Source: Octopus sinensis
Taxonomy: Eukaryota
Reading direction: 5' to 3'
Assembly: GCF_006345805.1 (NCBI RefSeq)
Contig: NW_021828076.1
Location: 1-35,548, forward strand
Length of the DNA stretch: 35,548 nucleotides
A program made the translations under genes and the position numbers. The notes under the pieces were generated by a model. That model did not search any database. It was given only the letters and a program-made list of their open reading frames with translations, and was not told the DNA's origin. This document shows positions 1-35,548 of the stretch, one piece after another (positions within the stretch are counted from its first letter, which is position 1; each line of letters starts with the position of its first letter).

Positions 1-614
1 GTACGTATGTAGTACATACATACATACATAATACATACATACTACATACATACATATATACATACAACATACATACATACATACATACATACATACATAC
101 ATACATACATACATACATACACACACTCATACCTCGGTATTACAGACCACCCTTTAACGAATTCCTGAAGCAGCGGACAAAAGCAAAGCGTATCAACAAC
201 GCCGCTTCACCATCCATGGGAAGTCTGATTTTAAATTAAAAATGTTGAATTTACTGTATTATAGTCTATATTTACAGTGTACAGGTATTTTACATTGTCA
301 GATTGGATAGCGTACTTGATTAAAAGTATAGTACTGTATTTATTCCTGTCTTTCGTAATGTGATTGTTGATATTAGCCACTCCTAACGTAACCTAACCGT
401 AGTGTCGGTACCTACGGACAATCGGCTTCATTGGACCGATGTTTCCCCCTTTTAATCCGTAGTACCGAGATGTGTGTGTGTGTGTGTATGTGTGTATCCA
501 TATCTATATGCATATACATAGTATATATGTATAAATACATTGGTGGATATTATACGAAGAAGGAAGCGAGTACTCAGTGTATTATGAAATATATTATATG
601 TACAAAGCAACCAG

Positions 615-810
615 CTGTCAGAATTGTTAGCACGCCGGGCAAAATGCTTAGCGGCGTTTCATCCATCTTTATGTTGTGAGTGCAAATTCGGTCGAAGTCG
701 ACTTTACCTTTAATCCTTTTGACGTCAATAAAATAAGTTAAGCACCGGTGTTAATTTAATCAATTTGCTCCCTCTTAAAATTGCTAGTCTTGTGCCAAAA
801 TTTGAAACTA
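615..810 (+). mobile_element. tRNA-derived SINE family A, short-tail variant, degenerate
   Basis: gttagcacgccgggcaaaatgcttagcgg head and gtcgactttacctt core, as in the other A copies; similar copy at ~29080-29270. Confidence 0.65.
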
Positions 811-922
811 ATATTGTATATATATATATATATATCGTTGTTATTATGCAAAAGTGTCGTAAGTCCAAAACATTGCCTTCCCAGAAAACGAAAAAATAGT
901 TTCACTATTCCATAACAATACC

Positions 923-1153
923 TATTTTTTTTACTACCCACAAGGGGATAAACACAGAGAGGACAAGCAAGGACAGACAAACGGATTAAGTCGATTATAT
1001 CGACTCCAGTGCGTAACTGGTACTTATTTAATCGACCTCGAAAGGATGAAAGGCAAAGTTGAACTCGGCGGAATTTGAACTCAGAACGTAGCGGCAGACG
1101 AAATACCGCTAAGCATTTCGCCCGGCGTGCTAACGTTTCTGCCAGCTCACCGT
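923..1153 (-). mobile_element. SINE family A, full length
   Basis: Reverse complement of the 27243-27474 unit; contains a B-box-like gagttcaaattcc. Confidence 0.85.
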
Positions 1154-1336
1154 TGTAATACACTTCGGCAATTTTTGATATCTTGGCATCTGAAGCAGCT
1201 GGAGTCATGATAGTCTGACCAAAAGAACCGGCTATTGTAAGCAAAAATAAATATTGAAAACAATGCATTTGGCGAAATTTGGACATACGACAGTTTCACA
1301 TAATAGCAACGATATATATGTGTGTGTAAGTATATG

Positions 1337-1346
1337 CTTACATGTA

Positions 1347-1400
<54 letters not shown>

Positions 1401-1453
1401 CCCCAGCATGGCCACAGCTCATTAGCTGAAACTGGAAAACAAAATCAAAATCA

Positions 1454-1541
<88 letters not shown>

Positions 1542-1546
1542 ATACA

Positions 1547-1584
<38 letters not shown>

Positions 1585-1589
1585 ATATA

Positions 1590-1621
<32 letters not shown>

Positions 1622-1660
1622 GCATATATATATATATATGCATATATATGCATATATATG
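1337..1660. repeat. (TA)n microsatellite tracts, representative of many others (e.g. 1-125 ACAT, 4420-4700, 4830-4926 TG, 15810-15925 GA, 23738-23818 TAG, 34322-34460 GATA)
   Basis: Seen directly. Confidence 0.95.
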
Positions 1661-2313
1661 TGTGTCGTGATGTGTCTATCTGTGCGTGTGTGTGTGTATG
1701 CGTGTGTGTTGAACGATGTGCAGAATATTTATAATGTATATATCAACGTGGAGCGGCCCTAGTTATAATTTCAAGTGCCTATATTTTCGTACATACATAC
1801 AAACAAACAAAATTAATACTCTGTGATATAAGGTAACGATATGATACCTGAGGTTTTGCCTTTCTGAAAGCAGACTATCCTTCAAGGGATGAATTAAAAG
1901 AAAGAAACTTGCGCTGTGGACTTAATGCCTTTTTCCATCGCCCTATGCAGCCGTATATACGAAATCCCCATGTGAAGTAAATTTACGCAACGAAATCGAA
2001 GTAAAATTGCCGCGTTATTCGAAAACGGATATTCATTATTATTGATTGGATAGTAAAGTCGATGAAGTAATCAAAAATATTAAGTAATCTAGTTCAAGCG
2101 TTAGAATAACTAAAGTGTAAATAAATCCTTGACCGTATTCAATGAGCGGGTTTTTACACAAATATAACAGTACAGTTCTTAATACCTGTTCTGAAAGTAA
2201 TATACCCGTGTAATTACATATCCGCATAAATTTTAATATTTGAATTCTTTCTGCTAGTAATAAATTCCTGTCGTCTCTGTTGTGTGTAATGTTTGTTGTT
2301 ACGGCGCATTCAA

Positions 2314-2321
2314 TGACGTCA
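2314..2321. promoter_or_regulatory. Full palindromic CRE (TGACGTCA)
   Basis: Exact CREB/ATF consensus about 100 bp upstream of the TATA box, in unique sequence. Confidence 0.7.
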
Positions 2322-2372
2322 ATTTGCGTTGGAGGTGCGGCTTCTTAATAAAAACGGAGGGGTGGAGCTTAG

Positions 2373-2382
2373 CCATATACGG
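2373..2382. promoter_or_regulatory. CArG-like box (CCATATACGG)
   Basis: CC(A/T)6GG with one mismatch, embedded in AGCC..GGCT inverted flanks, between the CRE and the TATA box. Confidence 0.4.
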
Positions 2383-2420
2383 CTGAAGTGGGAAATTAAA
2401 CTGAAATGAGATCAGACAGC

Positions 2421-2456
2421 TATATAAGCTATCACGGCGTTACGAAACTTTATTCT
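2421..2456 (+). promoter_or_regulatory. TATA box (TATATAAG, 2421-2428) and Inr-like TTATTCT (A at 2452)
   Basis: TATA-to-Inr spacing of 31 nt; ATG-free 5' leader up to 2700. Confidence 0.6.
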
Positions 2457-2699
2457 GAAACTTTGACACTCACCAACGAAGTACACAGTGAAATAGTGAA
2501 ATATCTGAAGTGAGAAACACTCGACTTATAAATTCAAATCGAGGAACTTTTTAAAACTAAACTAAACGAAAGAAGGTACAGTGAAATATTTATTTGAACT
2601 TTCATCTAATTTCATACAGACTTCGCTCAGCAATATTGCATAATATCGTCGCTGCCCTGTGAATTTTCTTACCAAACAAATTATTTCTATTTCATCAAC

Positions 2700-3326
2700 A
2701 TGCTTGATAACGAAGTATATTTGAAATACGGACCCTACCGTCGCATTCGCAGAAATGCTTTGGCCAATATAATGGAAGGGTTAAATCAAGAAGCCGTTAA
2801 CTGGCTGTCGAAAAATATTGCACATCAGTCCAATTCGGTTGACCATCGATGTGAGAAATATACTGATGATGAAAGTAACGTTAGTGGTGATGAAGGCGAC
2901 GATGAAAATGAGAATGATGATGACGACGACGATGACGATGCCGGAGGCGTTGAAACCGTCGAAGAAAAAAAAGATGGGAAATATCTGGCTATAGATGAAG
3001 AGAAATCCGTGTTAAATCAGGAAAATAATGAAGGCATTACCTGCCAGAACGATTCTGAATTAAACAAGGCGGATTGTTTCAGACGTCTGAGTTCACCAAT
3101 GGAATGTCGATTCCAGTCGTCATTTGCGGCGATCCGGCGGAATGCTTTACACAATTTATTGGAAACATTAACACCAGCCGAAATCTCAACACTTGGCAAG
3201 TTGTATCAGTTGCAACATTCTGTGAAGGACTTAACTTTAGAACAAGAGCGATTCGATCACTTGGTGACACCTGTTCAATACCCATACATTGAGACATATT
3301 TCGACAAATATTTAACCCAAGTATGA
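2700..3326 (+). CDS. Intronless 208-aa acidic protein with two IRRNAL-x-N-[IL]-[ML]-E-x-L repeats; putative PKA pseudosubstrate (PKI-like) inhibitor
   Basis: Longest non-repeat ORF. A at -3 (caacATG), and no ATG between the predicted TSS (~2452) and 2700. D/E-rich linker. The repeats at aa 16-39 and 145-168 use different codons. RRNA-hydrophobic matches PKI RRNAI/RRNAL. The ORF is well supported; the function is inferred. Confidence 0.8.
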   Translation: MLDNEVYLKYGPYRRIRRNALANIMEGLNQEAVNWLSKNIAHQSNSVDHRCEKYTDDESNVSGDEGDDENENDDDDDDDDAGGVETVEEKKDGKYLAIDEEKSVLNQENNEGITCQNDSELNKADCFRRLSSPMECRFQSSFAAIRRNALHNLLETLTPAEISTLGKLYQLQHSVKDLTLEQERFDHLVTPVQYPYIETYFDKYLTQV

Positions 3327-4208
3327 TTGAAGATATTGTAACAAACGGAAGAGAAAATAAAATCATTTTAAATGTTTTAAAATGCCGAGAAAAAAAAACT
3401 GAAGCATGCGTTTCTATGAAAATTCCTTATCGGTCAAAATTTCTGAAATGAGCAGAAAGAAGAAAGAAATTATACCAAGTAGGGCGAAATGAGATAGAAC
3501 AGGATTTTGTCCATAGAAACAAAGCAACGAACAAACCTTTTTCACTAAAATCTCTGCTCATAAAAAGCAGACGACCGATTGAATGGGCTTACAGAAAATA
3601 TGTATGGTGAGCAGAGATTGTGCATATGTTATGCATTTTGTGTTTTCTCTATTAGCATGCAGTTTCGTTTTGATTAATTTATATATTTTCTGCGTGCGAA
3701 ATATTTGATGACTAACAATTTGTTAACGAGAAATAATGGATAAGAAGCATAAAATGTTTCGAAGTAAACTCTATATTGTTCAAAAGGAAAAAAGAAAAAA
3801 AAACGAACAAAGAAAAGAAAATGGAAGAAAAAAAAATCGACTAACCCGTATTGAATGAGAGACGAAAGAATTTCTTTTTGAATTTTTTTTTAACTGGAAT
3901 GCTTACATAATTCGTTTGCTTATTTATTTACCAAAAGACTCCGAAATATCGAGTAAGAAGATTACCTGTTAAAAACTGAACATTAGAGACAAGTGTGTTC
4001 CTCTGATACACACGCTTGCACACAAAACATTTGTATACCAGACATGTGTATTGGAACTTACTTTTAAAAAGATACCAAAGCATAAACATTTTCTCCCGTT
4101 TGTGTATCATATCTGATATGTCATACAATGATATATATATATGTTATGTGCCACATAAAACAAAGTTTATTGTAACACACACTCACGCAAACACATCAAC
4201 TAAACATG

Positions 4209-4214
4209 AATAAA
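4209..4214 (+). terminator. Candidate polyadenylation signal (AATAAA) for the 208-aa gene
   Basis: AATAAA about 880 nt after the stop codon, near the end of unique AU-rich sequence and before microsatellites. Confidence 0.35.
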
Positions 4215-4643
4215 CAAGTCGCTCTCAGCCGAAGACAACTACTTACTTCAACAGGTAGTTATAATCAACATCATTCCCTCTCTCACTCTCACTCTCTCTC
4301 TCTCCACTTATATTTTATTTATTTATTTATGTTATAAACATTATATAGCATTCGATGTAAATTTTGTCATCCCTTTATTATCATTTAAAACAAACACGTA
4401 CATGAACAATATATATACATATACACATATGTATGTGTATGTATATATTATATATATTACATATAAATATATATATATATAATATATACATATATATTAT
4501 ATTATATTATATTATATTATACATACATACATATATTCATACATTCATACATACATACATACATACATACATTGTAATATTTAGGGATGATAATTCGTTT
4601 TAGTCGAAAATCTAACGTCATCTTCAGCCAGTATATTACATAC

Positions 4644-4697
<54 letters not shown>

Positions 4698-4830
4698 CAT
4701 ACATACACAGCATATTCATTTTTTTTAAAGCTAGTTACTGACTCAGTGATTCGCCCGATGTTGTTCGAGCATTCGTATCGAGCGAGTGAACTGCTAAACA
4801 GCAACGGAGGGAATCACTATTTTCATACAA

Positions 4831-4869
<39 letters not shown>

Positions 4870-5046
4870 GTGTGTGTGTTTGTATGTGTGTGTGTTTGTA
4901 TGTGTGTGGGTGTGTGTGTGTGTGTGTACAACAAATAGTTTAGAAACACTTCATTAAAACTTATTTATATTTTTGGCTCACTTTTTTTTTTCATAACACA
5001 AACTCCCATTTTTAACTGTGTAGTTTCATGTATCATCTGTATCAGC

Positions 5047-5106
<60 letters not shown>

Positions 5107-6121
5107 ATATATACACGTATTTATATGTATAGATGTATGTACTGTATGTATTGTAAACTCAAATTAGACCCACAAAGTGTACTGGTGCCATCTCCAGAAC
5201 TGTGCTGATATCACACACACGGAAATCCTATACCATGGTGATAATAATATATATTTCTTAAAAGAAAACTGTCATGTACCCACTAATCATCACCTCATCA
5301 TCAGGAAGTTTTACACTTAATAACATTTTTACAATGAGGCTGTGCTTAATGTCTTAAAATAATGTTTTGGTTAAATCTGTTTTGTACAACAAACGACGAA
5401 ATAAAACACATGGTCGATACAAACTAAATTTATCGGTTTTTGTCATTTTTGTTGAACGAAATTTGCAATAGCTGTCCCTCGGAGTCCTCCACAACTCACA
5501 GGAAACGAAAAGAATAGGTTTTACTCCCTTCGGTATTGTTGTGGTCTCACACAACAGAAATTACGACACTGGAATTTTTTTCACCTAAAAATCTCAATTT
5601 TTTTTTAATATACTTGTTTTCCCCTTCACCACCACTATTTCTGTTTCCGTACACTTTTCGTTACCCATCTGTATGAGGTTTCGAGAGACAGCTATTCCAA
5701 AGATCCAGCTTTCGTTTTTGAATTTTTCTTTACAAAACATCGTAAAAATAAAACATGTACCGACTATAGGAATAAGGAAAATCAAAAGGTTTTGAAAACA
5801 ATATATTCGATCTTCAGTAACTGACAACACACTTCAATAAAGAATTATTGCTGTTATGTGATTTACCAACCAGTTTATATGAGAAAATATCCCATTGTTC
5901 ACGGAAACCCGTTACGAAGAAATTTTTCACACGTGAAAAAAGAATTTGGGGAGGTGAATAATTAAAATTCTTTAAAATGTAGTTTATTTTCTTTTATTTT
6001 CCTGGTCAGGTATAAAAGCCACAGATGTATTTCGAAAATCGGGGGTTTACTTAGGTTATGTCTAAAGGGAGATGTTATGCGAATGACCTTACTGACCTAC
6101 CAAGCAATACCATTTTTTTCT

Positions 6122-6327
6122 CTTTTATTCTTTTACTTGTTTCTTTTATTCTTTTACCGGAGACCCGCCTTGAAGAGTATTAGCCGAAGAAATCGACCCC
6201 AGGACTTGTTCTTTGTAAATCTAGTACTTATTCTATCGGTCTCTTTTGTCAAACTGCTATGTTACGGGGACGTAAACACACCAACCTCGATTATCAAGCG
6301 ATGGTGTGAGGATAAACATAAACACAG

Positions 6328-6363
<36 letters not shown>

Positions 6364-6572
6364 TTATATGAATATATATAGAGATATATATACATATATA
6401 TATACATATACTCGATGGGTTTCTTTTAGTTTCTGTCTACCAAATCCATTCACAAGGCTTTAGTCGGCCCAAGGCTGTAGTAAAAGACACTTGCCCAATG
6501 TGCCACGCAGTGGGACTGAACCCGAAAACATATGGTTGGGAAGCAAGCTTCTAACCACACAGCCACACCTGC
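6122..6572 (-). mobile_element. SINE family B (tRNA head, internal CA/TA microsatellite)
   Basis: Matches 8351-8724 in reverse. Confidence 0.85.
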
Positions 6573-7048
6573 AACACCAAACTTTTTTCCCCGTGGCTCT
6601 GCGCAGAAATTAGCTTACGTGAAAATTTGGTCTTTCTTTGCAAAGTATTTATGCAAGTATTTATGTGAGCAACCATTTTTAATTTAAAAGAAAAAATTCA
6701 ATTTCACCTTGAAAACCCTGTGCGCGCACATTTTTTTGAGCACATGTTGTAAAACACGTCCTGGGTATGTAAGATTGAGGTAGTGCTTAGCGTGGGAACT
6801 CGTGGGACGATAAATAGGAGTGTCGAGAAACGGAAAGACGAGTGAGTCGGGAGTGCTCAAGCAGAGGTGGCACGAACCCAAGAGCCCCGGTGAGCAGATA
6901 TTACTTTAGTAGCAGTCAAAAGTGTGACTAAAGGCAACAAAATATCTGTGGGAAAGAGACTATGGACGACTTCATCAAGTCACCCGAGGGTCTTCCATGT
7001 GTGAAAAAAACAACGATATTCTGTCACCCATGGATTGCATATATATAT

Positions 7049-7086
<38 letters not shown>

Positions 7087-7229
7087 TTGTAATGGCTAAG
7101 TCAGAATAATGTTTTCGCCACTTGACCCTTCTAACCTCTTCTGTTTCACCAATAGCTAGAATAGAGACTTCCAACGAAATTTATTGTTCTCAACAATATG
7201 TCTATCCTTCTGGCTAGTTTTGGATAGTT

Positions 7230-7810
7230 ATAAAAACAAGAACTTCGTAAGCCAAAGTCCCTTTAACAAGGAAAAGCAGGCGTCATTTTTCTGTGTAGTA
7301 GCCGAATTGAAAGAGACAGTATGGATGACGCGTGGAAGAAGAATTGAGACAGGCAACTTTACCTCCGGGCACAGGTTGATTAGTTTGTTTTTTTTAACTA
7401 CCACCTGTCCAGAATGATTAGTCTGGAGAAAAGGTGCCTACCTCAAAGGACATTTGAGAAAAGACGGACAACTGTCCTAAGGAAGTTGAGAGTGAATGGA
7501 GCTGCGCTAGTGTAGCCGGTCTGAGCAGAAAAGAAAGAAAAGAAAAAAACGGAAGAAAAAACAACAAAAAGTTATAAAGTGTAAAAAAAGGAAAAAAAGA
7601 CGGCGGATCGAACACGAACCCGAAAAATATTTCATCGTTTAATTTTTAAATTCATTTCAATTTCATTGTATTGTGTAAATTCAACGATTTCATTATATCC
7701 GATTTTTAGACGAACTAAGTAATGTATAACCCCAGCCCCTAAATGTTTTTTGTTTTGTCCTTGTGCTGTTCCCTCTGTGTCATGGCCTGTGTGCCAAATA
7801 AAAGAAATTA
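7230..7810 (+). mobile_element. Tx1/L1-clade-like LINE 3' remnant (ORF2 C-terminus and 3'UTR)
   Basis: NKEKQASFFCVVAELKETVWMTRGRRIETGNFTSGHRLISLF aligns with the peptide at 18007-18222(-). The AK/LK-x2-W-x2-R pattern resembles Tx1 ORF2 C-termini. Ends aataaaagaaatt. Confidence 0.6.
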
Positions 7811-8025
7811 GTTAGTGAGAGCGACCATCAGTGAGTGTGAACGGACAACTAGTCGACCACAAACAAGCAGGCAACCAAACGGCCAGAGGGAGAAAGAAAG
7901 TTACAATCAGCGACTATGCGAGACAACTTCCCTCGATCTCTCACTTTTACTAGCTCACTTTCTTTTCCCTGTAACATTACCTTATCTCTATCTATATACT
8001 ACTATGAGAACGTGTACACACATAC

Positions 8026-8258
8026 CTATTTCTTTACTACCCACAAGGAGCTAAACATAGAGTGGACAAACAAGGACAGGCAAACGGATTAAGTCGATTA
8101 TATCGACCCCAGTGCGTTACTGGTACTTATTTAATCGACCCCGAAAGGATGAAAGGCAAAGTCGACCTCGGCGGAATTTGAACTCATAACGTAACGGCAG
8201 ACGAAATACCGCTAAGCATTTCGCCCGGCGTGCTAACGTTTCTGCCAGTTCGCCGCCT
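8026..8258 (-). mobile_element. SINE family A, full length
   Basis: Near-identical to 923-1153. Confidence 0.85.
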
Positions 8259-8350
8259 TATATACCGGCCGAAATTAACTCTTTTTTACCTCGCATGCTT
8301 TTCCATTTACTAATTATACATACCAACCCACCGTGGTTTTGGATATATAT

Positions 8351-8724
8351 AGGCGCAGGAGTGGCTGTGTGGTAAGTAGCTTGCTAACCAACCACATGGT
8401 TCCGGGTTCAGTCCCACTGCGTGGCATCTTGGGCAAGTGCCTTCTGCTATAGCCCCGGGCCGACCAATGCCTTGTGAGTGGATTTGGTAGACGGAAACTG
8501 AAAGAAGCCTGTCGTATATATGTATATATATATAATATGTGTGTGTGTATGTGTTTGTCCCCCTAGCATTGCTTGACAACCGATGCTGGTGTGTTTACGT
8601 CCCCGTCACTTAGCGGTTCGGCAAAAGAGACCGATAGAATAAGTCCTGGGGTCGATTTGCTCGACTAAAAGGCGGTGCTCCAGCATGGCCGCAGTCAAAT
8701 GACTGAAACAAGTAAAAGAGTAAA
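8351..8724 (+). mobile_element. SINE family B
   Basis: aggcgcaggagtggctgtgtggtaag A-box-like head, gggttcagtccc B-box-like motif, internal microsatellite, gactgaaacaagtaaaaga tail. Confidence 0.85.
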
Positions 8725-8805
8725 GTAACGGTAAATAAAAATCTCTTTACAACTTCATTCGCTGTTCTTCAACATGCATTTGCAACTAAAAACATTACAT
8801 TTACA

Positions 8806-9023
8806 TATTCTTTTACTTGTTTCAGTCATTTGACTGTGGCCATGCTGGAGCACTGCCTTTAGTCGAGCAAATCGACCCCAGGACTTATTCTTTGTAAGCC
8901 TAGTACTTATTCTATCGGTCACTTTGCCGAACCGCTAAGTTACGGAGAAGTAAGCACAACAGCATCGGTTGTCAAGCGATGTTGTGGAGACAAACACATA
9001 CACACAAATATACACACGCACAT

Positions 9024-9057
<34 letters not shown>

Positions 9058-9191
9058 GTATATATATACGACTCACAAGGCTCTGGTCGGCCCGAGGCTA
9101 TAATAAAAGACATTTGCCCAAGATGCCACGCAGTGGAACTGAACCTGGAACCATATGATTGGTAAACAAGCTATTTATCATACATCCACTC
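8806..9191 (-). mobile_element. SINE family B, inverted relative to 8351-8724
   Basis: Tail-to-tail reverse copy about 80 bp away. Confidence 0.85.
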
Positions 9192-9254
<63 letters not shown>

Positions 9255-9255
<1 letters not shown>

Positions 9256-9441
9256 GGGAGAATTCACGAAAAAACAAAAGACGAAGACAGGTGCTGTAGA
9301 AAACAATAGATGTATTAGTATAACACTCGGGAACTGAAAAAGTCTTTTACGTTTCGAGCCTACGCTCTTCATAGAAAGGAACACAGAAAGAAACTAGGAG
9401 AGTAAAAAGTGTGTAGTGGCTAACGATCTATCATGGTGACT
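9255..9441 (-). mobile_element. (TA)n-flanked element family E (Penelope-like derived?) with degenerate hammerhead-like motif at 9344-9378
   Basis: Homologous to 10217-10381(+) and 14127-14304(-). Confidence 0.6.
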
Positions 9442-9450
9442 GATATATAT

Positions 9451-9501
<51 letters not shown>

Positions 9502-10216
9502 GATAAAATTTTTTTCGAAAAAAATATTCTTTTCCCCCAAAAATTTATCAATGGCCAGCATATCAAAAATACCTTTAAAGGTTAAATCTATAAACAATTC
9601 ATAATTAAGGGCAAACGAAAAAATTTCTAATGCCAGATATGCCGAAAAATTGGACATATTGTCCATTTAACCATATAATTTTTTCACAATATGCACGCTA
9701 CTCGAAAAAAGGTCGACAGAAATTTCTAAAACATTCCATTATTACCATATCGGACCGATTTCAGGGTTAGCTTGTAACAGCCCTCCCTTCGTCAGTGATA
9801 CATGTGGCAAAATAAATAAATGAGATACTTACTCATACGAAATTTTTTCGTTTGCTCTTAATTATGAATTGTGAGTAAAAAAATTATTAAATGATTTATT
9901 ACCAGTGGTCTCCATGTATAATAAAAGTCATAAGACGCAAAATATTTGTTTTTAGAGTGTATAAATACACGAAGAGAAAACCATCTTACACGCTGGAAAG
10001 GGCTGTCACAACCTAAACCACGAAGAAAATTCTGAAAACACATTGCTTGTGTGTACTAGAATGAATAAAAATTCAGTAAACCTTATACTCATGAGTATCA
10101 TTATTAAGAATTTATTTCGTGGTTTGGGTTGTGACTGCTCTTTCCAACATTTAAGAAGCCCTATCGATGGTCGTTTCTTAGTGTATTTATACGCTCTCAT
10201 AAACATGTATATATAC

Positions 10217-10381
10217 GCTAGCCTCTACACATTCTTTATTTTCTCTCCTTGTTTCTTTCTGTGTTGCTTTCTGTGGAAGAGCGTAGGCTCGAAACGTTAA
10301 AGACTTTTTCATTTCCCGAGCATTATACTAATACAGCTGTTTGTTGTCTACACCACCTGTCTTTGTCTGGGAATTCCCCCT
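10217..10381 (+). mobile_element. Family E element with hammerhead-like motif at 10267-10302
   Basis: cttt-CTGTGGA-a-gagc(gtag)gctc-GAAAC-GTT-aaag. Confidence 0.6.
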
Positions 10382-10416
10382 ATATATACACACAACACAC
10401 ACACACACACACACAC

Positions 10417-10474
<58 letters not shown>

Positions 10475-10605
10475 GTATGTATATATATGGGGAATTCCAC
10501 ATACAATAATATAGATATATATGTATATATCTAGGGGGAATTCCCAGACGAAGACAGGGGTGTAGACACAACAACATATATGTATAATATACATATATAT
10601 ATATG

Positions 10606-10647
<42 letters not shown>

Positions 10648-11132
10648 TATATATATATATATATACTATATATATATATATATAAAGTCGCAGTATGAAA
10701 CTTTGAGTAATGATGTTTTCACCTAAAACTACAAACATATATTTTCGTTTACTTGCTTCAGTCATTTTATAGCGGTCATGTTGGGGCACCACAATTGATT
10801 CAGTGGTTCTCAACCAGTTTTTGCCCATGTCCCCCTTTGATTCTTGTTTTACTTTACTGGACTTCCAAAGCCATTCAATGTATATTTTTTTAAATCCCAC
10901 CGTGATTTTGTAATTAAATATTATTAGGATCTGTATAAAAAGAAAGTAAAATATTTTGTGCATTGTAGAACTATAAGGAATTTATTGCAGATAAATTTTA
11001 ACAGCAAAATCTTATATGGACCCTGGTCGACAACCACTGCTTTAGCTGAACAAAATGACCCCTGTACTTCTTTCAGGTTTGATATTCATTCTATCGTTGT
11101 CTTTTTCTCGAATATATAAGTTACGAGAAGAT

Positions 11133-11462
11133 ATGTTTCTTTATTAGCCACACAGGGCTGCACACAGACGGGACAGATTACAAAGTAGAGCTTTTCTTTT
11201 TGGGGAAAAAAAGAAAGGTGGGGTAGGTTTTCGAGCAAAACAGATCGTAAAAGGGAAAGAAGAAAAAAATAAGAAAAAATAAGAAAAGAGAAAAAAGAAA
11301 AAAAAGGAAAAGAAAAAAAAGGAAAGAAAAAAAGAAAAAAACGATCAATAAGGATCGTGTATCACAGTGTCATGATGTAAAGTGTAAAGGGGGAAGCGGA
11401 TAAGGTTTATCCGTGGGAAGAAAAGCTTACGGAAAAGACCACGGTAACCTCGGTCAATATTG
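11133..11462 (-). mobile_element. LINE 3'UTR fragment (Tx1-like tail)
   Basis: Minus strand ends ctgtcccgtctgtgtgcagccctgtgtggctaataaagaaac, similar to the tails at 7741-7810 and 17723-17800. Confidence 0.45.
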
Positions 11463-12498
11463 TTAGATGTTACCACATTTGTTTGCAAGTAGGTAACCCT
11501 CTGTTTTAAATTTCCGGGTTCATAGGATTATGCTCAAGGTGGTTTCGTCATTCATACGTGCCATCCTTGCTACATTCACCCATCTTTTTTTAAAACATTC
11601 GCTAGACAAAACTTGCCTCTCTACTCTCACTTTCCTTTTCAAGTGATACGAGAAGATGAACAAATCTAACACTGGTTGTTAAGTGGTGGTTGGGGCGGGG
11701 GAGAGGGCAAGCACTGACGCACGTGCAAATATATACGAAGGGCTTCCACGCAGTTTCTAAATTCGCTTACTAGAAATTAGTTTGCATGTATGTGTTTGTG
11801 CGTATGCGCGCGTTTGTGATCCACATTTACTGAAGGCGGAACTAATTTTTCCACTAGAAAATTGAAAATTTCCAGGAAATTAAGCATTCAAAGTGAAATA
11901 CTTGCTTCCAACTAAATCCTGTGTTACACTTAATCAGCTGACTTTACCAGGAAATATCAATATGTTCTTATTCTCTGTAACAGTGACTACACTCCTATTC
12001 CATGTAATAGCAACGACATGACAATTCTAATGACTTGATACTTTCAGATAACAACCACTTGAGAGTATTATGTAGTCACTAGGCCTGCTAGAAATTGTAG
12101 CCGAATCGCCCTCGGATCTAAGCCTGCTGTCTTAAATAAGAAAAGGGCTCATTTGATTATGTAGTCCTAGTTATCCCTAGAAAGACCAGGTGATCACAGC
12201 TGGAATTTCTTTGATCATAAGACTACGTTAGGACTTTGATCATAGGACTACGTTATTAGGACTGAGATAGAGCTACGTGCCTACGAAAACAAGGAGTGTT
12301 TACAAAGGCTTCATCATAGAATGTATTTAATTTCAATGAATGAATATCATAGACTTTTAAGAAAGTTGAAGTAAAACATAAACAAAAAGCTGTTATTTTC
12401 TAACAAATAGCTTTCCTGTTATAGAAATTGATGTCTATATTCTGTAGAATAAATTCGGTATTGGGGGAGTATTTCCTCTCTCTCTCTCTCTCTCTCTC

Positions 12499-12533
<35 letters not shown>

Positions 12534-12540
12534 TCCTTTT

Positions 12541-12970
12541 TCTTCTTTTATTTGTTTCAGTCATTTGACTGTGGCCATGCTGGAGCACCGCCTTTAGTCG
12601 AGCAAATCGACACCAGGACTTATTCTTTGTAAGCCTACTACTTACTCTATCGGACTCTTTTGCCGAACTGCTAAGTTACAGGGACATAAACACACCAGGA
12701 TCGGTTGTCAAGCTATGTTGGGGGGACAAACACAGACACACAAACATACACACACACACACACACACACACCACACACACACATATATATATATATAGGT
12801 ATATATATGCATATATACGACGGGTTTCTTTGAGCTTACGTCTACCAAATCCACTCACAAGGCTTTGGTCGGCCCGAGGCTATAGTAGAAGACACTTGCC
12901 CAAGGTGTCACGCAGTGGGACTGAACCCGGAACCATGTGGTTGGTAAGCAAGCTACTTACCACACAGCCA
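12541..12970 (-). mobile_element. SINE family B
   Basis: Near-full-length reverse copy with internal microsatellite. Confidence 0.85.
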
Positions 12971-13223
12971 TATATTATATTATATATATATTATATTATT
13001 ATTATTATTATTATTATTAATATTTAGCAGAAGCAACAGAGTGACTCAAGGTCTGAGAGTTTCGTGCGTCTGCACTGTTTGATAAGTATCAACGCACGAA
13101 ACCTGGGACCTTGAGTCACTTTGTTGCTTCTGCTAAATATTAATAAAAATATACATATATTTTGGGCTTTGTTTGCACCAACATACCTATATGCAGTGTA
13201 TGTATATATATATATGTATATAT

Positions 13224-13417
13224 GCGTATCGTTGGCGATTTTTTTCCCTCCGTCCTCCCTTCCTTGCATCTTTCCTTTTTCTATGTTTCTGACGAAGAGC
13301 TCCGCTCGAAACGTTAAATTCTCCTTCTTTCTTTCCTTTCCTGAGCGTCCAATAACACTGTACTTATTCCACGACCCCACGTTGTTGTGTTTTCTCTTTG
13401 TGTTTTCATGTTTGGAT

Positions 13418-13423
<6 letters not shown>
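13224..13423 (+). mobile_element. (TA)n-flanked element family D (Penelope-like derived?)
   Basis: Homologous to 15603-15811, 25553-25629 (truncated) and 35285-35478; ends ggattaac(TA)n. Confidence 0.7.
13285..13319 (+). ncRNA. Minimal type I hammerhead-ribozyme-like motif
   Basis: gttt-CTGACGA-a-gagc(tcc)gctc-GAAAC-GTT-aaat: core, stem II, palindromic ACGT stem III, short stem I. Confidence 0.65.
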
Positions 13424-13451
<28 letters not shown>

Positions 13452-13602
13452 AATTAGTAAATAAATGGCACAACAAAGTACCGATATTTACTGGAAATAG
13501 CGAACGTAAAAATACGACGCTAAAGTGTAGCTTCACCGCGTATGTATTAGTAAAAATGCGTGTGTGCAACAAAATAGAGAAAAAAAAAACCGTCTTACAC
13601 AT

Positions 13603-13737
13603 AGGCGCAGGAGTGGCCGTGTGGTAAGTAGGACAAGTGTTTTCTACTATAACTTCGGGCCGACCAAAGCCTTTTGAGTGAATTTTGTAGACGGAAACTG
13701 AAAGAAGCTCGTCGTATATATGTATATATATATATGT

Positions 13738-13797
<60 letters not shown>

Positions 13798-13927
13798 ATG
13801 TGTGTGTATGTTTGTGTGTCCGTGTTTGTCCCCCAACATCGATAGACAACCGATGCTGGTGTGTTTACATCTATATCACTTAGCGGTTCGGCAAAAGGGC
13901 TCGATAGAATAAGTACTAGGCTTAATA
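13603..13927 (+). mobile_element. SINE family B with internal deletion, 3' truncated
   Basis: Family B head and body with a long (TG)n. Confidence 0.8.
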
Positions 13928-13991
13928 AAATATATATATATATATGTATATTATATATATATATATTATATATATATTATATAATATATAT

Positions 13992-14034
<43 letters not shown>

Positions 14035-14126
14035 ATATTTATAATAGGATTAGCTCGTATACGTGTAGGTATATATTTGTAAAATGAAGTTCGAAAATGC
14101 TGCTATATATATATATATATATATAT

Positions 14127-14304
14127 AGGGAGAGTTTACGAAAAAAACAAAGACGAAGATAGGTGGTGTAGAAACAAACAGATGTATTAGTATAACGCTC
14201 AGGAATAGAAAAAGTCTTTTACGTTTCGAATCTACGCTCTTCTACAGAAAGGAACACAGAAAAAACAAGGAACGAAACAAGGAGAGAAAAAAATGTGCGT
14301 AGTA
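14127..14304 (-). mobile_element. Family E element; hammerhead-like motif at 14216-14251
   Basis: Reverse complement cttt-CTGTAGA-a-gagc(gtag)attc-GAAAC-GTA-aaag. Confidence 0.6.
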
Positions 14305-14335
14305 TGTATATATGTATATATATATATATATATAC

Positions 14336-14499
14336 AGGCGTAGGACTGGCTGTGTGGTAAGTAGCTTCCTAACCACATGGTTCCGGGTTCAGTCCCACTA
14401 CGTGGTACCTTCGGCAAGTGTCTTCAACTATAGCCTCGGGCCGATCAAAGCCTTGTGAGTGGATTTGGTAGACGGAAACTGAAAGAAGCCTGTCGTATA
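14336..14499 (+). mobile_element. SINE family B, 5' half
   Basis: Head through gaaagaagcctgtcgtata, then (TA)n. Confidence 0.8.
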
Positions 14500-14505
14500 T
14501 ATTAT

Positions 14506-14572
<67 letters not shown>

Positions 14573-14822
14573 ATATATAATATATATATATATATATATA
14601 TAATATATATTATATATGAGTTAGATAAAGGCTGGTAGTAGTGTACGCAATTATTCATATCCAAGTACTTGTTATTGCATGCCAATCTTGCAATTGGGCA
14701 TTATATATGGGTGGGGATAACAAGTGGTTTTACCCTGGATTTATACGACAAATAAGAAAACGGAGGGGATATAAAATCGACAGACAGACACCATATCCTC
14801 GCCGTTTTCATATTTGCCGTGT

Positions 14823-15559
14823 ATGGGAAACATGTATTTTCGTGGTTGAAACCTTTTGGATTAACTGGTGCTAGAGTGAGCAATATAGTGACCACTCTCT
14901 TATATTTATTTTGTAAAAATATATAATATGTTATAAAATATTATAATAATCCAGGTTTCTCGTAGCACTAGGCCACTTGGTGTTGAATAAATATACTATT
15001 AAATTAGTATCTAATTCCTCACCCTTATTAATTAATTATAATTATGCTGCATTTATTTCTAAATGCTGTATTTGTTTTCGTGAAAGTTTGGCGCGCTGTT
15101 GGTTGGGGATTTGAATTATAACGTCGGATGTAATCATTGAACCACACGCGTATTTATCGTTATGGTAAAATCTGGCGTGTGATTGAGTGGATTCATCCAG
15201 ATAGTCTTGGCTGACGAGCTACAAATGGATTTTTTGTAAGTAATTACATTTAATTCATTAATAGCGAAACAATTGTCCCCAAATAATCTGTATTTTGTTT
15301 TTTTTATTTGCCCTGTCCGTGTGAGCTAACAGTCGTACTGGCTTTCATGGGAAACATGTATTTTCGTGGTTGAAACCTTTTGGATTACTGGTGCTAGAGT
15401 GAGCAATATAGTGACCACTCTCTTATATTTATTTTGTAAAAATATTATAATATGTTATAAAATATTATAATAACCAGGTTTCTCGTAGCACTAGGCCACT
15501 TGGTGTTGAATAAATATACTATTAAATTAGTATCTAATTCTCTCACCCTTATTAATTAA

Positions 15560-15562
<3 letters not shown>
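14823..15562 (+). repeat. 216-bp direct repeat pair (14823-15038, 15347-15562)
   Basis: The copies differ by four single-base indels, with no substitutions seen. Confidence 0.9.
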
Positions 15563-15602
<40 letters not shown>

Positions 15603-15609
<7 letters not shown>

Positions 15610-15811
15610 ATCCAAACATGAAAACACAAAGAGAAAACACAACACGCGGGGACGTGGAACAAGTATAATGTTATTGGACGTTCAGGAAAGGAAAGAAAGA
15701 AAGAGGATTAACGTTTCGAGCGGAGCTCTTCATCAAGAACATAGGAAAAGGAAAGATCCAAGGAAGGGAAGACGGAGGAAAAAAATCGCCAACGGTACAG
15801 ACGCGTTCACA
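15603..15811 (-). mobile_element. Family D element; hammerhead-like motif with 1-nt insertion at 15707-15741
   Basis: Reverse copy of 13224-13423. Confidence 0.7.
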
Positions 15812-15837
15812 TTACAGAAAGAGAGAGAGTGAGAGAC

Positions 15838-15878
<41 letters not shown>

Positions 15879-15879
15879 C

Positions 15880-15927
<48 letters not shown>

Positions 15928-16194
15928 ACGGAATGGAGTAGGTAAAATCCAAGCTACATATGTTTCATAGCGGGGGGAACTTCAGAAGTGGTATATCACC
16001 GGCTACCCTTCAGGCCAAGGATATCATGATTAAGTTAAATGTTACATTGTCGCATGGATGTACATGTTGACGTATGGAAGATTCAATCAGAATGTGTGGA
16101 GAGCACAGTATGAGAGGAGTATACAAATGTAGGGAGAAATAAGTATACTTATTTCTCCCTGCATTTACCTACTCCTCTCATACCGTGGATGATC

Positions 16195-16543
16195 GTTACC
16201 AGCATCGCCTTACTGGCATTTGTGCCGGTGGCACATGAAAAAACATTCGAGCGAGGTCATTGCCAGTGCCGCTGGACTGGCTCCTGTTCAGGTGGCACAT
16301 AAAAAAAAACACCATTTGAGCGTGGCTGTTGCCAGTACCGCCTGACTGGTCCTCGTGCAAGTGGCACCTAAAAGCACCCACTGCACCTCGGAGTGGTTGG
16401 CGTTAGGAAGGGCATCCAGCTGTAGAAACTCTGCCGGATCAAGATTGGAGCCTGGTGCAGCCATCTGGTTCGCCAGTCCTCAGTCAAATCGTCCAACCCA
16501 TGCTAGCGGACGTTAAACGATGATGATGATGACGATGATGATG

Positions 16544-16545
<2 letters not shown>
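16195..16545 (+). mobile_element. SINE/LINE-tail family C with three ~60-65 bp internal units and a (GAT)n tail
   Basis: Repeated gccagt..ctg..ctgg..gtggcac units; gttaggaagggcatccagctgtagaaa; ends ggacgttaaacgatgatgat. Confidence 0.65.
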
Positions 16546-16608
<63 letters not shown>

Positions 16609-16849
16609 CTGAAGTACTCAAAACCATAAACGGGTAAGTTTATCGGAGAAATACACTTTACACGGGAATTTGAAATAGCGAACATGTTTTATTGAGATCA
16701 TAACTTGTTTACAGGTCACAGCCATTTTCAGTACATTTTTCATAAATATAGTGTATTGTTACATTTGGGGATGGTCTTCTTTTGTCAATTAAACACGATT
16801 CATTTGATCAAATACATGAAAAGTAAGCGTTTCTAGGCAGGGAAGGACG

Positions 16850-16897
16850 GAGGAAGGAAGGAAGGAAGGAAGGAAGGAAGGAAGGAAGAAAGGAAGG

Positions 16898-16935
<38 letters not shown>

Positions 16936-16972
16936 GTAGATAGGTAGGTAGGTAGGTAGGTATGTAGGTAGG

Positions 16973-17031
<59 letters not shown>

Positions 17032-17123
17032 GTAGGTAGGTAGGTAGGTAGGTAGGTAGGTAGGTAGGTAGGTAGATAGATAGATAGATGGATGGATGGA
17101 TGGATGGATAGATAGATAGATAG

Positions 17124-17166
<43 letters not shown>

Positions 17167-17199
17167 GTAGGTAGGTAGGTAGGTAGGTAGGTAGGTAGG

Positions 17200-17250
<51 letters not shown>
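16850..17250. repeat. Compound tetranucleotide microsatellite (GGAA/GATA/GGTA/GGAT)
   Basis: Seen directly. Confidence 0.95.
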
Positions 17251-17251
<1 letters not shown>

Positions 17252-17722
17252 GGTCAACGGTTAAAGTCCAACACTGGATAGCTCATGGAAATTGTAAATT
17301 TAAGAGAAATCATGTAACAACGGGAAAATGCTGAAATTACATACACGTACCCATAACTTATTGCTTTCCCAATAATTCCTTCCGATGTTTTTTCAGCTAA
17401 ATTAAATAATTACTATGACGTTAGTAATCATTGAAATAAGGAATTATGTGACGTCAATACGAGCCTGCCTTTATTAATCATTTCAGAGTTAAATACACAT
17501 AAAGAATAGAGACATTCTTCCTGCTGATTATATTATTGGTAAGGCAAAGCAGTTGGTTGAATCGATCCGTGAATCCATATGAACACTTTTGTTGCCATTC
17601 AATACCGTATTAACCGAGTAACAATACCGTATTAACCGTGTGCGCTGGGCTTTTCATTTTCAGCAGCAGCGCGTTAAATGCTTTTATCACTCTTTTTTTT
17701 TAATCTTTAACTGGTTTCAGTC

Positions 17723-18240
17723 AATTTCTTTATTAACCATAAGGTTGAAAAAAAGAGGGGACGATAGGAGGACAGACAAAACAAACATTGGGGTCAGGGT
17801 TTCGAATGAGACGAACCGTATGAATAAACAAACAATTAAAATATATACAATTAAATGAGAATGAGTGATTAACAAAAAATGAAGCGGTGGACGCGGTCGA
17901 CCCCACAAACCATATACTCACACTGAAGACTTTGCTTTCTCCTTTTTATATTCTCGTTTAAACAGGTTCTTTCACTCGTAATATACTTGCTATATACTTC
18001 CATCTTTTACGAAACACACTTCGCGACAGGCATTTTTTTCTCCAGCCTTATTTTCCGTTTCATGTGGAAAACGAAAAGTTCGATTAGCTCGAGACTGGAG
18101 ATGAACATGCCTGTTGCAATTCCTTTCACTCTCGTCTTCCATACTACCTCTTTCGCAACAGCAACTATCGAAAGAAAACAGGCTCGCTCCTCCCTATTCA
18201 GGGAGGTCGGGACTGCGACCACGTTGGGGCGTCGCCTTGA
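17723..18240 (-). mobile_element. Tx1/L1-clade-like LINE 3' remnant
   Basis: NREERACFLSIVAVAKEVVWKTRVKGIATGMFISSLELIELFVFHMKRKIRLEKK is homologous to the 7230-7420 peptide; 3' end ggttaataaagaaatt. Confidence 0.6.
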
Positions 18241-18304
18241 AGACTAGATCGATCTCTGTACTTATTTTTAGTCGGCTAGATCGATCTCTGTACTTATTTT
18301 TTAA

Positions 18305-18415
18305 AGTATGATACTTATTCTATCATTTCTTTCGCCGAACTGTTAAGTTACACGAACGTAACCAAACCAACACTGATTATCAAGTGATGTGGAGAAGAAA
18401 TACAAATACAGACAC

Positions 18416-18475
<60 letters not shown>

Positions 18476-18841
18476 TGTTTGTGTGTGTTTGTGTATAAAC
18501 ATGCATATATGGGTACAGGACATCACCAACGGTGCAAATAACATGAAATACGTAAACAACAAGAAAAAATGGAAAACAGGACAAGTAAACACAGAGAAAG
18601 AACCCTTCAGTTGTCGGTTTTCTATCTGCGCCTCCTTTCGAGCATTCAACGACAATTTATGGCAGTGGAGACATACAAGGAAACCGAACGAAAGCAAACA
18701 TGAAGTGGTGTCGTTAGACCAGAACGGGAGGAAAATAGTGAACGCTGGGAGAAACATTTTGAAAAGAGAAAAGATAGATGGAGAGAGAAAAACACGTCCG
18801 TTCTTTTAAATGTCTGTGCAGGAAAAGAAAGATGGTCACGT

Positions 18842-18896
<55 letters not shown>

Positions 18897-19104
18897 TTGC
18901 ATGTTCGTATGTATATATATATATTTATGAATGTAAATGTACATAAACGAGATTCCCTTCACTTTTCGTCAGCCAAATGCACCCACAATGTATTGGTCGG
19001 TTTGGGACTATAATAAAAAACATTTGCTCAAGGTGCCGCGCTGAGGAACTGAATCCCAAATCCTGTGTTTGCAAAGCGAGCTTCTTAACTAAGCAGCCAT
19101 GCCT
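18305..19104 (-). mobile_element. Old SINE family B split by an insertion in its internal microsatellite
   Basis: 3' part at ~18305-18415 and 5' part at ~18960-19104; about 340 bp of unrelated sequence (18490-18830) lies between (TA)n tracts. Confidence 0.55.
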
Positions 19105-19814
19105 GTACTCATATCGTACCTTTAAGATTCGTTGGATATTTAAAGTTGATTCAATACTCAGACGACAATTCAAATTAAACGCTTGCAAGCTACCAGTTCC
19201 GATTCAATGATTCTGCACTTGTTTTTTTACGATGATATGAACCCAGGGCAGCTTTATAATTAGGGTGGTGTGTCAAGGAAGTATATTTAACGTGTGCATC
19301 TTATTTAAGCACTATTATGAATTCGGGCAACGTAGTATTTAAGTCTTGAGTTCTTAGATGTGGTTTTTAAACGAAATCGGGATCTGTAGCAGATGAGTTC
19401 ACCCGTTCAAATTCGGCAAAGTTTACCACGTCTAAGTCGCACGGTTAACTTCCTAAATGTTTCAAATTCATCACCCACCGGGTAAATATCAAGCTCTTGA
19501 GTAAAACATCAAACAGTATAACAAGTATAATCCTTTTATTCAAATCGATTATTCCTTCTCTCTACTACCACCCTTATCACCTTTACAAGCTGATCCACAT
19601 ATATTCATCCTTAAACCCTTTATAAGAGGTTTTGGCCCTCACAATAGCTTAATGTGGTCCTATTCTCATTAGTTCCTTATATACAAATATCGCACTAATG
19701 AAAGCCGAGCAAACAGTAAATGATTTACAGTGGATAATAGTATTCTTATATTGACACAAATCAATAAATTTGCAGGAGTAGAATCTAATAGATTTAATCA
19801 ACTCAGAAGATGAA

Positions 19815-20320
19815 GTTGGTCAAAAAAGCAGACTCGCTATTTTCAATTCGGTTTTCGTGGTTATCCTCACCTATGTTGGGTAATGACCGAAAAAATACGA
19901 TCGCGAATACAAACGGTCAAAATGAGATTCCTCCGGAGGAGCTCTAGAGTAACCTTACTCGACAAGGAGCGTAGCTCGGAGATGATGAGTCTCTCCAGAT
20001 CAAGCTGCAATTTCTCTTACTGAGAGGTTGCAGTTCCAGTACTGCGGAGAAGTGATTGGAAAGAGTCGCAAGACGGGTTCGTCAAGCCAAGACAACCGGC
20101 AGAAGACCTATAAGTAAATGAAAAATGATATGGTTAGATAATATTCATAACCTCAGTTGGCTGCGATTGAGAATCCTGCCGGAAAGTGTACTAAAAGTCA
20201 CTTCTGATAGGACCTTATGGAGGTGTTTGAGGACTCTATCCCCCACGGCCTTCCTAGAAATAGTGGGCGGAGAAGATGGATGGATGGATGGCTGAATGGA
20301 TGGACGGACGGATGAATGAA
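19815..20320 (+). mobile_element. RTE-clade (Expander/Rex3-like) LINE 3' end, degenerate
   Basis: Frameshifted KSRLAIFNSVF..LTY..WVMTEKIRSRIQ..KMRFLRR..TLLDKERSSE..TGRRP..WLDNIHNLSWLRL..DRTLW; (GGAT)n tail. Confidence 0.8.
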
Positions 20321-21018
20321 TAGGATTTTGTAACCGTATTATTCATTAATGCTGCACTTATTGCCACCCAGTAATTGTTTCTATACGATGCAGTGTTATA
20401 ATTGTAACAATTTGGTCATGTAATTGTTATGTGTTACTGAGAAATGTAACGGATACCGTGCTTATTAGTATTGATAGTAGATTAGTTAAAACTTCATTAG
20501 ACAGTTTGATACGCACCTAATGAATGAACAGAAGGTAAAAATAAATTCTTAGAGATTTTATTTATCTATCATAATTCATCTTGTTAGAGGTAGCGTGCAG
20601 AGGCCGTTGTTGTTGTTAAGCAACAAGACGGGTAAGGGTGATTAGGTGATGGTCTACGGCTTAGGGGCGGGAGACCCCAGACCTTGAAAAAAAAACAAAA
20701 AGCTTTGGTCGTCTTGTTGTAGTCGAGGGCTCTTCGTTGACGCCCGACATCACTGGAAGGTGGCCCTCGAAATCGCTGGAAATGGAGATCTCCAGGTCCA
20801 AATTCTAGGACGGCGCGTGCGGAGGCTGTAGTAGTCGGCTGTTTTACAGTGGTAAGAGAATGATAGTATTGGGTTGCATAACTTTTGGCAATGTTTCTGT
20901 CAGATGTAGGTAACAGAAAGAGATAGGCGTTCTAGGAAAAGATAGACATGCGAGAAAGAGATAGACATGTTCATTTGCCGAAGTGTCAGACAATAGAGAG
21001 AAGCATGTTCCTCTGGCA

Positions 21019-21267
21019 TGGAGGCGCGTGACTTAGTGGTTAGGGTGTCAGCATCATGATCGTAAGATTGTGGTTTCGATTCCTGGACCAGGTGACGCGT
21101 TGTGTTCTTGAGCAAAACACTTCGTTTCACGTTCCTCCAGTCCACTCAGCTGGCAAAAATGAGTAACGCTGCGATGGACTGGCGTCCCCCGTCCAGCTGG
21201 GGAACACATACCAGGAAACCAGGAAACCGGGCCCGTGAACCTGGCTAGGCTTTATTTTATTTTTTTT
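21019..21267 (+). mobile_element. tRNA-derived SINE with Meta/V-domain-like core and 14-bp TSD
   Basis: A box gacttagtggttag, B box ggtttcgattcc, ctgcgatggactggcgtccc core; TSD atgttcctctggca at 21005-21018 and 21268-21281. Confidence 0.75.
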
Positions 21268-22191
21268 ATGTTCCTCTGGCAAGGTGCCAAGTGAAAGAAG
21301 AAATGTTCCTCGGGTAAGATGCCGAGTAAAACAGAGAGAAAGAATTTTGCTTGGGTTCAGTATTTACACATGATCGAAAGTTAAAAATAGGTCGGGAAGA
21401 CAAAGGTGAATGTGATTATCTGTGTTGAACACGATTTAACTTAAGATGCTCAGGAAAAGAATAGTACTTATCTAAGTTGAACGGAGTATGAAAGCTGACT
21501 CTCATCAATTTCCAACTTCGAATGCCGAAAACAATGGAAAGTAACTTACAGAAAAATTTAGACTAAGGTTTTGATTGCTGGCTAAGAATCTAGGAAACCA
21601 ATCGTTTGAAGTCTCTCTGATGTCCAACCTGTTTCTGCATCTCTTTTATTGTTTAGTTCCAGATTATTTCCAAACAGGAGACATGTGAGCAAAAGCGTTT
21701 CAGCCACGACTACTTCGTCTTTTTTCCATAATTTTTTTTCCAGTAATAGTGTATCTAGAACTCTTTAATCTTCATTTTTGTTTTAAGACGTTAGAGTGTT
21801 ATATGCGAGATATTTAGCTGTTATTTGTAGCAAATCGAGCTACCGCATAGATGCCTTCTTTTTGACTTCTATTTCTGTGATTATGTGCTTTTAAGTTCTC
21901 TACACTTGATAGGAAATGTAGATCTATATTTGAATCAGAGGATTCTCCCTGCAGGACGAAGCTAAAAATAGCTCGGTGATATTTGACCGGCTATTACCGT
22001 CTTATCGGAAGTGTCTACATGTATTCAATTAAAAAAAAAACACAAGTAATTAACTGCAAATGAAACATACGAGTAATACGAGTAATTTTCATATTTGCTT
22101 TTTGGTATGTTCACTGGCTGCATATAATGTTAATTTATAACTAAGTACTGATACAGCAGGGTGTGGATTAATTGTTTATTAGTCTGTATAT

Positions 22192-22242
<51 letters not shown>

Positions 22243-22866
22243 TTGGGTGTGGGTGTTGGGTGCATTCAGCTTCACTGCATAAATAGATCTGTGTCATGAG
22301 ATTTTATACCACATCCGTTTGTTTCATAGTCTTTGAATCGAGTTATCATAAAACATCTCCACAATCTTATCGTAACTACAATAATTGTTTTCTTACATAG
22401 ATATAATAATGCTTAAGATTTATATCAGAGGGAGAATGAGAATATGTGGCGTGCATGCTTGTTATAAAAGTACTAATGAAAGTAGATCTGAAATGGTGAC
22501 AGTACAGACACGAAAATGGGTCGAGGACACGTTAAACTAAGGCTATGCAGTCAAGTTAAAGTAAACGTAATTAATAAAATGTGATGGGTTTATCCCTACC
22601 AACAGACTGCACATACTGATCACTAAAATATGGCCGGAAAATGTCATCTGAAAACTTGACCCAATAAATCCTGTATTCGCAACTATCTAAAGAAAACGAC
22701 TTTTCCCAAGCTATAAGATCCCACAAAGAGAAATCTAAAAATACGGGATTGAAATTACGAACGTTCATCGCTGACTAAGGGATATCAGAACGATGGAGGT
22801 CAAATAGTTATAGAATGTAAAGTAGTTAGCGATCGACAGCATCGTATGTGTGTGTGTGTGTGTGTG

Positions 22867-22932
<66 letters not shown>

Positions 22933-23454
22933 AATTGACTCTCCCGTCGAAAACAACGAGTGAATGCTCAGCTTTTGCCGAAGGACCTACGCAAATGATT
23001 TCTTTATAGTGATCAAATGTTCTTGCCGCACATTAGCTCATTCTCTCCATCAAATCGACGTTGTCTGAACAGGTACACTGTGTACCACGTAGGTTTCAAC
23101 CCTAATATTAAACATATTAAACTCCTGCCTTCGCTTGTGCACTCAGGTTGTCCGAATCCGAAGGTTGACTTTGACGTAATACAAAGGGCAGTAGTTGAAT
23201 AATATTTACTCACGCGCAGCATTTTTCAGAGTTTGTCGCTAATTCTATGCTCAACCAAACTGAAAATTGTTAACATTTTTGAAGAGAACTGATCCCTAGC
23301 TACAAGTCTGCCCTCTCCACGATACCGATGTTCATCGAAGGAAGACAGCGCCATCTTGAGTCGAGATTGTTTCGCATTTGTGTTGTCACAGGCATTACTA
23401 TCAGAACCCGAAGAGTCGCCACAGGTACTGTAGGGCATCTTGCCCGATCCTCTT

Positions 23455-23590
23455 GAATTGCTGCTTTATTATTGACCCCGAAAGGACGAACGGTAAAGTT
23501 GACCTCAGTGGGGTTTGAGTGAACTCATAGCGCAGAAAGGCAGAATGAAAACCACGTGACATATCATCCAACGCGCTAACGACTCAGCTA
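23455..23590 (-). mobile_element. Degenerate SINE family A fragment
   Basis: gaccccgaaaggacgaacggtaaagttgacctc core. Confidence 0.55.
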
Positions 23591-23736
23591 CTAAGCAAAC
23601 AATTGACAGAGTCGTTAGCTACTTCCGTCTAAATTCCTAACACGAAAGTTGTTTAAAATTACCTTGAGAAATTGTTTGCGCGTCACACAATTACAATTCC
23701 TGTCTTTATTATCCACGAAGTTGTTGCTGAGAAATC

Positions 23737-23780
<44 letters not shown>

Positions 23781-23973
23781 AGTAGTAGTAGTAGTAGTAG
23801 TAGTACTAGTAGTAGTAATTGTTCTTTAAGCCGACGTTTATCTAGGTTAAGCAATCCTATGATCGAAGACACTCTCACCATATTTAGGATATCTCGGACA
23901 TCACCAATTGAACCGCCTTTGTTCAAGGTGATGGGTACATGTATAAATACATACGTACATACATACATACATG

Positions 23974-24827
23974 CAAGGTCTGACCAACAAGTATCCGGAC
24001 TGTTGCTGTAGTAACGAAGCTAAAGCACGGAGTGTGAAGCGGCTTGGCACAGATTGACCTTGAACTCTGCTGTACATGAGCATTAAGTTTTAACGCCCTA
24101 GCTCACTTCTGCTGTTTGCAGCAATGCTTGGAAGGAACGTGTGTAACGTGTGATCGCCGTATTGACCATGACAGAGAGAGTTGAGCAGAGAATCTGCATC
24201 AAATTTTACCAAAAGTTTGGCGATACCGGCTCAGAGGACGAGGCAAAGTTTTCAAAAAGTTTTCGTTGTTCTCAACACAATCAAGGAGATCTTGTGCAAC
24301 TGAAACTCGAGTGTCTTTTTGGTCAGCTGAAAGCAGTTTTGGCACAAACACAACAGACATGCGTCTCATACCCAAATCTTCAGTGATAATGGACTGGACC
24401 GAACCGTAACTAATCTGCATATCCTCTGATAACTCACGGATGGTGATTCGACGATTTCCCCTCACAGCTGCACGCACATCTGCGATATTTTTGTCTGTTC
24501 TGCTGGTTGCGGGTCTTCCAGAACGTTCATCAATATCGATATTTTTTCGGCCATCTTGAAAACGTCTGAATCACTCGTACATTTGTGTACGGTTCATACA
24601 CTTCCCTCCATAGACTTTCTGCAAGTTCGAGCAGGCCTCTGAGCAGGTATTGCCATGAAAGCTTTCTCTGTCATAGTCAATGCGACGATCACACGCTACA
24701 CACCTTCCTTCCAAGTACTGCACATGCACAGCAGAGTTCAAGGTTAATCTGTGCCAAGTGACTTCACTCTGCGTGCTTTAGCTTCGTTACTATGGCAACA
24801 GTCCGGATACTTATTGATCAGACCTCA
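23974..24827. mobile_element. Tc1/mariner relic made of two inverted left ends with transposase N-terminal fragments
   Basis: Long inverted ends (aggtctga.caa.aagtatccggactgttgc...), TA at 24828-24829. The minus strand encodes DERSGRPATS..RRITIRELSEDMQISYGSVQSIITEDLGMRR..FVPKLL; the plus strand encodes MTERVEQRICIKF. Confidence 0.9.
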
Positions 24828-24934
24828 TACATACACACACACACACACGATGGCTGTCATTCGATTTCGAGCAATGCCATCTCTTGATTGTTCTCTAAAA
24901 CATGAGTAGCATAGATCTGACTTTTCAGTTTTAC

Positions 24935-25037
24935 TAGAGACTTTTTTGCCGAACGGCTAAGTTACGGGGCTGTAAACAAACGAGCACCGGTTGTCAAGTG
25001 GTTACTGGGGTAGACAGAGATACACATACACACACAT

Positions 25038-25110
<73 letters not shown>

Positions 25111-25496
25111 AAGGGGTGAACAGTTCTATATGCTACGGTGGATACGATGGTTGTTCGTCTGGTATGTTGATTTTGTTCATTCATTATAAATCTTGAATTC
25201 GCTGTACTGATGAGTAAGGGACGCAGCCACTGCGTTGATTACGAAATCACTGGTGATCTGCAGCTAAATTCTGTTTTTAAATTACTTGCTTCGAGACTTG
25301 CGTTCGGTACGATATGCTTATTTTGGTAGTTTTGACTTTAAAAGTCCCCCCTAGCGTGCGGCATTTATGTGTAATAATGCCCTCTATATAATATAAATAA
25401 ATATATTCAAGTGAAAAAAGTTTACAGATTTTTTCTCTTATGAGGTTTTTCACGCTAACTACTTGATAATTTCTTATGAAGATTTTATCCTATTTT

Positions 25497-25546
<50 letters not shown>

Positions 25547-25789
25547 TATATATAGTTAATCCAAACAAGAAAACACAAAAAAACACAACAACGCGAGGAC
25601 GTGGAACAAATATAGTATTATTGAACGCTCATATATGGGTATCTTTCAGTTTCCGCCTGCTAAATCCACTCACAACGCTTTGGTCGGAGCGAGGCTACAG
25701 TAAAAGAAACTCCTCCTAGGTATCACGTAGTGGGACTGAACCTGAAACCGTGCGGTTGAGAAGTAAGCATTTTTTACCGTACACCCACA
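24935..25789 (-). mobile_element. SINE family B split by nested insertions, including a truncated family D copy at 25553-25629
   Basis: 3' part at ~24935-25020 and 5' part at ~25640-25789. Confidence 0.5.
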
Positions 25790-25844
25790 CCTCTGTATGT
25801 GTATGTGCGTGCGTGTGCGTGCGTGTGTGTGTGTGTGTGTGTGT

Positions 25845-25879
<35 letters not shown>

Positions 25880-26099
25880 TGGTGTGTGTGTTTATCTTTT
25901 CGGCAAGGGAGAGGGTAGAGCCCTTGAACTGTAAAAGGGCCACCGACACTGATGTAAGGGACGAAGGGAGAAAGGGATTTTGTATCTTCAAACTGAAGAT
26001 CTAGCGCCTGAATACTTGCAACAAAGTGGACTCCATTAAGGGAACCCAAGTCGACAGACAATGGTGCTGAAACTCAGCGACAAATTCAAGTACGAACAA

Positions 26100-26600
26100 G
26101 AGTATGCATGTATATATGCATGCATGTATATATATTTATGTATGCAAGCATGGATACATGTATACATGTAGGTATGAATGCGTGTATGTATGCATGTAAG
26201 CATTATGTATGCGTTTATGTATGTATGCACACAAGTATGCATGTATGTATGTATGTATGTATGTGTTTATGTAGGTATGTATGTATGTATGTACACATGT
26301 ATGCATGTATGTATGTGTTTATGTAGGTATGTATGCATGTATATATGTATGCAACGTATGTATATATGAATGCATGAATGTATGCATGTATGCAAGTATA
26401 TATGTATGTATACTTTATTGAAATGCATGTATGTACGTATGAATATATATATGTATGTATGTATGTATGTACGTACGTACGTATGTATGTATGTGTGTGT
26501 GTATGTATGTATGTATGCATGCATGCATGTATGTATGTATGTATGTATGCATGTATGTATGTATGTATGTATGTATGTATGTATGTATGTATGTACATAT
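26100..26600. repeat. Degenerate (TATG)n microsatellite
   Basis: Seen directly; source of many spurious ORFs. Confidence 0.95.
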
Positions 26601-27242
26601 GTATGGAGCTCATTATTTCTTGAATCTGTGTTAGACTCTACAGTATACGATAGACAGACATTACCTTGACCTTAGTCTGCACAATTTTACTCCACTATTA
26701 CTATAACTGCATAACGAAACAAAAGACCAAGTTCTGCTAAACTAAAATATTATAATTATCACACCATACGTTACACTAGTTTACTTCAATATCCGTATTT
26801 CTCTTTCAAATATTTACATTTTAATTTAGTGCTATGCTTTAAACACAAAGATTACAACTGGCTGTTTTTTTCGTACAATGTAGTAGTTTCTTTATTCTTT
26901 TGTTCTTGCTCCACTCATTACTAATTGTTATGGCACACTTCTTTGAAATTTCTATTGTTTAAGTCACATGGCTTGGCTTTTATCTAGTTACCGTCGTAGA
27001 AGAAATTTGGCTGCGGAGAAAAAAAAAATCATTAAACCGTTCCTTAGAGTTATTTTTCCCGGCACAAAAGCGAATAAATACATATGTTAAAAAAAAAAGG
27101 AATAAAAAACTGTTATTTATTTAGTTTGTTGTGACCTTGTATTGTTTTATTTTCCAGTTCAATCCTACATGTTTTCCATGATGTCATTTTACTTTGTGTT
27201 CTAATTTGTTACTTATTTACTTCTATATTTTTGTTCAAAGGA

Positions 27243-28242
27243 AGGCGGCGAGCTGGCAGAAACGATAGCACGCCGGGCGAGGTGCTGAGCGGTGTTTCGT
27301 CTGCCGTTACGTTCTGAGTTCAAATTCCGCTGAGGTCGACTTTGCCTTTCATCCATTCGGGGTCGATAAATTAAGTACCAGTTACGCACTAGGGTCGATG
27401 TAATTGGCCTAATCCGTTTGTCTGTCCTTGTTTGTCCCCTCTATGTTTAGCCCCTTGTAGGCAATAAAGAAATAAGAAACGTTAGCACGCCGGGTAAAAT
27501 GCTTAGCAGTATTTCGTCTGCCGCTACGTTCTGAGTTTAAATTCCGCCGAGGTCGGCTTTGCCTTTCATCCTTTCGGGGTCGATAAATTAAGTATCAGTT
27601 ACGCACTGGGGTCGATGTAATCGACTTAATCCCTTTGTCTCTCCTTGTTTGTCCCTCTGTGTTTAGCCCCTTCTGGGTAGTAAAGAAATAGGTATTTCGT
27701 CTGTCGTAACGTTTTGAGTTCAAATTCTGCCAAGGTCGACTTTGCCTTTCATCCTCTCGGAGTCGATTAAATAAGTACCAGTTACGCACTGGGGTCGATA
27801 TAATCGACTTAATCCCTTTGTCTCTCCTTGTTTGTCCCCTCTGTGTTTAGCCCCTTCTGGGTAGTAAAGAAATAGGTATTTCGTTTGTCGTTACGTTCTG
27901 AGTTCAAATTCCGCCGAGGTCGACTTTGCCTTTCATCCTCTCGGGGTCGATTAAATAAGTACCAGTTACGCACTGGGGTCGGTATAATCGACTTAATCTG
28001 TTTGTCTCTCCTTGTTTGTCCCCTCTGTGTTTAGCCCCTTGTGGGTAGTAAAGAAATAGGTATTTCGTCTGTCGTTACGCTCTGAGTTCAAATTCTGCCG
28101 AGGTCGACTTTGTCTTTCATCCTTTCGGGGTAGATAAATAAAGTACCAGTTTCGCAATTGGGTCGTTGTAATCGACTTAATCCTTTTGTATGTCCTTGTT
28201 TGTCCCCTCTATGTTTAGCCCCTTGTGAATAATAAAGAAATA
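27243..28242 (+). mobile_element. Head-to-tail array of five SINE family A units
   Basis: Units 27243-27474, 27475-27690, 27691-27874, 27875-28058 and 28059-28242. Confidence 0.9.
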
Positions 28243-28473
28243 TATATTTTTGTTCAAATTTTAATTTATTTTATTTTTTTCTTGGATTTAATGATTGTAT
28301 ATGACCCTAGGTTAGTTCGGATCGAACGGATTTATGATCAAAAATATTCCAACTGCAAGAGACCGACACTTTTTTCTCAGATATTGTTTATCCTTGGCTT
28401 ACCTTATTTAATGTATCCTTCCTCGCATGGCTTTTAAGATAATAGGCAAGATCGGCGCGGGCAGGATGTTATC

Positions 28474-28705
28474 TATTTCTTTACTACCCACAAGGGGCTA
28501 AACACAGAGGGGACAAACACATACAGACAAACGGATTAAGTCGATTACATCGACCCCAGTGCGTAACTGGTACTTAATTTATCGACCCCGAAAGGATGAA
28601 AGGCAAAGTCGACCTCGGCGGAATTTGAACTCAGAACGTAGCGGCAGATGAAATACGATTACGCATTTCGCCCGGCGTGCCAACGTTTCCGCCAGCTCGC
28701 CGCCT
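28474..28705 (-). mobile_element. SINE family A, full length, inverted relative to the array
   Basis: Reverse complement of array unit 1. Confidence 0.85.
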
Positions 28706-30056
28706 TCCGGGAGGATTTTATCTCCAGCAAGTCGAACGACAACGTTGAGGTTCCTTCGAGGGCTCTGCTTTTTTTTTGTTGATGTTCTTTTCATTAATTT
28801 TGTTTTACAGTTATTTTACGACAGACGAGCCTAATATTCTTAGTCATGATCATTCTGTCTAGAGACAAATTCATATATTCTATTAAAATATATTTCAATA
28901 GAATACATGTCACGAGGACTTTTTTCAGCTATTATTTTTTCCACTATAACTATTCCACTACGTAAAAAGTCCGACTCGGTGCAGTCACCAAAGTGGAAAC
29001 ACTAAAACTAATGTTTTTAAAGTTAATAATTGACAAAATAACACATCATAGCTTTTTAATATTGTTTTAAATATGCTATGTCGGGCAAAATGCTTGGCGA
29101 CATTTCCTCCGCCTTTACAATCTGAGTTCAAATTCCGCCAAGGTCGACTTTGCCTTTCTTCCTTTCCGGGTCGATAAAATAAGTACTAGTCGAGCACTGG
29201 GTGAATCTAATTGATTTAACTCCTCCTCCGAAATTTCTGGTCCTGCGCAAAAATTTGAAATTAATATTTTAAAATATGCCGTTGTTTTTTTTTTTTTTTA
29301 ATAAAATTTTCATTAAATATCTAGTATATTTATACAATGATACAATTTTTCCGCTGTTACGAACAATAGCCGTAGATACACCCCTGAGCACACCCTGAGC
29401 AAGATACACCCCTCACTCCAAAACCTTTCAATATATTGAACTTAGTGTTTGTATCACAAATCATTAGCATACGAAGGAAGTAAAGTGGAAGAATTGTGTT
29501 TTTGTGAATAACAAAAGCTTGCCGAGAGTAATACGTAGACCACACATCCTGTTTGAATGATTTATTATTTTTTATAGTATTTAGCATGCTCAAATAGGAA
29601 ATAAGAGAGATATATAATGGTTTCGAATTTAGACACATGACCGAGAAGTTTAAGAGGAGAAATTAATCAATTCCATCAACTCCATTACATGACCGATACT
29701 TTATTTTAATGACTTCTTAAAGTTGATAGGCAAGGTTGACCTCGACGAATCTGGACTCAGAACATGAAACTGGTGTGTACCGAAAAGTATATAATGAATG
29801 GAAACACAAGAGGTTGTGATACAAGGGTGGAAACACGTGTCAGTATAGGAGAGACGTCTGGAAATTCTCCAAATTTTCTTGGCTATGACACTCCAATGAT
29901 CCGGTTAGTGCGCACGCACACACCCGCCCACCCAAACACGCATACACAAAATTTAACATTAAAGATAAAGATGAATTCCGCGTACGTCGCTGCTCAGTGG
30001 AGCCAAATCAATCTATAAGTTATCCCCAAAATAAGAGAAGCCGTTCATTCTTTTTA

Positions 30057-30099
<43 letters not shown>

Positions 30100-30102
<3 letters not shown>

Positions 30103-30464
30103 TAGTATATTTTTTATATCGTGCTTTCACTTCACTACCGAGCGCAGCTCTGTGTGCCTTAGGTATGTGCTGTGATTTGTTGTGATGCTCTAATGGTTAT
30201 TGTATGGAAAGTGTTTTGCGTAGGATGTGTGCAGTGCCTAGTAGTGCAATTTTCTGTATGTTATATGTGTTTGTAAGTCCTGGTGTTTTTGTTATGTATT
30301 TGTCTGAATATTTTTTTATCATGCCTAATGCACCTACTATGATAGGAATTGTTTCTGTTTTTAGATTCCACATTCTGGTTACTTCTATTTCCAGGTCTTT
30401 GTATTTTGAGAGTTTCTCCATTTCTTTTAGAGACACGTTGTCATCTGCCGGTATTGATACATCA

Positions 30465-30466
<2 letters not shown>
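30100..30466 (-). mobile_element. R4/Dong-clade LINE 3' end no. 1 (restriction-like endonuclease C-terminus)
   Basis: IDVSIPADDNVSLKEMEKLSKYKDLEIEVTRMW..IPIIVGALG..QKIALLGTAHILRK; flanked by (ATT)n on both sides. Confidence 0.85.
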
Positions 30467-30526
<60 letters not shown>

Positions 30527-30540
30527 CATTATTATTATTT

Positions 30541-30768
30541 CTTTTTGTCACAGGTTTTGTTGGAACTCCTGCAGTCTTGTATGCGTAGCGGGTTTGCTAC
30601 TAGCAGCATACAGTACCATGCTATCCGTTCTTTTCAGCTATCTAATACTTTCTTGATTATTCTGATCGTGCCAAGGAGACAAACCTTTTATATCAGTTCT
30701 ACAGGACACTCTATTCCAATTTCCTTGATATCCCTCTTGATTCTTTCTGATACTGTTCCCAAGGACCC

Positions 30769-30769
<1 letters not shown>
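30541..30769 (-). mobile_element. R4/Dong-clade LINE 3' end no. 2
   Basis: GSLGTVSERIKRDIKEIGIECPVELI*KVCLLGTIRIIKKVL, with a distinct 3'UTR; flanked by (ATT)n. Confidence 0.7.
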
Positions 30770-30838
<69 letters not shown>

Positions 30839-30839
<1 letters not shown>

Positions 30840-32696
30840 GACGTCGCACAGTATACAATATCGTGAGGTTGTTGATTGGAGATTTCTGTCTACTGGGGGT
30901 TTTACTGTTTGTCAAGTCATAACAAGGACCTCAGACAGACAGTACTTTACGCAATATGCGTGCAGTTCCAAGTAATGCTGACTTTTGCAATGCATCAAGA
31001 TTGTAGGGTATTTCTAAGGTTTTCAGATATCTTTTCAGGCTGGGTGGTATTGAACCCAATGCTCCAATGACAATAGGGATAAACTTTATGTTTGACTCTC
31101 GTAGCTGCCACATCTTAGCGATCTCAATTCTCAGGTCTCCATATTTATCACCTTTTCTCTTTCTTTCATGATGATATGTTGATCCCCTGGCACTGCCACG
31201 TTCATTATTAGGCACTCTTGTTTGTCTCTCCTAAAGGTTACTATATCCGATCCTCGGTGTTCTAACACCTTGTCTGTCTGGAAATCAAAGTCCCAGAGGA
31301 TTTTTGCCTTCCCCTTTTCGTCCATTTCCTTTTTTGGTGTATGTTGGTACCAACACTCGTAACCTCATATCCATACTTACGGCATAGTAGCCAGTGGAGG
31401 TTTTGGGCTACCTTGTTGTGTCTATGCTTGTACTCTTTCTGCGCAAGACTTTCACAAGCACTAACAATGTGAGTCACGCTTTTGAACCGCTTCCCACATA
31501 TTTTGCCGAGGATCGATGCACTAATATGGTATATATTCTTTTTCACTGAGTTGGTATTCAATGCCTGGTCCTGGACAGCGATGATTAGGCTTTCAGTATT
31601 CTTTTTTAGGTCACCCTTGTTGAGCCACTTCCATGATACTTCCTGGTCTTTTAATTTGTTGGTTTCACAGTGGAACTGACCATGTAATTCAATACGGAGT
31701 AGGGTTTCTTCTTTCTCGTTGGCTGTTCTTGATCAGAATTCATGAGCACTCACAAGTCAATTTTTGTTTACTCCTTCTGTACTAGCATCATATTATATGA
31801 GGTCTTGTTTGCTACTTACCAAATAGACTACCATGTTTCTTCTTTCATTGTTGATGCACTCCCGTAAGCTAATCAGCACACTTCCACCTTTACTTCTCTT
31901 CATAGAGCCTATATGCAGTTGCCTTAGGGTGGAGGGCACCATGCATTGTCACAGTCTTTCGTGTAGTGCGATCGAGTTGGGTGGACTATAGCGTACTACA
32001 GCAACAGCACATGTGCTGATGGCAGTCACAAAGTTCCTTGAGTTGAGCTTTGATTTCAAGAGACGTTTGAGGCGCTTGAAATATGCAGTGATGAACGTGT
32101 CTTTCATTTTTTTTTTGTGCAAGATATTGTCCAGCTCCAGGATCCCGAGGTACTTGTACCCATCTCCATTCGGGTCTTCCATTCCCTTTCCGTTTGGCAA
32201 TTCTATGCTCTACAATTAATTCTTTTCCCCCGCTTCAAAGTAAACACTGCACACTTAGAGATATTGAATTCCATCCCTATATCCTTGCTGCACATTTGCA
32301 CAGTCTCAACCAGCCTCTCCATTTCAGGCTCTGTTTTTGCGAACAGTTTTAAATCATCCATGAAGAGAGAATGTGGTTGAGGCGTGGTCTTTTCTTTCTC
32401 AGCTCATAGTGCACACTGATTTTACGTAGGACTACAGAAAGTGGGATCAAGGCTATAACAAATAACAGAGGTGAACAAGAGTCTCCTTGGAAGACACCTC
32501 TTTTGATTGTTACCTCGGCTAAGTGCTGGTTGTTACAGGAAAGACACGTTTTCAAATAGGCATGCTGTTTTTAAGCAGTACACACACGTTCTCAGCTATT
32601 CCACACATGTCGAGTGTTTCCAAAATCCACGAATGCAGCAACTTGTCGTAAGCCTTTTTGAAGTCTATCCAGGCCATGCTTAAGCTTTTTGGTACC
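30839..32696 (-). mobile_element. R4/Dong-clade LINE no. 3, 5'-truncated, with RT, zinc knuckle and RLE pseudo-ORF
   Basis: AWIDFKKAYD, GVFQGDSCSPLLF, LFMDDLKLF, YKYLGILE, C..CG..ESVTHIVSAC, ILWDF..QTD, IPIVIGALG, QKSALLGTARILRKVL; multiple frameshifts. Confidence 0.9.
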
Positions 32697-32954
32697 GTTT
32701 ATAGTCCATTATAACCTTGTTGAAATAACCGAAATACAACTACTTCAACAAAAAATAACTTCCAAAATACAGAATTTTATCAACAACGCCTAGAGGACAA
32801 GATGTTTTATGTGACACATTCTACCAGTATATGAAGTTTGAAAGTGTTTAGTTACAAAAAATTATTTTCTAAATCTGTCGGTCAAAAGGTAAAGATCCCA
32901 TAAATATATATACATACATATATAAACACTCATCACTATGTGTGTGTGTGTGTG

Positions 32955-33118
32955 CACAAGCATGTGGCTGTGCAATAAGAAGTTTGCTCGTCAACCACAT
33001 GGCTCCAGGTACACTCTCACAGCGGGATACCTCGGTAAGATGTCTTCTACTGTTGCCACGGTTAAACCAAAGCGCTGTGGGCGGATTTGATAGGCGGAAA
33101 TTGAAGGAAACCCGTCAT

Positions 33119-33120
<2 letters not shown>
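32955..33120 (+). mobile_element. Degenerate SINE family B, 5' half
   Basis: gtggctgtgcaataagaagtttgct..gaaggaaacccgtc. Confidence 0.6.
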
Positions 33121-33171
<51 letters not shown>

Positions 33172-33309
33172 GAGGTAGGTCTTAGGGTTTCCGCATCCAC
33201 CTACCCTTCGTGCCCAAGTCAATATAGACTTGTCCAGCTTACGGAAAAGAGCTGTCTCCATAAAAGCGTCACCAGGGTGGACCATCTCTCCCCGCCTGCC
33301 TTCGCTACT

Positions 33310-33350
33310 GATGCATGCACGCGCACATACATACAAACATATATACCTAC

Positions 33351-33381
<31 letters not shown>

Positions 33382-33731
33382 CATACATACCCGTAAAGGC
33401 AGATATACACACATATATACAAACACATACACACATATATACACACACATACACACATACATACGTACGTGCATACATACAAACAAACCTACGTATACAC
33501 ACACATACACATATATATGTAGGCAAAAACATACACACATAAACGCATACATACATGCATATATACACACATACACACATACATACTTACATACATACAC
33601 ATACATACACAAATACATACAAACGTACCCATACGTATATGCATGTATACATACACACATACACACATACACATTCAACGTACAAAGATACATACATAAT
33701 ACATACATACATACATACATACATACATACA

Positions 33732-33760
<29 letters not shown>
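33310..33760. repeat. (ACAT)n/(AC)n compound microsatellite
   Basis: Seen directly. Confidence 0.95.
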
Positions 33761-33762
<2 letters not shown>

Positions 33763-33852
33763 CCAATCCATCACTGGAACTGTATTTGTGTTTGTACGTA
33801 TGCAATTATGCATGTATATGTTTTTGTGTGTATGTATATATTTTTAATTCAA

Positions 33853-34321
33853 TTATTTGTTTCAGTCATTTGATTGCAGTTATACTGGAGCACTGCCTTT
33901 AGTCAAGCAAAACAACCCCCCAGGATTTATTCTTTGTAAGCCTAGTACTTATTCTATTGGTTTCTCTTGCCGAAACGCTAAGTGACGGGGACGTAAGCAC
34001 ACCAGCATCGATTGTCAGGCGATGTTGAGGGGGGGGGTAAAAACACAGACACACAAACATATGCATACACACACACACGCACACACATACACACACACAC
34101 ACAAAGACACACACACACACACACGCACATAAATATATATATATATATATATATAATATACGACGAGCTTCTTTCAGTTTCCGTCTACCAAATCCACTCA
34201 CAAGGCTTTGGTCGGTACGAGGCTATAGTAGAAGACACTTGCCCAAGGTGCTACGCAGTGGGACTGAACCCGGAACCATATGGTTGGTAAGGAAGCTACT
34301 TACCACACAGCCACGTGCCTA
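33853..34321 (-). mobile_element. SINE family B, full length
   Basis: Reverse copy with internal microsatellite. Confidence 0.85.
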
Positions 34322-34338
34322 TATATATATAGATAGAT

Positions 34339-34405
<67 letters not shown>

Positions 34406-35284
34406 CAGATAGATAGATAGATAGATAGATAGATATACAAGATATATATGATAGATGTATATGTATATATATATAAATTAAAAATACACACTCATGTATG
34501 CATGTATGTATGAATGTATGTGTGTGTATGTATGTATGTATGTATGTATGTATGTATGTATGTATGTATGTATGTAGTAAAACTTTCCAGAAGTTTATCA
34601 TTTAAGTATATGAGCATGTCTAGACATACAGCTATATGCATGAGAATACATATATAAAGCAAAATATACCAATCTGCACACACACATACATACATACATA
34701 CATACATACATGTTGTTGATATTGAAATGTCAATGAAAGAGCCTTGGATCTAGGTTAGAAGTCGGCTCTTTCTCTATTCGCAAGAAATCTTGAAATATAA
34801 CTGAATAATGACATACGTAACATAACATAACACGAACAATTTTATTGATTTCGGACGACAGCTCTCTAACAATCATGCAAAAGTTCAGAGTATACAGTGC
34901 GTGAATCTTACGTCATCAATTATTCGACAAATAACAAAAATCTTTTCTAAGCAGATGAACAAACATCCGTGAGAAAGTTTTAAAACGCAAATACTTAATA
35001 CACAGTAGTAGATAAAAAGGTGCAGTAATTTTTCTGTGAAAATTACGACATAATTATTTTCACTGCTTTTATATTGTAGAAGTGGGAAAATCTTAACATG
35101 AAGGCTAGAATTTCCACGCGCACTCGAATGTTATGTATGTATGTATGTATGTGTGTGTGTATGTATGTGTATATATATATGTTTTTATGTATATATATGT
35201 GTATATGTTTGTACGTACGTATATATCTGTCAGTATATGTCTATGTCCGTCATATATATTTTTATATATATATATATATATATA

Positions 35285-35478
35285 TAGTTAATCCAAACAG
35301 GAACACACAAAGGGAAAACACAACAACGCGAGGACGTGGAACAAATATAGTGTTATGGGACGCGCAGGAAAGGAAAGAAAGAAGGAAGGATTTAACGTTT
35401 CGAGCGGAGCTCTTCGTCAGAAATATAGAAAAAGGAAAAGTCCAGGGGAAATCGCCAACGATACACACGCGGTCACAC
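35285..35478 (-). mobile_element. Family D element
   Basis: Reverse copy of 13224-13423, flanked by (TA)n. Confidence 0.7.
35390..35424 (-). ncRNA. Minimal type I hammerhead-ribozyme-like motif, intact
   Basis: Reverse complement attt-CTGACGA-a-gagc(tcc)gctc-GAAAC-GTT-aaat. Confidence 0.65.
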
Positions 35479-35548
35479 ATATATATATATGTTCATGTAT
35501 TTGTGTTTATATGTATGTATGCATTTATGTATGAATTTATGTTTGTGT

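What the first reader, a model, noticed from the sequence alone, without database searches (positions are those of the whole stretch)
1983..2699. Immediate-early-type promoter suggests a cAMP/PKA negative-feedback module
Seen: a full CRE (2314-2321), a CArG-like box (2373-2382), TATATAAG (2421) and an Inr 31 nt downstream. There is also a C/EBP-like TTACGCAA at 1983-1990, locally frequent CpGs, an ATG-free leader and an intronless ORF. Known: CRE + CArG + TATA on a short intronless gene is the c-fos/egr type of architecture, and PKA-CREB induction underlies molluscan long-term plasticity. Inference: PKA activates CREB, which induces its own inhibitor, making this an activity-dependent brake on PKA.
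Basis: partly seen in the sequence, partly recalled or inferred. Interest (0 to 1): 0.75.

Follow-up and report, generated by a model that had tools for sequence, protein, structure and literature searches.

The report
Conserved cAMP-type promoter, PKI-like gene
A small intronless octopus gene has a promoter with a cAMP-response element, a serum-response-type box and a TATA box that octopuses, argonauts and cuttlefish all keep, and its unannotated protein carries two motifs resembling the natural protein kinase A inhibitor, so an inducible brake on kinase A is plausible but untested.

Summary
The CRE–CArG–TATA–Inr module is real. The same module, with the same 59-nt CRE-to-CArG spacing, sits upstream of the orthologous gene in another octopod and in two cuttlefish-type loci. 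Argonauta has it too, with an insertion. The rest of the non-coding DNA no longer aligns between octopus and cuttlefish. RNA-derived contigs from an octopus metatranscriptome are collinear with the genome, so there is no intron. They begin about 15 nt downstream of the proposed start site; likely cuttlefish transcript contigs begin about 18 nt downstream. A paralogous gene family also has full CREs next to a TATA box.

The 208-aa product has no Pfam or PDB match. It belongs to an unannotated family found only in cephalopods, with two invariant RRNAL motifs. Pfam's PKI model is the top hit, below its cut-off, for 8 of 10 relatives, and a profile alignment places PKI's key phenylalanine on F138.

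The promoter architecture is strongly supported. cAMP or activity inducibility, PKA inhibition and the feedback loop remain inferences. The closest description is a new variant of known cAMP negative-feedback modules. Weak points: the O. vulgaris CArG has one mismatch, the C/EBP-like site is conserved only among close relatives, and the CpG enrichment is modest.

The parts
1983..1990 (+). C/EBP-like TTACGCAA; a weak, shallowly conserved candidate site
   Evidence: Present. Identical in octopod L003 but not kept in Argonauta.
2042..2049 (+). TTGATTGG, an inverted CCAAT-type box, in a distal conserved block
   Evidence: GTTGATTGG is kept in the window and Argonauta; octopod L003 has GTTGATTCG, one mismatch. 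The paralogue promoters also have ATTGATTGG between their CREs.
2314..2321 (+). Full palindromic cAMP-response element TGACGTCA, about -138 from the proposed start site
   Evidence: Invariant in five orthologous loci.
2330..2343 (+). Conserved block TGGAGGTGCGGCTT of unknown factor specificity
   Evidence: TGGAGGTGCGG is identical in octopods and Argonauta, followed by CTT (TTT in Argonauta). Cuttlefish-type loci have TGAGGGAGCGACTT (L008) and TGAGGGAGCAGCTT (L018).
2359..2368 (+). GT/GC box GGGGTGGAGC (Sp/KLF-type)
   Evidence: GGGGCGGAGC in Argonauta and GGGTG in cuttlefish-type loci. This is the region of highest octopus-Argonauta identity, 0.70-0.72.
2373..2382 (+). CArG-like (SRF-type) box CCATATACGG, one mismatch to CC(A/T)6GG
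   Evidence: Perfect CArG at the same place in L003 (CCATATATGG), Argonauta (CCTTTTATGG), L008 (CCTTATTTGG) and L018 (CCTTATATGG), with a fixed 59-nt offset from the CRE.
2421..2428 (+). TATA box TATATAAG
   Evidence: CTATATAA is invariant in octopods and Argonauta. TATATAA is also present in L008 and L018.
2450..2456 (+). Initiator-like TTATTCT; A2452 is the proposed transcription start
   Evidence: 31 nt after the TATA box. TTCATTCT/TTTATTCT is kept in octopods and Argonauta. The RNA contig L002 begins at about window 2466.
2452..2699 (+). ATG-free, unspliced 5' leader (about 248 nt)
   Evidence: No ATG. L002 RNA is collinear with the genome in a single match.
2700..3326 (+). Intronless ORF of 208 aa; member of an unannotated family found only in cephalopods
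   Evidence: 94% identical to O. bimaculoides A0A0L8HRC2, 64% (alignment; 60% by BLASTP) to Argonauta, 32-39% to the cuttlefish orthologue.
2739..2762 (+). Pseudosubstrate-type motif 1, R14-L21 (RRIRRNAL), with Arg at P-6, P-5, P-3 and P-2, Ala at P0 and Leu at P+1
   Evidence: R17, R18, N19 and A20 are invariant in the 10-sequence family alignment. The Pfam PKI model matches this motif in P0008.
3081..3098 (+). RRLSSP, a possible PKA-type (RRxS) and proline-directed phosphorylation site
   Evidence: Read from the sequence. RRxS is kept in 4 of 5 octopod sequences and S132 is invariant. The function is inferred only.
3111..3149 (+). Pseudosubstrate-type motif 2, F138-L150 (FQSSFAAIRRNAL, followed by HNLLETL)
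   Evidence: RRNALH.LLETLT is invariant across the family. hhalign places PKI-alpha 11-29 on residues 138-156, with PKI's Phe on F138. Pfam PKI matches this region in relatives.
3327..3836 (+). 3' untranslated region, at least this far; the polyadenylation site was not determined
   Evidence: L002 RNA is collinear to window 3836. The AATAAA and ATTTA counts were not informative.

Best explanation
Positions 2300-2460 are the core and proximal promoter of a small intronless gene. From upstream to downstream it holds a full CRE (-138), a conserved GC-rich block, a GT/GC box, a CArG (SRF-type) box (-79), a TATA box (-31) and an initiator (+1 at about 2452). Selection has held this arrangement since octopuses and cuttlefish diverged.

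The most likely working is that CREB-family factors (responding to cAMP/PKA and Ca2+) and SRF bind these sites and give rapid, stimulus-dependent transcription of an unspliced mRNA of about 1.4-1.8 kb. The product is a largely disordered 208-aa protein with two PKI-type pseudosubstrate motifs (RRIRRNAL and F-x7-RRNALH). It most likely occupies the substrate cleft of free PKA catalytic subunits, which would give a delayed, transcription-dependent negative feedback on PKA.

Shown here: the motifs, their deep conservation and spacing, the lack of an intron, RNA 5' ends just downstream of the TATA box, and the conserved RRNAL motifs with weak similarity to PKI profiles.

Inferred: factor binding, inducibility, PKA as the target, and the feedback itself.

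My estimates: functional conserved promoter about 0.9; stimulus-inducible through CRE/CArG about 0.6; product inhibits PKA-C about 0.5; the whole loop about 0.35-0.45.
For: Motifs are at the stated coordinates.

The three-part module is rare by chance, appearing in 2% of random windows. For an independent lineage, a CRE plus a perfect CArG at one fixed offset within 700 nt has a probability of about 8e-7. That figure is my arithmetic from the per-site expectations.

The CRE-CArG offset of 59 nt is identical in the window, in octopod L003-6 and in cuttlefish-type L008 and L018. Argonauta has the same elements with an insertion. Octopus and cuttlefish-type DNA otherwise give no blastn match at all.

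The TATA box and initiator are conserved.

SRR3401912 is an octopus metatranscriptome (PMC11662614). Its contig L002 is collinear with window ~2474-3836 in one 81.7% match and starts about 15 nt after A2452.

Cuttlefish-type contigs L021 and L022 start 18 nt after the TATA-predicted start. Contigs L021, L024 and L025 end in an A-run that begins about 20 nt after an AATAAA.

Paralogue promoters carry one or two full CREs beside a TATA box.

The protein family has two invariant RRNA[LM] motifs. Pfam PKI (PF02827) is the top match for 8 of 10 relatives, with E from 5e-4 to 0.26, always on these motifs. BLASTP of PKI-alpha against the cuttlefish orthologue gives E 8e-5. hhalign gives E 1e-4 with PKI's Phe aligned to F138.

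From general knowledge: full CREs within about 200 bp of a TATA box are the class most responsive to cAMP (Conkright 2003; Zhang 2005). PKI binding depends on Phe10, Arg15, Arg18, Arg19 and Ile22.
Against: No data on induction, factor binding or kinase inhibition were available.

In this species the CArG has a C in its A/T core.

TGACGTCA also binds ATF1, ATF2/Jun and CREM, and many CRE promoters are constitutive.

The window protein itself gets no Pfam PKI hit, and the relatives stay below the gathering score.

Motif 2 lacks the P-6 arginine.

The protein is about three times the length of PKI.

AlphaFold2 places both motifs at the start of helical hairpins, with pLDDT 70-80 locally and a mean of 48.8. 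That could mean a structural repeat rather than an extended pseudosubstrate.

Some cuttlefish-type contigs (L019, L020) extend upstream of the TATA box; whether they are DNA or RNA is unknown.

Contig ends are not a map of start sites.
Confidence: 0.42

Rival explanations
1. The promoter is a genuine stimulus-responsive CRE/SRF promoter, but the product is not a PKA inhibitor. On this reading the two RRNAL-helix units are a duplicated interaction module, or a pseudosubstrate for another kinase that prefers basic residues (PKG, Akt/S6K/RSK, CaMK). There would then be no direct PKA feedback.
For: AlphaFold2 puts both motifs inside helical hairpins of moderate confidence. Conservation extends about 20 residues past the pseudosubstrate core and the two units resemble each other, so this is a duplicated unit larger than a short motif. 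The Pfam PKI matches are below threshold, and absent for the window protein. RRIRRNA also fits the RxRxxS type of consensus (read from the sequence).
Against: RRNA[IL]HD is identical to the PKI-alpha core apart from Ile to Leu. An aromatic residue aligns with PKI's Phe10. PKI is the top Pfam match for most relatives. PKI itself is disordered when free, so a helix prediction does not discriminate.
Confidence: 0.28
2. The conserved CRE, CArG and TATA elements give basal or tissue-specific expression through constitutively active ATF/CREB- and SRF-family factors. On this reading the gene is not an immediate-early gene and is not cAMP-responsive.
For: Motif conservation shows that the sites matter, not that the gene is inducible. 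The cuttlefish orthologue is seen on 134 Logan contigs, which suggests broad steady-state expression. The 3' UTR shows no clear enrichment of AU-rich instability elements.
Against: A full palindromic CRE close to a TATA box is the class most often inducible (general knowledge). The pairing with a CArG box at fixed spacing mirrors known immediate-early promoters. The paralogues keep duplicated full CREs.
Confidence: 0.25
3. The motifs co-occur by chance in AT-rich DNA and have no regulatory role.
For: Short motifs are common, and the window has two other full CREs that do not look like promoters. The O. vulgaris CArG is imperfect.
Against: The module appears in 2% of random windows at any position. 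The same elements at the same spacing occur in five orthologous loci across octopods and decapodiforms, while the flanking DNA has diverged beyond alignment.
Confidence: 0.02

Closest known systems
PKI-alpha/beta/gamma (heat-stable cAMP-dependent protein kinase inhibitors, Pfam PF02827)
   Same: The pseudosubstrate core RRNA(I/L)HD, an aromatic residue about 11 positions upstream, an intrinsically disordered protein, and a leucine-rich helix after the motif. PF02827 is the top match, below its cut-off, for most family members.
   Different: This protein has two motifs where PKI has one. It is 190-250 aa long where PKI is about 75. It has a long acidic or serine-rich linker and a distinct conserved C-terminus (YPYIETYFDKYLTQV). 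It falls below the Pfam threshold, and the window protein is not matched at all. No strict nuclear export signal is present in the octopus copy. The family was found only in cephalopods.
c-fos and egr-1 immediate-early promoters
   Same: CRE plus CArG/SRE plus TATA within about 150 bp of the start site, and a short transcript.
   Different: No conserved Ets/TCF site beside the CArG was found. There is a single CArG, against several in egr-1. The gene is fully intronless. Inducibility is untested.
cAMP-induced negative-feedback genes: ICER (CREM P2 promoter), PDE4D short forms, SIK1
   Same: The proposed logic is the same: CRE-driven induction of a protein that shuts down the same pathway.
   Different: The proposed brake acts on the PKA catalytic subunit itself. 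The known examples act on CRE occupancy, on cAMP breakdown or on CRTC.
Pseudosubstrate inhibitor sites in PKA RI subunits (RRGAI) and the PKI-like motif of Smoothened
   Same: An R-R-x-A-hydrophobic sequence occupies the catalytic cleft.
   Different: Those motifs sit inside large folded or membrane proteins. Here there are two copies in a small disordered protein.

Membership tests
cAMP-responsive (CREB-target) TATA promoters | Full palindromic CRE TGACGTCA | tested here: met
   2314-2321; invariant in 5 orthologous loci.
cAMP-responsive (CREB-target) TATA promoters | CRE within about 200-300 bp upstream of a TATA box and start site | tested here: met
   The CRE is 107 nt upstream of the TATA box in the window, and 223-235 nt upstream in the cuttlefish-type loci, which also have extra half-CREs nearer the TATA box.
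cAMP-responsive (CREB-target) TATA promoters | CREB occupancy and induction by cAMP | not testable with these tools
   No ChIP or stimulation RNA-seq could be reached. The literature searches found nothing on this gene.
SRF/CArG (serum response element) promoters | CC(A/T)6GG consensus | tested here: inconclusive
   The window has CCATATACGG, with one mismatch. All four other taxa have perfect boxes at the homologous position.
SRF/CArG (serum response element) promoters | Adjacent Ets/TCF site (GGA(A/T)) for a ternary complex | tested here: not met
   A GGAA at 2392-2395 is kept only in the close octopod and not in Argonauta or the cuttlefish-type loci.
Immediate-early genes | Rapid induction that does not depend on protein synthesis | not testable with these tools
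   This needs an experiment.
Immediate-early genes | Short transcription unit with few or no introns | tested here: met
   RNA contig L002 is collinear with the genome across the leader, the coding region and at least 510 nt of 3' UTR. All cuttlefish-type contigs are collinear with each other.
Immediate-early genes | AU-rich instability elements in the 3' UTR | tested here: inconclusive
   Three ATTTA and one TATTTAT in about 970 nt of DNA that is about 32% GC. This was not tested against chance, and the polyadenylation site is unknown.
PKI (PF02827) | Pfam gathering score (25 bits) | tested here: not met
   The window protein has no hit. Relatives score 12-20.7 bits.
PKI (PF02827) | Pseudosubstrate R-R-N-A-(I/L) with Ala at the phospho-acceptor position | tested here: met
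   Two copies, invariant across the family.
PKI (PF02827) | High-affinity determinants: aromatic residue at P-11 and Arg at P-6 | tested here: inconclusive
   In motif 2, F138 is at P-11 but P-6 is Ala. In motif 1, Arg is at P-6 and P-5 but there is no Phe at P-11; Tyr is at P-10 and P-13 (read from the sequence).
PKI (PF02827) | Leucine-rich nuclear export signal downstream of the motif | tested here: inconclusive
   LAKLKQLYL in the cuttlefish orthologue fits a class 1b signal. ISTLGKLYQL in the window protein does not fit strictly (read from the sequence).
PKI (PF02827) | Inhibition of the PKA catalytic subunit | not testable with these tools
   This needs a kinase assay.

The most novel reading that the evidence does not exclude
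Cephalopods evolved their own family of bivalent PKI-like proteins, in two paralogous lineages, each with two pseudosubstrate motifs. CRE-containing promoters of the immediate-early type have driven their genes since before octopuses and cuttlefish split. On this reading neural activity or cAMP induces a direct inhibitor of the PKA catalytic subunit, and that inhibitor sets the duration of PKA signalling during plasticity. The compact promoter of about 200 bp would also serve as an activity reporter for cephalopod brains.
Probability: 0.33. Interest if true: 0.78.

Novelty: new variant of a known kind. Interest (0 to 1): 0.6.

Why it matters
Cephalopod neuroscience has few validated activity-dependent genes. 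A 2025 preprint uses creb and egr1 for this purpose. A compact, deeply conserved CRE+CArG+TATA promoter would give both a candidate marker gene and a small reporter cassette.

If the product does inhibit PKA, the pathway would have a transcription-dependent brake acting on the catalytic subunit itself. That differs from the known ICER, PDE4 and SIK1 loops, and it would arise in a lineage where PKA-CREB plasticity is central. The family is unannotated: its members are labelled 'uncharacterized', 'hypothetical' or 'unnamed' in O. bimaculoides, Argonauta hians and Sepia pharaonis. So even the basic description is new annotation.

The pieces are short and the predictions are sharp, which makes the hypothesis directly testable.

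Tried and rejected
- Pfam and PDB sequence searches with the window protein gave only low-complexity noise. A 31-aa motif query against PDB chains found nothing.
- The exhaustive phmmer search found no relative outside the family. P0005 and P0009 are repetitive false positives.
- The AlphaFold2 model was too low in confidence (mean pLDDT 48.8, pTM 0.19) to justify a fold search, so none was run.
- I looked for the paralogue inside the window and found none.
- I checked whether the other two full CREs mark promoters. The one at 720 lies next to a repeat-derived ORF and SINE-like sequence. The one at 17449 was not pursued.
- The ORF at 756-1286 (- strand) matches several places in Argonauta, so I take it to be repeat-derived and not a divergent neighbouring gene.
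- A multiple alignment of core promoters across paralogues was uninformative.
- Counts of 3' UTR instability elements and polyadenylation signals in the window were inconclusive.
- Literature searches by accession numbers, UniProt ids, 'RRNAL', and octopus immediate-early-gene terms found no paper on this gene. Only the nature of run SRR3401912 was recovered.
- I did not search for a canonical PKI orthologue in octopus. So I cannot say whether this family replaces PKI or adds to it.

Full report
**Source and setting.**
The window's ORF is found exactly on chromosome record OX597815.1 of assembly GCA_951406725.2. From memory I believe this is Octopus vulgaris. A 94% protein match to O. bimaculoides A0A0L8HRC2 supports the genus. 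The window is AT-rich (about 30-45% GC) and full of microsatellites and SINE-like repeats. The 208-aa ORF at 2700-3326 is its only convincing protein-coding ORF.

**Check of the observation.**
- All the stated motifs are at the stated coordinates:
  - CRE TGACGTCA, 2314-2321.
  - CArG-like CCATATACGG, 2373-2382, with one mismatch.
  - TATATAAG, 2421-2428.
  - Initiator-like TTATTCT with A at 2452, 31 nt after the TATA box.
  - TTACGCAA, 1983-1990.
- There is no ATG between 2452 and 2699, and an in-frame stop lies at 2607.
- CpG observed/expected is 1.3-1.5 over about 1250-3250 and 0.6-1.1 further downstream. This is a modest local enrichment.
- Full CREs occur 3 times against 0.54 expected. 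Perfect CArG boxes are not enriched.
- A CRE + CArG (up to 1 mismatch) + TATA module appears in 2% of composition-matched random windows, anywhere and on either strand.

**Conservation.**
This is the decisive evidence. I retrieved orthologous loci by exact-protein look-up:
- an octopod from Logan runs SRR118693xx (L003-6, 85% protein identity);
- Argonauta hians (L007, 60-64%);
- a cuttlefish-type genome contig (L008);
- a cuttlefish-type contig, L018. Its protein cluster includes Sepia (Acanthosepion) pharaonis CAE1234015.1.

In all of them a full CRE is followed by a CArG box. The start-to-start distance is exactly 59 nt in the window, L003-6, L008 and L018. It is 67 nt in Argonauta, which has an insertion after the CRE. 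All four relatives have perfect CArG boxes, so the C in the window's box is a species-level deviation.

Between the two elements, a GGAGGTGCGG block and a GT/GC box (GGGGTGGAGC; GGGGCGGAGC in Argonauta) are also kept. This interval is the peak of octopus-Argonauta identity. The TATA box and the initiator are conserved among octopods and Argonauta. The cuttlefish-type loci have TATATAA 223-235 nt after the CRE, with two extra half-CREs in between.

Outside these elements, octopus and cuttlefish-type DNA give no blastn match at all. Using the per-site expectations, a CRE plus a perfect CArG at one fixed offset within 700 nt has a chance of about 8e-7 per independent lineage (my arithmetic). The C/EBP-like site is kept only in the close octopod. 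A distal CCAAT-type TTGATTGG (2042-2049) is shared with Argonauta and differs by one base in the close octopod.

**Transcript evidence.**
Run SRR3401912 is described as an octopus metatranscriptome (PMC11662614), so contig L002 is RNA-derived. L002 aligns to window ~2474-3836 in a single 81.7% match, and its first base falls at about window 2466. There is therefore no intron in the leader, the coding region or at least 510 nt of 3' UTR. The contig begins about 15 nt after the proposed start and 38-45 nt after the TATA box.

In the cuttlefish-type species, contigs L021 and L022 come from two runs and both begin 18 nt after the A of a CAGT initiator, which lies 30 nt after the TATA box. Contigs L021, L024 and L025 end in an A-run that begins about 20 nt after an AATAAA. 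Other contigs (L019, L020) extend upstream of the TATA box, and whether they derive from DNA or RNA is unknown. This is consistent with a start near 2452, but it is not a start-site map.

**The product.**
The protein has no Pfam or PDB match. An exhaustive search of 1.84 billion cluster representatives, followed by a profile search, found only a small unannotated family:
- orthologues in octopods, Argonauta and cuttlefish;
- a paralogous lineage with the pattern MTGE...HECKA. It includes O. bimaculoides A0A0L8HSK0.

All members have two RRNA[LM] motifs. In the window protein they are YRRIRRNALANIMEGL (residues 13-28) and FQSSFAAIRRNALHNLLETLT (138-158). Most other positions in the protein vary.

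The Pfam PKI model (PF02827) is the best match for 8 of 10 relatives. E ranges from 5e-4 to 0.26 and scores from 12 to 20.7 bits, against a cut-off of 25. The match always falls on these motifs, and on both of them in P0008. It aligns to the cuttlefish orthologue with E 8e-5 and to the family profile with E 1e-4 at 58% probability. That alignment puts PKI's phenylalanine on F138 and RRNAIHD on RRNALHN.

AlphaFold2 predicts a mostly disordered protein (mean pLDDT 48.8). It has two helical hairpins (residues 12-43 and 139-178, pLDDT 70-80) that begin at the motifs. This neither supports nor excludes pseudosubstrate binding.

**Paralogue promoters.**
The decapodiform paralogue has two full CREs flanking an inverted CCAAT box, followed by TATATAA. 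This arrangement is conserved between two species (L013, L015). The octopod paralogue has a full CRE 275 nt before its ATG (L010). CRE-driven transcription therefore looks like a property of the whole family.

**Interpretation.**
From general knowledge, a full CRE near a TATA box is the promoter class most responsive to cAMP, and CRE + SRE + TATA is the c-fos/egr design. So stimulus-dependent transcription is the most likely working (about 0.6). A pseudosubstrate with the PKI core and matching flanking determinants makes PKA-C the most likely target (about 0.5). The full feedback loop is an inference (about 0.35-0.45).

There are three rivals: an inducible gene whose product does something else, constitutive use of the same sites, and chance. 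Chance is effectively excluded.

**Comparison with known systems.**
The gene works like PKI combined with the logic of ICER, PDE4D or SIK1 feedback. It is not a member of Pfam PKI by the curated threshold, and it differs in size, in having two motifs, and in its conserved C-terminus. I rate it a new variant of a known kind.

Noticed in passing
window 720-727: A second full CRE (TGACGTCA) lies in sequence resembling the 3' part of a cephalopod SINE (GTCGACTTTACCTTTAATCCTTTTGACGTCAATAAAATAAGT). It sits next to a repeat-derived ORF at 756-1286 (- strand) that matches several places in the Argonauta locus. It is probably a chance CRE created inside a repeat.
   Followed up: partly
window 17449-17456: A third full CRE, with a half-site (TGACG) about 30 nt upstream at about 17416. 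No ORF or TATA context was examined.
   Followed up: no
window 6414-6524, 8403-8516, 12816-12929, 13635-13716, 14384-14497, 34159-34272: A SINE-like repeat of about 114 nt is present in many copies on both strands. It is shared with the Argonauta hians locus at 73-93% identity.
   Followed up: partly
window 1300-1660: A long (TA)n / TATATA-rich microsatellite lies about 0.8-1.1 kb upstream of the promoter. It produces spurious ORFs rich in Ile and Tyr.
   Followed up: no
window 30197-30529 (-): An ORF fragment (…LSKYKDLEIEVTRMWNLKTETIPIIVGALGMIKK…LLGTAHILRKTLSIQ) looks like the C-terminal remnant of a retroelement protein. It is flanked by long (ATT/AAT)n and (TAT)n runs.
   Followed up: no
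L013 9640-9760; L015 650-770: The promoter of the paralogous 'MTGE…HECKA' gene has two full CREs 54 nt apart that flank an inverted CCAAT box (CATTGATTGGTTG), followed by TATATAA. This is conserved between two decapodiform-type species.
   Followed up: partly
L009 (P0012), L014 (P0010), P0006: Several database proteins of this family carry false C-terminal extensions. The gene caller read through a TGA stop as if it coded for Trp. The real cuttlefish orthologue is 189 aa and ends …GKFATHV.
   Followed up: yes
L008 9835-10420: In this long-read contig the two halves of the orthologous ORF are in different frames. This is probably an assembly indel, which is why the database protein P0007 holds only the C-terminal 139 aa.
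   Followed up: partly
window 3081-3098: RRLSSP, 17 residues before motif 2, is a PKA-type RRxS site followed by Ser-Pro. It is kept in most octopod sequences, so the putative inhibitor might itself be regulated by phosphorylation.
   Followed up: no

What the first reader, a model, noticed from the sequence alone, without database searches (positions are those of the whole stretch)
2700..3326. Candidate two-headed PKI-like PKA pseudosubstrate inhibitor
Seen: the ORF contains a gap-free internal repeat, RIRRNALANIMEGLNQEAVNWLSK (aa 15-38) versus AIRRNALHNLLETLTPAEISTLGK (aa 144-167). The two copies use different codons and are separated by a D/E-rich linker. Known: PKI proteins inhibit the PKA catalytic subunit through R-R-N-A-hydrophobic (PKIalpha F-x4-R-x2-RRNAIHDIL), with determinants Phe at P-11, Arg at P-6, Arg at P-3 and P-2, and a hydrophobic P+1. 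Motif 1 (nt 2739-2771) has Arg at P-6 and Tyr at P-10. Motif 2 (nt 3111-3161) has Phe exactly at P-11 and ALHNLL versus PKI AIHDIL. Classical PKIs are about 75 aa with one site. Inference: a 208-aa bivalent inhibitor that could bind two catalytic subunits, possibly lineage-specific.
Basis: partly seen in the sequence, partly recalled or inferred. Interest (0 to 1): 0.88.

Follow-up and report, generated by a model that had tools for sequence, protein, structure and literature searches.

The report
Two-motif PKI-like octopus protein
A single-exon Octopus vulgaris gene encodes a mostly disordered 208-residue protein, conserved in cephalopods, that carries two copies of the RRNA-hydrophobic decoy-substrate signature by which PKI proteins block protein kinase A; it is probably a two-headed relative of that inhibitor, but no binding has been tested.

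Summary
The ORF at 2700-3326 (+) encodes 208 aa with an ancient, gap-free internal repeat (11/24 identical; no shuffle of 500 reaches its score). The gene is under purifying selection. It belongs to a small, unannotated cephalopod family with two paralogue types, plus one divergent sequence from an unidentified organism. Every member has an N-terminal and a C-terminal module. Across 14 non-redundant module copies the only invariant residues are R-R-N-A, the PKI pseudosubstrate core, followed by hydrophobic-x-[D/N]-[I/L] as in PKI.

No Pfam family passes threshold. PKI (PF02827) is the best hit for 7 of 8 proteins scanned (all seven relatives; 12-20.7 bits against a cut-off of 25), but the window protein itself is not reported. 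Profile-profile comparison with vertebrate PKIs gives P=2e-7 for the C module and 7e-5 for the N module, ungapped from P-11 to P+5 and far above column-shuffle nulls. PKI-alpha chains are the top three hits in the whole PDB.

The PKI high-affinity determinants (aromatic at P-11, Arg at P-6) are split between the two motifs in this protein. A class-1a NES pattern follows motif 2. The N module also resembles vertebrate TCIM/TC-1, below threshold.

Verdict: a new two-motif variant of the PKI kind, function inferred and not shown.

The parts
2421..2427 (+). TATA-like box (TATATAA), about 275 nt upstream of the ATG; candidate core promoter
   Evidence: Pattern search. A 1412-nt contig from another octopus (L009) is colinear with window 2474-3836 and so starts about 40 nt downstream of this box. 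This is inference only.
2700..3326 (+). Single-exon CDS, 208 aa, of an unannotated ('uncharacterized/hypothetical') cephalopod protein
   Evidence: ORF. Annotated as a single-exon 208-aa gene in O. vulgaris GCA_951406725.2, OX597815.1. Orthologues are 94-60% identical. dN/dS is 0.17-0.45 overall. Contigs from other species are colinear, with no intron.
2739..2783 (+). Motif 1: R14(P-6) R15 I16 R17 R18 N19 A20(P0) L21(P+1) A N I M E G L; PKI-type pseudosubstrate candidate (core RRNAL = nt 2748-2762)
   Evidence: Register table. RRNA is invariant in all N modules. hhalign of N modules against PKI: P=6.9e-5, score 25.1, against a null of 8.7+/-2.1.
2748..2831 (+). N-terminal helix-turn-helix module (aa 17-27 and 30-44)
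   Evidence: AlphaFold2: helices H17-27 and H30-44, block pLDDT 76-81. dN/dS is 0-0.13. It resembles TCIM aa 32-54.
2832..3074 (+). Disordered linker (aa 45-125) with a D/E-rich run (aa 55-81, nt 2862-2942)
   Evidence: pLDDT 33-48 with no secondary structure. dN/dS is 0.35-0.56. In the type-B paralogues it is replaced by a Ser-rich linker.
3081..3098 (+). R128-R129-L-S131-S132-P133: a PKA-consensus phospho-site (RRxS) overlapping a conserved Ser-Pro site
   Evidence: Regex over the family. S132 is invariant in alignment A2. RRLS/RRFS occurs in four of the five octopod type-A proteins (P0002 has SRLS) and in none of the others.
3111..3170 (+). Motif 2: F138(P-11) Q S S F A A I R146 R147 N148 A149(P0) L150(P+1) H N L L E T L; PKI-type pseudosubstrate candidate (core RRNAL = nt 3135-3149)
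   Evidence: Register table. RRNALH.L is invariant in all relatives. hhalign of C modules against PKI: P=2.2e-7, probability 93.6%, score 36.2, against a null of 8.3+/-1.8.
3114..3230 (+). C-terminal helix-turn-helix module (aa 139-156 and 159-177)
   Evidence: AlphaFold2: H139-156 and H159-177, block pLDDT 78-81 for aa 151-170. dN/dS against Argonauta is 0.02-0.07.
3210..3239 (+). L171-QHS-V175-KD-L178-T-L180: class-1a nuclear-export-signal pattern
   Evidence: Regex. It is conserved in all five octopod orthologues and starts at P+22, against P+16 in PKI alpha, beta and gamma. This is a pattern match only.
3246..3323 (+). Conserved C-terminal tail ERFDHLVTPVQYPYIETYFDKYLTQV, ending in T-Q-V-COOH
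   Evidence: YPYIETYFDKYLTQV is invariant from Octopus to Argonauta. It has low pLDDT. Its fit to a class I PDZ ligand is my own reading, not a test.
3356..3361 (+). AATAAA, the first polyadenylation-signal hexamer after the stop codon
   Evidence: Pattern search. Its use was not shown.

Best explanation

Each head is a linear R-R-N-A-(L/M)-x-(D/N)-(I/L) segment. It would lie in the active-site cleft as a non-phosphorylatable substrate mimic: the two Arg bind the acidic P-3/P-2 pockets, Ala sits at the phospho-acceptor position, and Leu fills the P+1 pocket. A short helix-turn-helix follows immediately and would give extra docking on the kinase large lobe.

The C-terminal head, together with the leucine-rich export-type pattern about 22 residues further on, looks like a complete PKI unit (inhibitory site plus NES). 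The N-terminal head is an extra copy, joined by an acidic flexible linker of about 100 residues. The protein could therefore hold two catalytic subunits at once, or rebind one with higher avidity.

Shown here: the gene is real and constrained; the duplication is ancient; RRNA is the only invariant element of both modules; and the modules match the PKI inhibitory region better than anything else in Pfam or the PDB. Inferred: binding to PKA-C, inhibition, 1:2 stoichiometry and nuclear export.
For: 1. The gene is real and constrained. Orthologues run from Octopus to Argonauta. dN/dS is 0-0.13 in the N module, 0.02-0.07 in the C module against Argonauta (0.30-0.49 among the closer octopus pairs), and 0.35-0.56 in the linker.

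2. The family always has two motifs. There are two paralogue types, both present in O. bimaculoides (A0A0L8HRC2 and A0A0L8HSK0) and in another cephalopod-like assembly, plus a divergent protein from a coding exon of about 100 codons. Each has both motifs.

3. Over 14 non-redundant module copies the only invariant columns are R, R, N, A. P0 is never Ser or Thr, P+1 is always L or M, P+3 is D or N, and P+4 is I or L. This is the PKI pattern: RRNA[ILV][HP]DI.

4. Pfam PKI (PF02827) is the best or only hit for all seven relatives scanned (7 of the 8 proteins in that scan, E down to 5.4e-4). In P0005 both motifs are matched.

5. hhalign against 12 vertebrate PKIs gives C module P=2.2e-7 (93.6%) and N module P=6.9e-5, ungapped from P-11 to P+5. 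In column-shuffle controls 0 of 300 reach the observed scores: 36.2 against a maximum of 15.0, and 25.1 against a maximum of 16.6.

6. An unbiased profile search of 177,635 PDB sequences returns PKI-alpha chains as the top three hits.

7. PKI's high-affinity determinants recur in register. F is at P-11 in the window's C motif and in the N motifs of P0018, P0005 and P0017. R is at P-6 in the window's N motif and in type-B N motifs. The type-B N motifs of P0005 and P0017 have the full F-x4-R-x2-RRNA-hydrophobic set (P0010 has R at P-6 but L at P-11).

8. A class-1a NES pattern lies downstream of motif 2, as in PKI alpha, beta and gamma.

9. RRxA-hydrophobic is the accepted PKA-C pseudosubstrate consensus and works when embedded in unrelated proteins (ARHGAP36, PMC5059767; SMO, 10.1101/2021.07.05.451193). 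Mollusc PKA-C is highly conserved (PMC3625193). PKI(14-22) inhibits the PKA activity of another lophotrochozoan (PMC2724707). PKI homologues are reported in invertebrates (PMC4674680).
Against: No family member reaches the Pfam PKI gathering score (best 20.7 against 25 bits). The window protein and its O. bimaculoides orthologue, which have N152 instead of D, give no reported hit.

In this protein neither motif has the full PKI determinant set. Motif 1 has K at P-11 (Tyr is at P-10). Motif 2 has Ala at P-6. The P-11 aromatic shifts by one residue in Argonauta and in P0018. From my own knowledge, bare RRxA-hydrophobic peptides are weak inhibitors.

AlphaFold2 puts the residues from about P-3 (motif 1) or P-10 (motif 2) onward into helices, whereas PKA substrates bind extended between P-3 and P+1. 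The RRNA core does lie in the lower-confidence blocks, pLDDT 50-56.

Conservation extends far beyond the PKI-like stretch (LLETLTxxExxxLxxLY), which points to an additional or different partner.

The N module matches TCIM/TC-1 aa 32-54 about as well as it matches PKI.

No binding, activity, expression or complex-modelling evidence could be obtained with these tools.
Confidence: 0.55

Rival explanations
1. The two modules are helix-turn-helix protein-interaction units of a small acidic cofactor of the TCIM/TC-1 type (for example a nuclear or Wnt-pathway adaptor). In this reading RRNA is the N-cap of an amphipathic helix, and the likeness to PKI is convergent or reflects only very remote ancestry. 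The protein would bind a non-kinase partner through the hydrophobic face at P+1, P+4, P+5 and P+8.
For: AlphaFold2 predicts a confident helix-turn-helix starting at or just after RRNA in both modules. The conserved block extends about 25 residues past the PKI-like part. The N module matches human TCIM aa 32-54 with hhalign P=2.4e-5, score 28.2, against a null of 9.2+/-2.0 and a maximum of 16.4. Pfam TC1 is the second most frequent family hit. Both TCIM and this gene are intronless and disordered (PMC5349172).
Against: Pfam TC1 is far below its cut-off (12.5 against 27 bits) and hits only 1-2 members. Corrected for the whole database, the match is not significant. TCIM has RKKA, whereas RRNA is the one invariant element of all 14 module copies. 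The C module does not match TCIM (11 of 200 shuffles reach its score). An N-cap role does not explain invariant Arg-Arg together with Ala at the exact PKI positions, nor the recurring aromatic at P-11 and Arg at P-6.
Confidence: 0.24
2. The motifs are pseudosubstrates, but for a different basophilic kinase: cGMP-dependent kinase, PRKX, or another AGC or CaMK kinase that prefers R-R-x-S/T-hydrophobic. Alternatively, the two heads address two different kinases.
For: The RRxA-hydrophobic core fits several Arg-directed kinases (general knowledge). The two heads differ consistently in their flanks: basic P-5/P-6 in the N motif, and SF at P-8/P-7 with H at P+2 in the C motif. That difference would fit distinct targets.
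Against: Asn at P-1 followed by [H/x]-[D/N]-[I/L] is the PKI-specific signature. It is absent from the RI-alpha, ARHGAP36 and SMO type sites, which read RRGA (PMC5059767). PKI is described as selective for PKA (PMC2724707, PMC7878667 abstract). Nothing here points to a specific alternative kinase.
Confidence: 0.12
3. The ORF is a chance open frame or a pseudogene in repeat-rich DNA, and the repeat is meaningless.
For: The surrounding 35 kb is microsatellite-rich and has no other recognisable gene. No expression data were available.
Against: The intact ORF is conserved from Octopus to Argonauta with dS up to about 1.2 and dN/dS of 0.17-0.19. The modules are far more constrained than the linker. 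Paralogues and more distant relatives keep the same architecture. The gene is annotated in two genomes.
Confidence: 0.01

Closest known systems
PKI alpha/beta/gamma, the heat-stable cAMP-dependent protein kinase inhibitors (Pfam PF02827)
   Same: The core R-R-N-A-[ILV]-[HP]-D-I matches: the octopod C motif is RRNALHDLL, against RRNALHDIL in reptile, bird and frog PKI-alpha. An aromatic at P-11 and Arg at P-6 occur in register in family members. A class-1a NES pattern lies downstream. Both are disordered, acidic proteins. PKI is the best Pfam and PDB match.
   Different: This protein has two inhibitory-type motifs instead of one, and is 208-251 aa instead of about 75. It is below the Pfam cut-off. 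Each motif is followed by a conserved helix-turn-helix that PKI lacks. In the window protein the high-affinity determinants are split between the motifs. The conserved C-terminal tail is absent from PKI.
PKI-like pseudosubstrate motifs embedded in other proteins: ARHGAP36 (RRGAV), the Smoothened C-tail, and PKA RI-alpha (RRGAI)
   Same: They show the same principle: a short RRxA-hydrophobic decoy inside a larger, otherwise unrelated or disordered protein blocks the PKA-C active site (PMC5059767; 10.1101/2021.07.05.451193).
   Different: Those sites have Gly at P-1, occur as single copies, and lack the H-D-[IL] continuation. They sit in large multidomain proteins. There is no sequence relationship beyond the consensus.
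Inka1, an endogenous PAK4 inhibitor
   Same: It is a precedent for a small endogenous kinase inhibitor with a duplicated substrate-mimicking inhibitory box (iBox and iBox-C), each active on its own (PMC4674680).
   Different: It targets a different kinase, uses a different motif (Pro at P0, PLV), and has no sequence similarity.
TCIM / TC-1 / C8orf4 (Pfam PF15063)
   Same: TCIM aa 32-54 (RKKAVGNIFENTDQESLERLFRN) aligns without gaps to the window's RRNALANIMEGLNQEAVNWLSKN, with 39% identity and hhalign P=2.4e-5. It is also small, disordered and intronless (PMC5349172).
   Different: TCIM has RKKA and not RRNA, and a single module. It is reported only from jawed vertebrates. The Pfam score is far below the cut-off. 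No other part of either protein matches.

Membership tests
PKI (PF02827, cAMP-dependent protein kinase inhibitor) | Scores at or above the Pfam gathering threshold (25 bits) | tested here: not met
   The window protein and P0001 gave no hit reported at E<=10. Relatives scored 12.0-20.7 bits.
PKI (PF02827, cAMP-dependent protein kinase inhibitor) | Pseudosubstrate core R(P-3)-R(P-2)-N-A(P0)-hydrophobic(P+1), with a non-phosphorylatable P0 | tested here: met
   Present twice (aa 17-21 and 146-150). RRNA is invariant in all 14 non-redundant module copies, and P+1 is L or M.
PKI (PF02827, cAMP-dependent protein kinase inhibitor) | High-affinity determinants upstream: aromatic at P-11 in an amphipathic helix, and Arg at P-6 | tested here: inconclusive
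   The window's motif 1 has R at P-6 but K at P-11 (Y at P-10). Motif 2 has F at P-11 but A at P-6. Both are present together in the type-B N motifs of P0005 and P0017. The register drifts by one residue in Argonauta and P0018.
PKI (PF02827, cAMP-dependent protein kinase inhibitor) | Leucine-rich NES downstream of the inhibitory site | tested here: inconclusive
   The class-1a pattern LQHSVKDLTL lies at P+22 and is conserved in octopod orthologues. Related patterns occur in P0018, and none in type B. Such patterns are common in helices, and export was not tested.
PKI (PF02827, cAMP-dependent protein kinase inhibitor) | Small (about 75 aa) protein with a single inhibitory site | tested here: not met
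   208 aa with two sites. PKIs retrieved here are 75-78 aa in their canonical forms.
PKI (PF02827, cAMP-dependent protein kinase inhibitor) | Profile-level similarity to the PKI inhibitory region beyond chance | tested here: met
   hhalign P=2.2e-7 (C module) and 6.9e-5 (N module). No column shuffle of 300 reaches the observed scores. PKI-alpha chains are the top three PDB hits.
PKI (PF02827, cAMP-dependent protein kinase inhibitor) | Competitive, MgATP-dependent, nanomolar inhibition of PKA-C | not testable with these tools
   This needs biochemistry. Complex prediction with PKA-C was not possible, because only window-derived or retrieved sequences may be submitted.
TC1 / TCIM (PF15063) | Scores at or above the Pfam gathering threshold (27 bits) | tested here: not met
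   The best score is 12.5 bits (P0010). The window protein gave no hit.
TC1 / TCIM (PF15063) | Similarity along the TC-1 domain (about 75-80 residues) | tested here: not met
   Only TCIM aa 32-54 aligns, to the N module. The C module is not significant, and nothing else aligns.

The most novel reading that the evidence does not exclude
The cephalopod two-module family may be a surviving intermediate linking two vertebrate families thought to be unrelated. Its C module corresponds to PKI (pseudosubstrate plus NES). Its N module corresponds to TCIM/TC-1, whose conserved RKKAVGNIFEN segment would then be a degenerate PKI-type pseudosubstrate. That would mean that TC-1, an orphan 'vertebrate-specific' oncogenic disordered protein, descends from a kinase decoy and may still dock on a basophilic kinase. 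It would also mean that bivalent PKA-C sequestration is an ancestral bilaterian mechanism retained in cephalopods.
Probability: 0.1. Interest if true: 0.8.

Novelty: new variant of a known kind. Interest (0 to 1): 0.6.

Why it matters
PKA is the central kinase of molluscan synaptic plasticity, and PKI is its only dedicated small protein inhibitor. Invertebrate PKI-like proteins are essentially unstudied.

A conserved cephalopod family with two PKI-type decoy sites on one flexible chain would be the first natural bivalent member of this inhibitor class. It could sequester or export two free catalytic subunits per molecule, or hold one with higher avidity.

It also gives a directly testable pair of peptides, and mutants (RR to AA, A to S), for probing cephalopod cAMP signalling. 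The sub-threshold link of the N module to TCIM/TC-1 could give a first mechanistic lead for that orphan vertebrate protein.

If the motifs do not bind PKA-C, the family remains a conserved, unannotated disordered protein with an unexplained invariant RRNA signature.

Tried and rejected
- Single-sequence phmmer searches of the PDB, with the whole protein and with the C module alone, returned only low-complexity or leucine-rich noise.
- Pfam hits to eIF-3c_N, Nop14, DNA_pol_phi, Cwf15 and DUF2457 come from the D/E-rich linker. Hits to DED, SAM_EPH and 4HB_MCP are single weak helix matches (E 0.015-0.2) in one member each. All were rejected.
- P0008 and P0009 from the representative search reach E around 1e-5 only by summing 5-10 tandem copies of a short similar peptide. 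They lack RRNA and were not counted as family members.
- The bacterial-type promoter/terminator scan is irrelevant to an animal gene.
- Rfam and tRNA scans of the window found nothing.
- Full-text searches for 'RRNAL' and for PKI in molluscs or cephalopods found nothing relevant.
- A JGI metagenome scan with the pattern [IVT]RRNALH[DN]L found no relative.
- The third protein search, with human PKI alpha/beta/gamma, listed only vertebrate PKIs in its best 120. So I could not establish whether cephalopods also have a canonical single-site PKI.
- Structure comparison (Foldseek) was not run, because the model (mean pLDDT 49.9, pTM 0.18) is too poor to give meaningful matches.
- Other ORFs in the window gave no credible Pfam hit.
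Full report
**What is in the sequence.** Window 2700-3326 (+) is a clean ATG-to-TGA ORF of 208 codons. The nearest upstream in-frame stop is at 2607, and no other ATG lies between it and M1. The start context has A at -3. A TATATAA box lies at 2421 and the first AATAAA after the stop is at 3356.

The window comes from the Octopus vulgaris reference assembly GCA_951406725.2, chromosome OX597815.1. There the same 208-aa product is annotated as a single-exon gene, with no other gene called within 10 kb on either side. The rest of the 35-kb window is microsatellite-rich. It shows no other credible coding region, RNA family or tRNA.

**The observation.** The repeat is as described. Residues 15-38 and 144-167 align without gaps, with 11/24 identities and a BLOSUM62 score of 50. 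The best ungapped local match between the two halves scores 52. In 500 shuffles the score was 25.2 +/- 4.1 with a maximum of 45. At the DNA level the copies are only 37/72 identical, and six of the eleven identical residues use different codons. This is therefore an old duplication maintained at protein level.

**It is a real, constrained gene.**
- Orthologues exist in O. bimaculoides (A0A0L8HRC2, 'uncharacterized', 94%), in two other octopuses known from sequencing-run assemblies (81-85%), and in Argonauta hians ('hypothetical protein', 60%).
- Contigs from the other species are colinear with the window over 1.4-2.1 kb, so there is no intron.
- Nei-Gojobori dN/dS is 0.17-0.45 overall. It is 0-0.13 in the N-terminal module, 0.02-0.07 in the C-terminal module against Argonauta, and 0.35-0.56 in the linker.

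**The family.**
- A profile search of 1.84 billion representative proteins found only seven proteins at E<=0.001. A word-indexed profile search found eleven at E<=10.
- After removing two tandem-repeat artefacts (P0008, P0009), what remains is a small family with two paralogue types.
- Type A is the window protein and a 213-aa relative, P0018/P0007.
- Type B is O. bimaculoides A0A0L8HSK0 (251 aa) and P0005/P0017/P0011, which have a Ser-rich linker in place of the acidic one.
- A more divergent protein (P0020/P0021), encoded on a coding exon of about 100 codons, comes from an unidentified assembly.
- Types A and B coexist in O. bimaculoides and in the sample ERZ21867824.
- None of these proteins carries a functional name in any source.

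**What is conserved.**
- Across 14 non-redundant module copies the only invariant columns are R, R, N and A.
- In register (A = P0), P+1 is always L or M, P+3 is D or N, P+4 is I or L, and P+5 is hydrophobic in all but one of the 20 motif copies tabulated (Gly in the P0021 C motif). P0 is never Ser or Thr.
- That is the PKI pattern. PKI-alpha has RRNAIHDIL, or RRNALHDIL in reptiles, birds and frogs. PKI-beta has RRNALPDI and PKI-gamma has RRNAVPDI.
- The octopod C motif is RRNALHDLL in most orthologues. O. vulgaris and O. bimaculoides have N at P+3.
- The upstream PKI determinants also recur in register. F is at P-11 in the window's C motif and in the N motifs of P0018, P0005 and P0017. R is at P-6 in the window's N motif and in type-B N motifs. 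The type-B N motifs of P0005 and P0017 therefore carry the complete F-x4-R-x2-RRNA-hydrophobic set (P0010 has L at P-11).
- In the window protein these determinants are split. Motif 1 has R at P-6 but K at P-11 (Y at P-10). Motif 2 has F at P-11 but A at P-6. The aromatic moves to P-10 in Argonauta and to P-12 in P0018.

**Tests of the PKI relationship.**
- No Pfam family passes its threshold for any member. PKI (PF02827) is nevertheless the best or only hit for all seven relatives scanned (7 of the 8 proteins in that scan). Scores are 12.0-20.7 bits against a gathering score of 25, with E down to 5.4e-4 against the whole library. Both motifs are matched in P0005.
- The window protein and its closest orthologue give no reported PKI hit.
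- Profile-profile comparison of the register-fixed modules with 12 vertebrate PKIs gives P=2.2e-7 (probability 93.6%) for the C module and P=6.9e-5 for the N module. In both cases the alignment is ungapped from P-11 to P+5. An earlier comparison with only three human PKIs gave P=1.1e-4.
- Column-shuffled versions of the same alignments never came close. The C module scored 36.2 against 8.3 +/- 1.8 (maximum 15.0). The N module scored 25.1 against 8.7 +/- 2.1 (maximum 16.6). In both, 0 of 300 shuffles reached the observed score.
- A profile of the 14 module copies, searched against all 177,635 distinct PDB sequences, returned PKI-alpha chains as the top three hits: 1cmk_I at E=0.015, 3wyg_D at 0.14, and 1apm_I at 0.77.
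- The motif-level relationship is therefore robust. Formal family membership is not established.

**Structure.** AlphaFold2 with a 10-sequence alignment gives a poor global model (mean pLDDT 49.9, pTM 0.18). Only two elements have moderate confidence, and each is a helix-turn-helix: H17-27 plus H30-44, and H139-156 plus H159-177, with block pLDDT of 76-81. The linker (45-138) and the tail are disordered. The RRNA cores fall in the lower-confidence blocks (pLDDT 50-56), at or before the start of the confident helices. This is compatible with an extended decoy followed by a helical hairpin, but it does not prove it. There is no sign that the two modules pack together.

**Other features.**
- A class-1a NES pattern (L171-x3-V-x2-L-x-L180) is conserved in all octopod orthologues. 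It starts at P+22, against P+16 in PKI alpha, beta and gamma.
- R128-R-L-S131 is a PKA phospho-acceptor consensus in four of the five octopod type-A proteins (P0002 has SRLS). The adjacent S132-P133 is conserved across the family.
- The octopod tail YPYIETYFDKYLTQV is invariant. It ends in a T-x-V-COOH that fits a class I PDZ ligand. That last point is my own reading.

**Mechanism proposed.** Each RRNA-hydrophobic segment would occupy the PKA-C active-site cleft as a non-phosphorylatable substrate mimic, as shown for PKI, RI-alpha, ARHGAP36 and Smoothened (PMC5059767; 10.1101/2021.07.05.451193; PMC7723848). The following helical hairpin would supply additional docking. The C-terminal module with its NES-like pattern would act as a PKI-type inhibit-and-export unit. 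The N-terminal module, on an acidic tether of about 100 residues, would allow a second catalytic subunit to be bound, or the same one to be rebound.

Background supports plausibility. Mollusc PKA-C is a single, highly conserved gene (PMC3625193). PKI(14-22) inhibits the PKA activity of another lophotrochozoan (PMC2724707). PKI homologues are said to exist in many invertebrates (PMC4674680). Inka1 is a precedent for an endogenous kinase inhibitor with two functional inhibitory boxes (PMC4674680). Every functional step remains inference.

**A competing lead.** Pfam TC1 (PF15063) was the second most frequent sub-threshold hit. Its aa 32-54 (RKKAVGNIFENTDQESLERLFRN) aligns without gaps to the window's aa 17-39, with hhalign P=2.4e-5. 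The score was 28.2, against a null of 9.2 +/- 2.0 with a maximum of 16.4 (0 of 200 shuffles reach it).

The C module and PKI do not match TCIM significantly, although their best alignments pick the same register. This comparison was chosen after seeing the Pfam list. Corrected for the library size it is borderline. TCIM also lacks the invariant RRNA. TC-1 is described as restricted to jawed vertebrates, and as intronless and disordered (PMC5349172). I treat this as a rival or complementary reading, not as membership.

**Verdict.** This is a conserved, unannotated cephalopod protein family with two PKI-type pseudosubstrate signatures per chain. It is most likely a bivalent regulator of PKA-C (confidence about 0.55). 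It is a new variant of a known kind and not a member of Pfam PKI by the curated threshold. Binding, inhibition, stoichiometry, export and expression all remain to be shown.

Noticed in passing
window 2748-2816 (aa 17-39): The N-terminal module aligns without gaps to human TCIM/TC-1 aa 32-54 (RKKAVGNIFENTDQESLERLFRN). hhalign gives P=2.4e-5, and no column shuffle of 200 reaches the score. Pfam TC1 is only sub-threshold. TC-1 is regarded as specific to jawed vertebrates.
   Followed up: partly
window 3081-3098 (aa 128-133): RRLS131-S132-P133 is a PKA phospho-acceptor consensus (four of the five octopod type-A proteins; P0002 has SRLS) overlapping a Ser-Pro site conserved across the family. It lies 18 residues upstream of the second RRNA motif, so the protein may be both a substrate and a decoy.
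   Followed up: partly
window 3279-3323 (aa 194-208): The tail YPYIETYFDKYLTQV is invariant from Octopus to Argonauta and ends in T-Q-V-COOH, which fits a class I PDZ-binding consensus. The relative P0018 has a similar F-G-K-F-A-T-H-V stretch, but not at its C terminus.
   Followed up: no
window 27258-28249: A tandem array of a 184-217-bp unit (2-4 copies, 88-91% matches) contains GTTCAAATTCCGCCGAGGTCGAC, which looks like a tRNA-derived SINE. ARAGORN finds no tRNA and Rfam finds nothing.
   Followed up: partly
window 1457-1659, 16898-17249, 26102-26605, 33325-33761: There are very long microsatellites: (AT)103, (AGAT)88, (GTAT)126 and (ACAT)111. They generate most of the long spurious ORFs in the window.
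   Followed up: yes
window 30197-30529 (-) and 31134-31364 (-): Two non-repetitive ORF fragments (for example ...ILWDFDFQTDKVLEHRGSDIVTF... and ...EVTRMWNLKTETIPIIVGALGMI...) are flanked by poly-Ile/AAT microsatellite. They look like a decayed transposable-element coding remnant. They have no Pfam hit.
   Followed up: partly
window 24574-24777 (-): A short ORF has a weak hit to the HTH domain of Mos1-type transposases (HTH_48, E=0.059). It may be a mariner relic.
   Followed up: no
P0008 (831 aa) and P0009 (496 aa), from the representative search: These proteins of unknown origin contain 10 tandem copies of TRDCLHNMLDTLAPADDG (like ALHNLLETLTPAE, but without RRNA) and 5 copies of ERFTHLVIPxQHP (like ERFDHLVTPVQYP of the tail). 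They are probably translated repeats, but the resemblance to two separate conserved segments is curious.
   Followed up: no
L002 4883 and 5217 (ENA ERZ21867824, ctg123221l): In this contig the N and C motifs of the type-A relative lie in different reading frames. This is a frameshift or an assembly error, because the 213-aa version P0018 from another source is intact.
   Followed up: partly
L001 5001-5459 (ENA ERZ25069859): The most divergent relative (P0021) appears to start after a splice acceptor (TTTTTTCTTTTGTTTTTAG). Its two RRNA motifs are only 55 residues apart, and it lacks the LLETLT continuation. The source organism was not identified.
   Followed up: partly
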